NCBI GenBank assembly: GCA_026388415.1
Contig: JAPLJV010000006.1
Coordinates: forward strand, 48,556 to 112,555
Direction of reading: 5' to 3'
Origin: Deltaproteobacteria bacterium
Lineage (GTDB): Bacteria > Desulfobacterota > Syntrophia > Syntrophales > JACQWR01
DNA: 64,000 nt
Shown one piece after another: positions 1 to 64,000 of the stretch. Made by a program: the position numbers and the translations under genes. The notes below the pieces were generated by a model, which worked only from the letters and a program-made list of their open reading frames with translations, was not told the origin of the DNA and ran no database searches. The stretch's first letter is position 1; every line of letters begins with the position of its first letter.

Positions 1-1
1 C

Positions 2-145
2 ATAAAAGAAGAATTATATAACAATCAGAGATGTTATACTTTTAAGGGTAATGATTTAGAAGGGCATCCAGGTGAGGTGGTAATTTCATTAAATGCCGGC
101 GCAAGAAAGATGGTTATCATTACCGTTAAGGGAGGGGTAAAATGA
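2..145 (+). CDS. partial ORF (last 47 codons), putative toxin partner of the downstream MqsA-like antitoxin (DUF4258-like?)
   Basis: Open frame from the window edge (...RCYTFKGNDLEGHPGEVVISLNAGARKMVIITVKGGVK*). Its TGA overlaps the ATG of the next ORF (ATGA). The family call is tentative and rests on the ...IITV C-terminus and the gene context. Confidence 0.3.
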   Translation: MKEELYNNQRCYTFKGNDLEGHPGEVVISLNAGARKMVIITVKGGVK

Positions 146-687
146 AAAAATGTTGGGTTTGTGAAAAAGATTTAGAAGTCATAAAAGATCAACCATATCA
201 ATATAAAGAAAGTGGCTTAGACAATGTATATTTGCATGGGATAATTCAATACAAATGTCATAATTGTGGAGAAGAAGCGCCGGAAATACCAAATCTTAAA
301 GAACTACACTTGCTTATTGGTAAATCAATTATATGCAATAATGAGTATTTGTCCTCCCAAGAGATTATATATCTACGAAAAGAACTTGGCTTAAAAGGCA
401 AAGAGATGGCAGAACTTCTATCAGTAACCCCTCAAGAATATTCTAAATGGGAAAATTCAAAAGATATTATTTCTTCTGGATGCGATAAACATTTACGATT
501 GCTTTATATTTTGAATGCAGATTTTGAAACAGGCAAAGTATTGCATAGTGGACTTAGATTTATGAAACAAATGTCATTCGCAAAAAAAGCAATTTATAGA
601 AGTGTGGACAAAAGAATCGCACTAAGTGTGTCTGAGTGGATTAAGCCAGAAGCCCCTTTATTTAGAGAAGACTGCTTCGCTAATTGA
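142..687 (+). CDS. MqsA-like antitoxin (CxxC...CxxC zinc ribbon + XRE-type HTH)
   Basis: N-terminal CWVCEKDL...CHNCGEE zinc-ribbon pattern, followed by LSSQEIIYLRKELGLKGKEMAELLSVTPQEYSKWE, a typical HTH_XRE segment. The 4-nt overlap with the upstream ORF fits a TA operon. Confidence 0.7.
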   Translation: MKKCWVCEKDLEVIKDQPYQYKESGLDNVYLHGIIQYKCHNCGEEAPEIPNLKELHLLIGKSIICNNEYLSSQEIIYLRKELGLKGKEMAELLSVTPQEYSKWENSKDIISSGCDKHLRLLYILNADFETGKVLHSGLRFMKQMSFAKKAIYRSVDKRIALSVSEWIKPEAPLFREDCFAN

Positions 688-886
688 ATAGTAATAGAAT
701 AATTTCTTCCAACGTCCACACATGATCCGTTACCGTTGCTTCGATTGCCGGTGTTACCCTTAAAGTCTTATGCAGCCTGGAAAAGTTGTAGTGCATAAAG
801 TATAAGGCTACAGAAAAATATAGATTTTCAACCATCTTGCTAAATCCATTAGTTAGCCTTGTAAACCGGCGCAAAGACATACGCAT
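680..886 (-). pseudogene. C-terminal remnant of a DDE transposase (IS1/IS1595-like)
   Basis: The 68 aa RFTRLTNGFSKMVENL...YFMHYNFSRLHKTLRVTPAIEATVTDHVWTLEEI match the conserved C-terminal tail of this transposase type. A stop lies immediately upstream in frame, so only the tail remains. Confidence 0.55.
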
Positions 887-945
887 GGTAAGGTTTCATA
901 ATATGCCTATGATTATTATGGCTAACCTCCAAGCATTACCAAAGA

Positions 946-974
946 CCCTGGCTATTTTGGCCGGGGTTTTTTAT
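946..974 (+). terminator. rho-independent terminator-like hairpin
   Basis: CCCTGGC-tattttg-GCCGGGG stem (7 bp including one G-U pair), followed by TTTTTTAT. Confidence 0.45.
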
Positions 975-1096
975 GGGCCGAAAATCCAAAAGTGGTAAAG
1001 GAGCGATTCTGAGACGGTGGATCTTCTGATTGATGGGCCGGTGTGAGAGCATCCGCCCTTTTTATAAAATATTTTCCGTCTATAAGGTATTAAATC

Positions 1097-1164
1097 TTGT
1101 ACCCCGATTTGTACCCCGGCGATTTTTACAACAAAAAAGGGGTACAAATTACTTTGTAACCCCT
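1097..1164. repeat. cluster of four TTGTA(A)CCCC / GGGGTACAA short repeats next to the tRNA-Pro 3' end
   Basis: TTGTACCCC at 1097 and 1109, inverted GGGGTACAA at 1139, TTGTAACCCC at 1155. The cluster ends 10 nt from the tRNA 3' end. Confidence 0.5.
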
Positions 1165-1173
1165 TGATTTTAA

Positions 1174-1250
<77 letters not shown>

Positions 1251-1429
1251 ACTTTTATAGTGGCGGTCATTATCACCATAGGCCGGGCATGTCAAGGTCA
1301 ATCGTCTCAACGAAAAACAACTTGAAATTTCGGCGGAATTAAATTAAACTGACGGGAATGTTTATTACGACTTCATATAGCATAGGTACAAAGCTGGGTT
1401 GGCGAAGCTTATTTCTCGTGAGATTGCAG

Positions 1430-2026
1430 ATGGCAGGAGAAAAAATCAGAGTATTAATTTTGTTGATATTTATCGGTCTTGCTCTTCCCCAGGTTTCATC
1501 GGCGGATATTTACAAATACGTTGATGAGGAGGGGGTGCTCCATCTTACCAACGTTCCAACGGAAATTAACGCCAAGTATGTATTGGTGCTGCGAGAGAAG
1601 CCTGTCCACTTCATGGTAGGCACTGATATAACCAAATACGATCATCTTATCAACCGGGCGGCAGATAAATACAAGGTAGATCCATCGCTGATCAAGGCCG
1701 TCATCAAGGCCGAATCCAACTTCAATCATCAGGCCGTTTCCCCCGTCGGCGCGCGCGGCCTGATGCAACTCATGCCCACCACAGCCACTTACCTGCAGGT
1801 CGCAGATTCTTTTCATCCGGAGAACAACATTGAAGGGGGCGTGCGTTACCTCCGTTATCTTTTAAACCTTTACCACGGAAACCTGCCCCTTGCTTTATCC
1901 GCCTACAATGCGGGAGAAGGCGCTGTAAGCCGTTATAACAACCAGATGCCACCCTATCGGGAAACCCAGGATTACGTCAAGCGGGTCATGAGCTATTACA
2001 ATCGGTATCTTGCCGACAGGAAATAA
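1430..2026 (+). CDS. lytic transglycosylase (SLT domain) with DUF4124-like N-terminus
   Basis: AESNFNHQAVSPVGARGLMQLMP is the SLT catalytic motif and IYKYVDEEGVLHLTN is DUF4124-like. The ORF is open from 1358, but the ATG at 1430 precedes the signal-peptide-like segment. Confidence 0.8.
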   Translation: MAGEKIRVLILLIFIGLALPQVSSADIYKYVDEEGVLHLTNVPTEINAKYVLVLREKPVHFMVGTDITKYDHLINRAADKYKVDPSLIKAVIKAESNFNHQAVSPVGARGLMQLMPTTATYLQVADSFHPENNIEGGVRYLRYLLNLYHGNLPLALSAYNAGEGAVSRYNNQMPPYRETQDYVKRVMSYYNRYLADRK

Positions 2027-2038
2027 CGATACTGTCCC

Positions 2039-2662
2039 TCAAGGCAAAGCAAAGAAATATTTCTTTAATTTATCGAATTTTTTCTCTTTAATACCGCTAA
2101 GTTCCTGCAATTCTTCCAGGCTTTGAAAACTTCCCTTTGCCTCCCGGAGGGCGATGATTTGCATCGCAGTTTTCTCGCCAATGCCGGGGACAAGGACCAG
2201 GTCTTCAAAGCCGGCCTTATTAATATCCACGGGCAAGTCCAGCGCCAGGGACTGCGCCGCACTCATTTTACCTATGTGGGGACACCTTTCCAAAAAAGGT
2301 GTCCCCAAGGCAGGCGCAATACTGGTCAGATAAACTTCATCACCAGTCTGCAGCCTGCGAGAGCCCATGCCTCCTTCGAACTCCGGTGGAATTGTCGTCC
2401 GTATCGCCGTCATAAGGTCGGAGATCGTTGCCCCCGGCGCCATGAAGTACACGCCTCGCTCTTGTCCATTCAAGTTCAAGGCAATCGTCAGCATTCCCTT
2501 TTCTCTCTTGCTGAACGGCTCGGCCTGGGTAGCCGAAGATCCCCCCACGGGCATCAGAATATTGATGACATAGAGCAATACCGCCAGGGCAACCATGACG
2601 GCCAGACCATCCGCCTGTTGGCTCGTAAGTTCCAGTTGCTCTTTGTATTTCAGATCACCCAT
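2039..2662 (-). CDS. comEA: ComEA-family helix-hairpin-helix DNA-binding protein
   Basis: C-terminal VDINKAGFEDLVLVPGIGEKTAMQIIALRE...FQSLEELQELSGI is a tandem HhH, and there is one N-terminal TM segment. The ATG at 2662 avoids overlap with lysC; the ORF is open to 2707. Confidence 0.75.
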   Translation of the reverse strand: MGDLKYKEQLELTSQQADGLAVMVALAVLLYVINILMPVGGSSATQAEPFSKREKGMLTIALNLNGQERGVYFMAPGATISDLMTAIRTTIPPEFEGGMGSRRLQTGDEVYLTSIAPALGTPFLERCPHIGKMSAAQSLALDLPVDINKAGFEDLVLVPGIGEKTAMQIIALREAKGSFQSLEELQELSGIKEKKFDKLKKYFFALP

Positions 2663-2684
2663 AGGGATAGATCGGCCAAAAAAA

Positions 2685-3908
2685 TCAAGTTTTTTTGTCC
2701 AGGCCAAAGGCGTTGTGGAGAACAGTAACGGCCAGCTCTGTGTATTTGGCCCTGACCACGCAAGATATCTTGATCTCGGACGTGCTGATCATCAAAATAT
2801 TTATGCCCTCCGCAGCCAGAACGGAAAACATCCGGGCCGCAACGCCGGAGTGACTGATCATGCCCACACCGATAATTGACACTTTAGCCACGTCCTCATC
2901 TACCTCCAACCGGTCCGCACCGATTTCCTTAACCACCGCCTCTACTATACGGCGGGCTTCCTGGATATCTTTCCGGGAAACCGTAAAGGTCAAATCGGTA
3001 CACCCATCAACGCTCGCATTCTGGATGATCATGTCCACGACGATGTTGTGCTCGGAAAGCGGCATAAACAAATGCGCCGCCACACCAGGTCGGTCGGGAA
3101 CGCGGACTACGGTAATCTTCGCCTGGTCGCGATCGTAGGTTACTCCGGATACTACTTCCTTTTCCATCTCCCTATCCTCCTTGGTCACCAAAGTTCCACC
3201 CTCGTCAGTAAAAGAGGATTTTACATAAACGGGCACCGAATATTTTTTCGCCAACTCCACCGAACGGGGCTGGAGCACCTTGGCCCCCGCCCTGGCCATC
3301 TCCAGCATTTCATCGTAAGAGATTTTATCTAAGCGGCGGGCGTTGCTGCAGATATTGGGATCGGTGGTATAGACGCCATCAACATCAGTATAAATATCGC
3401 ATACATCCGCCCCCAGCGCCGCTGCCAGTGCCACGGCACTCGTGTCGGAGCCGCCCCGCCCCAAGGTGGTAATATTATTTTCATCATCCACACCCTGAAA
3501 TCCCGCAACTACAACGATAACACCCTTTTTAAGCTCACTTTCGATTAATTCCTTATCCACACTCACGATCCGGGCCTTCGTGTAGGCCTGATCAGTGCGA
3601 ATCTTGACCTGAAAACCCAGCAGGGACCGGGCCTGATAGCCCATCTTACGCAACACTATTGCCAGCAGGGTTACTGTAACCTGCTCCCCGGTGGAAATAA
3701 GCGAATCGTATTCCATTTTATCCGGATTGCCCGCCCCCGCCTTCTGGGCAAGCTGGATAAGGCGATCCGTTTCGCCCGCCATGGCCGAAAGAACGACCAC
3801 AAGTTCATGACCGGCTTTTTTCGCGCGTATTACCTTCTCCGCCACCTTCTCAATCTTTTCCAGATTGGCCACCGAGGTGCCGCCATATTTTTGCACAACT
3901 ATTGACAT
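2685..3908 (-). CDS. lysC: aspartate kinase
   Basis: MSIVVQKYGGTSV... kinase motif, 407 aa, C-terminal ACT-domain region. Confidence 0.92.
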   Translation of the reverse strand: MSIVVQKYGGTSVANLEKIEKVAEKVIRAKKAGHELVVVLSAMAGETDRLIQLAQKAGAGNPDKMEYDSLISTGEQVTVTLLAIVLRKMGYQARSLLGFQVKIRTDQAYTKARIVSVDKELIESELKKGVIVVVAGFQGVDDENNITTLGRGGSDTSAVALAAALGADVCDIYTDVDGVYTTDPNICSNARRLDKISYDEMLEMARAGAKVLQPRSVELAKKYSVPVYVKSSFTDEGGTLVTKEDREMEKEVVSGVTYDRDQAKITVVRVPDRPGVAAHLFMPLSEHNIVVDMIIQNASVDGCTDLTFTVSRKDIQEARRIVEAVVKEIGADRLEVDEDVAKVSIIGVGMISHSGVAARMFSVLAAEGINILMISTSEIKISCVVRAKYTELAVTVLHNAFGLDKKT

Positions 3909-3952
3909 CCGCTATCAACCTCCTTCTTTTAGTTTTTCTGCCTTATATCAGT

Positions 3953-4453
3953 TTAACTCCGCTCTATCAAAAGCCGATTTATTTCCTTCCGGTTACGGGA
4001 AATGACAATTCTGCGCCTGTTTTCATCAATATAGGTGAGGAAAATGAAAAATGCGCCGGCCGGCAAAACCTCCTTGATCTTTTCAGCCCATTCCATTACG
4101 ACAACGCTACGATCGTTAAAACAGTCTTCATATCCTATCTCGTCAAGATCCCGCACGCCTGACAGACGGTACAGGTCAAGATGATAAAGAGTGAGTCGGC
4201 CCGGATATTCATTGATGATCGTAAAGGTGGGGCTGGTAACCCGGTACTCCTCCGGGACCCCCAAACCCCTGGCGATTCCCTGGGTCAGGCAGGTTTTTCC
4301 CGCCCCCAATTCTCCGCAAAGGGCCAGCACGTCACCAGGTTGCAGGTTTTCACCCAAAAACTTTCCGAAATCATAGGTCTGCTGCGGGTCATCAGAAATC
4401 CAGGTAGAATCATCCATGGAAAATGCGCAACAAGTTTGCGTCGCTTCAAGCAT
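3953..4453 (-). CDS. tsaE: tRNA t6A biosynthesis ATPase TsaE
   Basis: GELGAGKT P-loop followed by ...[10 protein letters not shown]...HLDLYRL, the typical TsaE signature. Confidence 0.85.
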
Positions 4454-4841
4454 GGGGAGGCCCAGCCTTTTCCAGAATCACCACGGCGGTTGCGGCATGC
4501 CGCGTATGAGACAGGCTTAAGTGCGTCGCCGACACCCTGAGGCGACGCAACATGCCTTTCGCCCTGCCCCGCAGTCTGACTTCCGGTTTTCCGCGTTGAT
4601 CGCTCACGACTTCAATCTCCTGTAACGAAAGCCCCATGCCCAAGCCTATGCCCAGGGACTTAAGCAAGGACTCTTTGGCCGCAAACCGGGCCGCAAAATG
4701 CATCGCCGGCAGCGCCCGGTTATGGCAATAAGCGATTTCACCGGGAGTAAAAACCCGCTCCACAAAGCGATTGCCCCATCTGGCGATGATGCCCGCCATC
4801 CGCTGGACCTCCACAATATCTATTCCTGTGCCGTAAATCAT
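4446..4841 (-). CDS. acpS: holo-ACP synthase
   Basis: MIYGTGIDIVEVQRM start and FAAKESLLK motif, 131 aa. Confidence 0.88.
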   Translation of the reverse strand: MIYGTGIDIVEVQRMAGIIARWGNRFVERVFTPGEIAYCHNRALPAMHFAARFAAKESLLKSLGIGLGMGLSLQEIEVVSDQRGKPEVRLRGRAKGMLRRLRVSATHLSLSHTRHAATAVVILEKAGPPHA

Positions 4842-4874
4842 AATAACCCCATGCCCGGAGTGGGCTCAAGGAAG

Positions 4875-4932
4875 TATGAAAATCCCCCCTTAACCCCCCT
4901 TTAGTAAAGGGGGGGATGGGAGGATTTTCATA
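4875..4932. repeat. long palindromic REP-like element
   Basis: Outer arms TATGAAAATCC / GGATTTTCATA enclose the inner hairpin CCCCCCTTT-agt-AAAGGGGGG. It lies in the acpS-folP spacer. Confidence 0.7.
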
Positions 4933-4936
4933 TAAA

Positions 4937-5791
4937 TCAGTTACTCATGATCGCATCGGTCATGGCGGCGACTTTTTTCATGGCGGCCACGTCATGTACC
5001 CTGATGACGGCGCTGCCGTTTATAATGGCCACCGCCACTGCCGCCGCCGTCCCTTCCACGCGATCCCGGGCCTCGCCGCCCGTCACGGAGCCGATAAAAG
5101 ATTTGCGCGACACACCTGTCAGGATGGGCCGTCCGAGAACCTGGAAGCGGGCCAGGTGCTTCAAAATCCGCATGTTATCTACCGCCGTTTTTCCGAATCC
5201 GATACCGGGATCGAGCATCGTCCTGTCTCTTTCCACACCACCGTCAAGGGCGTTTTGCAGTCTGGCGCGCAGAAAATTGCTGATGTCTTCGATAAGGGAT
5301 GGATAATAAAGAGAACCTTTCTGCATGTCTTTCGGCATGCCCCGCATATGCATGAGGATCAGCCCGGCGCCGGTTGCCGCCGCAACTGTCAACATTTGCC
5401 GATCAAATCTCAACGCACTTACATCATTGATTATTTCCGCACCGTGGGCCACAGCTTCCTTGGCCACCAAAGCTTTCATCGTATCAACGGAGATGGGTAC
5501 GTCCAGCCTGGCCGCGAGTTTCTCAATGACTGGTATTACCCTGCCCAGCTCTTCCTCCGGCGACACGGACTTCGAATCAGGACGCGTGGACTCGCCGCCG
5601 ATATCCAGCATATCCGCACCGGCTTCGACTAAGCGCTCACCCTCCGCAACTGCTGCCGCAAGTGTGGAAAAGCAACCGCCGTCAGAAAAGGAATCCGGGG
5701 TAACATTCAGGATCCCCATGATCAAGGTGCGCTCCCCGCAGATTATTTCCCTCCGGCAGGTTTTGAAAATAATTTTGTCTGTTACGTTCAA
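4937..5791 (-). CDS. folP: dihydropteroate synthase
   Basis: GILNVTPDSFSDGG and DIGGESTRP motifs. Confidence 0.92.
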   Translation of the reverse strand: MNVTDKIIFKTCRREIICGERTLIMGILNVTPDSFSDGGCFSTLAAAVAEGERLVEAGADMLDIGGESTRPDSKSVSPEEELGRVIPVIEKLAARLDVPISVDTMKALVAKEAVAHGAEIINDVSALRFDRQMLTVAAATGAGLILMHMRGMPKDMQKGSLYYPSLIEDISNFLRARLQNALDGGVERDRTMLDPGIGFGKTAVDNMRILKHLARFQVLGRPILTGVSRKSFIGSVTGGEARDRVEGTAAAVAVAIINGSAVIRVHDVAAMKKVAAMTDAIMSN

Positions 5792-5792
5792 G

Positions 5793-7655
5793 CTAATTGC
5801 TCACGACCGGGGCATCCGCCGTCGCTGCCACCGCTTCCGCCGGTAGATCCACCGGGGCAGGGGAGGGCGGCTTTAAGCCGATGAGGGCATCGAGTTCCGG
5901 CATGTTCAAGACTTCCTTTTCCAGCAGCTCAGCGGCGATGCGGTGCAATATCTCCATGTGTTCGGACAATATCTCGAGCGCTTTTTCGTAACTATCGGTG
6001 ACGATGCCCGTAACTTCCTCGTCAATCTTCACCGCCGTATCTTCGCTGTAATCCTTGTGCGTCGCTATTTCCCGGCCCAGGAAGATTTGTTCTTCTTTTT
6101 TGCCGTAACTGAGCGGCCCCATTCGGTCGCTCATGCCCCATTCGCAGACCATTTTCCGGGCCAGGTTGGTGGCTCTTTCGATGTCATTGCCGGCGCCGGT
6201 GGTAAATTCATGCATGACTAATTTCTCCGCCGCCCGACCGCCCAGGAGGATAGTAATGTTACTCAGCAGAAATTGGCGGTTATAGGTGTGCTTTTCGTCA
6301 ATGGGCAGTTGTTGTGTCAAACCAAGCGCCCGGCCGCGCGGAATGATGGTTACTTTGTGGATCGGATCCGTACCGGGCAGCAATCTGGCCACCAGGGCAT
6401 GTCCCGATTCGTGATAGGCCGTATTACGCTTTTCTTCATCACTGATGACCATGCTCTTTCTTTCACTGCCCATCAGTACCTTGTCTTTGGCAAATTCGAA
6501 ATCGCTCATGCTGACCAAATCCTTGCCTGTCCGGGCGGCGTAAAGAGCAGCCTCGTTAACGAGGTTTTCTATATCCGCGCCCGAAGATCCCGGCGTGCCA
6601 CGGGCAATGACGGCAAGGTCCACATCAGGGGCCAAAGGCGTCTTCTGGGTATGGACGATGAATATTTTCTCCCGGCCCCTGACATCGGGCAGGGGAACGA
6701 TCACCTGACGGTCAAAACGGCCCGGTCTCAACAGTGCCGGGTCCAGCACGTCCGGACGGTTGGTAGCGGAGACCAGGATTACGCCTTCGTTAGATTCAAA
6801 ACCATCCATCTCCACCAGCAGCTGATTCAGGGTCTGCTCCCGTTCGTCATGTCCGCCGCCGAGGCCGGCGCCCCGGTGCCTGCCCACCGCATCAATTTCA
6901 TCTATGAAGATGATGCAGGGCGCATTCTTTTTCGCCTGGGTGAAAAGGTCCCTGACGCGCGAGGCGCCGACACCTACGAACATCTCCACAAAGTCGGACC
7001 CGCTGATGCTGAAAAACGGGACATCTGCCTCGCCGGCGATGGCTCTCGCCAGAAGGGTCTTGCCGGTGCCAGGCGAACCAACGAGCAGCAAACCCTTCGG
7101 AATCCTGCCCCCCAGCCGGGTAAATTTTTTCGGATCTTTTAAAAAATCAATAACCTCCTGTAGTTCCGACTTTGCCTCGTCAATCCCGGCCACGTCGGCA
7201 AAGGTTATTTTTTTGGACTTGTCTGTTTGCAGTCTGGCCCTGCTTTTTCCGAAGGCCATGGCCTTGCCGCCGCCGGACTGCATCTGGCGCATGAAGAAAA
7301 TCCAGACGCCGATTAGCAGGATCATGGGAAACCACGATACGAGCACGGTCATAAACCAGGGAGAATCATCCAGTGGCTTGGCAACGATGCGCACCCCTTT
7401 TTCTTTCAGCAGCGGTATTAGCTCCGGATCTTGCGGAGCAAAGGTTTTAAAACTCTTTCCCGTGCCCAGCTTACCCGTAATGTTTTCCCCCTGGATGATA
7501 ACTTCCTGCACCTGTCCCTTATCAACATAGCTTATGAAATCACTGAATATTACATTTTCATGAACGGCCTTGGGCTGATTAAAAAGGTGGTACGCGAAGA
7601 TAAAGATAAGACTTACGACCAGCCAAAGAGCAACATTTTTTTGCAGCGGATTCAA
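5793..7655 (-). CDS. ftsH: ATP-dependent zinc metalloprotease FtsH
   Basis: Two N-terminal TM segments, Walker A GSPGTGKT, zinc site HESGHAL, 620 aa. Confidence 0.95.
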
Positions 7656-7743
7656 TCTGACTCTCCTAACAAGTTAATCATGGGCAGTTAATCAAGGGCT
7701 GATGCCCCTGTTTCTTTCTCCTTACATTAAGCACGCCGTATTT

Positions 7744-9186
7744 TCAAATAATTTCTACTTTGAGCACCTGTCGTGTTTTTTCCGTAACGCCTACCCGGGA
7801 GCTTATCCGCAGGCCGGGAACCCATATTACCGATTGCTGATCAGCCAGCAGGGGCAACAGGTGCCTCCCCGCACGAGGCACCTTTTCATCAATGAAAAGT
7901 GCTTTTAGTTTTTTCTTGCCCGTCATACCCAGCGGTTGCAGCCAGTCCCCGGGAATTACATTCCTGATGACTAAAGGCGGGCTCATCGCTCCGTAATCCA
8001 GATAGGCTAAACGGGCTCCCGGCGTGGAAATAAGGGCTTGGCCGGGCTTGTCGGCAAATTGAAAGCTGATGGACAGGCCCGCCTCCTTCACCTCTACCCG
8101 CCCCGGTATATCTACGGGATAACAATAATTGAGATTTCCCGCTATCCGTCTGCCGGCGGGAAAGTCAGGCCGGTCTGCCAGGCGCGAAAAAATCATGGTA
8201 TGGTATTCACGCCGCAGCAGGACGCCGCCCGGAAGATCCAGACTGGCGCTGCCGTGAGATCCACGCGCCAAAGCAAGGGCAGCCGAGACATGTTTATAGC
8301 CGATGCCCTGGCCTGACCGGGACGTCCTGGCCAATAAATTTTTTATTACCCGTTGCTGGAGGGCGGCGTGCAACTTGAGAAACTCCGTAAGCGGCAGTCT
8401 CCTGTCCCCATCCGGGCCGGAAATACTCCAGCGGCAGAGCCATTCTTCAACTTCCGTCGCCAGGTAGTCGTCATCGAGACGCATGATTTCGGCCGTACGG
8501 GACAGATTCTCCTCAACCCGCCGATTAAAGCCCTCTTTCAGGAGGGGGAGGAGGTGGTGCCTGATTCTGTTGCGGAGATAACAATCATGGGCATTGGAAC
8601 TGTCGGTCGTGAATGAAAGCCCCATCTCTTCAAGAAAAGCAAAAATTTCTTTTTTCGTGACTTGCAGCAAGGGCCGAATGATCAGTCCTTCCCGCACCGG
8701 CAGCATTCCCCTTAAACCCTCAGCGCCACTGCCTCTGAGGAGATTCATAAGTACCGTCTCGGCCTGATCCTGGAGATGATGTCCCAGGGCAATTTTGGTG
8801 GCCTGGCAATCGTCCGCGACTTTTTTCAGGAAGGCGTACCGCTGCTCGCGGCATAGCTCCTCCAGTGATTTCCCCGGTTCCTTTAAGGCGGCAATGTCTA
8901 TTTTCCCGCCTACGTATTCCACGCCCATACTCTGGCTCAACGAGCGGACAAAATCTTCCTCCCCGTCTGCCTCGGCGCCTCTCAGGCCATGATTCAGATG
9001 GGCGACAACGAGGGAGAGCTTATATTCGGCGGCGATCAAGGTAAGCGCCTTCAACAGGGCCACCGAGTCGGGGCCGCCGGAAACTGCCGCTATTAACCGC
9101 TCCCCCCGCTCCAGCATGGCGTGGTGCGCAATTGTCTTTCGTACTTTATTCAACATAAGCAAATCAACAAAACATGGTCTTAACAT
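7744..9186 (-). CDS. tilS: tRNA(Ile)-lysidine synthase
   Basis: PP-loop SGGPDSVAL and a TilS C-terminal domain. The true start may be the internal MLNKVRK. Confidence 0.88.
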   Translation of the reverse strand: MLRPCFVDLLMLNKVRKTIAHHAMLERGERLIAAVSGGPDSVALLKALTLIAAEYKLSLVVAHLNHGLRGAEADGEEDFVRSLSQSMGVEYVGGKIDIAALKEPGKSLEELCREQRYAFLKKVADDCQATKIALGHHLQDQAETVLMNLLRGSGAEGLRGMLPVREGLIIRPLLQVTKKEIFAFLEEMGLSFTTDSSNAHDCYLRNRIRHHLLPLLKEGFNRRVEENLSRTAEIMRLDDDYLATEVEEWLCRWSISGPDGDRRLPLTEFLKLHAALQQRVIKNLLARTSRSGQGIGYKHVSAALALARGSHGSASLDLPGGVLLRREYHTMIFSRLADRPDFPAGRRIAGNLNYCYPVDIPGRVEVKEAGLSISFQFADKPGQALISTPGARLAYLDYGAMSPPLVIRNVIPGDWLQPLGMTGKKKLKALFIDEKVPRAGRHLLPLLADQQSVIWVPGLRISSRVGVTEKTRQVLKVEII

Positions 9187-9808
9187 CCACCAGGTGCTCG
9201 CAGGTAAAATCCGGTTGCAGAGCCAGCAGGACTTCTCTGGGGGTAAAGCCGTTCAGCAGGCCGCATGATTTGATGCCGGCGTTCCTGGCCAATTGTAAAT
9301 CGGCAATTCCGTCCCCGAAAATGATAGCCTGGTGTGGCTCAACGTGGAAGCGCGCCAGGACGGGCAGCAAGATCCGGGCATCGGGCTTCATGAAAGGAGT
9401 GGTTCCCATACCGATAATATCGTCAAACCGAACGGTAAGAGAAAATCCATCGGTAATCTTCCGGGTCATATTTTCACGTTTGTTCGTAATGATCATCTTC
9501 TTTTTGTGGCTGAAGAAATCCAGGACATCGGTCACGCCGGAATAAAGAGCTGCATTATCCAGGAGATGTGCTTCGTAATAGGCAATGAAGATGGCCAGCG
9601 CCTCGGCATAGCGATCTTGATGCTTCGATCCTATCAAGCGCTCCACAAGCTTGTCCGTCCCATCACCCACCAGGCGGATTACTTCTTTATCATCCATGAT
9701 CGGCAGGTCAAGAGCCTGGCGCGTGAAATTAACGGCGGCAATGATGTCGGCGGACGTGTCAACCAACGTCCCATCCAGGTCAAAAATCATCAGATCAAAC
9801 ATTTGCAT
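9164..9808 (-). CDS. HAD-family hydrolase (phosphoglycolate phosphatase-like)
   Basis: FDLDGTLVDT motif I and GDGIADL motif IV. Confidence 0.75.
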   Translation of the reverse strand: MQMFDLMIFDLDGTLVDTSADIIAAVNFTRQALDLPIMDDKEVIRLVGDGTDKLVERLIGSKHQDRYAEALAIFIAYYEAHLLDNAALYSGVTDVLDFFSHKKKMIITNKRENMTRKITDGFSLTVRFDDIIGMGTTPFMKPDARILLPVLARFHVEPHQAIIFGDGIADLQLARNAGIKSCGLLNGFTPREVLLALQPDFTCEHLVDVKTMFC

Positions 9809-9944
9809 GGTTTTATCACTTTCTCATGTTCGTTGTTTTGAGCACCGTATAATGACTGTTCCATCAAAAGTCGTCAAGTTGAATTTGTATTGACGCTATC
9901 ACAGTCATTGTGTTAGGTTTTTCTACAAGAGAGGACAATTACCG

Positions 9945-10877
9945 ATGCCGGATCAATTCCATCAGAGAGATTCAGTCGCCATCCTTGGTCTGGGTAAGGT
10001 CGGAACCGCAGTTGGTCATCTGCTCCGGTCCGCCGGTTACGAAATCGTGGCTGTCGCCGGCCGATCAACTGCCAAACTAAATCAGGGCATCGCGTATACG
10101 GGAGGCCAAGCCTTTACGGACTTCTCCGCGGCTGCCTCCCGAGCGGATTGCATCTTGATCACCACCAGTGATGATGCCATTGCCTCCGTATGTGATGAAA
10201 TTTGTCAAAGAGGCGCCATTCATCCCGGTAAAAAAGTAATCCACATGAGCGGCGCGGGTGGCCTTGACCTCCTTTCTCCCGCCGCCAGGGCCGGGGCGCA
10301 TATCGCCAGCATCCATCCGTTACAATCCTTTGCCAGCGTGGAAGGGGCGATAAACAGCATACCCGGCAGCACCTTCGGCATCACGGCCGACAAAGAAATC
10401 CAGCGCTGGGCCGAGCAGATGGTGTGCGACCTGCGCGGCAACCCTTTTACCATCGCGGATGAAGATAAACCGCTTTACCATGCCGCCGCTTGTCTGGCCT
10501 CGAATTCTTTGACCACACTGATCCACAACGTGGAAGGAATTTATCAATCACTGGGTATGACCCCGACCGAGGCTTTGCGGGCTTTCTGGCCCCTGGTTCA
10601 GGGGACCATGCAGAACATTGAAAACAACGGCACCGTGCAGGCCTTGACCGGTCCCATATCCCGCGGCGATGCCGGCACCGTAGCCAAGCATCTGGCGGCC
10701 ATGCAAAAAAGCTTCCCCACACTATTGCCGCTCTATTGCGCACTGGGCAAAGAAACGATATCGCTGGGGCTGAAAAAGAAGACCCTGAATCCGGATAAGG
10801 CGGAAATAATCAATAAATTACTGGAAGGAGAGGCTGGCCATGACGGAAAAAAAAATTACCACAGCGGTAATTCGTGA
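9945..10877 (+). CDS. Rossmann-fold + DUF2520 domain oxidoreductase-like protein
   Basis: N-terminal ILGLGKVGTAVG dinucleotide fold, C-terminal PLYHAAACLASN ... TGPISRGD (DUF2520-type). Overlaps panB by 38 nt. Confidence 0.7.
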   Translation: MPDQFHQRDSVAILGLGKVGTAVGHLLRSAGYEIVAVAGRSTAKLNQGIAYTGGQAFTDFSAAASRADCILITTSDDAIASVCDEICQRGAIHPGKKVIHMSGAGGLDLLSPAARAGAHIASIHPLQSFASVEGAINSIPGSTFGITADKEIQRWAEQMVCDLRGNPFTIADEDKPLYHAAACLASNSLTTLIHNVEGIYQSLGMTPTEALRAFWPLVQGTMQNIENNGTVQALTGPISRGDAGTVAKHLAAMQKSFPTLLPLYCALGKETISLGLKKKTLNPDKAEIINKLLEGEAGHDGKKNYHSGNS

Positions 10878-11643
10878 GAGGAAGATAAAAGGCGCCAAGA
10901 TTACCATGCTGACGGCCTATGACTATGCCACGGCGATGGTGTTGGATAATGCAGGGGTGGATATTATCCTCGTCGGAGACTCCCTCGGCATGGTCGTCCT
11001 CGGTTATGAAAGCACCCTCCCGGTCACCATGGAGGAGATGCTGCACCACACCAAGGCTGCCTCCCGCGGAACAAGGCGTGCGATGCTGATCGCCGATATG
11101 CCATTTCTGTCCTATCAGGTATCCGACACAGAGGCGATGCTAAATGCCGGCCGCTTTCTCAAAGAAGCAGGCGCACAGGGGGTAAAGCTTGAAGGCGGCA
11201 GAGAAATGGCAGGGTTAATTAGAAAAATGACCGCCGTCGGCATACCGGTCATGGCCCACCTGGGCCTGACGCCACAGTCGGTGCTGCAGTTCGGGGGCCA
11301 TAAAATCCAGGGCAAGGAAGATGCCGCCGCCAACAGAATAATGGAAGACGCCCGGATGATAGAAGACGCCGGCGCTTTTTCAGTGGTGCTGGAATGTGTC
11401 CCGGCGCCCCTGGCCGCTAAGATAACCAAGGCCCTAAGCATACCCACGATCGGCATCGGGGCGGGTGTCGAATGCGACGGCCAGGTACTGGTCATCAACG
11501 ACATGTTGGGCATGTTCGAAAGGTTCACCCCCAAATTTGTCAAAAAGTACTGCAACCTCAATGCCCAGATGAAAGATGCCGTCCGGCAATATATTGACGA
11601 AGTCAAAAGCGGCAAGTTCCCCGACGAGGAACATTCATATTAA
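10840..11643 (+). CDS. panB: 3-methyl-2-oxobutanoate hydroxymethyltransferase
   Basis: KITMLTAYDY and VGDSLGMV motifs, 267 aa. Confidence 0.92.
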   Translation: MTEKKITTAVIRERKIKGAKITMLTAYDYATAMVLDNAGVDIILVGDSLGMVVLGYESTLPVTMEEMLHHTKAASRGTRRAMLIADMPFLSYQVSDTEAMLNAGRFLKEAGAQGVKLEGGREMAGLIRKMTAVGIPVMAHLGLTPQSVLQFGGHKIQGKEDAAANRIMEDARMIEDAGAFSVVLECVPAPLAAKITKALSIPTIGIGAGVECDGQVLVINDMLGMFERFTPKFVKKYCNLNAQMKDAVRQYIDEVKSGKFPDEEHSY

Positions 11644-11688
11644 TCAAAGTGACGGGAAAGCAAGCCCTTGACCCATCACACGGTCTCG

Positions 11689-12699
11689 TTATTGACCAGA
11701 GACGATGATCGTTGCCTTCGCCCGCAGTTTATTCAGCATCTCCTTGAAGGCCTCCTGCCGCTTCTGCTGCTGGAGAAAATTACCGATTTCGTCTCTGATT
11801 TTTTTGTCCAGACTGATCACCTTCGCTTCATTATGCGCCAGTACCTGGATGATATGGTAACCGAAATCTGTTTCCACTACCGGGCCAATTGCATTTACCT
11901 TTTGTGAAAAGGCAGCATCTTCAAAGGGTTTCACCATCTGACCGCGGGGAAAGGAACCGAGATCGCCCCCGCTGGTTTTGCTCGGGCAATCGGAATTTTT
12001 TGCCGCCAAATCAGCAAAGTCGCCCCCATCCTGGAGTTGCTTCCGCAGCATTTCTGCCTTACCCTTCTTTTCGGTCTTCGTTTTTTCATCGTCGCCGGCT
12101 TTTTTATTAATCAGGATGTGACGGGCGTGCACCGTCTCCGGCGCCTTGAATTTTGCTTTATTATCCTGATAATACTTGGATATTTCCTTATCAGTAGGCT
12201 TGGCCATGGCGAGCGGCTGCAAGAGGACAAGTTTATTGATCTTCACTCCCAACGTAACCTCTTCGCGGAATTTATCTTTGGTGATATCGTTTTTCTTCAG
12301 GAGATCGTCCAGTGTTGCACCCGGCGGCAGGCCTGCCTTTACGCGCTCCGTGGCTTCCGTAATTTCCTGTTCTGTGGCATTGATCTTGAGCCTTTTGACT
12401 TCCTGGGACAAAAGCGTCCTGATGACAAAATCATCCAGGATCTGCTTCTTTATCTCCGGCATTATCTTCTGTAAACGGTCGGCGGGCAGTTGATCCTTGA
12501 TTGCGGCAAGTTTACGCTTCAGTTCAGCATTGAACTGGCTTTTTGTAAACTTAACGCCGTTTACCTCCGCCATAGCGCCCGATGAAGTCGCCGGGGGCGC
12601 TGTCGCGGCGGCGGCACTCCGAGGATTGCATCCTCCCATTTGCCAAAATGCCAGCGCTATAGTTAATGCAAGTAGCGGTAATCTGTGAAGCTCTTTCAT
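11689..12699 (-). CDS. parvulin-type peptidyl-prolyl isomerase (SurA/PrsA-like), secreted
   Basis: ARHILI...FGYHIIQV parvulin signature and a signal peptide. The ATG at 12699 is preceded by GGAGG; the ORF is open to 12729. Confidence 0.82.
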   Translation of the reverse strand: MKELHRLPLLALTIALAFWQMGGCNPRSAAAATAPPATSSGAMAEVNGVKFTKSQFNAELKRKLAAIKDQLPADRLQKIMPEIKKQILDDFVIRTLLSQEVKRLKINATEQEITEATERVKAGLPPGATLDDLLKKNDITKDKFREEVTLGVKINKLVLLQPLAMAKPTDKEISKYYQDNKAKFKAPETVHARHILINKKAGDDEKTKTEKKGKAEMLRKQLQDGGDFADLAAKNSDCPSKTSGGDLGSFPRGQMVKPFEDAAFSQKVNAIGPVVETDFGYHIIQVLAHNEAKVISLDKKIRDEIGNFLQQQKRQEAFKEMLNKLRAKATIIVSGQ

Positions 12700-12839
12700 G
12701 ATTGTTCCTCCCTGCCTTCCTGATCTCACTATGAACCTCCCTTTCTCTTCGTAAAACCGGACGGAGTATATGAAAAAGTCTGGACAAAGGTCAAGATAAT
12801 ATTGAGAAAATATTCCTGAAACGTTAATTAATCAAATGT

Positions 12840-14771
12840 TTAACCCTTGCCGGCGGTCGCATTGAGGCTGTTCGTCATCAGGTCGCCAATCATTTTGCTG
12901 AACCGCGAGGGATTATCAATTTTTCCTCCCCCGGCGATGACGGCCATATCGAACAGCAAATCACTATAATCCTTCAACAGGGGAGCGTCTTTATCGTCCT
13001 CGAAGATCGTCTTGATTTTGGCGAGTAGGGGATGCTCCATGTTGAGTTCCAAAACCCGCTTAACCGGCGGCTGTTCCTGACCAGTTGCCTTGAGGACTTT
13101 TTCCAGGTAGGCGCTCATATCGTTAACATCGCCCGAAAGACAGGCCACGGAATCCTTCAGATGGGTAGAAGGTTTGACCTCCTTCACCTGCGCATCCAAT
13201 TGCGTCTTGATATATTCAAAAAGGGCGTGGTATTCATCTTTCTTCTGGTCGTCGGCCTGCTTCCCGATATCCAGATCTCCCTTTTCGGCGCTCTTGAAGG
13301 GTTTCTTCTCATATTCATGCAAGTCCCGCAAAACCCATTCGTCCATGGGATCGGTCATGAGCAGCACCTCGTAATCCTTTTCCTTCAACAGCTCCAGGTG
13401 CGGGCTGTTGAGCAGGGTGGTGAGGTTTTCGCCCGTAATGTAGTAGATGCCATCCTGATCTGGTTGCATGCGGCTGACGTAATCGGCGAGCGAGATCAAG
13501 GCCCCCTCGGAACGGGTTGTCTGGTAACGCAGCAGCGCACTGATCTTGTCCCGATTGTCATAATCCATCGAGATCCCGCTTTTTAACAGGGAGCCGAATT
13601 CCTTGAAGAACTGCTCGTATTTATCTTTTTCGAGATTCCCCAGTAGCTCGAGGGTCTTCTTCACGAGGTTTTTGCGGATGTTCTTTACTAGGGCATCCTG
13701 CTGCAGGATCTCACGGCTAACATTCAGGTTGAGATCAGGCGCGTCAACAACGCCCTTGACGAAGGCCAGGTAAGAGGGCATCAGTTCCTTGCAGTTCTCC
13801 ATGATGAAGACCCGCTTGGAGTAGAGCTGAATACCGTGTTTCTGATCCTGCCTAAAAAAATCGAATGGCGCCCGGGAAGGCACGTACAAAAGGGCGCTGT
13901 ATTCCGTCGCCCCTTCCAGCTTCACATGCAGGTGCGCCAGCGGGGGATTCCAGTCATGGCTGATATGGTTGTAGAATTCTTTGTATTCCTCATCGGAGAT
14001 CTCTTTCTTGTCCGTCGTCCAGATGGCCTTCATGGAATTGAGGGTTTCTTCCTTGACAACTTTAGTGGTCTTGCTGCCATCGGGCTTTCCCTCTTTATCG
14101 AGCACCGGTTCCGTTCTTTCGACATCCATCAAGATCGGATAGGCAACAAAATCGGAGTGCTTTTTTATGATGCTGCGGATGGTCCATTCTTCGGTGAAGT
14201 CCTGTTCATCTTTTTCCGCCTTTTTCAGGGACAGGATGACTGTGGTCCCGCGAAAATCCTTTTTCGTCTCCTCAATCGTGTAGGACCCGTCCCCGGCCGA
14301 AACCCACCTGGTGGCCTTGTTGCTGCCGGCGGCTCTGGTGACAAGGGTTATCTTGCTCGCCACGATAAAGGCGCTGTAGAAACCGACACCGAATTGGCCG
14401 ATGAATTCTGGTGTCAGCAGTTCGGGTTTTTTTGCTGCGGCTGCTGCTTCGAGGAAGCTCGCCGTGCCGCTTTTAGCGATCGTGCCAATGTTTTCGGCCA
14501 CCTCGTCATAGGTCATGCCGATCCCGTTGTCCGCTATCTCCAGGGTCCTCTTCTTTTTATCCACGGTAATTTTGATCTTGTACTCCGCATCGGCGTCCAG
14601 AATATCGGGCTCCGTCTGGGCCTTGAATCTCAACTTATCAATGGCATCCGAGGCATTGGAGATCAATTCTCTCAGGAAAATCTCCTGGTGGGAATAGAGG
14701 GAGTTGATAATGATGTTCATGAGTTGCTGAACTTCAGTTTTGAATTGACGCGTTTCCTTCTTTGCTTCCAT
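12840..14771 (-). CDS. htpG: molecular chaperone HtpG (Hsp90)
   Basis: LRELISNASDA and IGQFGVGFYS motifs. The ATG at 14771 (MEAKKETRQFKTE...) has GGAG upstream. The 56-codon upstream extension is not Hsp90-like. Confidence 0.93.
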   Translation of the reverse strand: MEAKKETRQFKTEVQQLMNIIINSLYSHQEIFLRELISNASDAIDKLRFKAQTEPDILDADAEYKIKITVDKKKRTLEIADNGIGMTYDEVAENIGTIAKSGTASFLEAAAAAKKPELLTPEFIGQFGVGFYSAFIVASKITLVTRAAGSNKATRWVSAGDGSYTIEETKKDFRGTTVILSLKKAEKDEQDFTEEWTIRSIIKKHSDFVAYPILMDVERTEPVLDKEGKPDGSKTTKVVKEETLNSMKAIWTTDKKEISDEEYKEFYNHISHDWNPPLAHLHVKLEGATEYSALLYVPSRAPFDFFRQDQKHGIQLYSKRVFIMENCKELMPSYLAFVKGVVDAPDLNLNVSREILQQDALVKNIRKNLVKKTLELLGNLEKDKYEQFFKEFGSLLKSGISMDYDNRDKISALLRYQTTRSEGALISLADYVSRMQPDQDGIYYITGENLTTLLNSPHLELLKEKDYEVLLMTDPMDEWVLRDLHEYEKKPFKSAEKGDLDIGKQADDQKKDEYHALFEYIKTQLDAQVKEVKPSTHLKDSVACLSGDVNDMSAYLEKVLKATGQEQPPVKRVLELNMEHPLLAKIKTIFEDDKDAPLLKDYSDLLFDMAVIAGGGKIDNPSRFSKMIGDLMTNSLNATAGKG

Positions 14772-14843
14772 AAGGGGCTCCTGATCTTTTCTGATGTATT
14801 TATTTACTAAAAATTGCTCTTGTTGATATAAATAGACCGGCGC

Positions 14844-14873
14844 TATGATGGTAATGAATTTTGTTTTGTCAAG
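14844..14873 (-). promoter_or_regulatory. possible heat-shock (sigma32-like) or sigma70 promoter of htpG
   Basis: The minus strand reads CTTGACA-15 nt-CCATCATA, about 75-100 nt upstream of the htpG start. This is a pattern match only. Confidence 0.3.
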
Positions 14874-15100
14874 CCGCTGAATGATCCAAAGTAAAATAGA
14901 GAACTGGCGTGCTGCTAGCCTATGACGGTTCGTTTCCAATCGGGAGTTTGACGAGACAACCGGTTTTCTTTTATGGGCAAGCTATGAATTGACCTGACCA
15001 AGATTTGACTTTACAAACACTCTCAAGCCGCGCCTCCTTTAACCTGTTCACAAAGTCACAGCCTCAGATAGGGGATAAAAGTGCGGATTACCAATTGAAC

Positions 15101-17971
15101 TTAAGCCACGGCAAGTTTAAAACCTTTCTCCCGAAATAATCTCAGACAGGCATCTGCCACAGCTTCGTCGTAGAAGGTGCCACTGTTCTTCTCGATTTCA
15201 TTCAGAGCCGCATCAATGCCCAAGCCAGGACGATAGGGCCTGTGTGAGGCCATGGCTTCCACTACATCTGCAACAGCGAGAATGCGTGCCTCCATGAGGA
15301 TCCCCTCTCCCCTCAGACTTCTTGGATAACCGGAACCATCCATCCGCTCATGATGCTGATGGACGATCTCCGCCAGCGGCCAGGAAGACTCCACATCCTT
15401 CAGCATCTCGAATCCTCTGCGGGCATGCTCCTTGATCAGGGCAAACTCGATCTCCGACAGCTTCGTCGGCTTGGACAATATCTCGGCCGGGATTGACAGT
15501 TTTCCGATGTCATGGATGGAACCGGCCATACGGATGCCCTCGATCTTTTCGGAGGGAAGTCCCATCTCCATGGCAATGGCGCTTGCCAGATCCGCTGACC
15601 GGATCTGATGACCGGCTGTATAGGGATCTCTTACCTCCACAGCCGATACCATGACCTGGATGGTCGCCTGAATTGCATTGCGCAGGCTTTCAAGGGTTTG
15701 ACGCAGCGAATCCTCTGCAACGTCTCTTTGGATAACCAGAGCAACGGCGCTACTGAGTCCATCCAGTATTGCATCTTCTGGGGACGATATTGGATGTTTT
15801 GCGAAGAGGGCCAGAACTCCCAATGTCTTTCCACCGGGAACACGGAGCTGGTATCCTACGAACGACACTAGCCCGAGTTCGCGCGCCCATTCGCGGTTGT
15901 GCACCCGAGGATCATTCTGCACGTCGTTTGTGAGGAATTTGTGATTTTTATCTGACGCGATGGATCCAATCTTGTAGCAACCGAAAGGAACGCGGCGGTG
16001 AATCTTGCCGTCTGTATGTGTGTAGCGGCCGGAACTCGCCAGCAAATGCAGACATCGGTCGCGGTAACGGCAGGTATGCGGTCCTTCATTCACTTCGGCA
16101 TGGACGCAGCCCTGTTCGCAAAGATCACCGGGCTGAATCAGCCAGATTCTACAAAAATCAGTGTCGAAGAGACTGACAATGCTGTCAGTTATAGCTCTGA
16201 GTTTTTCTTCAAGCGTGGCCGGCGCAAGAAGCGATTGTTGGAGTAGGTTGACACCCTGCTGCCACAATAGTATTTTTTCGCGTTCATCTTCCGCCCGCTT
16301 ACGGTCAGTAATGTCTCGGCTCAACGAGATAATGCCCACGGCCTTCTGTGCCTCGTCCCGTATAAATGACAGGTGGTTCTCCATCCAAACGATGGAACCG
16401 TCCTTTCTGTATTGCTCCACTTCCAAGATGCGGTTTCTGCCGGGATCTGCCGTACCACTGGCTTCCAATTTCATCTCTTCTTCAAAGACCCTGGCACTGA
16501 TCTGCAGGGATTCAGGCGTCATGACCTGTTCAAAAGTCTGCGCCACGGCCTCTTCTGCCGTGTATCCCCGCATACGAAAGATGGAAGGGCTGACGTAGGT
16601 AAAACGCAGATTCATGTCCAAGACCGTTATGACGTCTGCCATATTATCCACCAGCCAACGGTATTTCCCTTCGCTTTCCCTGAGCGCCTCCTTCGCCTGC
16701 TTGCGCTCGGTAATATCACGAATATTGCATTGTACCAATTTGGCCCTATCTACAAGATAGATCTCTGTATCAATATGCTGCCCGGACTTGGTTTCTACCT
16801 TTACATTGCGATAATTAAGAATGCCGCTCTTGTTTAAATTTTGCATTATCGTTTGGAAATCACTCGTATCGAGCACAACACCGATGTCCTGAAGACCATT
16901 CCCTATGCTCTCATTTTCGGTATAGCCCAACAACTTCTCGGTGGCCGGATTGGCATGGGTTATCTTTCCTTCGCGTTTTTCTAAAAGTACTATTCCATCG
17001 CTGGCAGTTTCAAAAAGACGCCTATACTGTTGTTCGGAGTCTATTAATAAACTTTCCAGTCGCTTGTGCTCAGTGATGTCCTCAATGGCCAGCAGGATGA
17101 TCCGTTCTTTTCCGAATACTCTTTTAATTTGCCGGGCATTTAGAAGCATGATACGCCTGCCAATGGTGGCAAAATCGTGTTCAACCTCATAGTCATCAAA
17201 GGTTGTCTTTTGGGGAAGGATGGTTTCCAGCAGTTCCCGCAGCTTGGGGATGTTCCACTGTTTATTGCCCAGGTCATAGATAAGCTGTCCCACAGTCTCT
17301 TCAGGCTTTACCTTGAAGAAGTTATAGAAGGAGCGGCTGGCGGTGACTACCCGTAAATCTTGATCCAGAGCGATTAAGGGTTCGCGCACGGTGTTGATGA
17401 CGCTCTCGGCGTATTCGCTAACTTCATCTGCAGCTATTTTAATAACCGCCAGTTCTTTCCGGGTTTTTTCCAGACCGGCTTCTATCTCCTTACGCTCGGT
17501 GATGTCCTCAATGGCCAGGAGGATAATCTTTGCGCCGATGTCTTTCCGATGTATTTGACGGGCATTGAGCAGCATGGTTTTATGACCGATGTCTTCGAAA
17601 TTATGGTCAACCTCGAAGTCGTCAAACGCTTGTTTTTCAGGAAGGACTTCTTCAAGCAGCTCCCGAAGTTTGGGAATGTCCCATTGTTTGTTTCCAAGGT
17701 CATAGATGAAACTTCCGACCGTCTCTCCGGGAGTTACCTTAAAGGTTCTGTAAAAGTTGCGGTTCGCCGAGATGATCTTCATGTCCGCATCCAGGACCAA
17801 AAGGGGCTCTCGAATAGTTTCCACGATGCTTTCGGCATAGCGACCGGACTCCTCGGCCGCAAGCTCCGCCGATATACTCCCGGTCATGGACTTTTTCAGC
17901 TCGTCATTTTGCGAGCACAATTCCCTCAGTTCATGTACGAGCTGCTTTTTTGTCTTATTATCATCTTTCAT
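15101..17971 (-). CDS. multi-PAS / GAF / HD-GYP signalling protein (putative c-di-GMP phosphodiesterase)
   Basis: Repeated PAS modules, a central GAF-like region, and a C-terminal HD-GYP domain with HDIGK and HHERMDGSGYP. Confidence 0.88.
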   Translation of the reverse strand: MKDDNKTKKQLVHELRELCSQNDELKKSMTGSISAELAAEESGRYAESIVETIREPLLVLDADMKIISANRNFYRTFKVTPGETVGSFIYDLGNKQWDIPKLRELLEEVLPEKQAFDDFEVDHNFEDIGHKTMLLNARQIHRKDIGAKIILLAIEDITERKEIEAGLEKTRKELAVIKIAADEVSEYAESVINTVREPLIALDQDLRVVTASRSFYNFFKVKPEETVGQLIYDLGNKQWNIPKLRELLETILPQKTTFDDYEVEHDFATIGRRIMLLNARQIKRVFGKERIILLAIEDITEHKRLESLLIDSEQQYRRLFETASDGIVLLEKREGKITHANPATEKLLGYTENESIGNGLQDIGVVLDTSDFQTIMQNLNKSGILNYRNVKVETKSGQHIDTEIYLVDRAKLVQCNIRDITERKQAKEALRESEGKYRWLVDNMADVITVLDMNLRFTYVSPSIFRMRGYTAEEAVAQTFEQVMTPESLQISARVFEEEMKLEASGTADPGRNRILEVEQYRKDGSIVWMENHLSFIRDEAQKAVGIISLSRDITDRKRAEDEREKILLWQQGVNLLQQSLLAPATLEEKLRAITDSIVSLFDTDFCRIWLIQPGDLCEQGCVHAEVNEGPHTCRYRDRCLHLLASSGRYTHTDGKIHRRVPFGCYKIGSIASDKNHKFLTNDVQNDPRVHNREWARELGLVSFVGYQLRVPGGKTLGVLALFAKHPISSPEDAILDGLSSAVALVIQRDVAEDSLRQTLESLRNAIQATIQVMVSAVEVRDPYTAGHQIRSADLASAIAMEMGLPSEKIEGIRMAGSIHDIGKLSIPAEILSKPTKLSEIEFALIKEHARRGFEMLKDVESSWPLAEIVHQHHERMDGSGYPRSLRGEGILMEARILAVADVVEAMASHRPYRPGLGIDAALNEIEKNSGTFYDEAVADACLRLFREKGFKLAVA

Positions 17972-17996
17972 AAGGTCACCTATTAGAAGGAATGAT

Positions 17997-18032
17997 TAAA
18001 AAACAAAACCCCGTCTCTTCTCAGAGACAGGG
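17997..18032 (-). terminator. intrinsic terminator-like hairpin 25 nt upstream of the PAS/HD-GYP RBS
   Basis: The minus strand reads CCCTGTCTCT-gaga-AGAGACGGGG followed by TTTTGTTTTTT. The RBS AGGTGA and the ATG follow. Confidence 0.55.
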
Positions 18033-18467
18033 TGTCAATAATTTCTTTGTGGCATCACTCTTCTGAAAAGGGCACGGATTGGTTGTGACCTGATTGACTA
18101 TGCCTTATTCAAATATGTCTTATTATGGCCCTAATGAGTTGAGAAGTCAAGGGAATATTTTATTGATATCCATTCGAAATCCAGCATTATCGCTGTGGTA
18201 AGCGATTTGTGGACTTCAGGAAAAAGCCCACACCTCGACGTACCCGTCTGCTCCAGGCAAAAATCGGTCTCCGGTGAAAATAAGACATCCGATGTGCTTA
18301 TCCTTTATCATGATCGCTGAGAGATCAACATCATTTATCTATATTTGAAGTCACTTCGGTAGATCGAAGTGACTAACTATGGCGCCAAAATGGCAACAGC
18401 AATTGCAAGGTTGCCTTATGCCGGAAGAATGCAGAACAACTCCGGAGGACTAAAACATTGATGCTAT

Positions 18468-19523
18468 TCAGGAATTCTTCCTCAAGCCCGCTCGAATCTT
18501 GATAAGCTCGGCGGCGATGCAGATGGCAATTTCTTCGGGAGAGTCAGCGTCTATTGGAATGCCGATGGGGGCATGAACCTGCTGGATTCTTGCTTGGGAA
18601 ACTCCCTCATCCAATAGTGCACGATAGATCAAATCTATCTTGCGGCGGCTGCCGATCATGCCGATGTAGGCAGGCGAGTGCCGCAAGGCTGCCTGGAGCA
18701 CCGTGTGATCGAAGATATGGCCTCGCGTGAGGATCGCCAGGTAGGAGGTGGGGGAAATGACGATCCGGTTAAAAATCTCCGTAAACGGCGCGACGATAAC
18801 TTCATCGGCTTGGGGAAAGCGTTCGCGGTTGCAGAACTCCTCCCGATCATCAATAACCACCACCGTAAAGCCGATCATTTTTGCCAGCGGCGCCAGGCAG
18901 GTGCTGATGTGACCAGCCCCGAAAAGGTAGAGGACATTATCCGGCGCCACGGGTTCGACAAATAGCCGACCGGCGCCGGAGATTTCGATAAGAGCCGCAC
19001 TTCCCATCTCCAGACGGCGCCCCTTCTCCTCTGCACCAAGAGCCAGGCCGGGAATCGCACCCATGACGTCTCCATCCTCGTCGAGGAATACATGGCAGTT
19101 CGTATTGCCGGTCAGACCTTCCCCAACCAGGGTCATGAGTACGCCCCGCTTGCCTTCCCTGAGTTTGGCGCTGATCCGGCGGAAGAGGGAGCCGGCGGCT
19201 TCGTTGTCCGGTGTGAAGTATTCCGTATAGACATCCACCACGCCGCCGCAGATCATCTTCTCTGTCTGGGCCACTTCCGCGCCCGTAAGTTCAAAGTGCT
19301 GCAAAAAAGAGCGGCCGGCAGCAAAATTTTTGCTTGCCTTGGTTGTTACCTCGTATTCCAGCCGCCCGCCACCGATTGTCCCGCGCAGTGATCCATCATC
19401 CAGGACCAGACAATTGACGCCTGTCGCCCGCGGCGCAGAGCCGGTCTGCTGGATGATCCGGCACAAGGCCACCGTTTGGTCATTGCTCAGTAAATCGCTG
19501 ATCTGGGTAAATATATTATTCAT
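18468..19523 (-). CDS. XdhC/CoxI-family accessory (molybdenum cofactor insertion) protein
   Basis: Two-domain layout: an N-terminal XdhC_CoxI-like region and a C-terminal Rossmann region (VLYLFGAGHIS). Confidence 0.75.
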   Translation of the reverse strand: MNNIFTQISDLLSNDQTVALCRIIQQTGSAPRATGVNCLVLDDGSLRGTIGGGRLEYEVTTKASKNFAAGRSFLQHFELTGAEVAQTEKMICGGVVDVYTEYFTPDNEAAGSLFRRISAKLREGKRGVLMTLVGEGLTGNTNCHVFLDEDGDVMGAIPGLALGAEEKGRRLEMGSAALIEISGAGRLFVEPVAPDNVLYLFGAGHISTCLAPLAKMIGFTVVVIDDREEFCNRERFPQADEVIVAPFTEIFNRIVISPTSYLAILTRGHIFDHTVLQAALRHSPAYIGMIGSRRKIDLIYRALLDEGVSQARIQQVHAPIGIPIDADSPEEIAICIAAELIKIRAGLRKNS

Positions 19524-19576
19524 TTTTCACCTGATTTCATGTGTGCTTTCTTTGCCATTGGCCATTAACCTTATGC

Positions 19577-20152
19577 TTATCCCTGAGTCGCCTCATCCCT
19601 GCCCCACCTGTCGAACAGGTTCGCTTCAATCCCGAAGTAGTCCAACGTCTTGCCGACGGTCTGATTAATAATATCGTCAATGGTTTTAGGCATGTGATAG
19701 AAAGCTGGTACCGGTGGCATAATGACGCCGCCCATTCTTGTAACCCGCATCATCAGGTCTAAGTGCCCCTCATGCAGGGGCGTTTCGCGCACAATGAGCA
19801 CGAGCTTCCTCCGTTCCTTCAAATTAACGTCGGCCGCCCTTACCAGCAGATCATCGTTATAGGAGTTGGCTATGGCAGAAAGGGTCTTTATGGAACAGGG
19901 TGAAACGATCATCCCGTCCACGCGAAATGAGCCGCTGGCAATGGAGGCGCTGACATCATGAAAATCGTGTACATAGGAAGCCTGCGCCTTTAGCTCGGCA
20001 ATTGTATAAACTGATTCAATGGCTATATTTCTCACGCCGGAATCGGAAACAATGAGATGGGTTTCCACCCCGAGTTTCGCGAGGACCTCCAAGGTTCGAA
20101 TCCCATATATGACACCCGACGCACCTGTTATGCCCACAATGATTTTTTTCAT
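19577..20152 (-). CDS. ubiX: flavin prenyltransferase UbiX
   Basis: MKKIIVGITGASG flavoprotein start, 191 aa. Confidence 0.88.
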   Translation of the reverse strand: MKKIIVGITGASGVIYGIRTLEVLAKLGVETHLIVSDSGVRNIAIESVYTIAELKAQASYVHDFHDVSASIASGSFRVDGMIVSPCSIKTLSAIANSYNDDLLVRAADVNLKERRKLVLIVRETPLHEGHLDLMMRVTRMGGVIMPPVPAFYHMPKTIDDIINQTVGKTLDYFGIEANLFDRWGRDEATQG

Positions 20153-20193
20153 CTCCCCTCCCCCATTTTTATATGAACATTATTATTGCCTTT

Positions 20194-21936
20194 TCAGGCG
20201 CAGGCCGGCATGGCAATATCTTTCATGTTAAGCTGAATATTGCCGGAGCCTCGCCAGTCGTTGATTTGCGGGGTAAAAGCGATATCAAACATTGTCCCGG
20301 CAAATGAATTGCGAAATTGCCCTTTGCTGAACCAGATGGAGTCGCAGGAGATTTCACCTTCATGGACCCTGATGCGTAAATTATTCTTCCCGACTACGGC
20401 CGGCGAAGTTACATTGACGTTTCTTACGCACATCACGGGTTCGGGATTCTTGCTGCCGAAGGGAGCCAGCATGCTGATCTGATCGAGCAGATTATGATTG
20501 ATGTCTTTTAAACAGCATTGAGCGTCAATGATTGTCCGGGACACTAATTTCGTGATATCCGTCTCTTGCCTGATCACCGTGTCAAACAACTGCGAAAATG
20601 CCGCGATGTCATCCTCCCGAATGGAGATCCCCGCTGCAAATTGATGCCCCCCGTATGTCTGCAGCAGGGAAGTGCATCGCTTTAACCCCTGGTAAATGTT
20701 AAAATCAGCGACAGTTCTGCCGGAACCCTTGCCAACGCCGTTCTTGAGGCTGATAAGGATTGTCGGGCGATAAAATCGTTCCACCAACCTGGAAGCCACG
20801 ATACCAATCACGCCGGGGTGCCAGTCGGCAGAGGCAAAGACCAGAGAACTGATCAGGTCAGGATTGCCTCTCAGTTCCACCTCGCTGACGATATCCTGGA
20901 AAATAGTTTTCTCCAGAGCCTGCCGGCGTCGGTTGTACTCATCAAGTTTCCTGGCCAGTACCTTGGCCTCCTCCATATCATCGGCCATCAGCAGTTCTAC
21001 CGCATCATCAGGTGAGGCAATGCGACCCGCCGCGTTGATCCTCGGCAACAGATTAAAAGAAGCGGCTCGGCTCGTAACCACAGACTGATGTTCCATGCCG
21101 CAAACTTCCTTCAGGGCGCGCACTCCCACCCTGCTCCCTTCGGAAATCAGTTCCAGTCCCATTTTGACAAATATCCGGTTCTCGTCCACAAGGGGGGAGA
21201 TATCGCCTATAGTGCCCAGGGCCACCAGATCCAGGTAATTTTTAAGATTGGGATAATCCCTTTTAGTCCAGAAACCGTCCTGTCTCAGATTGCCCCTTAA
21301 AGCGATAAGAAAATTAAAGACTATGCCGACCGCGGCCAGATGCTTGAACGGGAACTGGCAATCCTCGCGATGGGGATTGATGGTCGCCACAGTGTCAGGA
21401 ACGACGCCGGGAATTTCATGGTGATCGAGGATGATAACGTCCATCCCGAGCGACTTGGCATAGGCAACCTGTTCGAAGTCGGAGATGCCGCAGTCCACCG
21501 TGACTAATAATGTCACACCGGATTCCTTAATTTGTTTAATGATTTTGTTGTGGAGGCCGTACCCGTCGGCAATGCGATTCGGGATGTGATAGCTGGCCGG
21601 GACGTCTATATCCTTGAGAAATCTCAGCAGCAGCACCACCGAGGTGACACCGTCGGCATCATAATCCCCGTAAATGGCTACCTTCTCGCCGGCGTAAATC
21701 GCCTTGATTAAGCGGCGTACCCCTTCCTGCATCCCCTGCATCAGAAAGGGATTATGCAAGTCCCGCAAGGAAGGGGCCAGATACTTCTTGGCATCATCGG
21801 CATTGGTAATGTTGCGACCTGTTAAAATCTTTGATATAATTGGACTTACACCAAGTTCCTTAACCAGCAGCTCCTGCGTCGGCTGATCCCCGCTGGACAA
21901 GAGCCATTGCGTCGTCGGTAGGTTTGTTGCGCTCAT
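20194..21936 (-). CDS. recJ: single-stranded-DNA-specific exonuclease RecJ
   Basis: DHH-family motifs DYDADGVTS and ILDHHE, plus a DHHA1 region. Confidence 0.92.
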   Translation of the reverse strand: MSATNLPTTQWLLSSGDQPTQELLVKELGVSPIISKILTGRNITNADDAKKYLAPSLRDLHNPFLMQGMQEGVRRLIKAIYAGEKVAIYGDYDADGVTSVVLLLRFLKDIDVPASYHIPNRIADGYGLHNKIIKQIKESGVTLLVTVDCGISDFEQVAYAKSLGMDVIILDHHEIPGVVPDTVATINPHREDCQFPFKHLAAVGIVFNFLIALRGNLRQDGFWTKRDYPNLKNYLDLVALGTIGDISPLVDENRIFVKMGLELISEGSRVGVRALKEVCGMEHQSVVTSRAASFNLLPRINAAGRIASPDDAVELLMADDMEEAKVLARKLDEYNRRRQALEKTIFQDIVSEVELRGNPDLISSLVFASADWHPGVIGIVASRLVERFYRPTILISLKNGVGKGSGRTVADFNIYQGLKRCTSLLQTYGGHQFAAGISIREDDIAAFSQLFDTVIRQETDITKLVSRTIIDAQCCLKDINHNLLDQISMLAPFGSKNPEPVMCVRNVNVTSPAVVGKNNLRIRVHEGEISCDSIWFSKGQFRNSFAGTMFDIAFTPQINDWRGSGNIQLNMKDIAMPACA

Positions 21937-22115
21937 TTAACTATTTTAAAATCCCGCCTGAGACGGGAATCCTTCCCTGCAGCCATTTTTAATCTTGTGT
22001 ATAATATCAAGGTGCCTCTCGATGTCAAGGAAAGATTGTCTTTTGTTCAAAAAAGACTTGCAATTTACCGACCGATGTTTTAGAAGGCCGCATACATTTT
22101 GTAAGGAGTCAGATC

Positions 22116-22331
22116 ATGTCCAGAATATGCACCGTGTGCGGCAAAAAACCCAGCGTGGGAAACAGCGTCAGCCACGCCAATAATAAAACAAAAAAAGTAT
22201 ATTATCCCAATCTGCAGAAATTACGCTGCCGTGATGAAAAGACCGGCGCAGTGAAGCGGGTCAGGGTTTGCACCCGTTGCATACGTTCCGGTTTTGTAAC
22301 CAAGGCCGCAAAGGCAGTGAGTAATCTCTAA
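22116..22331 (+). CDS. rpmB: 50S ribosomal protein L28
   Basis: [27 protein letters not shown]..., 71 aa. Confidence 0.93.
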
Positions 22332-22332
22332 A

Positions 22333-22749
22333 TTACTTACTTAAGATCATTTGCTTCAGCTCAGAAAGCTTGATCTGGTAGGTGCCGTATTTAGTATAGC
22401 CGTAAGCCCTCTGGTTCTTGTTGAGCGACAACTGGATGGCATTGCCATCCCGCAGTTTTACCGTCCCGGTTAGTTTTTCACCCTCAAGCAGAAATGACAC
22501 TTCCGCAATAATTTCAAAAGATATAGTGTTCGTGCCGTTACCTCGCTTGCCTTCCAGAAATGTCTCACCGTCTATGCTTATATTCCGGCAGTCCGTCATA
22601 ATGTCTGTCTGATCTATAAAGGTGGCAAAATACTTTTTTTCCGGCACAGGAATTTTTTCCGGACTCTGGCTCTGAAGAGCGCTCATGGCTGTTAAAAGGG
22701 GTAAAAGAGCGAGAACTATTAGTAACGCCAGCTTAATTTTCTTCATCAC
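22333..22749 (-). CDS. hypothetical secreted protein
   Basis: Signal peptide MMKKIKLALLIVLALLPLLTAMSA. No motif recognised. Confidence 0.55.
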   Translation of the reverse strand: MMKKIKLALLIVLALLPLLTAMSALQSQSPEKIPVPEKKYFATFIDQTDIMTDCRNISIDGETFLEGKRGNGTNTISFEIIAEVSFLLEGEKLTGTVKLRDGNAIQLSLNKNQRAYGYTKYGTYQIKLSELKQMILSK

Positions 22750-22782
22750 GCCTCCTTGCTGCTGCTTTCGTATTGTAACCCT

Positions 22783-24090
22783 TCAGTTTTTCATGGATGG
22801 CGGCTGCCCCGTGCTCTCCAGGACGCGCATCCAGACGTTGCCATCGGGATTGACCCTCTCCCCCGAGCCTATCATCCCGAGCGGCAGATGAACATATTCG
22901 TCCCTCACCAGGGCCACCAGCATGGCTGTTTTACCGGCCATGGCGGCATGCACGGCGTACTGCGCCAGCGCGCCACAGTAAATTCTGTCATTGGAATTCG
23001 CCGGCACGCTACGAATGGTATAACTCGGGTCAATATACTTGAGATTTATCTCGATTCCCTTTTCCTGAAAATACGCTTCTATTCTCTTTTTTAAAAAGGT
23101 GCCGATATCGCGCAGTTTGGGATTGCCGGAAGGATCTCTTTCGACGGGATCGCTGGATTGACTGATCAGCTCCTGACCTGCCCCTTCGGCCACCAGTACG
23201 AGGCAATGGCCCTTATCTTTCAGGCGTTTTTCCAGGACTGCCAACAAGCCCTTTTCCCCCTCCAGGTCAAAAGGGACTTCCGGTATCAGCACAATGTTCA
23301 CATCGCTCTGGGCCAAGGCGGCGCAGGCCGCAATGTGACCGGACTGCCGCCCCATGATCTTCACGAGGCCGATGCCGTTGGGCGCCCCGGTCGCTTCCGT
23401 GTGGGCGCACTGGAGGACCTTCATGGATTCGGAGATAGCCGTATCGAAACCGAAGGTCCTTTGGATGATATTCAGATCATTATCTATCGTCTTGGGGACA
23501 CCGACAACGGCCATGTTAATTTTACGCCGCGTAACCTCGGCCGCTATTAATTCTACCGCCCTCATTGTACCGTCGCCACCGATGCAGAAGAACATATCAA
23601 CATTCATTCTTTTCAGGGCGTCCACCATCTCGCCAATATCCTCTCGCCCCCGGGAAGAGCCGAGGATGCTTCCTCCGAGCGTATGAATATCCTTTACCAG
23701 TTCCGGGGTAATCTCCTTGACGTCATATTTGTAACGGCGCATTATTCCTTTGAATCCATACCTGATACCGACGATATTTTCTACCCCATAGCGGTAATAG
23801 AGCTCCATGACAATCGCCCGGATGACATCGTTAATGCCCGGACAGAGACCGCCGCAGGTGACGATCGCCGCTTTGCTCTTGGCGGGGTCAAAAAATATCT
23901 TTTCCCGCGGGCCGGCCACCTCTATTGACTGCGGCTGTCCGTCCGGGGAATGGGCATCCCCATGAGCTTTTAAGTAGACATTCAACAAGATGCGCTTTTC
24001 GTCGCTGGTAAAATAACTGACGTTCAAGGGCGAGGGGAGCCAGGCTTCGCCAAGACTTTGAATATTGAAATCATAGGTCTGCTGTTCCAT
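22783..24090 (-). CDS. 6-phosphofructokinase (GGDG type, so probably ATP-dependent)
   Basis: CGGLCPGINDVIR, IGGDGT and PKTIDND motifs. Confidence 0.85.
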   Translation of the reverse strand: MEQQTYDFNIQSLGEAWLPSPLNVSYFTSDEKRILLNVYLKAHGDAHSPDGQPQSIEVAGPREKIFFDPAKSKAAIVTCGGLCPGINDVIRAIVMELYYRYGVENIVGIRYGFKGIMRRYKYDVKEITPELVKDIHTLGGSILGSSRGREDIGEMVDALKRMNVDMFFCIGGDGTMRAVELIAAEVTRRKINMAVVGVPKTIDNDLNIIQRTFGFDTAISESMKVLQCAHTEATGAPNGIGLVKIMGRQSGHIAACAALAQSDVNIVLIPEVPFDLEGEKGLLAVLEKRLKDKGHCLVLVAEGAGQELISQSSDPVERDPSGNPKLRDIGTFLKKRIEAYFQEKGIEINLKYIDPSYTIRSVPANSNDRIYCGALAQYAVHAAMAGKTAMLVALVRDEYVHLPLGMIGSGERVNPDGNVWMRVLESTGQPPSMKN

Positions 24091-24107
24091 ATTGGTCTGC
24101 CCTCCTC

Positions 24108-24794
24108 TTATATCAGGTTAAAGTTCTGAGTTGCAAACATGCCGAGCGATGGATTATGTAAGGCTTTAACTTCTGGTTTGCTGACGCCGGTGACAACCAC
24201 TTTACGCCCCTGCACCGCCAGCCTTCCCTCGGCGTAAAGCTGAATCGCCTGGGGATAAATACGATGTTCTTCCCTCAAAATCCTGGCCGCCAGGGTATCC
24301 GCCGTGTCATCATCAAAGACGGGAACCACGGCCTGGATGATGATCGGCCCCGTGTCCACGCCTTCATCAACAAAATGAACCGTGCAGCCGGTGAATTTAA
24401 CCCCGTAATCAAGCGCCTGCTGCTGGACATGCAGCCCCGGAAAGGCGGGCAGCAGGGCCGGATGAATATTCATTATCCGCCCGGGAAAGGAACCTAAAAA
24501 AAGGGGGGTCAGCACTCTCATAAAACCCGCCAGCACCACCAGTTCCACGTCGCAGGCCTGCAGCGCCGCGGTCATCTGCCGGTCGAAATCTTCCCGTTTT
24601 TGAAAATCGAGCTGGCTTACGACTTGTACGGCAAGGTGGCGCCTGGCCGCCCTTTCCAGCGCATAGGCCTCGGGATTGTTGCTGATCACGACCTTGATTT
24701 CTGCCTGCAGCCGTCCCTGTTCGATCTGGTCAATGATGGACTGGAGATTGGAGCCGCTCCCGGAAACCAGTACACCGATTTTTACTTTCTGCAT
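24108..24794 (-). CDS. purN: phosphoribosylglycinamide formyltransferase
   Basis: VLVSGSGSNLQ and NIHPALLP motifs. Confidence 0.9.
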   Translation of the reverse strand: MQKVKIGVLVSGSGSNLQSIIDQIEQGRLQAEIKVVISNNPEAYALERAARRHLAVQVVSQLDFQKREDFDRQMTAALQACDVELVVLAGFMRVLTPLFLGSFPGRIMNIHPALLPAFPGLHVQQQALDYGVKFTGCTVHFVDEGVDTGPIIIQAVVPVFDDDTADTLAARILREEHRIYPQAIQLYAEGRLAVQGRKVVVTGVSKPEVKALHNPSLGMFATQNFNLI

Positions 24795-24817
24795 CTCTGC
24801 GGCCCTCTAAACCCCGA

Positions 24818-25867
24818 CTAATCCATCACCACCTGCTGTTGACCAGGCTTTCTTTTTTCGATGCTTCCGATCTGATAGGCCCGCTCACCGAGGTTCTGTA
24901 AACGCTCCATTATTTCCGCCACTTCTTTTTCAGGAACGACCATCATCATGCCGATCCCCATGTTGAAAACCCGGAACATCTCCTCTGCGGCAATATTCCC
25001 TTTTTCCCGGAGCAAGTTGAAAACAGGCGGCGCCTCCCAACTGTCTTTGGTAATGATTGCCCGGCAGGGGCCGGGGAGGATGCGGGGCAGATTATCAATA
25101 AAACCACCCCCCGTAATATGTATGAGACCATTGACGGTAAAATTCTTAATGATGTTCATCACCGATTTGACGTATATTTTTGTCGGCCGGATCAGTTCCT
25201 CGCCCAGACTATGGCCCAAACCCTCAATCCTGTCCTCTAGGCCAAGACCGGCCGTCTCCAGGAGAACCTTGCGGACCAGAGAGAAACCATTGCTATGGAG
25301 GCCATTAGAAGCAAGCCCGATAATCTTGTCGCCCACCCGTATTTCCGACCCGTCTATCAGCCGGTCGGCCTCCACAATGCCGACACAGAATCCCGCCAGA
25401 TCATACTCGTCGGGGCCATATAAACCGGGCATTTCCGCCGTTTCCCCGCCTATCAGCGCACAACCGGCATCCTGGCATCCTTTCACGATACCTTCCAGGA
25501 TTTGCACGCTTGTTTCCACCTGGATTTTACCGGTCGCCATATAATCAAGGAAGAAGAGTGGTTCCGCGCCCTGAACGATCACATCATTAACCGACATGGC
25601 AACCAGGTCAATCCCTATGGTGTCGTGCTTATTCATCATCTGCGCAATCATCAGCTTGGTGCCCACGCCATCGGTAGAAGCTACGAGCACGGGGTCCTTA
25701 ATCTTGGTCAAATCAAGATGAAACAACCCCCCGAAGCCGCCGATATGGCCCATGACTTCCTTACGGAACGTTGATTTTACAAGGGGCTTGAGACGTTCGA
25801 CAAAGACATTGGCATTGTCAATATCTACCCCCGAATCCTTATAACTCAACGTCACCTTCTCCTGCAT
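24818..25867 (-). CDS. purM: phosphoribosylformylglycinamidine cyclo-ligase (AIR synthase)
   Basis: DGVGTK motif, 349 aa, adjacent to purN. Confidence 0.92.
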   Translation of the reverse strand: MQEKVTLSYKDSGVDIDNANVFVERLKPLVKSTFRKEVMGHIGGFGGLFHLDLTKIKDPVLVASTDGVGTKLMIAQMMNKHDTIGIDLVAMSVNDVIVQGAEPLFFLDYMATGKIQVETSVQILEGIVKGCQDAGCALIGGETAEMPGLYGPDEYDLAGFCVGIVEADRLIDGSEIRVGDKIIGLASNGLHSNGFSLVRKVLLETAGLGLEDRIEGLGHSLGEELIRPTKIYVKSVMNIIKNFTVNGLIHITGGGFIDNLPRILPGPCRAIITKDSWEAPPVFNLLREKGNIAAEEMFRVFNMGIGMMMVVPEKEVAEIMERLQNLGERAYQIGSIEKRKPGQQQVVMD

Positions 25868-26076
25868 AACTGATCCTCATCTTACACCGCCTGGAAGGGC
25901 CAACCCCGGAACCATGGGCAGTTATTAATGTTCAAACGCACGGGCGATTTTCTAACGTAACTAAAAAAAAATGTCAATTCATTACTTGCCAAGGTGAAAA
26001 ATATTTGTTATCAGACCAATATATATCATGCTAATTTCATTACTAAATATTATTATCGAGCGGATTTTTTAAAATT

Positions 26077-28566
26077 ATGGACATGTGCCAGGAGCTGTTG
26101 GATAAGATCGCCGGTCCCCTGAATTTTGCCGCTGCCGATGGGGGACGGCATCTGCCCCTCATCAAGGACCTGGGAAGAACGATGACGATTCTTGCGACCA
26201 GGCTGGGCAGTGAAATTTCACGCCTGTTCCCCTCCGCCTCAGACCGTCCGCGCGAACTTTCCGGCTCCGTAATTATTGCGGAGTTTACAGCTATTTTTGC
26301 AGATTTCGATCAGCTTCCCCCCGATCAAAAACCAAAACAGGTGGACAAAGCGCTCCTGCTGATACGGGAAATCAAAAACCTGCTCACCCAAGTCTCTCCT
26401 GCTACATCATACCACAGCACACAAGTTACCGATGATGTATCCGTATCAGAAGCCCCGACCGTGAGGTGTGATGAAAAACTTTCCCAACCTGTCCTGGCGG
26501 TGAAGGGTGTGGGGGTAAAAACTGCCCATCTGCTGGAAAGAAAAGGGCTTACCACCATTGAAGACCTGATCTATTTTTTACCGCGCCGGTATGAAGACCG
26601 GCGCTTTCCCGTAAAAATATCTCAGGCCAGAGTAGGAATCAGGGAAACCATCACGGGCACGGTAAGGAATGCCGAGATACGGCGCTATGGTAAAAGACCG
26701 GTCTTTGAGGTGACGATAGAGGACGACACCGGCCTGCTGAAGGCAAAATGGTTCAAAGGGAATCCAACCTACCTGCGGGGATTATTCAAAATTGGGAACC
26801 AGGTAATCTTCACGGGCAATACCGGTCAGTTTCAACTGCAAAAAGAGATGCTCCATCCGGATTTTGAAATACTGGACCAGGAAAGCGACAATCTGCTGCA
26901 CTTCAAACGCATCGTTCCGATCTACTCGGAAACAGAAGGACTCTACCAGAAGAACCTGAGACGCATCATGAAGCAGGTGGTAGATGAATATCTGCCCTTT
27001 GTCCTGAGCCCCATCCCGGCACAAATACGCCAAAGGCAGCAGTTGATTGATATCCAGGAGGCCTTCCGACAGGTGCATTTCCCCGCTCAGGATCAGAACG
27101 TGGAGGATTATAATGCCGGTAAAACGGCAGCCCATCGGCGCCTGATATTTGACGAATTCTTTTTTTTCCAACTCGGCATGGCCCTCAAGAGAAAAGGACT
27201 AAGCCTGGAGGCCGGCATTGCCTTTCAAACCAGTGGCCAGGGAGTAGCAAGCTTTTACCGGATTTTACCCTTCTGCCTGACGACCGCCCAGGAACGGGTC
27301 ATCAAAGAAATTGAAACAGACATGGCACGAGCCGGCGCTATGAACAGGCTCCTCCAGGGAGACGTGGGCTGCGGAAAAACGGTGGTCGCCATGGCGGCGA
27401 TGGTCACTGCCTGCGACAACGGTTACCAGGCAGCCTTGATGGCGCCGACCGAGATCCTGGCGGAACAGCATTACGGCAACATCAAAAAGTGGGCCGAGGC
27501 GCTGTCGCTTAACGTTGTACTCCTGACTGGGAAAATGGGTGCTGCCGAAAAGAGGGATGCTTACGGGCAGATCAAGGAAGGAAAAGCCCAGCTCATCATC
27601 GGCACCCACGCTTTAATCCAGGAAGATGTGATCTTTCATAAGCTCGGCCTGGCGGTAATAGACGAGCAGCACCGTTTTGGGGTCGTGCAGCGCGCCGCCC
27701 TGCGGGCGAAAGGAGACCATCCCGACATCCTCGTCATGACGGCGACCCCCATTCCCCGCACCCTGGCCATGACGGTTTACGGCGATCTCGATGTATCGGT
27801 GATTGATGCCATGCCGCCGGGGCACGAACCAGTCCGCACCAAGGTTTATTTCGAGCGCCAGCGCAGCAAGGTCTATGAATTAATCGCAAAAGAGGTCAGC
27901 AAGAAACATCAGGTATTTATCGTCTATCCGCTGGTCGAGGAATCGGAACACTTGGATATGAAAGACGCGACCGGAATGGCCGAACACTTGCGGAAGGAAG
28001 TATTCCCCCATTGCCGGGTAGGTCTCATCCACGGCAAGATGAAAAGGGCCGAGAAGGAAGAAATCATGGCCGCTTTCCGTGAAAAAAGGATGGACATCTT
28101 AGTCGCGACGACGGTGATAGAGGTGGGCATAGACATCCCCGAGGCGTCACTGATGGTGATCGAGCATGCAGAAAGATTCGGCCTTTCCCAACTGCACCAG
28201 TTGCGCGGCCGGGTGGGCCGGAGCGAGATAGCGTCTTCCTGCATCCTGCTCGCCCAAGGTCCCGGCTCCACCGATGTCGGCAAGCGCCTGCGCATCATGG
28301 AAAAGACGACGGACGGTTTTACCATTGCCGAAGAGGATCTGGTTCTGAGGGGACCGGGTGAATTCATGGGCGTCAGGCAGTCGGGGCTGCCCGATTTCCG
28401 GATCGCCAACCTGATCCGCGACGGTAAAATCCTGCAGGAGGCAAAAGACAGCGCCCGTGAGCTGGTGGAAGATGATCCGGGGCTTACAAAACCAGAACAC
28501 CAACTCTTGAAAGAGGTGCTAATGACGCGGTGGGCAGGAAGACTGGAATTAGCCATAACCAGTTGA
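26077..28566 (+). CDS. recG: ATP-dependent DNA helicase RecG
   Basis: Wedge/OB region, then GDVGCGKT, DEQHRFG and QLHQLRGRVGR. The N-terminal ~130 aa extension leaves the start uncertain. Confidence 0.9.
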   Translation: MDMCQELLDKIAGPLNFAAADGGRHLPLIKDLGRTMTILATRLGSEISRLFPSASDRPRELSGSVIIAEFTAIFADFDQLPPDQKPKQVDKALLLIREIKNLLTQVSPATSYHSTQVTDDVSVSEAPTVRCDEKLSQPVLAVKGVGVKTAHLLERKGLTTIEDLIYFLPRRYEDRRFPVKISQARVGIRETITGTVRNAEIRRYGKRPVFEVTIEDDTGLLKAKWFKGNPTYLRGLFKIGNQVIFTGNTGQFQLQKEMLHPDFEILDQESDNLLHFKRIVPIYSETEGLYQKNLRRIMKQVVDEYLPFVLSPIPAQIRQRQQLIDIQEAFRQVHFPAQDQNVEDYNAGKTAAHRRLIFDEFFFFQLGMALKRKGLSLEAGIAFQTSGQGVASFYRILPFCLTTAQERVIKEIETDMARAGAMNRLLQGDVGCGKTVVAMAAMVTACDNGYQAALMAPTEILAEQHYGNIKKWAEALSLNVVLLTGKMGAAEKRDAYGQIKEGKAQLIIGTHALIQEDVIFHKLGLAVIDEQHRFGVVQRAALRAKGDHPDILVMTATPIPRTLAMTVYGDLDVSVIDAMPPGHEPVRTKVYFERQRSKVYELIAKEVSKKHQVFIVYPLVEESEHLDMKDATGMAEHLRKEVFPHCRVGLIHGKMKRAEKEEIMAAFREKRMDILVATTVIEVGIDIPEASLMVIEHAERFGLSQLHQLRGRVGRSEIASSCILLAQGPGSTDVGKRLRIMEKTTDGFTIAEEDLVLRGPGEFMGVRQSGLPDFRIANLIRDGKILQEAKDSARELVEDDPGLTKPEHQLLKEVLMTRWAGRLELAITS

Positions 28567-28703
28567 TTCAGGGCGCTTATCCGCAATAATTTCAAATATT
28601 GCAACACAAAGGTCAATGAGAATTCCCCCGATGATAAAACTTGAAATTTTTTTGAATGTATAGCACTGTAATCCGACAGTTAGGTGAATGCAGATTATCG
28701 GTA

Positions 28704-28850
28704 GGTTAATGCCATCAATGGCATTATATTCCCCGAATTTGTAGGAGGCTGTACGACAAGGCGGCAACTATGGCCAGTGCGTCGGGAAAGGGTCTGAACG
28801 CTTGGATTGTGGATGTTATCCGTCATACCGATGACGTCCTCACCCGTTAG
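28704..28850 (+). pseudogene. fragment resembling the RHH C-terminus of a HicB-type antitoxin
   Basis: The short frame ...FPEFGRRLYDKAATMASASGKGLNAWIVDVIRHTDD* resembles HicB tails (...EGxSLNxWIV...). No N-terminal domain is present. Confidence 0.3.
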
Positions 28851-28889
28851 TTGTCTTTCTCTTATCACAGATTGTGGATGAGATAGAAT

Positions 28890-29204
28890 ATGAATAATAA
28901 AGACCTCTCCATTGCTCTTAGCTTAAAACGCCTTGTCCAAAAGCGTATTCCCCTCCTCGATGTGCGAGTGTTCGGCTCACGCGCCCGTGGCGATGCATCA
29001 GCCGATTCAGATCTCGATATATTTGTTGTTGTCGAACATTCGACCCGTGATATTGAAAAATATATCAGCTAATGCGCTTGGGAAGCTGGATTTGACAATG
29101 ATGTGCATATAGTTCCGGTAGTTGTTGGTAAGGATAAGATAGACGGTAAGCTTCAGGAATCGGTGTTTATTAGAAATGTGTACCGAGAGGGCATAGTAGT
29201 ATGA
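28890..29204 (+). pseudogene. MNT-type nucleotidyltransferase antitoxin gene interrupted by an in-frame TAA
   Basis: VFGSRARGDASADSDLDIFVV is the NTase motif. There is a TAA at 29070-29072, and the same frame continues (CAWEAGFDNDVHIVPVVVGKDKIDG...FIRNVYREGIVV*) to 29204. Confidence 0.6.
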
Positions 29205-29579
29205 CCGATAATCGCAAGTCTCTTATCAATAGCGCCCCCCAATAGCGCACAAGCAGATCATCGAGAGCAAATTTCAGGCGATGGCGCAATATAAAGGCGC
29301 TGCCGAGGCAGATAAAGGGGACAAAAATCTGACCAGAAAATGATCGGCACTATTCATTAATTATGCATAATATCATGTAGTTAAGTAACATAGACGTGTT
29401 TATATGACCAGCACGGACAGGCCGTGACAGACGGATCATCAACAAGTTCTATTGATGGGGAATCTCCCCCCTGCTTTTTTAAAATTGACATGATATACGG
29501 AAAGATGAAACAAATGGTTGAAAGAGATGTCAATAAATTAAAAGTGATGCAGAACAAGACAAAAAACGACTAAGGCAAT

Positions 29580-30170
29580 ATGAGAGAGAAATGGTTTTCT
29601 GATAATCGTGATCTTCTGAAGTGGGCTATATTGACACAAATTGCCAAAAAGAAAGGTTTATTTACGATTTTACAAATACCATATTGGCGACCCGAAGCAT
29701 TTTATCCTCATTTCAAATTTCAAGATGAAAGTCTGCAAGTTCCAGATAAGGTGTGGAAGTTTTTTCGAAATATACATCATGTCAAGGATTTGGGACCTAA
29801 AATCGGAATTTCAATAAATATCGTTGCCGCAGAATTTAGATCTGATCAACGTGATAAGTATTTGAAAGAAATTGAATCCGAAATCAGGCGATTAAAACGA
29901 CCACTTCTACTTTTCCTTGATCCGGATACAGGCTTGCAGCCAACTGATTGCAAGCCTGAGCACACTTCTATCAACGAAATAAAGAAACTATGGCCAATCC
30001 TTAAAAGCAATGAGTGGTTAGTTTTGTATCAACACGCCAGGCGTACTCCTGATTGGAGTCAATCCATAACCGGCCAACTTAGTTCTTTATGTAATAATGC
30101 ACCGGTACATCTCGCAAAGTCAGAAGATGTGGGAAAGGATGTTGCTTTCCTTTGTGTCGAAAAGCAATAG
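29580..30170 (+). CDS. hypothetical protein (196 aa), AT-rich
   Basis: Clean ORF with conserved-looking acidic patches (FSDNRDLLKW, LFLDPDTGL). No family recognised. Confidence 0.6.
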   Translation: MREKWFSDNRDLLKWAILTQIAKKKGLFTILQIPYWRPEAFYPHFKFQDESLQVPDKVWKFFRNIHHVKDLGPKIGISINIVAAEFRSDQRDKYLKEIESEIRRLKRPLLLFLDPDTGLQPTDCKPEHTSINEIKKLWPILKSNEWLVLYQHARRTPDWSQSITGQLSSLCNNAPVHLAKSEDVGKDVAFLCVEKQ

Positions 30171-30178
30171 GAGAAGAA

Positions 30179-30904
30179 ATGGAAATTTATTATGGTTTAT
30201 ATTGTATTTTTGTCTCCATTTGGATTCTCATAGACACCCCATTGCAAAAAGTTTCACGGTGGTGGGCATTCGGAGTATTGATCATGCCTTTACTAGTCCC
30301 ATATTATTTTATCAAGACCCGACCTGTTCAAAAGTATCGGAAATATATCGGTTTGTGGCTGTTGGGATTTCTTGTCTTTCACTTCATTGGAACGGCAATT
30401 ATGAGATTTAAAGTAGACAATACATCAAGCAAATCCTCCAAACAAGCGGCTGAGTGGAAAACATTTGTACCTGACGACAAAAGATTCACTGCACAATTCC
30501 CCACCGATCCGAGTCGAGAGCCGAATATTGTTGTAAATGCACCAGGCGGAAAAGTAGAACTAATTCAGTATATGTCTAAAAGTAAGGATACACTTTATGC
30601 AGTGACTTATGGAGATTTCCCCAGCAAAGCTTTTATTGGTAGGTCCTCAGAACAGATATTGGATAATGCGAGAAATGGTTGTGCTGCGAATCTTCAAGGT
30701 AAAATAACTAGCGAAGTGATAATATCATTAGGCAATTACCCTGGTCGTGAAATTACAATAAAAGTAGAACCTAACACAGTGGTAACTGCTCAAATCGTTC
30801 TTAAGAACAATCGTATTTATCAGGTTATGGTAGTGTCGCCCAGCGACAAATTGTTTACTTCACAACGAAAGGAGTTTTTTAATTCATTTAAAATACTGAG
30901 CTAA
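30179..30904 (+). CDS. hypothetical membrane protein (2-3 N-terminal TM + extracytoplasmic domain)
   Basis: The ATG at 30179 has an AGGAGA RBS and lies 9 nt after the previous stop. The hydrophobic N-terminus is YYGLYCIFVSIWILIDTP...WWAFGVLIMPLLVPYYF. Confidence 0.6.
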   Translation: MEIYYGLYCIFVSIWILIDTPLQKVSRWWAFGVLIMPLLVPYYFIKTRPVQKYRKYIGLWLLGFLVFHFIGTAIMRFKVDNTSSKSSKQAAEWKTFVPDDKRFTAQFPTDPSREPNIVVNAPGGKVELIQYMSKSKDTLYAVTYGDFPSKAFIGRSSEQILDNARNGCAANLQGKITSEVIISLGNYPGREITIKVEPNTVVTAQIVLKNNRIYQVMVVSPSDKLFTSQRKEFFNSFKILS

Positions 30905-30918
30905 AGAGCATAAAAGTT

Positions 30919-31044
30919 ATGAAGAAAGAGGCAGTTGCCGAGGCGCTGGCCGAGCACAAGCGGCAGGGGAATCCGATTGCTGTCTGGCGGAATGGCAAGG
31001 CCGTTTGGATACCACCGGAAGAAATTGTTGTGCCGGAAGGTTAG
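30919..31044 (+). CDS. small ORF (41 aa) MKKEAVAEALAEHKRQGNPIAVWRNGKAVWIPPEEIVVPEG
   Basis: The ...WRNGKxVWIPPEEI tail resembles a recurring small-protein type. It was not in the ORF track because it is under 60 aa. Confidence 0.35.
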   Translation: MKKEAVAEALAEHKRQGNPIAVWRNGKAVWIPPEEIVVPEG

Positions 31045-31093
31045 CTGGGAACAAAGGCAGATAAAATAGATCGGAAAACGATATTAGGAGGTT

Positions 31094-31294
31094 ATGATGA
31101 AAACAGTTAAGATTAAGGGGATGTCCTGTCAGCACTGTGTGATGGCCGTGACGAAGGCATTGAGCGGCCTGGCAGGCGTCAAGGATGTGCAGGTGGACCT
31201 GAAAAAAGGGGAGGCGACCTTCGCCGAGGAGAAAACGGTAGGAATGCAGGCGATTACAGATGCAATCGCCAAGGCGGGGTTCGAAGTTGGCTGA
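31094..31294 (+). CDS. copZ: copper chaperone CopZ (HMA domain)
   Basis: GMSCQHC metal-binding motif, 66 aa, GGAGG RBS. Confidence 0.88.
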   Translation: MMKTVKIKGMSCQHCVMAVTKALSGLAGVKDVQVDLKKGEATFAEEKTVGMQAITDAIAKAGFEVG

Positions 31295-33548
31295 GGAAAA
31301 TGGGGCGGTAAAGCAGACGACAACCATTTCCGTGGGGGGGATGACCTGTGCGGCGTGCGTGCGCCGGGTGGAGATGGCCATCAAAGCCCTGCCCGGTGTG
31401 AGCGAGGCGGCGGTGAATCTGGCCACGGCCGGGGCAACGGTACAGCACACTGCGGAATGGGCCGGGATCCATGCCTTGAAGCAGGTTATTGTAGACCAGG
31501 GATATGAATATCTGGGTGTTGCGGGTGAGACGGGCGGGGATCCGGTCGGTGAAGCCCGGGACCGGGAGCTTCGGGAGCTAAAGGCAAAATTTACTCTGGG
31601 CGCTTGCTTGAGCATCGTCATTTTCTTTGGTTCCATGCAGCACTGGTTTCCGTTCCTGGCTTTCATCCCGCGTCGCCTCATGCTTTTTATCCTGTTCTTC
31701 CTGACCACGCCGGTGGTTTTTTGGGTGGGAGCCCGTTTTTATGTCGGCGCCATTAAAGCGGCCCGGCAAAAAACTGCCGATATGAACACCCTGGTGGCCG
31801 TAGGCGTCCTGGCGGCCTATCTTTATTCGGTATTGGCCACCTTCGCCCCGGCTTTTTTTGCGGTGGCCGACATGATGCCGCACGTTTATTACGACGGGGC
31901 GGCGACGATCGTCACCCTGATCCTGCTCGGCCGACTCCTGGAAGCCAAGGCCAAGGGAAGGACATCGCTCGCCATCAAGAAATTGATCGGCCTGAAGCCG
32001 CGGACGGCCCGGGTGGTCCGCGAGGGTAGGGAAGAGGATATCCTGCTGGAAGAAGTGATGGCCGGAGATGTGGTCATCGTTCGGCCGGGGGAAAAGATTC
32101 CCACAGATGGAGAGGTGCTCACGGGCGCCTCCACGGTGGATGAGGCGATGTTGACGGGTGAGAGCATGCCGGTTGCCAAGGAGCCCGGTCAGCAGGTCTT
32201 CGCGGCCACGATCAATAAAAGCGGCAGTTTTACCTTCCGGACGACCAAGATCGGAGCGGATACCGTTCTGGCCCACATCATTCGCCTTGTGGAAGAAGCC
32301 CAGGGCTCCAAGGCCCCGATCCAAAGGCTGGCGGATAGGGTGGCATCTATTTTTGTGCCCGTGGTGATGCTGATTGCCATAGCGACTTTTCTGGTCTGGT
32401 ATTTTCTGGTTCCCGACCATGTTTTCAGCCGCGCCCTGTTAAATTTTGTCTCCGTACTCGTTATTGCCTGCCCCTGCGCCCTGGGATTGGCCACTCCGAC
32501 TGCCGTTATGGTGGGCACCGGTCTCGGAGCGGAGAAGGGCATTCTGATCAAGGGCGGGGAAACACTGGAGAGGGCTGGCAAGCTCGGTATGGTTGTGTTC
32601 GATAAGACGGGCACCCTGACCAAGGGGGAACCGGAAGTAACGGATATCATCGTCGCCGCAGGGGCTACGGAGGAAAGGGTTCTGCAGACGGCCATGTCTC
32701 TGGAAGCAGTCTCTGAGCATCCTCTGGCGGCGGCCATTGTGGCCAGAGGGAAGCAGGATGGCATCACGCCGATAGCGGTGGAGCAATTTGAGGCGCGACC
32801 TGGATTCGGTGTTCAGGCTCTCCTTGCCGGGCAGGCAATTCTGCTGGGAAATCTCAGGTTTATGGAACAGAATCGCGTTACGCTCGACGGACTGGAAGCC
32901 AAGGCAGAAGAACTATCCCACGCGGGTAAAAGCTGCGTTTTCATTGCGGAAGATAAAAGAGTAATGGGGCTCATCGGTATTTCTGACCAGCCAAAACCAT
33001 CGGCGGCGGCGGCGGTTAGGGCCCTGAAGAAAATGGGCCTGCAGGTAGCGATGATTACGGGTGATAACGCCCGGACTGCTCAAGCCGTGGCGCAAGCAGT
33101 GGGCATTGATCAGGTTTTGGCCGAAGTGTTGCCCCAGGATAAGGCAAACGAAATCAAGCGGTTGCAGAAGGAAGGCCAGATGGTGGCTATGGTAGGGGAC
33201 GGCATCAACGATGCGCCGGCCCTCGCGGCGGCGGACATCGGGATTGCCTTGGGCGCCGGCACTGATGTGGCCATTGAGACGGGCGATATTACGCTCATGA
33301 ATAACGATTTGCGGTCCGTCGCGATGGCGATCAGCCTTTCCACAACGACCATGAAGATCATAAGGCAGAACCTCTTCTGGGCCTTTATCTACAATGCCAT
33401 CGGCATTCCCATTGCCGCCGGAATACTGTATCCTTTCGGAGGGATACTCCTCAATCCGGAGTTTGCCGCCGCCGCGATGGCCTTAAGTTCCGTTTCCGTC
33501 GTCAGCAATTCGCTGCGCCTCCGCAGGGCATGGCAGCCGGTGATGTGA
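31260..33548 (+). CDS. copA: copper-translocating P-type ATPase
   Basis: HMA GMTCAACV, then CPC (CPCALGLATP), DKTGTLT and VGDGINDAP. The start is uncertain: either the ATG at 31260 or the TTG at 31287, which overlaps the copZ stop. Confidence 0.93.
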   Translation: MQSPRRGSKLAEENGAVKQTTTISVGGMTCAACVRRVEMAIKALPGVSEAAVNLATAGATVQHTAEWAGIHALKQVIVDQGYEYLGVAGETGGDPVGEARDRELRELKAKFTLGACLSIVIFFGSMQHWFPFLAFIPRRLMLFILFFLTTPVVFWVGARFYVGAIKAARQKTADMNTLVAVGVLAAYLYSVLATFAPAFFAVADMMPHVYYDGAATIVTLILLGRLLEAKAKGRTSLAIKKLIGLKPRTARVVREGREEDILLEEVMAGDVVIVRPGEKIPTDGEVLTGASTVDEAMLTGESMPVAKEPGQQVFAATINKSGSFTFRTTKIGADTVLAHIIRLVEEAQGSKAPIQRLADRVASIFVPVVMLIAIATFLVWYFLVPDHVFSRALLNFVSVLVIACPCALGLATPTAVMVGTGLGAEKGILIKGGETLERAGKLGMVVFDKTGTLTKGEPEVTDIIVAAGATEERVLQTAMSLEAVSEHPLAAAIVARGKQDGITPIAVEQFEARPGFGVQALLAGQAILLGNLRFMEQNRVTLDGLEAKAEELSHAGKSCVFIAEDKRVMGLIGISDQPKPSAAAAVRALKKMGLQVAMITGDNARTAQAVAQAVGIDQVLAEVLPQDKANEIKRLQKEGQMVAMVGDGINDAPALAAADIGIALGAGTDVAIETGDITLMNNDLRSVAMAISLSTTTMKIIRQNLFWAFIYNAIGIPIAAGILYPFGGILLNPEFAAAAMALSSVSVVSNSLRLRRAWQPVM

Positions 33549-33579
33549 TTATTCGCATACTTATTTCCCTTAATATCCC

Positions 33580-33608
33580 TTGACAAGCAAAAACGGCCCC
33601 CCTATACT
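33580..33608 (+). promoter_or_regulatory. near-consensus sigma70 promoter upstream of hsdR
   Basis: TTGACA (33580-33585), a 17-nt spacer, then TATACT (33603-33608). A perfect 10-bp palindrome ATCAATTGAT lies at 33633-33642. Confidence 0.45.
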
Positions 33609-33720
33609 TCCGCCACGAAAAAGGAAGTTCTTATCAATTGATCAACGACCTCCTGAAGAAGATGCTGGCGGGGTAAGCTCCTTAAAGAATAGAAAAATTG
33701 AATCTACCCGTGGTGAGATC

Positions 33721-36069
33721 ATGAGCACCGAAGCTGACGCCAGGATGGTGATCGACAAACTGCTGGAGACGGCAGGGTGGCGGATCACAAACAAGGCCCA
33801 GGTCTCGACCGAAGAGCCATCCGCAGATGGACGGGCGGATTATCTGTTGAAGGATTCCCGCACCCGGCCCCTCGCCGTCATCGAGGCCAAGCGTTTTGCC
33901 ATCGATCCCTATTCAGCGAAGGATCAAGCCCGCGAGTACGCACAATCTCTCGGCGCTCATTTCGTCATTCTCAGCAACGGCGAGGAACATTATTTTTGGG
34001 ATTATGAGGACGGGGATGCCAGGCCCATCATGGGGATGCCGTCCCAGGCGGACATGGAGCGCCGGGCCAACATCAAGGTGCACCGCCGTGGTTCCCTCGA
34101 GGAATCATTGCGCATCATCCCTTTCCCAGAAAAGTTTTTCTTCAAAGGGGAAGAGGTCAAAACCCGTCCTTATCAGCTAAAATGCTTGACAAAGGCAGAT
34201 GAAGCGCTTGTTAGCAACCGTCGAAGGATGCTTTTCGAGATGGCGACCGGAACCGGAAAGACGCTGACCATCGCCATGCTGATAAAGCGGTGGTTTCAGG
34301 CGGCGGTCGTCTCACGGGTCCTGTTTCTTGCGGACCGGATCGAACTCGCCAAACAGGCCAAGGAAACCTTTGACGATTATCTCCGCGACTGGCCGGCAGT
34401 TGTACTCTACGGCGGGAAACACAGTCTTGAAGGTCAGATCGTCGTCGGAACCCTCGACACGATCGCCGGTCAGCTCGGTCCCAATGGCTTCGGCCATGCC
34501 TACTTCGATCTGGTCGTCACCGATGAATGTCACCGTTCCATTTACAATACCCACCGCGCCACCCTCGGCCACTTCGATGCGATCCATATCGGCTTGACCG
34601 CCACGCCCAACCCTGGGGAACTCCAATGGATCAGCGAACATGAAAAGCGCCTGGTCCGGAATACCTATATCTTTTTCGACTGCTGGGACGCGGCGAAAAA
34701 AGAGGGGCGCCCCACTTTCGAATACGGCATCCAGACGGCGATTCAGGAGAATCACTTAGCCCGGTACAGCATTTACCACGCCGAGAGCGTTCTGACTTAC
34801 GAAGGCGCCCAATGGGAAGAAGAGGAGATCAAACCCGGGGCTTGGGGGAGAGAGGTCGAGTCCGAAGATCGGCTTAGGACGATCATTCAGGAATACTACT
34901 CGGCGGATGCCGAGCGATCGAAAGCCCGTTCCAGAAAGACGATCGTTTTTGCCGTTTCCGACAAACAGGCCGATGTCCTCGTCCGCCTCTTCAACCGCTT
35001 GCTGACAGATGAAGACTGCCTGCGAATCGCCAGTCAGTTGAACCGTTCCCCATCACAGGTACGGCAGGATTATGCAAAGAAGATCACCTGTTATGCAAAC
35101 AATGGCAACCCCAAACCGATCATCGACCAGTTCAAATACGATCCGTTGCCTGTAGTCGCCGTTTCGGTCGATATGCTGGATACGGGATATGACCACAAAG
35201 AGGTGGAAAATCTCGTCATGCTGAGGCCAACCCTCTCTGCCATCAAATACGTCCAGATGCGCGGTCGCGGCAGTCGCCTCTGTCCCCGCATTGGCAAGAC
35301 GGAGTTCGTCATCTACGATTTTGTCGGCAACACAAAGCGTTTCAACGATCCGGGTGAGGCCTATCACAAGCCGAAAATCGTCGGGACAGCGCCCGGAGCT
35401 AAACCTCTCGCGGCTGAAGAGGAAAATGACGGATGTGGAACGGCAGAGGCATTGGGAAAAACACCCTATCCGGCAGCAGCGCGTTCCGGCTTTTTGGTCA
35501 TTCAGGAAGGGTCTCTCGATGACGAGATCCGCGCCCGCGAGATCATTCTGGTTGGTCCGGAGGGGCTTGCCATCGACCGCAAGACCTATCGCGAAAAATG
35601 GGAAGAAAAAGTCATCGAACTCAGGAAGAGCGATCCCGCGGTGGAAAAGATCTTTCGTGGCGAGGTGTTGACCGATCAGGAATGGGAAGAACTTGCCCGG
35701 CGTCTCAATTCGCCGGAATACTACTTCAACGAGCCGTCGCTGCGCCGGGCTTTTGAACAGCCCTCCGGTTCGCTTTCAGATTTTATCCGCGTGTCGCTGG
35801 GCCAGGGTCGGTTCCTGACCAGGGAGGAGCGCATCGAAAAGGCGTTCAACACCTGGGTGGCCGAACACTCCAGCAGCATCGACGCCGCAAAAGCGCAAAT
35901 GCTCCGCCTCCTCAGGGCGCGGGTCAGCGCCGGCGAAGAGATCACCATGCGCCTCTTCAGCCAACCGCCGTTCGCGTTATGGGGCGGGCTCACCCGGATG
36001 GAACAGCTCTTCGGCAAGGACCAATTGCTTCAGATGGTAGATGAATTGAACGAACTGCTCGCGGCATAA
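33721..36069 (+). CDS. hsdR: type I restriction enzyme R subunit (EcoEI/type IB-like)
   Basis: N-terminal nuclease region ADYLLKDSRTRPLAVIEAKR, helicase motifs MATGTGKT and TDECHR, and an EcoEI_R_C-like tail. The ATG at 33721 is preferred over the TTG at 33580. Confidence 0.85.
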   Translation: MSTEADARMVIDKLLETAGWRITNKAQVSTEEPSADGRADYLLKDSRTRPLAVIEAKRFAIDPYSAKDQAREYAQSLGAHFVILSNGEEHYFWDYEDGDARPIMGMPSQADMERRANIKVHRRGSLEESLRIIPFPEKFFFKGEEVKTRPYQLKCLTKADEALVSNRRRMLFEMATGTGKTLTIAMLIKRWFQAAVVSRVLFLADRIELAKQAKETFDDYLRDWPAVVLYGGKHSLEGQIVVGTLDTIAGQLGPNGFGHAYFDLVVTDECHRSIYNTHRATLGHFDAIHIGLTATPNPGELQWISEHEKRLVRNTYIFFDCWDAAKKEGRPTFEYGIQTAIQENHLARYSIYHAESVLTYEGAQWEEEEIKPGAWGREVESEDRLRTIIQEYYSADAERSKARSRKTIVFAVSDKQADVLVRLFNRLLTDEDCLRIASQLNRSPSQVRQDYAKKITCYANNGNPKPIIDQFKYDPLPVVAVSVDMLDTGYDHKEVENLVMLRPTLSAIKYVQMRGRGSRLCPRIGKTEFVIYDFVGNTKRFNDPGEAYHKPKIVGTAPGAKPLAAEEENDGCGTAEALGKTPYPAAARSGFLVIQEGSLDDEIRAREIILVGPEGLAIDRKTYREKWEEKVIELRKSDPAVEKIFRGEVLTDQEWEELARRLNSPEYYFNEPSLRRAFEQPSGSLSDFIRVSLGQGRFLTREERIEKAFNTWVAEHSSSIDAAKAQMLRLLRARVSAGEEITMRLFSQPPFALWGGLTRMEQLFGKDQLLQMVDELNELLAA

Positions 36070-36091
36070 ACAAGAAAGAAGAAACGATCGC

Positions 36092-38170
36092 ATGGACAGC
36101 GCCCAAATACAGAACACGCTCAAGGCCCTCTGCAAGGTGATGTGGGACAACAACGTCACCAACCCCATCACCTACGTGACACAGATCTCCTATCTCCTCT
36201 TTCTCAAGATGATCGAGGAGATGGATCATGAACAGAAGGAGGCTGGAAACGGCAACCATCGCTCCCTGTTCGGCAGATATGAAAGCGAAGGCGAGGAGTT
36301 GGACTTTGATTCTCTGCGCTGGAGCGTTCTGGCGTCGGATCCCGACAACGAACGCATGTTGCGCACCCTGCGCGACACCCTACCGCTGTTGGCCCGCCAC
36401 CCTAAACTTTCCCTGGGGGCCCGAGCCGTTTTCCGCAACGCCGCGGTCGTGATCCCTTCCGGTGCGGCCCTGCGTCGGGCGGTGGACATCATCGCCCCCA
36501 TCTCCTTCCTCGGCATCGACGCCGACGTGAAGGGGGATCTGTTTGAATATCTCGCCAGCGAGTTGGGCGGTCAGAAGAAGGCGGCCCAGTTCCGGACGCC
36601 CCGCCACCTGATCCGTGTGATTGTCCAGATGGTTGATCCCCGGATCGGCCAAACGATCTGCGATCCGGCCTGCGGGAGCGATGGCTTTCCCATTGCCGCC
36701 TATGAGCATATCCTTCTGGCCAACACCGGTCCGGAATTCATCCGTGAAAAGATCGGCCCCGACGGCCTGCCGCGCCGGATCGGCATCGGCGACCGATTGA
36801 GCCGCGCCCAGTGGGATTTTCTGCAGAAGGGGACGTTTCACAGCTTCGACGGCGACCAGGACATCCTCCGTATGGCCGCCATGAACGCCGTGCTCCACGG
36901 ATTCGACGAGTCGCCCATCGTCCAGCGGGATTCCATTTGCGGCAGCGAGGACAAATGGGACGAAATCCAGTTTGACTGCATCCTGGAGAACCCGCCCTTC
37001 TCCGGTTCGCGCGGCGACGCCAAAAGGTCGCTTCGCATCGAAAAAGGCGACAAATACGTCCTGTTCCTCGCCCACGCCCTGCGGAGCCTGCGGCAGGGCG
37101 GCACGGCGGGGATCATCTTTCCCAACGGTATCCTCTTCGGCAACACGGGCAGCCATCTGACCGTCAAGGAGCGGCTGCTCAAGGAGTTCGATCTCCAGGC
37201 ATTGGTTGTTCTTCCCAAGGGGATGTTCGAACCCTACACCCCCAACCCCACCTGTTTCATGATCTTCAGGAACACCGGCCGCCCAACCCAGAACGTCTGG
37301 TTCTTCAAGGTGGACGGAGACGGTTCGTCCCTGTCCAGGGCGCGGAAATTCGGCCCCCAGTACCGAAACGATTTTCTGGATCTGCTCCGAATGTGGCCCG
37401 GACGCGAGACTGAGGAGGGACGTGCTTGGCTGGTGCCAGCTCAGAAGATCATTGACAACGGCTTTAAAATGACACTAACAGACTTAGGCCTGATCGAGAC
37501 TGAAACAGTTGAGCATCTCGAACCCGAGGAGATCCTCTCTTCTGTTGTTGCCAAGGAAGAAAGCATCATGCAATTGGTTCAGGAAATGCGCGATTGTCTG
37601 GAAGGCATGAGCGATGGTGGTTATACTCAAGATTGGCTAAGCGAACCTTTTGCTGAGGCGGTAAATCGTTTTCAAACCAGAGGCAGGAAGTTAAAAACAG
37701 CAGAATATCAGGATTCAGGGATTCTCCCTATTGTTGATCAGGGACAGACAATAATCGTCGGTTATACTGACAATATTGGATGCAAATTTCAGGGACCATA
37801 CCCAGTAGTCGTCTTTGGTGACCATACAAAGAATGTCAAATTTATCGACTTTGAATTCGCTGTTGGCGCAGATGGAGTAGTTTTGCTGCGTCCACGAAAT
37901 GAAAGTAAATTAGACATCAGATATCTCTACTATTGGCTCAAGTTCATACCGTTGCATAACCTTGGATATAGTAGACATTTCAAACTGCTCAAAGAGGAAG
38001 AAATAGCATTCCCCGCAAATTTAGGCGAACAACGCCGAATTGTAGAGAGGATCGAAAAATTGATCTTCCGAGCTGATGAAGTTCGTCATTTAAGAATCCA
38101 AACAGAGGAACAAATAGATAAGCAATTCAAAGCGGCCCTTCTGGCCAAAGCCTTCCGGGGGGAACTGTAG
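36092..38170 (+). CDS. hsdM: type I N6-adenine DNA methyltransferase fused to a single HsdS target-recognition domain (HsdM-HsdS fusion)
   Basis: HsdM_N-like start, motif I DPACGSDGF and motif IV ENPPFSG. The last ~180 aa (ILPIVDQGQ...VVFGDH...LRPR...YLYYWL...LGEQRRIVERIEKL) look like one Methylase_S TRD plus a conserved helix. There is no separate hsdS. Confidence 0.8.
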   Translation: MDSAQIQNTLKALCKVMWDNNVTNPITYVTQISYLLFLKMIEEMDHEQKEAGNGNHRSLFGRYESEGEELDFDSLRWSVLASDPDNERMLRTLRDTLPLLARHPKLSLGARAVFRNAAVVIPSGAALRRAVDIIAPISFLGIDADVKGDLFEYLASELGGQKKAAQFRTPRHLIRVIVQMVDPRIGQTICDPACGSDGFPIAAYEHILLANTGPEFIREKIGPDGLPRRIGIGDRLSRAQWDFLQKGTFHSFDGDQDILRMAAMNAVLHGFDESPIVQRDSICGSEDKWDEIQFDCILENPPFSGSRGDAKRSLRIEKGDKYVLFLAHALRSLRQGGTAGIIFPNGILFGNTGSHLTVKERLLKEFDLQALVVLPKGMFEPYTPNPTCFMIFRNTGRPTQNVWFFKVDGDGSSLSRARKFGPQYRNDFLDLLRMWPGRETEEGRAWLVPAQKIIDNGFKMTLTDLGLIETETVEHLEPEEILSSVVAKEESIMQLVQEMRDCLEGMSDGGYTQDWLSEPFAEAVNRFQTRGRKLKTAEYQDSGILPIVDQGQTIIVGYTDNIGCKFQGPYPVVVFGDHTKNVKFIDFEFAVGADGVVLLRPRNESKLDIRYLYYWLKFIPLHNLGYSRHFKLLKEEEIAFPANLGEQRRIVERIEKLIFRADEVRHLRIQTEEQIDKQFKAALLAKAFRGEL

Positions 38171-38172
38171 CC

Positions 38173-39063
38173 GTGGCCAAGGTGGTCCAGATCCCGACAA
38201 TCAACGATTTGCCGGCCGATTTCGAGAGGGTCTTTTCCATTTGGAACCAGGCGAACGACTATTTCGAGGAGGTGCGTTTCGATTTTTCCCGTTGTCATTT
38301 CCTCCGCCCGAATGCCGTGGCGTTTCTCGGCGGATTGGCCCGGTTGATTGCATCTCGCCAGGGAACCGCGATCTTCGACTGGGATACCCTGCGCGACAGT
38401 GCGATCAAGATGAATCTACGCCAGAACGGCTTTGCCGAAATGTTCGGTCAACCATATTCCGGGTGGACAGGCCATTCCATCCCATATCGTGAGGACAGGT
38501 TCCAGGACGTCAACGCGATCATGGACTATCTGACCGATTATTGGCTTGGACGCGGCTGGGTGCAGGTGAGCCCGCGCTTGCGGGACGCCATTGTCGGCCG
38601 CATGTGGGAAATCTACAACAACGCCTTTGAACACAGCGGATCGGAGATCGGCGTTTTCTCCTGCGGCCAGCATTTTCCACAGCAAAACGAGCTGTGTCTG
38701 TCCGTCGTGGATTTCGGGCAGGGAATCCCGGCCAAGGTCCGCAATTACCTGAGCAGCGATTCTCGCGCCGGACAATTGACGGCCGCCGGTTGCCTGCGAT
38801 GGGCTTTTCAGCGGGGGAACAGCACTGCCAAGGCGGATTTCGCACGCGGGCTCGGTCTGGACCTTCTCAAGGAGTTCATACGCCTGAATCAGGGAAAACT
38901 GGAGGTTTACAGCAACGAAGGATATGTGGTAATTGATCAAAACGGCGAACGTTTTGAGAATAGGCCTGTTTCCTTTGAAGGGACCGTTTTTCACATTACA
39001 TTGAGATGCGATGAGGCCCTTTATCGCTTTGCGGATGAAGCGGATGCCGAGCCGCCGTTTTGA
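38173..39063 (+). CDS. GHKL (Bergerat-fold) ATPase / RsbW-SpoIIAB-like kinase-type protein
   Basis: N-box-like EIYNNAFEHS, G1-like VVDFGQGIP and G2-like ARGLGLDLL. The GTG start lies 2 nt after the hsdM-S stop. Confidence 0.65.
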   Translation: MAKVVQIPTINDLPADFERVFSIWNQANDYFEEVRFDFSRCHFLRPNAVAFLGGLARLIASRQGTAIFDWDTLRDSAIKMNLRQNGFAEMFGQPYSGWTGHSIPYREDRFQDVNAIMDYLTDYWLGRGWVQVSPRLRDAIVGRMWEIYNNAFEHSGSEIGVFSCGQHFPQQNELCLSVVDFGQGIPAKVRNYLSSDSRAGQLTAAGCLRWAFQRGNSTAKADFARGLGLDLLKEFIRLNQGKLEVYSNEGYVVIDQNGERFENRPVSFEGTVFHITLRCDEALYRFADEADAEPPF

Positions 39064-39078
39064 AAAGGAGAACCGACG

Positions 39079-39429
39079 ATGAAAATGACTATTAAAGAGA
39101 TGATCGGCCCGCGTTGTATCATCCGGGAAGACGGTCAGAAGGTTTATGACTCAATCTATCCCCTTCTGCAAAGAGGTGAGACCGTGACGCTTGATTTTAC
39201 GGAGGTGTCGCAGTTTGCATCGCCTTTTTTCAATTTTGCTATCGGTCAGTTATTGAAGGATATCAGTGAAGAGGACCTGCGCAGACTGCTGCAGATTGAA
39301 AATCTCGATCCGACCGGAAAGCTGGTGGTCGAGCGGGTCATAGACAACGCCGGACGGTATCACGCCAATGTGGATTATCGAAACATCGTGGATTCCATTC
39401 TCCAGCAACAGGCCCAGGAGTCGGCATAA
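39079..39429 (+). CDS. STAS-like (DUF4325-like) small protein
   Basis: TVTLDFTEVSQFASPFFNFAIGQL matches the DUF4325/STAS-like core pattern (xLDFxGVxxxSxSFxxExxGxL). AAGGAG RBS. Confidence 0.6.
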   Translation: MKMTIKEMIGPRCIIREDGQKVYDSIYPLLQRGETVTLDFTEVSQFASPFFNFAIGQLLKDISEEDLRRLLQIENLDPTGKLVVERVIDNAGRYHANVDYRNIVDSILQQQAQESA

Positions 39430-40058
39430 TGGCAATCAGCTATGCCATCCAGGCGGCGGTGGTGGACATCAAAGCAGATTCTCCGAACTCAAAGGACGTC
39501 TTCTTCGTTGACACGAATGTCTGGTATTGGATGACCTATCCGAACGCCGCCACTGGCGCATTTCCGGGCCAGTTGTCAGATTATCCGGCCTTCGTCAATC
39601 GCGTGTTGGCCGCGGGAGCGAAGATTTGCCACTCGGGCCTTTCCCTGGCTGAACTATCTCACCTGATTGAAAAAACGGGGCGCGAAATCTATATTAAAAC
39701 GACTGGTGATATCAAAACCAAGGAATACCGGCACAATCTGCCCGGCGAGCGTTCCCGTGTGGCATCTGATGTGGAGGCTGCATGGGGGCAGGTGAAATCC
39801 CTCTCTTCACCTCTTGTCTTGACCGTGGACGAGAAGACAACGGATGCCTCTCTGGATCGTTTTCGGACAGAGAAGCTGGACGGCTATGATCTTTTCATTC
39901 TTGAAACCATGAAGAATAATGGTTTGGTCAAGATCATCACCGATGACGGAGATTTCGCGACGGTTTCCGGGATAGAGGTATTTACCGCAAATCGGAATAT
40001 TCTGCTTGCGGCCCGTGCGCAAGACAAACTATTGATGAGAATCAACAATGCCCCGTGA
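39429..40058 (+). CDS. PIN-like nuclease domain protein
   Basis: Acidic quartet in PIN-like spacing: FFVDTNVW, LAELSHLIEK, DGYDLFILE, IITDDGDF. The start ATG shares its A with the upstream TAA. Confidence 0.55.
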   Translation: MAISYAIQAAVVDIKADSPNSKDVFFVDTNVWYWMTYPNAATGAFPGQLSDYPAFVNRVLAAGAKICHSGLSLAELSHLIEKTGREIYIKTTGDIKTKEYRHNLPGERSRVASDVEAAWGQVKSLSSPLVLTVDEKTTDASLDRFRTEKLDGYDLFILETMKNNGLVKIITDDGDFATVSGIEVFTANRNILLAARAQDKLLMRINNAP

Positions 40059-40065
40059 TGAAGGA

Positions 40066-40195
40066 ATGAATAATTTGATTAGGACAATCTTCTGGCAGGA
40101 CGATGCCGTCGTGATGATCAATTAGCGGGCGCTGCCGATTGTGGAGCGGCATGTCACCTGCAACGATTACCGTGAGGTCATCGCTGGGGGAATTC
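40066..40195 (+). pseudogene. mtnA: 5' fragment of methylthioribose-1-phosphate isomerase (mtnA/eIF-2B family) with an in-frame TAG
   Basis: MNNLIRTIFWQDDAVVMIN*RALPIVERHVTCNDYREVIAGG matches the conserved MtnA N-terminus (..W.DG.v.miDQR.LP.e..yv.c.dy.eVa.AI). Similarity is lost after about 40195. Confidence 0.55.
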
Positions 40196-40252
40196 CGGGG
40201 AAAGTACACTTAATTATTTACATAGGAAGCTAAAAACTTATAATGATTATAC

Positions 40253-40531
40253 ATGGCAAGAATAGCAAGAATAGTAGCTCCGCTGATGCCGCATCATATT
40301 ACACAAAGAGGCAATAGACGGCAGGATACATTATTAGTGTCTCCTTTTGTCTAAAGAATATCCTCAATCCCGTTGCGCTGGATCATATTCAGAAGTTCCC
40401 ATTGTCGCGTTGGTCACGTTTTTCAGGGCCGCTATCGGGCGATTATGGTGGAAAAGGATGCCTACCTGCTGGAGTTGATGAGATATGTAGTGACCCCTGC
40501 GTCCTATGCTGCGGTCTTCATCGCCCGGTAG
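40253..40531 (+). pseudogene. decayed REP-associated tyrosine transposase (RAYT / IS200-like)
   Basis: MARIARIVAPLMPHHITQRGNRRQDTLL* matches the RAYT N-terminus. Further on, a second frame reads ...HVFQGRYRAIMVEKDAYLLELMRYV... The gene is therefore truncated and frame-broken. Confidence 0.55.
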
Positions 40532-40550
40532 GGTTGGATCTATGAAATTT

Positions 40551-41411
40551 CTAATCTCTTCCTGACCCTTCTTTCCAGAAGCCGAAGAGGTCATAGGCGT
40601 TCTGGAAACCAATCAGTTGCATAATATCCGGGTCATTGATGAGCCGGCTGATCGCATCGAAATTACTCCTTATCCCCGGGACCCCGGGGAAATCGGAACC
40701 GAAAAGGAATTTTTCCGGAAACCGCTTAAATTTTGGAAAGTACTGCAGAAGATTCTGGGGCGGCAGTCCTGAGACATCAATATAGACATTTCTGAACGTC
40801 CGGGCAAGATATTCCGCGATCTCATACCAGAATCCTCGACCGCCATGACAAAGCACTACTTTGAGATCGGGAAAATCGCTGATGATGTCGTCAAAGGTGT
40901 AGGGATCGGCATACCTCATCTTGGCGCCTTTGAAGACGCTTGTCCCGGCATGGAATAAAACAGGCAGTCCGGCCTGGGCGCATTGTTCATAGATGGGGTA
41001 GAGGCGGCGGTCATTGGCGAAAAACATCCCGTGGACCGAATGTATCTTGAGCCCGCGCGCCCCCCCGGCCAGTTGTTCGGCAAAAGCTCCGGACAGATCT
41101 TCCTGGTAATGGGGATTCAGATTGGCGATGGGGATAAGCTCCGGGTGGAAGGCATTAATTTCAGCCGCCCGCTCGAAGGGCATGACGCCGGCGGTTCCCG
41201 GCGAGTATTCCGGGATAAGAATGCCGCCCACGACGCCCTCGTCCTTGATAACGTCGCCATAGGGTTCAGGCAGTTGGCGCCCGTCACCGTCAAAGAGACT
41301 GGGCACATAAGGCCCCGTGTCCATCCAGAGGGCCTTGGCCTTGTCAGTCCATTCAAATCTGTGACCTACATGGATGTGGATGTCAATTATCTTTTCCATT
41401 TTCTGCCTCAA
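40551..41411 (-). CDS. amidohydrolase-family (TIM-barrel metal-dependent) hydrolase
   Basis: IIDIHIHVGH metal-binding start, HAGTS and LCHGG motifs. Confidence 0.65.
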   Translation of the reverse strand: MRQKMEKIIDIHIHVGHRFEWTDKAKALWMDTGPYVPSLFDGDGRQLPEPYGDVIKDEGVVGGILIPEYSPGTAGVMPFERAAEINAFHPELIPIANLNPHYQEDLSGAFAEQLAGGARGLKIHSVHGMFFANDRRLYPIYEQCAQAGLPVLFHAGTSVFKGAKMRYADPYTFDDIISDFPDLKVVLCHGGRGFWYEIAEYLARTFRNVYIDVSGLPPQNLLQYFPKFKRFPEKFLFGSDFPGVPGIRSNFDAISRLINDPDIMQLIGFQNAYDLFGFWKEGSGRD

Positions 41412-41414
41412 GAC

Positions 41415-42383
41415 TTATTCGCCAACCGGGGCATATAAAATACGACTCTCATTTTTTATCTCGCAGATGTCCCCGGTGCTGACCAGTTCGACCAGATGCA
41501 CGTAAGTCTCGTGGAGCGCCAGAAATTGATCAAATTCCGGCAGGGAGCTGCCAAAAATATCCTGCGAAACCTGGAAGGTAGTCTTCGGCCCCGTCTTTAC
41601 TGATTTTAAGGCCAATTCTTTCCGGATCTCATGGTGGTCAAAAAGCTCGCTGATCCTGGCCTGCAAATTGGCAAAAGGTCTGCCATGGGCAGGATAGACT
41701 CTGGTTGCGGGAAACTCTCGAAGCAGTTCGAGAGATGCCAAAAAGCTGCTCAAGGGTTTAAAATCAGGTGCAAAGACATCAGGGCTAAGGTTGGGGGTAA
41801 TTTCCGGCAGGACATGATCACCAGCAAGCAGAACCTGTTCCTGTGGAAAATAAAATGACACGTGATCACGGGTGTGTCCCGGTGTTGGTATGGCCTGAAA
41901 TTCCCATTTGCCGAAACTCTGGAGTTCATGAGGCTGCAAGTAGCGATCAATGTGAAAAGGACCGGCAATCTCCTCCCGGGTACTTAAAAGCAGGTTTAAG
42001 ATGCCTTTGGTGGCGTCCTGGGGAAGGCCATGCCTGATGCAGAGATCTTTGACAAGCTGAATCTCCCTATCACTCCGGATAGTAAAGGGCTGACTTAACT
42101 CGGACATATGGATTTCCGCACCCGACATTTTCTTGATCCGGCCGGCCATGCCGCAATGATCAAAATGGTGGTGCGTGATAAAAACCTGAACGATATCCTG
42201 TACCTTTTTCCCGATTCTCCGCAGGGCGGTCTCGAGAGTCAACAAATTTTCCGGCGTATCCAGACCTGTGTCGAACAAGGCCGCCTGGTCACCATGACAC
42301 AGGAGAAAAACATGCACATGCTGTAGCCGAAAGGGCATGGGCAGTGTAATCATGTAAAAATCATTCACAATTTCTTCTATCAA
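41415..42383 (-). CDS. MBL-fold metallo-hydrolase
   Basis: ITHHHFDHCG (HxHxDH) motif. It lies 3 nt from the downstream amidohydrolase gene. Confidence 0.75.
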   Translation of the reverse strand: MIEEIVNDFYMITLPMPFRLQHVHVFLLCHGDQAALFDTGLDTPENLLTLETALRRIGKKVQDIVQVFITHHHFDHCGMAGRIKKMSGAEIHMSELSQPFTIRSDREIQLVKDLCIRHGLPQDATKGILNLLLSTREEIAGPFHIDRYLQPHELQSFGKWEFQAIPTPGHTRDHVSFYFPQEQVLLAGDHVLPEITPNLSPDVFAPDFKPLSSFLASLELLREFPATRVYPAHGRPFANLQARISELFDHHEIRKELALKSVKTGPKTTFQVSQDIFGSSLPEFDQFLALHETYVHLVELVSTGDICEIKNESRILYAPVGE

Positions 42384-42591
42384 GGTTCAGAATCATCCTC
42401 TCGCAAGCAACCCTTTTAAATCCGTCCGCAGTCTTATTCCATTTACATGCCTCTTTGTCCAGTAGAATCGGAATTGGGGAACACGCACCAAACATAAAAC
42501 CTTGACAATTAATAGACCTTCAATTAGTTTGTGCGGCACATATTTAAATTGATGCGACGAAGCAAACGTCGTTACGAGAGGGGGGAGGAAC

Positions 42592-43002
42592 ATGATCGGC
42601 GTACTCATAACAGCCCATGGCAACCTGGGAGGTGAATTATTAAAAGCTGTTGAATTGATAAAAGGAAATATTAAAGGCGTTCTCCAGTTGTCTATGGATC
42701 AGACAAAGGGAGTGGAGGAGTTAAAGAAGGAAATCGGAAGCGCGATTAAAAAACTGGATCAGGGGCAAGGCGTACTGATTTTGACCGATCTTTTCGGCGG
42801 GACACCGTCCAATATCGCCCTTTCCTTCCTGAAACCGGGCAAAGTGGAGGTGGTAACGGGAGTCAACCTCCCCATGTTGCTGAAGCTCTCGGAGATGCGG
42901 GAGGGCGCCACTCTGCATGATTATGCCGTCCATGTCAGAGATTACGGCATGAAGAACATCTATCTGGCCAGTGAGATATTAAATAAGAAGTTGGCGGTTT
43001 AA
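42592..43002 (+). CDS. PTS mannose/fructose/sorbose-family EIIA component
   Basis: MIGVLITAHG start with the phosphorylatable His, and DLFGGTPSN. Confidence 0.8.
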   Translation: MIGVLITAHGNLGGELLKAVELIKGNIKGVLQLSMDQTKGVEELKKEIGSAIKKLDQGQGVLILTDLFGGTPSNIALSFLKPGKVEVVTGVNLPMLLKLSEMREGATLHDYAVHVRDYGMKNIYLASEILNKKLAV

Positions 43003-43007
43003 AGTTA

Positions 43008-43529
43008 TTGATATCTATGGACATAACGCTTGTCAGAGTAGATAATCGGCTGATTCACGGTCAGATTTTAGAAGCCTGGCTGCCCTTCACCCAAGCCTCC
43101 TGCATTATGGTTGTTAATGATGAGGTGGCCGACGATTTTTTCCGGGAAACAGTCATCAGGATGGCGGTCCCGCGGGATATAGAAGTAATTATCAGCGGGG
43201 TGCAGGACTTTGCCCGGGATTTCACTTACGCCACCGGGCAGGGCAAGAAAGCCATCGTGCTCTTCTCTACCATTGCCGATGCCTGTAAAGCCTTTAGCGC
43301 CGGGTTCAAATTTAAAAAGCTCAACCTGGGCAATGTCCATCATGAGCATGGCGAGGGAGAGGGAGTCCGCTGTTCATCATGTATATTCCTTGATAACAAT
43401 GATATGCAATGCGTCCTGAACCTGATGGATGCTGACGGTGTTCGGGTGGAACTGCAGCGGGTACCTCAGGAGGAGCCGGTGGATGCGCGGGACATTATGC
43501 CCAAGTCGTTATGTCTGAAATGCAGGTAA
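43008..43529 (+). CDS. PTS mannose-family EIIB component
   Basis: VRVDNRLIHGQ motif. The ATG at 43017 is the likelier start. Confidence 0.78.
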   Translation: MISMDITLVRVDNRLIHGQILEAWLPFTQASCIMVVNDEVADDFFRETVIRMAVPRDIEVIISGVQDFARDFTYATGQGKKAIVLFSTIADACKAFSAGFKFKKLNLGNVHHEHGEGEGVRCSSCIFLDNNDMQCVLNLMDADGVRVELQRVPQEEPVDARDIMPKSLCLKCR

Positions 43530-43535
43530 TTCTCC

Positions 43536-44231
43536 ATGGCGATAAAAATTATCCTTCTTTCCCTGTTGGGAGGCATCCTGTCGCTGGACAGGGCAGGGGC
43601 GCAATTCATGATCTCCCGTCCCATAGTTGCCGCCCCTCTGGCCGGATTCATGCTCGGCGATCCCTACACGGGGTTGCAGGCCGGGGCCTTGCTCGAGCTT
43701 TTCTGGATTGACAGGTTGCCTATCGGTACCATTGTCCCACCCAATGATTTTCTGGTCGCCTTCCTGGTGGCTTCTGCTTCTATCCTGGCCGGTCAGAATT
43801 TAGGCCATGTCTCACGGGAACTGATCGCCTTTTCCGTGCTCCTGTTCATCCCCTGCGGCTATGCGGCCCAACGTGTGGATAGTTTTATCGTCAAATCCAA
43901 TGACGCCCTCTATGACGGCGCCCTGCAGGATGCAAAGCGGGCCGATATAGGGGGGATCTTTCGCAAACACCTGTCAGGTTTGGCGAAGCATTTTTTGGCC
44001 TATTTAGCTTTAATCATGGTTTCCCTCTTCTGCGGCGTAAACTTGCTTTTGTATATCTTTCCTTTGCTGCCGATGGCCGTTGTCAATGCGCTTTCTCTGA
44101 TCTTTATTGCTCTCCCCCTGCTCGGTGTGGCCGCCGGCTTGAATACGATCAATCTGAAGGGGGCGATACCTGTGTTTTGCGCCATTTTTCTCTCCATCTC
44201 CCTGTTATGGGAACTGATTCATGTGTTTTGA
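43536..44231 (+). CDS. PTS mannose-family EIIC membrane component
   Basis: Polytopic membrane protein with the LSLDRAGAQFMISRPIVAAPLAGFMLGD IIC-type N-terminus. Confidence 0.72.
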   Translation: MAIKIILLSLLGGILSLDRAGAQFMISRPIVAAPLAGFMLGDPYTGLQAGALLELFWIDRLPIGTIVPPNDFLVAFLVASASILAGQNLGHVSRELIAFSVLLFIPCGYAAQRVDSFIVKSNDALYDGALQDAKRADIGGIFRKHLSGLAKHFLAYLALIMVSLFCGVNLLLYIFPLLPMAVVNALSLIFIALPLLGVAAGLNTINLKGAIPVFCAIFLSISLLWELIHVF

Positions 44232-44278
44232 CGGAAATATCAGACGGTCGAAAAAGAGGCGTCTGTACAGGCAGGAAT

Positions 44279-44773
44279 ATGTCAGCATATGATCCGGAGA
44301 TGCTCGTAACCAGCGCCATGGCGGCGGCAGATGTGAAAGAGGTGCTGGCCATCGAACGGGCGGTTTTTTCTGCGCCCTGGACGGAAAATATGCTTCGCCA
44401 GGAACTGTTGCTTCCCCTGGCGCGGAACCTCACGGCACGGATCGGCGGCGAGCTGATTGCCGGTTACCTGAATTTCTGGGTCATTGCCGGTGAAATTAAT
44501 CTCCACCGTATTGCCGTCCGGAAGGACCAGCAGAGAAAAGGAGTCGCCGCCGAGCTGTTAAGGGCAATGATCGGGCTGGCGCATCAGGAGGGAGCCCGGT
44601 ATGCCACCCTCGAGGTCCGGTCTGCCAATGAGCCGGCCAGGCGGTTGTATGAGCGCTTCGGTTTTGAGGTGCGGGGCATACGGCCTTTATACTATGATGA
44701 TACTAAGGAGGATGCCTTGATCATGTGGGCGGACCTTGAGAAAGGGCTGGAGGAGAAGCTGTATGACCGATAA
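44279..44773 (+). CDS. rimI: ribosomal-protein-alanine N-acetyltransferase
   Basis: GNAT motif QQRKGVAAELL and RimI-like ERAVFSAPWTE. Start taken as the ATG at 44279. Confidence 0.8.
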   Translation: MSAYDPEMLVTSAMAAADVKEVLAIERAVFSAPWTENMLRQELLLPLARNLTARIGGELIAGYLNFWVIAGEINLHRIAVRKDQQRKGVAAELLRAMIGLAHQEGARYATLEVRSANEPARRLYERFGFEVRGIRPLYYDDTKEDALIMWADLEKGLEEKLYDR

Positions 44774-45635
44774 TGAACCGACCGTGATGATCGGCCGCGT
44801 CATGATGAACAGGGAAGTGGCGCCCGGAATATTCCTGATATCCTTCCGGTTGCCGGATACTTTCCCCACGCCTGCTCCAGGCCAGTTTGTCATGATCAAG
44901 GTGGGAGATGGCCATGATCCCCTGTTGCGCAGGCCTTTCAGCATTCACGCCTTCACGCGGCCGGAAGATCATGCCGTCCTGGGAATTCTTTATAAAGTTG
45001 CCGGCCGGGGGACCAGGTTGCTTTCGTCCCTGTTGGGCGATGCGGCCGTCAGCATTATGGGGCCGCTGGGTAAGGGATTTACCTTGATACCCGCCAGAAA
45101 AAACATCCTTATCGTTGCCGGCGGGATGGGGCTCGCGCCGCTTGCCTTTCTGATTCAGCAATATCTGGATTTGATCCAACGTGATCCAAGCCACGGCGGG
45201 GAATGGGGACACCTTTTTTTGCAAGGTGTCCCCAGAATCATCTGTTACATCGGAGCGGCCACGGCGGATTCCTTGGTGGAATTGAAAAAAATAGAGGTTT
45301 GCTGCGAGGATGTCAGGATCAGCACCGACGATGGCAGTTGCGGTTACCATGGCAACGTCATTGAACTTTTCCGTCGGGAGCTGGCTTTTTATAATCCCGC
45401 TGACGCCGCCATCTATGCCTGCGGGCCGGCGGCCATGTTGAAAGCGCTGGCGAAAATTATTCCGGACGGAGACTTTTTTTGTCAGGTGTCCATGGAGGAA
45501 CGTATGGCCTGCGGTTTGGGCGCCTGTCTGGGTTGCGCCGTGGCCCGCAAAGATCAGGCCGGGCAAATGACCTATCAAAGGGTATGCAAGGACGGTCCCG
45601 TCTTCAACATCCGGGACGTGGGCTGGCAGACCTGA
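44763..45635 (+). CDS. pyrK: dihydroorotate dehydrogenase electron-transfer subunit
   Basis: FAD/NAD-binding fold with RPFS, and the C-terminal [2Fe-2S] cluster MACGLGACLGCAV. Lies upstream of pyrD. Confidence 0.85.
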   Translation: MTDNEPTVMIGRVMMNREVAPGIFLISFRLPDTFPTPAPGQFVMIKVGDGHDPLLRRPFSIHAFTRPEDHAVLGILYKVAGRGTRLLSSLLGDAAVSIMGPLGKGFTLIPARKNILIVAGGMGLAPLAFLIQQYLDLIQRDPSHGGEWGHLFLQGVPRIICYIGAATADSLVELKKIEVCCEDVRISTDDGSCGYHGNVIELFRRELAFYNPADAAIYACGPAAMLKALAKIIPDGDFFCQVSMEERMACGLGACLGCAVARKDQAGQMTYQRVCKDGPVFNIRDVGWQT

Positions 45636-45652
45636 CCCCGATAAACGGGATA

Positions 45653-45737
45653 AGTAAGTTTACGAAATTATTTTTGCGAGAAAAACGCAGAAAATAATTT
45701 CTAACTTACTAAATGTAGGGTGCGTTATTAACGCACC
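45653..45737. repeat. two intergenic palindromes (58-nt AT-rich hairpin plus GGTGCGTTA-T-TAACGCACC)
   Basis: AGTAAGTT-tac-GAAATTATTTT-TGCG-agaaaaa-CGCA-g-AAAATAATTTC-ta-AACTTACT spans 45653-45710. A 19-nt perfect palindrome lies at 45719-45737. Confidence 0.7.
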
Positions 45738-45767
45738 GAACACCTAAACAAGTTACGTGGGAAGATC

Positions 45768-46700
45768 ATGCATGAATTAACTCTGAAACCGCAAATGGGC
45801 GTAGATGTCGGGCCGCTCCATTTCAAAAATCCCCTGCTGACCGCTTCCGGTACTTTTGGCTATGGCGCCGAGTATGCGCCCTTCGTGGATCTCAACCAGT
45901 TGGGCGCCCTGATTGTCAAGGGCTTGTCTCTTTCGCCCCGGGCCGGCAATCCCCCGCCCCGGATTATGGAGACGACGGGCGGTATGTTGAACGCCATCGG
46001 TCTGGAAAATGTGGGGGTAAAGGTTTTTATCGCCGAGAAACTTCCCTTTTTGCGGGATTTTGATGTCCCCGTCATCGCCAATATCTTTGGAGAAACGGTG
46101 GCGGAATATCAGCAAGTGGCGGCGCTACTGGACCGGGCGGAGGGGGTTTGCGCCCTGGAGCTCAACATTTCCTGCCCGAATGTGAAAAAAGGAGGGGTGG
46201 CCTTTGGCGCGGACCCCGATTTGGCAGCGGAGGTGACGCGTAAAGTCAAAGAGGTCACCGCTCTGCCGCTGATCGTCAAGCTGACGCCCAACGTAACCGA
46301 TATTGCCCTGATTGCCGAAGCTGTCGAGGCGGCCGGCGCTGATGCCCTGTCGCTCATCAACACCATAACGGGGATGTCCGTGGATGCGGAGCGCCGGACG
46401 CCCCATCTGAAAAATATCACGGGCGGTCTGTCGGGACCCGCCATCAAGCCGATCGCGTTAAGGATGGTCTGGCAGGTGGTCAAGCGGGTTTCCATTCCCG
46501 TGATCGGCATCGGGGGAATAACGACGGCAAGCGACGTGATGGAGTTTCTGATCGTGGGGGCCAGGGCGGTGCAAGTAGGAACGGCCAATTTTGTCAACCC
46601 CTCCGCCGTGATGGATATTCTGGACGGGATAGAGGCATACCTCGCCAGGCATCGCCTCGCCGATATCGGCGATCTCATCGGGACACTGCAAGTAGATTGA
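45768..46700 (+). CDS. pyrD: dihydroorotate dehydrogenase B catalytic subunit
   Basis: LELNISCPN and GGITTASD motifs, 310 aa. Confidence 0.92.
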   Translation: MHELTLKPQMGVDVGPLHFKNPLLTASGTFGYGAEYAPFVDLNQLGALIVKGLSLSPRAGNPPPRIMETTGGMLNAIGLENVGVKVFIAEKLPFLRDFDVPVIANIFGETVAEYQQVAALLDRAEGVCALELNISCPNVKKGGVAFGADPDLAAEVTRKVKEVTALPLIVKLTPNVTDIALIAEAVEAAGADALSLINTITGMSVDAERRTPHLKNITGGLSGPAIKPIALRMVWQVVKRVSIPVIGIGGITTASDVMEFLIVGARAVQVGTANFVNPSAVMDILDGIEAYLARHRLADIGDLIGTLQVD

Positions 46701-46881
46701 GAAGAAACCGTCATTACTGACGACCTCGCCAAAAGTCGTCACACCGGTGAAAACCGGTGTCCAGCGCGCTTGTAACGCATTGAAATTTCTGGATTCCGGT
46801 GTTCCCCCGTCAAGCGAGGACTGAAAAGAGCACTGGAATGACAATTCTTGGGTATTTTCGACTTTTGCGAGACCGTCATTA
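46701..46881. repeat. REP/MITE-like intergenic element
   Basis: Hairpins GACGAC..GTCGTC and ACACCGGT-gaaa-ACCGGTGT. The end motif ACTTTTGCGAGACCGTCATT recurs at 49898-49918. An 11-nt direct repeat CCGTCATTACT lies at 46708 and 46873. Confidence 0.65.
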
Positions 46882-48951
46882 CTAAGGCGTCACAATCCGG
46901 GAAAAATCGGCAATCTGGCGGAAGATGGAGGAAATTGCCGCCAGCAGAGAGAGTCTGTTGAACCGTATTTTTTCATCTTCCGCCATCACGAGGACGGCGT
47001 CAAAAAAATTATCCACGGGCTGCCGCAGACGGGCGATTTCCCGCAATGCGGCAAGGTAATCCCCGCTTTCGATCAACAAGGCCACCTTTTCTTTTATCTC
47101 CAGATAGACGTTATACAGGTTCTGTTCCGCTTCGCTCTCAAATAGTCCCGGATCAACGGTCCCGCCTGGAAAGTCTTTGATGATGTTGCCGACCCTCTTA
47201 AAGGCGCTGGCCAGGGGTTCAAAACCGGCATCGTCTTTGAGAGTTGCCAAGGCTTCTATTTTATTGAGTGATTTAACCAGGTCGGTGGCATCTATGGAAA
47301 GAACGGAGTCCACCACATCGTAGGGGCGACCCTGCGAGATGAGCTGGTTGGCAAAGCGGGACTGGAAAAAAGCCAGAATATCGGCTTTAATCTCGTCCGC
47401 CGGTCTCTTCAACCTTTCCCCCCAGATGAGAAGACTTTTATCAATCAGCACGTCCAGCGGCAGCGGGTATTTCCTGGCCAGGATAATGTTGATGATGCCG
47501 AGGGACTGGCGGCGCAGGGCATAGGGATCGGCCGTCCCGGTCGGGATCAGATTGACGCCGAAAAAACCCGTAATGGAGACCATCTTGTCGGCGATGCTCG
47601 CCAGGGCGCCTTCCTCCGTTTCGGGCAGAGCGCCCGTGGCGCTGACCGGCAGATAATGTTCGTAAATTCCCTTGGCCACCAGCGGATCTTCGCCCGCCAG
47701 CAGGGCATATTCCCGTCCCATAACGCCCTGCAGCTCCGGGAATTCGCCGACCATCTGCGTGCTGAGGTCTGCCTTGGCCAGCGTCGCCACGCGTAAAACC
47801 CTATCTTTCAGAGCGGGGTTGAGCAGCAAGGCGAGCTCCCCGGCGAGGCTCCGGAAGCGCATGACCTTTTCATAGACCGTGCCCAGCAAGGTATGGAAGA
47901 TCATGCCGTGCAAGTTTTCCAGACGTTCTTCGAGGGGGATTTTACCGTCTTCCTCAAAGAAGAACCGGGCGTCCGAGAGGCGGGCGCGGATTACCTTTTC
48001 GTTGCCCCGCCTTACGACGGCCACGTCGCGCGGCCTTGTATTGCTGACGGTCAGAAAATGATTAAGCAGGTTTCCCTGTCCATCGGTCAGCGGGAAATAT
48101 TTTTGCTGCGTCATCATGGAGGTGATGAGGACCTCCTTGGGCAAAGCGAGGTAGGCGACGTCAAAACTGCCGCTGATCACGGTCGGATATTCCACGATAT
48201 AGGTTATCGTATCCAGCAGGTCCTGATCGTAGAAAACCTTCCCGCCCAGTGATTGCGCCTCTTTCTCCGCGTCCGCCAGGATAATTCTGCGGCGTTCCTC
48301 CGGATCGGCGATTACGAAATTTTCCCGCGTGCCGGTGAGATAGTCGGCGAGACTGCTGACCTTAAACGGCGCCGGACTCAGGAAGCGATGACCGTAAGAG
48401 AGGTTGCCGCTTTGGATATTTTCCAATGCAAAGGGGATTGTTTCCCCGCCATAGAGGGCCAGCAGCCAGTGAATCGGCCGGGCGAAGCGCAGCTCAAAAT
48501 CCGCCCAGCGCATGGATTTCCGGAAGGGCAGGGCAGCGATGAGGGCCGGGATGATTTGCGGGAGCAGGGTTTTGGTCTCGGCGCCGGTAATCTTCTTCCG
48601 GCTGACCAGGTATTCCCCTTTTTCGGTGACAATGGTTTCCAGCGCGGAAATTTCCACTCCCTGGCCGCGGGCAAAGCCTTGGGCAGCGGGAGTGGGATTG
48701 CCCTGGGCATCAAAGGCGGCTCTTTTAGCTGGTCCCAGCTTTTCTATGATCCGCTCCGACTGTTTTTCCGCGACCTCGGCGACGCAGAGAAAAAGCCGCC
48801 GTGGCGTCGCCATGGTGATTATCGCGCCGTGCGGGATCACTTGGGCCGCTAATTCCTTACGGATCATCTCCTCCAGGTCGCGTCTGGCCTGGGGTAAGAA
48901 AGCGGCTGGTATTTCTTCCGTGCCGATCTCCAGCAGTAGTTCCTTGCCCAT
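46882..48951 (-). CDS. glyS: glycine--tRNA ligase beta subunit
   Basis: 689 aa with the MGKELLLEIGTEEIPA start typical of GlyS. Lies downstream of glyQ. Confidence 0.93.
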   Translation of the reverse strand: MGKELLLEIGTEEIPAAFLPQARRDLEEMIRKELAAQVIPHGAIITMATPRRLFLCVAEVAEKQSERIIEKLGPAKRAAFDAQGNPTPAAQGFARGQGVEISALETIVTEKGEYLVSRKKITGAETKTLLPQIIPALIAALPFRKSMRWADFELRFARPIHWLLALYGGETIPFALENIQSGNLSYGHRFLSPAPFKVSSLADYLTGTRENFVIADPEERRRIILADAEKEAQSLGGKVFYDQDLLDTITYIVEYPTVISGSFDVAYLALPKEVLITSMMTQQKYFPLTDGQGNLLNHFLTVSNTRPRDVAVVRRGNEKVIRARLSDARFFFEEDGKIPLEERLENLHGMIFHTLLGTVYEKVMRFRSLAGELALLLNPALKDRVLRVATLAKADLSTQMVGEFPELQGVMGREYALLAGEDPLVAKGIYEHYLPVSATGALPETEEGALASIADKMVSITGFFGVNLIPTGTADPYALRRQSLGIINIILARKYPLPLDVLIDKSLLIWGERLKRPADEIKADILAFFQSRFANQLISQGRPYDVVDSVLSIDATDLVKSLNKIEALATLKDDAGFEPLASAFKRVGNIIKDFPGGTVDPGLFESEAEQNLYNVYLEIKEKVALLIESGDYLAALREIARLRQPVDNFFDAVLVMAEDEKIRFNRLSLLAAISSIFRQIADFSRIVTP

Positions 48952-48961
48952 TAACTATTCC

Positions 48962-49840
48962 TCATTTCTGGTCTTTTTTCAGCAGGGGATAACCCAGGGC
49001 TTCCCGCTGTTTAAGGTATGCCTCGGCGCTCAGACGGGCAATGTTCCTCACCCGGCCGATATAGCTGGTGCGCTCCGCGACACTGATGGCGCCGCGGGCG
49101 TTCAAAAGGTTGAAGGCATGCGAACACTTGAGACAGTAGTCATAGGCCGGCAGCACCAACCCCTGGGAAATTAGGCTGACGCCCTCTTTTTCATACATCT
49201 CGAAGAGTTTTCTCAAGGTCTCCACGTCCGCCTTCTCAAAGTTGTGGATGGAAAATTCCACCTCGCCCTGGTGGTGGACATCCCCGTAGGTGACCTGGTC
49301 GTTCCATTGCAGATCGTAAACGTTGTCAATGCCCTGGATGTACATGGCAATGCGCTCGATTCCATAGGTAAGTTCAGCGCTGACGGGTTTGAGATCAAAG
49401 CCGCCGACCTGCTGAAAGTAGGTGAACTGAGAGATTTCCATGCCGTCGAGCCAGACTTCCCATCCCAGCCCCCAGGCGCCCAGCGTGGGAGATTCCCAGT
49501 CATCCTCGACGAAACGGATATCGTGATCGAGCGGGTCAATGCCGAAACTCCGCAAAGAATCCAGATAAAGCTCCTGAATGTTCAAAGGCGAAGGCTTGAT
49601 GATCACCTGATACTGGTAGTAGTGCTGGAGCCGGTTCGGGTTTTCGCCATAACGGCCGTCCGTGGGTCGCCGAGAAGGCTGCACGAAGGCCCCTCGCCAC
49701 GGTTCCGGCCCCAGGGCGCGCAGAAAAGTGGCGGGATGAAAGGTGCCGGCCCCCACTTCCATATCGTAGGGCTGCTCGATGACACAACCCTGGCTGGCCC
49801 AGTATCCCTGCAAAGCGAAGATCAATTCCTGAAAGGTCAC
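48962..49840 (-). CDS. glyQ: glycine--tRNA ligase alpha subunit
   Basis: [15 protein letters not shown]...[10 protein letters not shown], 292 aa. Confidence 0.95.
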
Positions 49841-49870
49841 TTATTCCTCCTCAAGTATTCCATTTTAACG

Positions 49871-49918
49871 CTCATCCTGAGCCCGTCGAAGGATGAGACT
49901 TTTTGCGAGAGCGTCATT
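49871..49918. repeat. REP-like hairpin element
   Basis: CTCATCCT-gagcccgtcga-AGGATGAG, followed by ACTTTTTGCGAGAGCGTCATT. A related copy lies in inverse orientation at 59091-59114. Confidence 0.65.
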
Positions 49919-50201
49919 TCCGGGCTTCGTAACATGGGGCAAATCGCCTGTCAAGAAAGACGTCTCCTAAATGGTCAAGCCATCTCACCCGGTGCGTGAC
50001 TTTGCGGAAATGCCTTGACTATTGCGCAATGAAATTCAGAAGATGAAGGAATCGAAGATGTTCACTGCTTGATTCCAGGCTGTCATTTTATTTAGCACAG
50101 GGTAGATTCTCTGCTTTCGTGATCAGGCGCTACAGGGTGCTGTTAGATGAACGCTATTTCTTCGTCGGTGATCCCATAACGTTATTGCAACCATCCCATT
50201 T

Positions 50202-50429
50202 TCATCCTTCGTTGTGTCCGCGCCGGGTATGGGGGTTATAATTGGAAAATTCTTTTGCCGCCGCAAATATTTCCTCAACACTCTTATCAGGCCACAAATC
50301 TCTCTGCCACTCAGTGTAATCGAAATTATCGCGCCGAATCAGTGTGATAAATTTTTCCGCCTCAACTACTCCAAGATGGTTGCGAAGCGCTTTCATGCCT
50401 TCCGTGCGGATCATCGTGTCTGCCCTCAT
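50202..50429 (-). CDS. small protein encoded downstream of, and overlapping, the PIN gene (putative antitoxin)
   Basis: 75 aa (...EGMKALRNHLGVVEAEKFITLIRRDNFDYTEWQRDLW...). It overlaps the PIN ORF by 4 nt. Confidence 0.5.
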   Translation of the reverse strand: MRADTMIRTEGMKALRNHLGVVEAEKFITLIRRDNFDYTEWQRDLWPDKSVEEIFAAAKEFSNYNPHTRRGHNEG

Positions 50430-50869
50430 AGTTTTCCCTCCAATATTTGTATGAAATCAATAGGATTAATGGTTCTTATTTCTTTTAAGGAAGATACTTT
50501 TTTTAGCAACTGTCTGTCCGTAGTAAGAAAGTAATCACAGTGAGCGAAGATTGCACTCGCGACATGAATCGCATCTTTTGGCTTAACTCGATATATCGCG
50601 GCAACATCCCTTGCACGCTCTAAAACGGCAATTTCGGCTGCTACATTTTCACAGGAAATTTGTTTCCATTCGGCAATTGATTCTTTCTGATTATTATACG
50701 GATTTGCATTATTTTCGAAATCCAGCATAAATGACCACACAAGTCCGATAGTTCCATTATGAATTTTTTCCTGCACAAAAAGCTTTGCTTCTGCTTCGAG
50801 GCGAATCGTTTCGTATACTTGCTCATCGTAGGGACGGTTAAAGCAGCAATTGTCAAGATAGATTTTCAT
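50426..50869 (-). CDS. PIN-domain protein (putative toxin)
   Basis: MKIYLDNCCFNRPYDEQ start (first PIN Asp) and DAIHVASA...YFLTTD. The ATG at 50869 is preceded by GGAGGG. Confidence 0.65.
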   Translation of the reverse strand: MKIYLDNCCFNRPYDEQVYETIRLEAEAKLFVQEKIHNGTIGLVWSFMLDFENNANPYNNQKESIAEWKQISCENVAAEIAVLERARDVAAIYRVKPKDAIHVASAIFAHCDYFLTTDRQLLKKVSSLKEIRTINPIDFIQILEGKL

Positions 50870-50989
50870 CGGATCCACCCTCCTGTATTATCTTTTATTT
50901 CTCATTATCCCCGATTGCCGTTCGCGAAATACGGAAAGTGTCCCGCTGTTCCCGCACGCCGGTTTCATCGGCGTTGTGCTTGGTTGAAA

Positions 50990-52504
50990 CTATGTTTGTA
51001 AGGTTTTTGTTATCTCAGTTACCGCCCATACCGATACTTCATTGATAATCTCATCTGTTACTACTGCCATATTAGCCTCGTCTTTCATTTTCAATGTTTT
51101 TACTTTCCAATTTTCACATTTTGGATGAGCTCTGGTATCCCAGTTTGTAAATTTAATAAATTCGTAGGAATACTGAACTGATAACTCAACCCTGGAATAA
51201 ATGCAGACAATAAAAAGGACTAGTGGTTTGACGGATGTGTGTTTTGGCTCAAGAGAAATTTTTAGTATATTGTTCTCATTCTGGAAAGTGTAAGAAAATC
51301 CATCAACAATCATACGGGTTTTCCATATTGTCTCTAGTTGATATTCCGTGTTATCGGTGCCGCCATAAATATTTGAGTAGGCGGCCATTTTTGCAGCCTC
51401 TATAGCAGATCTTATTGGCTTCTTCGGCAATGGTTTGTATTCCTCTAACTCAAAAGACTCTTCTTTATATGTGGGTGTCGCGAAGAACTCTTTCCCTCTG
51501 TTTTCGTTCAACCAAACACCAATTCGCTGTGAATTTGGAATTGGATTTGGAGCGACATTTGACAAGACACCAATTTCAAAAATGCTTACAATATCCTTAG
51601 GCCAGTTTTGTTCCTGAAATTTGTCCCTTAATAAAGCCAGCCTTTTTATCACTGTTTCCTCATCGCAATATTCAGAATCCGCCTTACGTCTCACAAGCTC
51701 TAACAAAATATTTTCACTTTCTTTTGCTTCAGGTGGTATTCCGGATTCTTTTTCGTCGGGTTTTTCTTCCAGTCCGAAAGCCTTCAGTATTAATTTGTGA
51801 GTGTTATCAGTAATGAAACCAAATATTTCAATAAGATCGGCTTGCGAAATGAAAATCGGTTTTGGGAAACTGTGCGCATTGCAGTCATCGGCTATATATG
51901 CTGCTATGTCACGATAACGAATTTCTCCGGTATGATCCAACAAACCTGTGAATAAGCTCTCAGTAAACTTGCTGTATTCATGGCCAGCGAGTGACGGCTG
52001 ATCGTCTCTTGAAGAAAACATGAAATAAATGTCATTTAGTTGATTGTCCTTAGCGGATTTTTCCAGCTCCTTTTTGGTATCCGATTCTGCTTTTATATAT
52101 TGCGTCCCGCTGAAGCAGGCGTCTACAATTTTAACAAAGAGTTTTGGCTTTAATGTTCGAACCAGTCCGTCTAACTCAGAGTTTCTTAGTCCAGTTGACT
52201 CCTTTTTGGCCTCCTTGAAGTCCGGAAAGATATAGAAAAAGTCCTCTTCGTATCTTCCACCATGACCACTAAAATAGAAAAGAAGTTCGTCGACCTTTTC
52301 CGTTTTATGCTTTGATACAAAATCTGCTAACTTTTTTTTCGTTTCGTAAGCTTTTTCGCCTTTATTAATAAAAAGAACATCATCTATCTTGGCCACGTCA
52401 GAAAGCACGTTTTTAAACAGCTCTGCATCGTTCTTGCAGGCATCCAGATTTTCGAAGTCGTCGTACTGATATTCGGACACTCCAATTATGACAGCCAGTT
52501 TCAT
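50990..52504 (-). CDS. caspase-like (peptidase C14) protease with an uncharacterised ~270-aa C-terminal region
   Basis: Catalytic dyad contexts YFSGHGG (His) and VDACFSG (Cys). The N-terminus LAVIIGVSEYQYDDFENLDACKNDAELF is typical of the family. AAGGAG RBS. Confidence 0.75.
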   Translation of the reverse strand: MKLAVIIGVSEYQYDDFENLDACKNDAELFKNVLSDVAKIDDVLFINKGEKAYETKKKLADFVSKHKTEKVDELLFYFSGHGGRYEEDFFYIFPDFKEAKKESTGLRNSELDGLVRTLKPKLFVKIVDACFSGTQYIKAESDTKKELEKSAKDNQLNDIYFMFSSRDDQPSLAGHEYSKFTESLFTGLLDHTGEIRYRDIAAYIADDCNAHSFPKPIFISQADLIEIFGFITDNTHKLILKAFGLEEKPDEKESGIPPEAKESENILLELVRRKADSEYCDEETVIKRLALLRDKFQEQNWPKDIVSIFEIGVLSNVAPNPIPNSQRIGVWLNENRGKEFFATPTYKEESFELEEYKPLPKKPIRSAIEAAKMAAYSNIYGGTDNTEYQLETIWKTRMIVDGFSYTFQNENNILKISLEPKHTSVKPLVLFIVCIYSRVELSVQYSYEFIKFTNWDTRAHPKCENWKVKTLKMKDEANMAVVTDEIINEVSVWAVTEITKTLQT

Positions 52505-52707
52505 ATGATCTCCTTTTTATTGTCCCAACGGAAAGCTCGCCGGGAGGCCCGTATTGGGGACGATCCGGTGGTGCGCCTTGTCGGGTGTTTGGTGTCATCT
52601 GCGTCGGGTGGGCAACACACCAATAGTCCTCCCCTCAGCGGCTTAACGACAACATGGGGGCGGCAATATCGATGCTGAACAGTATTGGGAGTGTCTGCAT
52701 GGTCCAT
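52501..52707 (-). other. GC-rich 0.2-kb spacer that is either a 68-codon ORF or a structured RNA
   Basis: The ORF exactly fills the gap: TGAcATG at its 5' end and an ATGA overlap with the caspase start. Its product is Arg/Pro/Thr-rich and looks non-globular. Composition is roughly 20 points more GC-rich than both neighbours. Confidence 0.3.
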
Positions 52708-52708
52708 G

Positions 52709-54637
52709 TCATCCCCTCTGCCTGCTTGACGATGAGGTTAGTTTATCTTTTTCCGCTAAAATTCTCTTAGCATCTCTTAAATCAATCTTTGCATGGTGAC
52801 CATGCTTTTCTAATAGATGCAATAAATTTGAACCGCTTAATAATGTAATCGGCTTGCCCTTTGCAAACTCATAAGCATCGGGGCCATAATCTGCTGTTGA
52901 TACCAGTATGCCTTTTGTTGCTCCTTCATTTAATACTGTGCCATATAAATCACGAACAGCCGAAACACTCACTGTATTGGTATATCGCTTGGCTTGAATG
53001 ACTATTTTACCACCACGAATAGGGTCTGGATCAAATGCAATAGCATCAACCCCGCCATCTCTACTTGCTTGAGTTACTTTTACTTCACCGCCATTTACTT
53101 GAAATTCCTGTTCAAACAATTCTCGGATCAAATGTTCAAAATCCTCCCAATCCATGGCGGCGAGATTTGTAGTATTATCAATCCCATTCGTAACATTATA
53201 TCCATCCACAAATCGTTTATCCACCCTGCTCATCTGTAAAATCGGTTGAACTGGAGTCAAGCTGCTTAGTTTGCTACTGGCAACACCCTTTAGATATTTG
53301 AAACAAGCTTTAGGATCAACATTGGATAAATTAATTTTTAAAAACTCGTTCTTCTTTACCTGTATGGTCAGAATACAGTTAGTCTCTTCATTCCCACTCG
53401 CTTTATTAATGGACTTAACCCATCCGTTGAATGAAATTGCATCAATAGCCTCAACTGCATCAGCTTCAAATATTTCGTGTAATGATCGGAGTGTGATTTT
53501 ATATGTGGCGTCATCAAACATTTTATTAAATTGGGACTCAGAAATATGATATTCCTTTAACTCATTGTTTGATGCAATGTATTTTACTTCTTTTTCTTTA
53601 GGAAAACGTTCTAACGAGGGCAATTCATATTCAATAATTAATATCTTATTCTCTGGATTGTACTCTAATTCAAAATTATTTAGGAATGTATCTGGATATT
53701 TAGAGCTATTTAGTATCATTTCGCAATATTGAATTATTGCATCTGTGTTTTTGTGAAAGTAACTTTCTTTGAGTTTCTCAATTTTGTCGTTAAACTCCTT
53801 TTGATTGTTGTTGTATGCTTCCTTCTCCCTTTCCCAATCTTTTTCGAGCGCGTCAATGCGTTCATTAATACGTTCATTAACTGTCTGGTTTTCTTCTTCA
53901 CACTCTTTTAGTTTTTTTTCGTATTGCTCTTTAAGATTAGAGTTAAAAGAATTTGTTTCATCAACTGATTTTTGCCAAGCGGTTATTGCTTCTTGATACC
54001 AAGCGGTTATTGCTTCTTGATAACGTGCTTTATCTTGTATAAAATAAGATTCATCTTGTATAATAATCTGGCTTGGAATCAGCACACCTCTCCAGTTTCG
54101 AATTTCTTCAGGCTGTGTTGGTTTGTAAACTCCTTTTTCCGGCTTTTGGGGTAGCTCTCTAAAAGCTGGTGGTGCTGGTGGTGCCATTCTGCTAAGTCTT
54201 CTATTCAAAGAATATTTTGGATTCGGAACTTCAAATTCTTTCGTGTCTTTAAGTGAATCCCAGATTGACCCGTTATCATTCTCAATCGCGCAAATTAGCA
54301 AGTTATCAATTTGTTTTAGTTTTTCTTGCGCATCTCGTGTTCGTTCTTCTGCAATGTTTAAATTCGCTACCTTGTTAGCTTGCGATTTATTCTTGTGACC
54401 AATTTTAACCCACTGCTCATCCCACTTTTTGAATTGGGCAGCAACTTTATTGTCACGCCGTTCCTTCTCCATGTCCCTTATCTCACAGGAAGTCCCAAGG
54501 CCGAGATGGCCTATTTTAGCTACCCAAGGATCGCTCCACCCAGCACATCTGGTATCACTGTAGTGAAGGTTTTCAAAATTCTCTTTCATTGGCACAGCAG
54601 ATAAACTATTCGCTGTTGTCTTAGTTTTTTCATCCAT
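52709..54637 (-). CDS. Mrr-type (restriction endonuclease-fold) nuclease with a long coiled-coil N-terminal region
   Basis: The C-terminus WEDFEHLIRELF...RDGGVDAIA...VIQAKRY...GILVSTADY matches the Mrr_cat pattern (D...(D/E)xK). The N-terminal ~450 aa are Lys/Glu-rich. Confidence 0.7.
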   Translation of the reverse strand: MDEKTKTTANSLSAVPMKENFENLHYSDTRCAGWSDPWVAKIGHLGLGTSCEIRDMEKERRDNKVAAQFKKWDEQWVKIGHKNKSQANKVANLNIAEERTRDAQEKLKQIDNLLICAIENDNGSIWDSLKDTKEFEVPNPKYSLNRRLSRMAPPAPPAFRELPQKPEKGVYKPTQPEEIRNWRGVLIPSQIIIQDESYFIQDKARYQEAITAWYQEAITAWQKSVDETNSFNSNLKEQYEKKLKECEEENQTVNERINERIDALEKDWEREKEAYNNNQKEFNDKIEKLKESYFHKNTDAIIQYCEMILNSSKYPDTFLNNFELEYNPENKILIIEYELPSLERFPKEKEVKYIASNNELKEYHISESQFNKMFDDATYKITLRSLHEIFEADAVEAIDAISFNGWVKSINKASGNEETNCILTIQVKKNEFLKINLSNVDPKACFKYLKGVASSKLSSLTPVQPILQMSRVDKRFVDGYNVTNGIDNTTNLAAMDWEDFEHLIRELFEQEFQVNGGEVKVTQASRDGGVDAIAFDPDPIRGGKIVIQAKRYTNTVSVSAVRDLYGTVLNEGATKGILVSTADYGPDAYEFAKGKPITLLSGSNLLHLLEKHGHHAKIDLRDAKRILAEKDKLTSSSSRQRG

Positions 54638-54802
54638 GGCTTAAACCTCCGCATACCAATAAATTCCAGAAACGCGAAAATGCATGTGTAATCGGGGGAC
54701 ATCCAGTTATTTTCGTAAACCAGTATGGATGTCACCAGATTTCCCACCGGAGCGGCCCCAGTGGATACGACCGGCTATAGCGGCTTGTTGGACACATTTG
54801 TG

Positions 54803-55348
54803 TTACTCAAATGTTTTGCTAAAAGCCTTCTTCAAATCCGTCTCAAGTTCCTCAATTTGCTTTCCGATGGAGTCGAGCTTGGCACTACATTCCTGGAAAC
54901 CAGCCATAAGCTTGCCCATAACCTTAGCTTCTTGCCCGTACTTTACGCCTAGATACTGGAGTTCGTCAAATTCACGAACGATACGATGGCCCCTCGCGTA
55001 GATATTGTCTGGCAGTACTGCTCGCTGATTCGCAGGTAAATCCCTCTTTACGAGATCACCCAGGATATAGGGGAATTTTTCGAGGAAATCCTCGTGACCT
55101 ACCTCGCCCCGAATGGCCGACATAATGAGCAAAGATGCGCGATTCTCGGCGTTACGTATAGGCTCGATCCACTCAAGCGCAGCACCAAGCGCCTCTCGTT
55201 TGAGACCCGTAAGTTTCTCTTGCCGTTCTCGCCGCCATTTCGAACGTTCAATGCCATATGCAGTAAGAGAAGAAATGAGCGCTCCAACGACTGCACCGAG
55301 CAAAGGCCCTGCAATCGATAACATCTTTGACAACAACTCTTCACTCAT
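54803..55348 (-). CDS. hypothetical protein with one N-terminal TM helix
   Basis: SIAGPLLGAVVGALISSLTAYGI TM segment. It overlaps the upstream HEPN gene by 4 nt. Confidence 0.55.
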   Translation of the reverse strand: MSEELLSKMLSIAGPLLGAVVGALISSLTAYGIERSKWRRERQEKLTGLKREALGAALEWIEPIRNAENRASLLIMSAIRGEVGHEDFLEKFPYILGDLVKRDLPANQRAVLPDNIYARGHRIVREFDELQYLGVKYGQEAKVMGKLMAGFQECSAKLDSIGKQIEELETDLKKAFSKTFE

Positions 55349-56292
55349 ATGAGACCAGCTTCGTCCACTAGCATCAGGATGGCTGCTCCAGTGCTGTTTA
55401 GCGCATAAGCTGCGAGGTGTCGGGGCACTTTGCGTGTCTCGACTCCAGCACCATGAGCTTTGCTAAGCCGGTTCCGCAGAGTAGCCACAATCAGGAGGAC
55501 CGCTTCGAAGTAGCTATCCAAGCTGGTGTGATCGAGAATCGTCTTGATTAACACTCCGGCCGTATCTGTTTGCTTGTACGGCCAGCCCTTTCTCTCGCAG
55601 ATGACCTTCATCGTGCTCTCGAAGGCACTGCAGCATTTGGTAAGAGAGTCGCCGTAGTCACCCTTACGGAAATCATCGAGCGCCTCCAGATACTCAGAAT
55701 TCACACCAACAAATTGAGCTGCGCGAAGCAGCGTCAAGGCGGGTTCCGTCACACCTCGATGCAGTGCCTCGTTGTCGCGGGCAATCACTCTGGGAAACTC
55801 GCGAGTCCTTGTCACGTCGACCTCACCCTCACCAAAGGGCGACAGTTCACGAGTCTGCTCCTTCACAAAGCCGGTCAAGTAATACGGCAAGTCATCAACC
55901 CGCAGTAGATCGTTGAGTTCGCTCACGGCCAGATCGTCTGGAAGGTGAATTCGCTGGAAGCACTCGACACGGAAGATGTACTCCAGAAAATCGAGGAATT
56001 CAGGAACACTGCAGCTGAGCAAGAATTTTACCGTGTCCTCAACTGGTAATTGCGGTCTGAAGTGGGAGTCCGAGAGCTGCACCCGCCCGTGTCTGTACTG
56101 CAGGGTTCGGTGAATCTCTGACCAGAACTCAGTTGTGTAGTCCTCATATCCGCCGTAGGACCTCTTATTGCTGAAGATGTCAGCACACCACAGGAAAACC
56201 CGATTACGCGTGGATTCAGGGACTTTGGCAGGCAAAACCTTTCTTGCACTGGGTCTGCGCGAAAAAACGTCGAATATATGACTCAAATTCAT
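55345..56292 (-). CDS. Abi_C / AbiJ-like HEPN-domain protein
   Basis: The C-terminal LRNRLSKAHGAG (R-x4-H HEPN motif in the Abi_C context) is preceded by DSLTKCCSAFESTMKVICERKGW. The ATG at 56292 has a GGAGGG RBS. Confidence 0.6.
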   Translation of the reverse strand: MNLSHIFDVFSRRPSARKVLPAKVPESTRNRVFLWCADIFSNKRSYGGYEDYTTEFWSEIHRTLQYRHGRVQLSDSHFRPQLPVEDTVKFLLSCSVPEFLDFLEYIFRVECFQRIHLPDDLAVSELNDLLRVDDLPYYLTGFVKEQTRELSPFGEGEVDVTRTREFPRVIARDNEALHRGVTEPALTLLRAAQFVGVNSEYLEALDDFRKGDYGDSLTKCCSAFESTMKVICERKGWPYKQTDTAGVLIKTILDHTSLDSYFEAVLLIVATLRNRLSKAHGAGVETRKVPRHLAAYALNSTGAAILMLVDEAGLI

Positions 56293-56418
56293 TGTCCCTC
56301 CAACATTTAGATCGGCATAGCCCAACGACTGGCATCAGCGGCGCGAGCGGCAGCCCGCGTCCGCCTGCATGCCATGGTTAGGCGCTTATCTCGCTTACAT
56401 TTGTGGCATATTTTGTTC

Positions 56419-57516
56419 TTAATCAACTTTCGTTAGATTTCCCCTCACAGGTCTCCACTTGCTTGCGTAGACGCCTGAATTTCCAAATACGTACACAGCA
56501 ACATACCTTTCCACAAGATCTTCCAATGTTCTGGCTTCTTGATCTATGTTGAGATGCGATTGAACATTGGCTTTCCCAGCATGGAGGAGCAAATTCCTAG
56601 TACGATTGTATTTCTTAAATGCCTTTATGTCAGCTTCCCAGCCTTCAATCTTTTCTGTCTGTGCAAAAGCCTCGAACCGGGAAATCAGCGTTGGAGCGAA
56701 ACGAGACTCAATTCTATCAAGAAGAATCAGTAAATCATTCTTTTCAACATCATCTGAAGTGGCAACAAGATTTCTTAATGAGTTGATACTTTTTTTTGTT
56801 TCTTCGTCTATCTCATCTGATGAGCCAAGAATACACTCTAGTGGAATAAACAGATATAAAAATTTTGCTACGTGATCTCTTTCTCTCCAGGCACGGAGTA
56901 GCCACTGAAAAACTCGTGATACATCGGTCCGTCCTTTTTCATCAAGCCTACAAAATAATTCCAAGTGAGATTTGAGAGAATCTAATCCAAATTGTGTAAG
57001 AGTCACCGGTTCAAGGACTTCCGCGAAATCGCCTACAAAGTTACTTACTGGTACGGGGACGCTACCAATAAAAGAATTCTCAACAAGAGGCTTAAGTATG
57101 AACTGCCTATGGAATCTTAGGCCGACAAGTCCACAAATTGTATCAAGCACTTTTGTGTATGTTGGCTTTTCTTTTTCAACCTCATTCAAAAGATAATCTG
57201 TAGCCTTCTTTTCTTGTTTTGCCAGGCCCAAGCTTACTTCTTCAGTGACTGAAATGGATAAAGAGACTGCTATCTCCATGAAGCAGTTTGATTTGTAGTC
57301 AGGGATAGTTTTTAGCATATTGGTTTTTTTCCCTGGGATACAATATGGATCTGATGGTTCAAACGCTACAATTCCCATTGGCGGTTTGGGACCGATATAG
57401 AAGGACATTTCACCATTTCCCGTAATTGGAAAACTATGCTGTACTTCTGACATGCCTTGAATCCCGCAACCCAAAGCGTCGTATAGCCTTCTTAGTCCTA
57501 TCCGTTCGATACCCAT
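56419..57516 (-). CDS. hypothetical protein with a C-terminal HEPN-like R-x4-H motif (ApeA-like?)
   Basis: KKYNRTRNLLLHAG lies near the C-terminus. The family call is tentative. Confidence 0.5.
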   Translation of the reverse strand: MGIERIGLRRLYDALGCGIQGMSEVQHSFPITGNGEMSFYIGPKPPMGIVAFEPSDPYCIPGKKTNMLKTIPDYKSNCFMEIAVSLSISVTEEVSLGLAKQEKKATDYLLNEVEKEKPTYTKVLDTICGLVGLRFHRQFILKPLVENSFIGSVPVPVSNFVGDFAEVLEPVTLTQFGLDSLKSHLELFCRLDEKGRTDVSRVFQWLLRAWRERDHVAKFLYLFIPLECILGSSDEIDEETKKSINSLRNLVATSDDVEKNDLLILLDRIESRFAPTLISRFEAFAQTEKIEGWEADIKAFKKYNRTRNLLLHAGKANVQSHLNIDQEARTLEDLVERYVAVYVFGNSGVYASKWRPVRGNLTKVD

Positions 57517-57837
57517 CTCATCCCTTAGTATCGCCTAACAATAATTAGATTGATCCATATAACACACCGAATTTTGGTTTCCTGTCCGCATAACACGCCA
57601 TCAGAGCGATTACCAAAAACGCGATAAGCTCTTTATATTCATCTTGTTGCGCCCTATATCGCGGTTTATCACGGTATCTTATGCGGATCGGCATAATACA
57701 ACCTCTTCGATTGGCGCAAAGCCCGTCCATCGGACTGCGAACACCCGCCGATTGGGTACATGGTCACATAACTACGGCGCGCTTCATATGTCAATGATTA
57801 GCTTTTTCATCATGCCCTCAGCCTGCCCGCGCAGGTC

Positions 57838-57855
57838 AGTTCAGCGCGCTGAACT
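57838..57855. promoter_or_regulatory. 18-bp perfect palindrome AGTTCAGCGCGCTGAACT (possible ParB/regulator binding site)
   Basis: A perfect inverted repeat with no flanking T-tract on either strand. It lies 95 nt beyond the stop of the ParB-like gene. Confidence 0.4.
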
Positions 57856-57950
57856 AACTTAACATTATGATATAATTAATAAATAAGCTACGGTGCCGAT
57901 CATTTCCCCGCTGAATTTTTACCCCCTTTGTCTGTCTCGGCAGCGGCTTT

Positions 57951-58721
57951 TTATTGCGCCATCGCGTCCAGTTTGCTGGTGATGGTCTGCTTCAGATTGT
58001 CCAGGGCATTGGCGAAGCTGTCCCGTTCCTCATGCGTCAGGATCGTGACGTCCAGGTCGCTGATCTTTTCCCCTATCGCGCCTACGGCATTGCAGGTGTT
58101 TTGGGCAACCGACAGCCGGGCGCCGATCCCGGTCTTTTTCTGGGGATTCAACCCTGCCTTGTATTTTTGGTAGGCCGTTACCATGCTGCGCGCTTGTTTC
58201 TTTTGGGCTATCCCGACGAGCACGCGTTTCGGTATGGCCGGATCTTTGCGGCAGTCATCCAAGACCTCCGGGGGTAGTTTGTTGATCGAGAGGGTGCTGG
58301 AAATCGTTGCTTTGGATTTGCTGAATTTCCTGGCCAGGTCATCCTGGGAGAAGCTGTGTTTCTTCATGAGGCGGTCCATCGCCTCGGCCTCCTCGACGGC
58401 CGTCAGATCTGAGCGCAGGATGTTTTCTACCAGAGAGATTTCGTCGTAGTTGGCGCTGTTTGTATAGAGGACGGCTATTTCCGTTAGTCCCGCCATCCGT
58501 GCGGCCGTGCAGCGCCGTTCGCCTGTTACGATGTATTTCAGGCCGCCTGCGTCTATCCGGAATGTGGGCGGCTGGATGATGCCGTGCTCTTTGATGGATT
58601 CCACCATCTCCGTCAGGGCCGCCGGGTCCAGGTACTTGCGCGGCTGATCGGAATCGGGCAGCAGATCGCTTAGGGCGATCAGGTAAAGTTGACCGGGGAT
58701 GTAGGTTTCATTTGTCGCCAT
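57951..58721 (-). CDS. ParB/Srx-fold N-terminal domain protein (orphan ParB-like)
   Basis: DQPRKYLDPAALTEMVESIKEHGIIQPP...IVTGERRCTAARMAGL is the ParB box, followed by an HTH-like segment. The ATG at 58721 has a GAAGGAGG RBS. No parA is present. Confidence 0.75.
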   Translation of the reverse strand: MATNETYIPGQLYLIALSDLLPDSDQPRKYLDPAALTEMVESIKEHGIIQPPTFRIDAGGLKYIVTGERRCTAARMAGLTEIAVLYTNSANYDEISLVENILRSDLTAVEEAEAMDRLMKKHSFSQDDLARKFSKSKATISSTLSINKLPPEVLDDCRKDPAIPKRVLVGIAQKKQARSMVTAYQKYKAGLNPQKKTGIGARLSVAQNTCNAVGAIGEKISDLDVTILTHEERDSFANALDNLKQTITSKLDAMAQ

Positions 58722-59090
58722 CGGAGGCTCCTCCTTCAAAACGAAAAAACCCCGCGATCCGGGAGGAACAACGGGGGTATGGGGTTGATTGACCTGTTCA
58801 TGACTTCCCTTGGCCTTGGGTCTTCAGTTGAGGGGAACAGATTTAATTTGTTCCCTTTGCCTCCGATATGGCATGAGCCTTCGATTATGTCAATAAAATT
58901 TGCCCTTTGCTGACCCTCGTCGCGATGAAATCCCGGGGCATGATTTCCGTGGAGTCCTTTTGTCGGTGCGTAGGAAAAAAGAATCAAGGTTGACGATACG
59001 CCTCTCCAACAACCGGTGTGCGGGGTTGGCAATATTGTAATCGGGGGCAGATGGGGCTGGAGGCGGGGGCCAGTGCAATATCCACTTGAG

Positions 59091-59114
59091 ATCCTTCGAC
59101 AAGCTCAGGATGAG
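59091..59114. repeat. REP-like hairpin element (inverse copy of 49871-49897)
   Basis: ATCCT-tcgacaagctc-AGGATGAG. Its reverse complement matches CTCATCCTGAGCccGTCGAAGGAT with 2 mismatches. Confidence 0.6.
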
Positions 59115-59144
59115 CGGGGGGATTGCATCCCCGGGGTAGGCGCC

Positions 59145-59177
59145 ATAAAAAAGGCGCCCCCTTTGCAGAGGGCGCCT
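59145..59177 (-). terminator. rho-independent terminator of hppA
   Basis: The minus strand reads GGCGCCC-tctgcaaag-GGGGCGCC followed by TTTTTTAT, beginning 10 nt after the hppA stop. Confidence 0.75.
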
Positions 59178-59186
59178 GGTTGGGTT

Positions 59187-61631
59187 CTACAGTTGTTCGC
59201 CTGATATCCTCATTCCATAGAAGGAACGATAGACGAAGACCAGGGCAATGAGAAAGAAGATGGAGGCCAGGGTTGTCTTCAAACCGATATAGCCTGCCTT
59301 CTGCATTTCCACGGCAATCTCCACGGCCAGCAAGCCAAACAGGGTCGTAAACTTGATAACCGGGTTCAGGGAAACCGATGACGTGTCCTTGAAGGGGTCG
59401 CCTACCGTATCACCGACCACCGTCGCCTCGTGCAGCGGGGTGTTCTTTTCCTTCAGATCCACTTCGACGATTTTCTTCGCATTGTCCCAGCACCCGCCGG
59501 CATTGGCCATAAAGATCGCCTGGAAGAGGCCGAAGAAGGCAATGGCAATCAGATAGCCGATGAAAAAGTAGGGATTGAAAAAGGACAGCGCGAGCGTCAT
59601 AAAGAAGATGACCACAAAGATATTGATCATGCCCTTTTGTGCATAGATCGTACAGATCTTCACAACTTCCTTGCTGTCTTCAATCGAGGCGGTCGCGTCG
59701 GTCAGCTTGATATTGTCCTTGATAAAGACCACGGCCCGGTAAGCGCCGGTAACGACGGCCTGCGTTGACGCGCCGGTAAACCAGTAAACCACGCAGCCGC
59801 CCATGAGCAGACCGAGAATTATTTCCGGCTGCACCAGGCTTAGGTGCTCGACTACATTGCCGAAGACGCTCTGCAGCAGCATGATGATGCCGAATACCAT
59901 TGTGGTGGCGCCGACGACCGCCGTGCCGATGAGGACCGGTTTGGCAGTGGCTTTAAATGTATTGCCGGCGCCGTCGGCCCCTTCGAGAATATCCTTGGAG
60001 TGTTCGAAATCCGGTTCAAAACCGAAATCTTTTTTAATAGCTTTCTTGATGTCCGGTATCTTCTCGATCATGGAAAGTTCATAGATTGACTGGGCATTAT
60101 CCGATACGGGGCCAAAGCTATCCACGGCAATGGTAACTGGTCCCATGCCGAGAAATCCGAAGGCCACCAGGCCGAAGGCGAATACCGGCGCTGCAAACCT
60201 GAAGGCTTCGGGCATAATGGCCATGATGGCCGGGGTTGTCGAGACGAGATAGGCGACGAGCATCAGCACCAGGATGATCAGCCCTTCCCAGAAGGCGGAA
60301 AAATTTCCGGCTACAAAACCGGATAGGATAACTAAAGAAGCGCCGCCCTGGCGTCCCGAGTTGACCACTTCCTGACAGTGAATTGATTTCGTGCTGGTGA
60401 ATATCTTGGTAAACTCAGGGATCAAGGCCCCGGCGATCGTGCCGCAACTGATGATCAGAGCGAGAGCCCACCAGAGTGAGGCAAATGTTGCCACGGGTTG
60501 AAGGTCGGAAAGCAGGATATAACTGGCGGCAAAGGTGACGATGATGGAGACGGCAGAGGTAAGCCAGACCAGGTTCGTCAGGGGTTGTTCCAGATCAAGC
60601 TCTTTTTTGCCGACATAAAGCGCGGCATTCAGGCTTTCATTGATGAAGTACGATGCCAGCGAGGTCAGGATCATGAGAATCCTCATGGCGAAGATCCAGA
60701 CGATGAGCGTTCCTGCCATATAGGGATTAGCCGTCAGCGCCAGGGCCAGGAAGGCAATCAGGGCCACGCCGGTTACTCCGTATGTTTCAAAACCGTCAGC
60801 AGTCGGCCCGACGCTGTCGCCGGCATTGTCGCCCGTGCAGTCGGCGATGACGCCGGGATTTTTCGGATCATCCTCGGGAAGGTGAAAGACGATCTTCATC
60901 AGATCTGATCCGATGTCGGCAATCTTGGTGAAGATACCGCCGCAGATCCTCAGGGCGCTGGCGCCGAGAGATTCGCCAATGGCAAAGCCGACAAAGCAGG
61001 GTCCGGCCAGTTCCTTGGGCAGAAAGACCAGGATGCAGATCATGAAGAAAAGTTCCACGCTGACGAGTAAAAGCCCCACGCTCATACCGGAGCGCAGGCA
61101 GATGTTGACAATGTTGATCGGGGCGCCGCGCAGTGAGGCGAATGCTGCCCGGGAGTTAGCCACCGTGTTGATTCTGATACCAAACCAGGCCACACCGTAA
61201 GAACCGAGGATGCCCATGATGGAGCTGAACAGAATCATCAATACATTTTTTACGGGGGCGTTCTGCAGGCCGGCAAAATAGTAGATGATGCAAATGGCGA
61301 TCAATATCCAGAGATAGGCCAGAAACTTTCCCTGCTGCGTCAGGTAGGTCTTGCATGTTTCCCAGATGGTAGCGGAAACGTCCAGCATGGATTTGTGCGC
61401 CGGCAGACTTTTGGTCTGTCTGTATTGCAGAACTCCGAACATCATGCCGATGACACAGATCACGAGGCCCCAGTAAAGGATACTGAGACCAGAGACTGAT
61501 GAGCCCGCAATGTTGAAAACAACATTGGTCAGGTCAGGCAACTTGATGTCTGCTTCCCCGGCAAAAGCTGCCGAACTTAAAAAAATTACACTAAGTGCGG
61601 AAAAAAAAGATAAAAAACGATGTTTAATCAT
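59187..61631 (-). CDS. hppA: membrane-bound ion-translocating pyrophosphatase
   Basis: 814 aa polytopic protein with GGIFTKIADIGSDL, DNAGDSVGP and DTVGDPFKD motifs. Confidence 0.93.
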   Translation of the reverse strand: MIKHRFLSFFSALSVIFLSSAAFAGEADIKLPDLTNVVFNIAGSSVSGLSILYWGLVICVIGMMFGVLQYRQTKSLPAHKSMLDVSATIWETCKTYLTQQGKFLAYLWILIAICIIYYFAGLQNAPVKNVLMILFSSIMGILGSYGVAWFGIRINTVANSRAAFASLRGAPINIVNICLRSGMSVGLLLVSVELFFMICILVFLPKELAGPCFVGFAIGESLGASALRICGGIFTKIADIGSDLMKIVFHLPEDDPKNPGVIADCTGDNAGDSVGPTADGFETYGVTGVALIAFLALALTANPYMAGTLIVWIFAMRILMILTSLASYFINESLNAALYVGKKELDLEQPLTNLVWLTSAVSIIVTFAASYILLSDLQPVATFASLWWALALIISCGTIAGALIPEFTKIFTSTKSIHCQEVVNSGRQGGASLVILSGFVAGNFSAFWEGLIILVLMLVAYLVSTTPAIMAIMPEAFRFAAPVFAFGLVAFGFLGMGPVTIAVDSFGPVSDNAQSIYELSMIEKIPDIKKAIKKDFGFEPDFEHSKDILEGADGAGNTFKATAKPVLIGTAVVGATTMVFGIIMLLQSVFGNVVEHLSLVQPEIILGLLMGGCVVYWFTGASTQAVVTGAYRAVVFIKDNIKLTDATASIEDSKEVVKICTIYAQKGMINIFVVIFFMTLALSFFNPYFFIGYLIAIAFFGLFQAIFMANAGGCWDNAKKIVEVDLKEKNTPLHEATVVGDTVGDPFKDTSSVSLNPVIKFTTLFGLLAVEIAVEMQKAGYIGLKTTLASIFFLIALVFVYRSFYGMRISGEQL

Positions 61632-61641
61632 ACTAACCTCC

Positions 61642-62220
61642 CTAAGTTAAATTATTGGACCTCATGTTGTAAATGCGCATCGCCGACTCTATGCCGTTTT
61701 CGACAATCTCTCCCGCCGCATCGCCAGCGACGGTAATAATATTGGGCAACTCTTTTTGTTCTTCCGCAGTAAAAGGGGAGAGTACGTAACTTTCTACCAT
61801 CCTCTTACGGGCCGGTTTCCCGATACCGATCCTCACCCGGAAGAAATCGGAGCTCCCCAAATGCTCAATGATGGAAGCTAAACCCTTATGCCCGCCGCTA
61901 CCGCCCCCTTTTTTTAAACGCACGGTCGGGAAGGGCAGGTCCAAGTCATCATGGATGACGAGCATATCTTCAATATCCGTCCTAAAATAAGCCAGCAGCT
62001 TTTCTACGGCCACACCACTTAAATTCATAAAGGTCTGTGGTTTGGCCAGGAAAACCGCTTCCTTGGCGATCCGCCCCTGGCCAAAAAAGGCATCGAAGCC
62101 TCGCCTCTGCAAGGAGATTCCGTACCGTCCGGCCAGATAATCAACGGTGAGAAATCCCAGGTTGTGCCTGTTCGCCTGATACTGCTCCCCGGGATTTCCC
62201 AGACCGACTATCAGCTTCAC
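61642..62220 (-). CDS. pth: peptidyl-tRNA hydrolase
   Basis: MKLIVGLGNPG...RHNLGF start. Confidence 0.93.
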   Translation of the reverse strand: MKLIVGLGNPGEQYQANRHNLGFLTVDYLAGRYGISLQRRGFDAFFGQGRIAKEAVFLAKPQTFMNLSGVAVEKLLAYFRTDIEDMLVIHDDLDLPFPTVRLKKGGGSGGHKGLASIIEHLGSSDFFRVRIGIGKPARKRMVESYVLSPFTAEEQKELPNIITVAGDAAGEIVENGIESAMRIYNMRSNNLT

Positions 62221-62248
62221 GGGCCATTCTCCCTGCGCAGGTCATAAC

Positions 62249-62872
62249 CTATTTGGCCGGCTCCGTCTCTGAGGGGATTATTGCTTCAACCTCCTCTTCC
62301 GGCTTGATGATGGCCTTCGGGGCCGCTAAGGTGGCGACCACGGTATCGGCATGATCAAGAACGACGACGCCGTCCGAGGCAGCGAGGTCATGCACTTTAA
62401 ATGAGTCGCCGATCTGCATGCCGCTTATATCCGCCGCCACAAACTCCGGACGCACTCCCGGCAGGCAGGAGACCTTCAATTCTCTCTTCAACAGATGCAA
62501 TTCCCCACCATCGTCCACCCCTTTGGGTTTGCCTGAGAAATGGATGGGAATCTCGAAGGTAAACTTATGTTCCATATTAATTTCATAAAAATCGGCATGC
62601 ACCAACCGTCGGCTTAAGGGCTCAATCTGCAGCTCTTTAAGCACGGCAAGTTTCTCAAATTTGTTATCCTGACCGGCGATCATCAATTTGATAAAGCCTT
62701 TTCCCTCTTTTTTCCGCAGACTCATAAGCTCGGCGACGTTTACATCCAGCAGGATCGCTTCCGTTCCCGGTCCATAAAATACGGCCGGTATCATGCCTTT
62801 TGATCTTAATCTGCGGGAGTGCCCTTTACCGGACGCTGCGCGGACAAGTGCATTTAATTCATTTGCTTCCAT
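62249..62872 (-). CDS. rplY: 50S ribosomal protein L25 / general stress protein Ctc
   Basis: RRLRSKGMIPAVFYG motif, 207 aa, in prs-ctc-pth synteny. Confidence 0.9.
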   Translation of the reverse strand: MEANELNALVRAASGKGHSRRLRSKGMIPAVFYGPGTEAILLDVNVAELMSLRKKEGKGFIKLMIAGQDNKFEKLAVLKELQIEPLSRRLVHADFYEINMEHKFTFEIPIHFSGKPKGVDDGGELHLLKRELKVSCLPGVRPEFVAADISGMQIGDSFKVHDLAASDGVVVLDHADTVVATLAAPKAIIKPEEEVEAIIPSETEPAK

Positions 62873-62881
62873 CTGTGCCTC

Positions 62882-63823
62882 CTAAACAAAAAGTGAACTT
62901 ACCGATTCATTGTAAAAAATACGCTTCACCGCCTCGCTGAGTAATCCGGCGACGGAGAGTACGGTGATGCGCTTACAGGCCTTGGCATTTTCCTGCAAAG
63001 GAATCGTGTCCGTAACGATAACTTCTTTGATATTGGATCCTTGCAGTCGCTCGATAGCGGGGCCGGAAAGAACGGGATGGGTGCAACAAACGGAAACTTC
63101 TGTGGCGCCGGCTTCTTCCAGGGCCTGGGCGGCTTTAATAACCGTGCCGGCCGTATCAATCATATCGTCCAGGATTATGACGCGACACCCTTTGACCTCG
63201 CCGATAATGTTCATCACCTGGGCCTCATTAGGACCCTCCCGGCGTTTATCAATGATGGCCAGATTGGCGCCCAGTCGCGTCCCAAAGGCTCGGGCCCGCC
63301 CCACACCGCCCGTATCGGGAGAGACGAGGACCGTATTTTCCGGATAATTCTTTTTGAGATAATCTATTAGTACGGGTGTGGCAAAGAGGTTGTCCACCGG
63401 GATGTTAAAAAACCCTTGAATCTGACCGGCATGAAGGTCCATGGCTAAAACGCGGTTCGCTCCGGCCGTGGTGATGAGATCGGCAACGAGCTTGGCCGTG
63501 ATCGGCGCCCGGGGGGCAACTTTCCGGTCCTGCCGCGCATATCCGTAGTAGGGTATCACAGCCGTAATGCGATCGGCCGAAGCCCTTTTCATGGCATCAA
63601 TCATGATGAGGAGTTCCATGCAGGTTACATTTACGGGCGAACAGGTGGGCTGAATGATAAAGACATCCATGCCGCGCACGTTCTCGTCAATCTCCACCCT
63701 GGTTTCGCCGTCGCTGAACGTTGTCACGTTGGCCATGCCCAGCTTGACACCCAGGTTTTTCGCTATCTTGCCGGCCAGGAGGACATTTGCATTTCCGGAG
63801 AAAACCCTAATCTTTTCGAGCAT
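62882..63823 (-). CDS. prs: ribose-phosphate pyrophosphokinase
   Basis: [27 protein letters not shown] and the PRPP loop [11 protein letters not shown]. Confidence 0.95.
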
Positions 63824-63847
63824 GAAAATCCTTTCTATCTATGAATA

Positions 63848-63922
63848 TGGCTGGGGCGGGAGGATTCGAACCTCCGAATGCAGGAACCAAAGTCCTGTGT
63901 CTTACCGCTTGACGACGCCCCA
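63848..63922 (-). tRNA. tRNA-Gln (anticodon UUG)
   Basis: The reverse complement reads TGGGGCGTCGTCAAGCGGTAAGACACAGGACTTTGGTTCCTGCATTCGGAGGTTCGAATCCTCCCGCCCCAGCCA. It has a 7-bp acceptor stem, the anticodon loop C-T-TTG-G-T and the T-loop GGTTCGAATCC. Confidence 0.92.
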
Positions 63923-63949
63923 ATTTTTATAAAATTATAAAACGTCTCA

Positions 63950-64000
63950 TCAGATGGAATGGGCAAGATGAATCCACCATTTCCCGAAGCCTTGTGCCGT
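63950..64000 (-). CDS. 3' end of an ORF running off the right edge (possibly ispE, by synteny only)
   Basis: The minus frame ...TAQGFGKWWIHLAHSI* is open to the window edge. The identity is a guess from the common ispE-tRNA-Gln-prs order. Confidence 0.2.
   Translation of the reverse strand, partial: TAQGFGKWWIHLAHSI

Follow-up and report, generated by a model that had tools for sequence, protein, structure and literature searches.

In the window (the whole stretch of 64,000 nucleotides that was analyzed), the three genes located downstream of hsdR and an hsdM-S fusion are, judging by their sequences, clearly a member of the VapKSC family. The best explanation, which we hold with high confidence, is that they make up a vapKSC operon, i.e. 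a kinase-controlled, type II-like toxin–antitoxin and anti-phage module, and they probably close an EcoAI/EcoEI-like type I restriction–modification (R-M) operon at its 3′ end, co-transcribed with the R-M genes. VapKSC was described in Escherichia sp. E4736 by Chambers, Rani, Min, Villa, and Corbett (EMBO J 2026; PMC13373217; PDB 9Z7O), and the coupling of PIN and DUF4325 domains had been listed in 2017 as group PIN.4 (Matelska et al., PMC5499597). The initial annotation did not recognize the gene combination as a named defense system; this claim of novelty fails, by the very refutation condition set in the initial annotation, because the literature has a name for the triad. The entries of Dataset EV3 of PMC13373217 already include close relatives that come from MAGs of Syntrophobacterales and Nitrospiraceae and are flagged RM_type_I. 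A scan with PADLOC-DB 2.0.0 returned no named or candidate system, and no model, for the triad, and NCBIfam gave nothing useful for it. The under-described part is the usual place of this branch behind one type I R-M operon.

The triad consists of three intact, closely spaced ORFs on the + strand: vapK (ORF1; 38173–39063, GTG start, 296 aa), vapS (ORF2; 39079–39429, 116 aa), and a vapC-like gene (ORF3; 39429–40058, 209 aa). They are preceded on the same strand by hsdR (33721–36069) and the hsdM-S fusion (36092–38170). The gap between the hsdM-S stop codon TAG and the vapK GTG is 2 nt, and vapS and vapC overlap by 1 nt in the sequence TAATG, as the initial annotation had it when describing three ORFs with essentially no spacers. 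An AAGGAG ribosome-binding site had been placed 15 nt after ORF1; the site is present, but it lies at 39066–39071, inside the vapK–vapS spacer, and it is this spacer that is 15 nt long. A consensus scan revealed a strong promoter-like match upstream of hsdR at 33580–33608 on the + strand (TTGACA, 17 nt, TATACT; 11/12 matches), from which the five-gene operon might be transcribed. The reading frame of hsdR is open from a TTG at 33580, and the homology starts at the ATG at 33721. No intergenic terminator-like site was found on the + strand from hsdR through the end of ORF3. The promoter-like site and the absence of terminators are consistent with a single transcript, but are not proof of it. The flanks of the island hold gene fragments, one MtnA-like and one Y1-transposase-like.

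The assignment of the three proteins to GHKL, DUF4325/STAS-like, and PIN families was confirmed by Pfam matches above the curated thresholds, and the motifs quoted in support of it (EIYNNAFEHS, VVDFGQGIP, and ARGLGLDLL in ORF1, FFVDTNVW, LAELSHLIEK, DGYDLFILE, and IITDDGDF in ORF3, and the core of ORF2) are all found in the translations. ORF2 matched DUF4325 (STAS-like) with 66.6 bits (cutoff 23, E = 1.6e-18), and its residues 2–115 matched chain A of PDB 9Z7O, the Escherichia VapS, with E = 2.3e-34; both proteins are 116 aa long. The predicted phospho-acceptor S48 falls in a column that is serine in 72 and threonine in two of 74 non-identical sequences, and the C-terminal helix spans residues ~94–116. 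ORF3 matched PIN with 35.8 bits (cutoff 23.6, E = 1.4e-8), and over residues 1–202 it matched chain C of 9Z7O, the Escherichia VapC, with E = 6.9e-48, the proteins being 209 and 203 aa long, respectively. Its acidic residues D28, E75, D154, D172, D173, and D175 are at least 97% conserved among 52 non-identical sequences, and D28 aligns with D28 of Escherichia VapC.

ORF1 matched HATPase_c over residues 144–278 (31 bits, cutoff 26.4, E = 3.8e-7) and shared 53% identity over 274 aa with Escherichia VapK (E = 3e-108), the sequence of which was taken from the supplement of PMC13373217. The protein is divided into a putative STAS-like region (residues ~1–110) and a GHKL kinase domain (~140–280) with the N-box residue N150, a G1 box (D180-x-G182-x-G184), and a G2 box (G226-x-G228). 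These boxes and F43 show at least 97% conservation across 73 non-identical sequences; F43 lies in RCHFLRPN, which aligns to Escherichia HCRF54LRPN, and the phenylalanine is invariant. In an AF2 model of ORF1 (pLDDT 75), residues 1–108 alternate between beta and alpha elements. A Foldseek search with the model matched GHKL folds, including SpoIIAB (1tid_C, TMt 0.72); ORF1 did not match the NCBIfam RsbW/SpoIIAB models, and the likeness to SpoIIAB is at the fold level only. The N-terminal region of VapK, ~110 aa that the initial annotation left unassigned, has been described as a STAS domain, with the STAS and GHKL domains forming a predicted groove for single-stranded DNA (ssDNA) (PMC13373217). 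By hhalign, the similarity of this region to VapS was weak (E = 0.055), and its secondary-structure pattern is merely compatible with STAS. A phmmer search of PDB sequences with ORF1 gave zero matches because VapK has no solved structure. Two PADLOC matches to ORF1 were rejected: DrmA (E = 8.9e-5) was weak and spanned residues of the GHKL domain only, and PDC-M43B (E = 0.039) was noise.

The window locus and the Escherichia operon thus contain a kinase, a STAS protein, and a PIN protein in identical order, all three homologous, and share VapS S48, VapC D28, and the VapK phenylalanine in CxFLRPN. They differ in that the window VapK lacks ~10 extra N-terminal residues of its Escherichia counterpart, and in that the window genes adjoin the 3′ end of an R-M operon at a distance of 2 nt, whereas the Escherichia operon is solitary. 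Experiments with the latter showed that VapC is toxic and VapC D28A is not, and that VapS neutralizes VapC, a capacity lost in VapS S48E and upon deletion of the C-terminus (PMC13373217). The VapS–VapC crystal structure is a 2:2 complex in which the C-terminal helix of VapS extends toward the active site of VapC, and the operon protected against phage Bas42 by ~2 logs, an effect abolished by VapC D28A, VapS S48A, or VapK F54A (PMC13373217). Escherichia VapK was insoluble, and its proposed ssDNA site is based on an AlphaFold 3 model and the F54A phenotype; kinase activity, activation by ssDNA, and phosphorylation of VapS are proposals of the published model (PMC13373217).

The mechanism that we infer for the window locus is drawn from this Escherichia homologue. 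VapC would be a PIN nuclease, presumably an RNase, kept idle in a VapC2–VapS2 complex, in which VapS would grip VapC through its STAS domain, with S48 buried in the interface and the C-terminal helix close to the active site of VapC. Infection by a phage, or damage to DNA, would generate ssDNA, which may bind in the VapK groove formed by the STAS-like and GHKL domains, with involvement of the conserved phenylalanine (F43 in the window), and switch the kinase on. Active VapK would phosphorylate S48, VapS would leave VapC, and the freed VapC would cause growth arrest of an abortive-infection-like type. We further infer that the junction with the R-M operon makes the window locus a two-layer unit, in which restriction would come first and VapKSC would be the back-up that responds to a build-up of DNA damage or ssDNA; part of this ssDNA may arise when phage DNA is restricted and then processed by RecBCD. 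The initial annotation had also suggested a role as an anti-restriction sensor; the trigger hypothesized in PMC13373217 is ssDNA that results from damage to DNA. The initial annotation had proposed that an RsbW/SpoIIAB-like kinase and a STAS protein gate a PIN nuclease in an abortive-infection-type system, which is essentially the published VapKSC model (PMC13373217). It had also called the module a partner-switching-type sensor; the gating of a PIN toxin by kinase and STAS protein stands, but in the published model a phosphorylation-triggered release of an antitoxin takes the place of a classical partner switch. In SpoIIAB–SpoIIAA and RsbW–RsbV, there is likewise a GHKL serine kinase fold and a STAS substrate phosphorylated on a helix 2 serine, but there the kinase sequesters a sigma factor, whereas VapS sequesters a nuclease. 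No gene for a sigma factor or a PP2C phosphatase was evident in the operon or in the sequence directly beside it. Since the STAS protein rather than the kinase does the sequestering, and since neither of these genes is evident, the window locus is not a true partner switch.

The CapK–CapS system is similar in that a GHKL + STAS kinase phosphorylates a conserved serine of its STAS partner in response to ssDNA, and its genes often follow directly on those of an R-M system (88 of 443 cases; PMC13373217). However, CapK has an extra N-terminal HTH domain and CapS is a DNA-binding repressor with a wHTH domain, and the system ends in transcription of a downstream operon, where VapKSC ends in release of a toxin. 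Pfam found no HTH domain in ORF1 or ORF2, and ORF2, comprising the STAS domain and a short helix, aligns end to end with VapS; the window locus is therefore a relative of CapKS and not a member. As in VapBC, a VapC-type PIN toxin is neutralized by a small protein encoded upstream. Unlike the DNA-binding VapB, VapS is a STAS protein, it leaves the active-site Mg2+ in place, and according to the published model it is released by phosphorylation, whereas VapB is removed by proteolysis. PrrC/EcoprrI and DarTG2 in EPEC (PMC12255303) resemble the locus in that a type I R-M operon carries, inside it or at its end, a nuclease or toxin of the abortive-infection type. They show no homology to the triad. 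PrrC, an anticodon nuclease of the ABC-ATPase class, is regulated through contact with the R-M complex, and such contact is neither known nor needed for VapKSC. HEC-03, which combines an ABC ATPase with a PIN domain (Payne et al., bioRxiv 10.1101/2024.01.29.577857), was rejected, as the ATPase class differs.

The R-M genes themselves are context and lie outside VapKSC. HsdR is an EcoAI/EcoEI-like (type IB-like) restriction subunit with matches to Pfam ResIII, EcoEI_R_C, and HSDR_N_2 and to PADLOC REase_I; its match to NCBIfam restrict_EcoAI (E = 8e-68) is under the curated cutoff of that model. The hsdM-S gene is an in-frame fusion of 692 aa with a half-length hsdS: residues 1–505 correspond to HsdM (Pfam N6_Mtase and HsdM_N; PADLOC MTase_I, 6–504) and residues 506–692 to one target-recognition domain and one conserved helix region (PADLOC Specificity_I, 511–684). 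EcoAI/EcoEI-like type I R-M systems have two target-recognition domains, and in one related locus (L016) hsdM, with a stop at 1592, and an hsdS of ~400 aa are separate genes. The fused protein with its half-length S portion might be defective. MADS was rejected as a candidate, as the matches of the fusion to mad2 and mad5 reflect generic methyltransferase/specificity similarity, and ORF1–ORF3 match no mad model.

Homologue searches gave more than 1000 homologues for each of ORF1, ORF2, and ORF3, and since the gene order was repeated in all loci examined, the triad is not a chance arrangement. A profile alignment scan of metagenomes yielded far more loci than a single-protein scan of genome contigs, which gave six. 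The initial annotation had proposed comparative genomics as a check on the conservation of the triad: vapS and vapC followed vapK in all 67 loci of the window's clade with sufficient downstream sequence, and the triad was also kept at a locus with a VapK of only 30% identity. Upstream of vapK, an hsdM at least 75% identical (79–94%) was present on the same strand in 29 of 48 informative loci, with only hsdS between hsdM and vapK in 23 of the 29, and hsdR orthologues 76–83% identical were found in 22 of the 31 loci for which 6 kb or more of sequence was available upstream. The R-M linkage is thus ~60% in the window's clade vs. ~8% RM_type_I in the dataset of PMC13373217, where such linkage was discussed for CapKS only and not for VapKSC. 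The MAGs of the clade are labeled Deltaproteobacteria/Thermodesulfobacteriota, Nitrospirota, and Gammaproteobacteria, and their spread across phyla at 60–90% identity implies horizontal transfer. The 2-nt hsdS–vapK junction of the window recurs in loci L007 and L013, and the loci with this junction include Gammaproteobacteria and Nitrospirae.

The remaining 19 of the 48 informative loci lack R-M genes, and vapK there lies beside SIR2-, Schlafen/AlbA_2-, Metallophos-, or UvrD-type genes or an integrase. R-M-linked and unlinked VapK proteins are intermixed phylogenetically, 12 of 16 R-M-negative ones having an R-M-positive nearest neighbor. The linkage is, on this sequence evidence, non-obligatory and has been repeatedly gained or lost. 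These observations favor the view that VapKSC is a passenger whose position carries no mechanistic meaning, in a cargo slot or defense-island hotspot at the 3′ end of the R-M operon where unrelated defense genes gather and move together, and that it senses infection independently of restriction, a view to which we give an even chance. In relatives, the same slot holds Mrr_cat, DUF1016/YhcG, a 1286-aa reverse transcriptase protein, or 3–4 kb of extra DNA, and defense genes embedded in type I R-M operons are a general phenomenon (bioRxiv 10.1101/2024.01.29.577857). The Escherichia operon, moreover, was reported to protect E. coli against Bas42 (PMC13373217), and we found zero PADLOC matches within 10 kb of it at its native locus. 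The linkage to one R-M lineage in several phyla, far above ~8%, and the 2-nt gap in three loci count, however, against this view, and restriction followed by RecBCD processing is a plausible source of ssDNA, as PMC13373217 proposes for CapKS.

It is also possible, if rather doubtful, that in this clade VapKSC is more than a neighbor, being a hard-wired second stage of type IB R-M, in which cleavage of unmodified phage DNA by HsdR and processing by RecBCD would produce the ssDNA that switches VapK on. If this is true, restriction itself arms an RNase of the abortive-infection type while the first line is being overwhelmed, and the conserved operon hsdR-hsdM-hsdS-vapK-vapS-vapC is a single immune unit composed of two layers and passed on horizontally in one piece.

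The triad could instead serve mainly as a post-segregational killing module that stabilizes the R-M island and not as a phage sensor. VapS and VapC are a toxin–antitoxin pair by experiment in Escherichia (PMC13373217), the MtnA-like and Y1-transposase-like fragments suggest mobility, and horizontal transfer is implied by the cross-phylum spread. We consider this improbable, as a dedicated kinase with 74 positions at least 97% conserved in the alignment of relatives would be needless for simple addiction, defense against Bas42 needed the VapK F54 site, and there is no evidence for instability of VapS. An anti-anti-restriction guard similar to PrrC/EcoprrI, silenced by or monitoring the R-M complex and fired by an Ocr/ArdA-type DNA mimic or Stp, is very improbable: PrrC is found almost exclusively inside type I R-M operons (bioRxiv 10.1101/2024.01.29.577857), which is a genomic analogy only, and the triad is co-oriented and probably co-transcribed with the R-M genes, but the Escherichia operon was reported to protect on its own and has no nearby R-M at its native locus, the VapS–VapC complex suffices for inhibition, the loss of defense in VapK F54A implicates the predicted ssDNA groove and not a contact with R-M, and 40% of the clade loci lack R-M.

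The discovery value of the locus as a vapKSC operon is small, as VapKSC was named, its structure solved, and its role in phage defense shown in 2026. In many MAGs, the labels ‘ATP-binding protein’, ‘DUF4325’, and ‘PIN domain protein’ can now become vapK, vapS, and vapC. The results reveal a large, well-conserved VapKSC branch whose preferred place is behind the genes of one type I R-M lineage. This R-M-linked branch offers a natural setting in which to test the idea, put forward for CapKS only, that DNA damage made by restriction coordinates front-line and abortive defenses.

The three intact, tightly packed ORFs of the initial annotation were confirmed in the window, together with their coordinates and junctions. 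ORF1 (vapK, 38173-39063, + strand, 296 aa) opens with a GTG, 2 nt beyond the TAG that closes the ORF before it; ORF2 (vapS, 39079-39429, + strand, 116 aa) follows a 15-nt spacer containing AAGGAG, and ORF3 (vapC, 39429-40058, + strand, 209 aa) shares a TAATG overlap with ORF2. Every motif quoted for the three proteins was found, and the proposed folds were borne out by profile searches, in which HATPase_c (ORF1, residues 144-278), DUF4325 'STAS-like' (ORF2, residues 18-80), and PIN (ORF3, residues 26-180) all scored above the curated Pfam thresholds. In the AF2 model of ORF1 (pLDDT 75, pTM 0.77), alternating beta and alpha elements make up the N-terminal domain and the C-terminal part adopts a GHKL fold, with Foldseek matches to TopoVI-B, WalK, GyrB, and SpoIIAB (1tid_C, target-normalised TM-score 0.72). 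Since our profile comparison of the VapK N-domain with VapS was weak (E = 0.055, in a sensible register), the STAS assignment of this domain was taken from Chambers et al.

The results of the homology searches showed that ORF2 matches PDB 9Z7O chain A ('Escherichia VapS', E = 2.3e-34, residues 2-115), ORF3 matches chain C of the same entry ('Escherichia VapC', E = 6.9e-48, residues 1-202), and ORF1 is 53% identical across 274 residues (E = 3e-108) to Escherichia VapK, the sequence of which was taken from the AlphaFold 3 model file of Chambers et al. (PMC13373217). Judged by sequence, ORF1-ORF3 are direct homologues of the characterised VapK, VapS, and VapC of Escherichia sp. E4736. VapS S48 (..QFAS48PFF..) and VapC D28 (FFVD28TN) have identical residue numbers in the window, and VapK F54 (HCRF54LRPN) corresponds to F43 (RCHF43LRPN). 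When conservation was scored over 52-74 non-identical relatives, at least 97% conservation was found for VapS S48 (S in 72 sequences, T in 2), for each of VapC D28, E75, D154, D172, D173, and D175, and for VapK F43, N150, D180xG182xG184, and G226xG228. The triad carries the sequence-level defining features of VapKSC, with a STAS fold of the VapK N-domain that is putative here, and its membership is established at that level.

Chambers et al. [quoted passage not shown] (PMC5499597) gave an older, partial record of the system, listing the coupling of PIN with DUF4325 as group PIN.4 in 2017. As described in PMC13373217, Escherichia VapC is toxic alone and its D28A mutant is not, and VapS neutralises VapC in a 2:2 complex, whose interface buries S48 and in which the C-terminal helix of VapS comes to ~6 A from the VapC active site; neither VapS S48E nor a C-terminal deletion of VapS neutralises VapC. 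The operon protected against phage Bas42 by ~2 logs, an effect abolished by VapC D28A, VapS S48A, or VapK F54A. In that system, VapK kinase activity, ssDNA activation, and in vivo VapS phosphorylation are predictions from the CapK-CapS analogy and an AlphaFold 3 model. We infer by analogy that the toxicity, neutralisation, and defence properties would carry over to the window locus, where VapK, switched on by ssDNA, would phosphorylate VapS, and the phosphorylated antitoxin would be released from the VapC toxin. The mechanism proposed in the initial annotation, in which a PIN nuclease is gated by a kinase-STAS pair, therefore agrees in essence with the published model.

A CapKS regulator was ruled out, since CapK and CapS carry HTH domains whereas ORF1 and ORF2 have none. 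The label of a classical partner-switching module was also rejected: neither a sigma factor nor a PP2C phosphatase is evident in the window locus, and the proposed mechanism is better described as antitoxin phospho-release.

The triad itself does not vary: vapS and vapC followed vapK in each of the 67 loci (duplicates removed) whose downstream sequence reaches at least 1.1 kb, and DUF4325 and PIN genes lay downstream even of a VapK only 30% identical. Loci of the branch to which the window belongs (VapK identity 58-96%) often carry VapKSC at the 3' end of the R-M operon found in the window. Of 48 loci whose upstream sequence extends for at least 3 kb, 29 have a co-oriented hsdM of at least 75% identity upstream of vapK, and in 23 of these 29 hsdS is the sole gene between the two. 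For hsdR, 31 loci reach at least 6 kb upstream, and 22 of them contain a matching copy. The order hsdR, hsdM, hsdS, vapK, vapS, vapC was seen in a Gammaproteobacteria genome, a Nitrospirae MAG, and a further metagenome contig (all Pfam-annotated), two of which share the 2-nt hsdS-vapK junction of the window. By our own count of Dataset EV3 (PMC13373217), ~24 of 289 vapKSC loci (~8%) have RM_type_I nearby, and no neighbour of the Escherichia locus used in the experiments is flagged. In the main text of that paper (term search, section 13, and Discussion), R-M linkage is discussed for CapKS only, and no comment on that of VapKSC was found.

Upstream of ORF1, the window encodes an HsdR bearing ResIII and EcoEI_R_C domains, followed by an HsdM-HsdS fusion of 692 aa (36092-38170, + strand), in which HsdM runs without a stop, in frame, into a half-length HsdS of 187 aa (one TRD and one conserved helix region). 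In relatives, a 509-aa HsdM and an HsdS of ~400 aa with two TRDs are separate genes. The window gene looks like an hsdS deletion between the central and C-terminal conserved repeats plus an M-S fusion; its product, as a dimer, could have a palindromic bipartite recognition site, or it may be defective. By pattern matching only, a strong promoter-like site was found at 33580-33608 and no intergenic terminator-like site within the five genes on the + strand. The TTGACA falls on 33580, the TTG opening of the hsdR ORF, and homology to orthologues begins at residue 48 (ATG 33721). Relatives have a small HTH gene (HTH_17 or HTH_3) directly 5' of hsdR (4648-4875 in the gammaproteobacterial locus L007; 3763-3990 in the related locus L015), a possible controller or RptR-like regulator; the window has no such gene.

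The position between hsdM/hsdS and vapK acts like a cargo slot in relatives, holding an Mrr_cat nuclease (L015, 9100-9993), a DUF1016/YhcG nuclease-like gene (L013, 7705-8829), a 1286-aa reverse-transcriptase protein (L032, 6141-10001), or 2-4 kb of extra DNA (L043-L045, L048). In the gammaproteobacterial loci L007-L012, a Fic gene and two genes of the GmrSD-like (type IV restriction) kind come after the R-M-VapKSC block (e.g. L007 12052-17391), which makes it part of a larger defence island. In L013, the vapC stop is overlapped by a gene for a 635-aa SWIM zinc-finger/DUF6880-like protein. VapS of L092 and L093 is only 37% identical to that of the window, with typical flanking VapK (58%) and VapC (56%), which may reflect antitoxin replacement or rapid divergence; a stop codon at the guessed VapS coordinates means that the ORF might be disrupted.

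Directly 3' of vapC (40075-40200, + strand), the window has an MtnA-like (methylthioribose-1-phosphate isomerase) N-terminal fragment, in which an in-frame stop separates ..IFWQDDAVVMIN from RALP.., and at ~40400-40550 (+ strand) a fragment like a Y1/REP-type transposase (..GHVFQGRYRA..YLLELMRYV..), both judged by eye from translations. Scarring of this kind suggests that an inserted island has its right edge here. To the left, the neighbouring gene encodes a copper-type P-type ATPase and ends at 33548. A 196-aa ORF (29580-30170, + strand, MREKWFSDNRDLLKW...) gave no significant match in Pfam, NCBIfam, or PADLOC.

The linkage to this R-M is not obligatory: it is absent from 19 of the 48 loci, the neighbours there being SIR2-, Schlafen/AlbA_2-, Metallophos-, RT-, or UvrD-type genes, or an integrase. 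For 12 of 16 R-M-negative VapK sequences the nearest neighbour was R-M-positive, which points to this R-M having been gained or lost repeatedly, and not to a subfamily dedicated to R-M coupling. Two-layer coupling of R-M and VapKSC via restriction-generated ssDNA appears rather unlikely; the plainer alternative, in which VapKSC is cargo co-mobilised within a defence hotspot, has at least the same probability.

The initial annotation recognised no named system, but the combination has already been named vapKSC and characterised (PMC13373217), which refutes the claim of novelty under a condition that the annotation had itself set, and the finding is thus already known, although annotation from databases would miss the triad, since PADLOC-DB 2.0.0 has no model for it. 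The residual interest lies in this branch's preferential fusion to one EcoAI/EcoEI-like type I R-M lineage, which invites, and does not demonstrate, a two-layer coupling.
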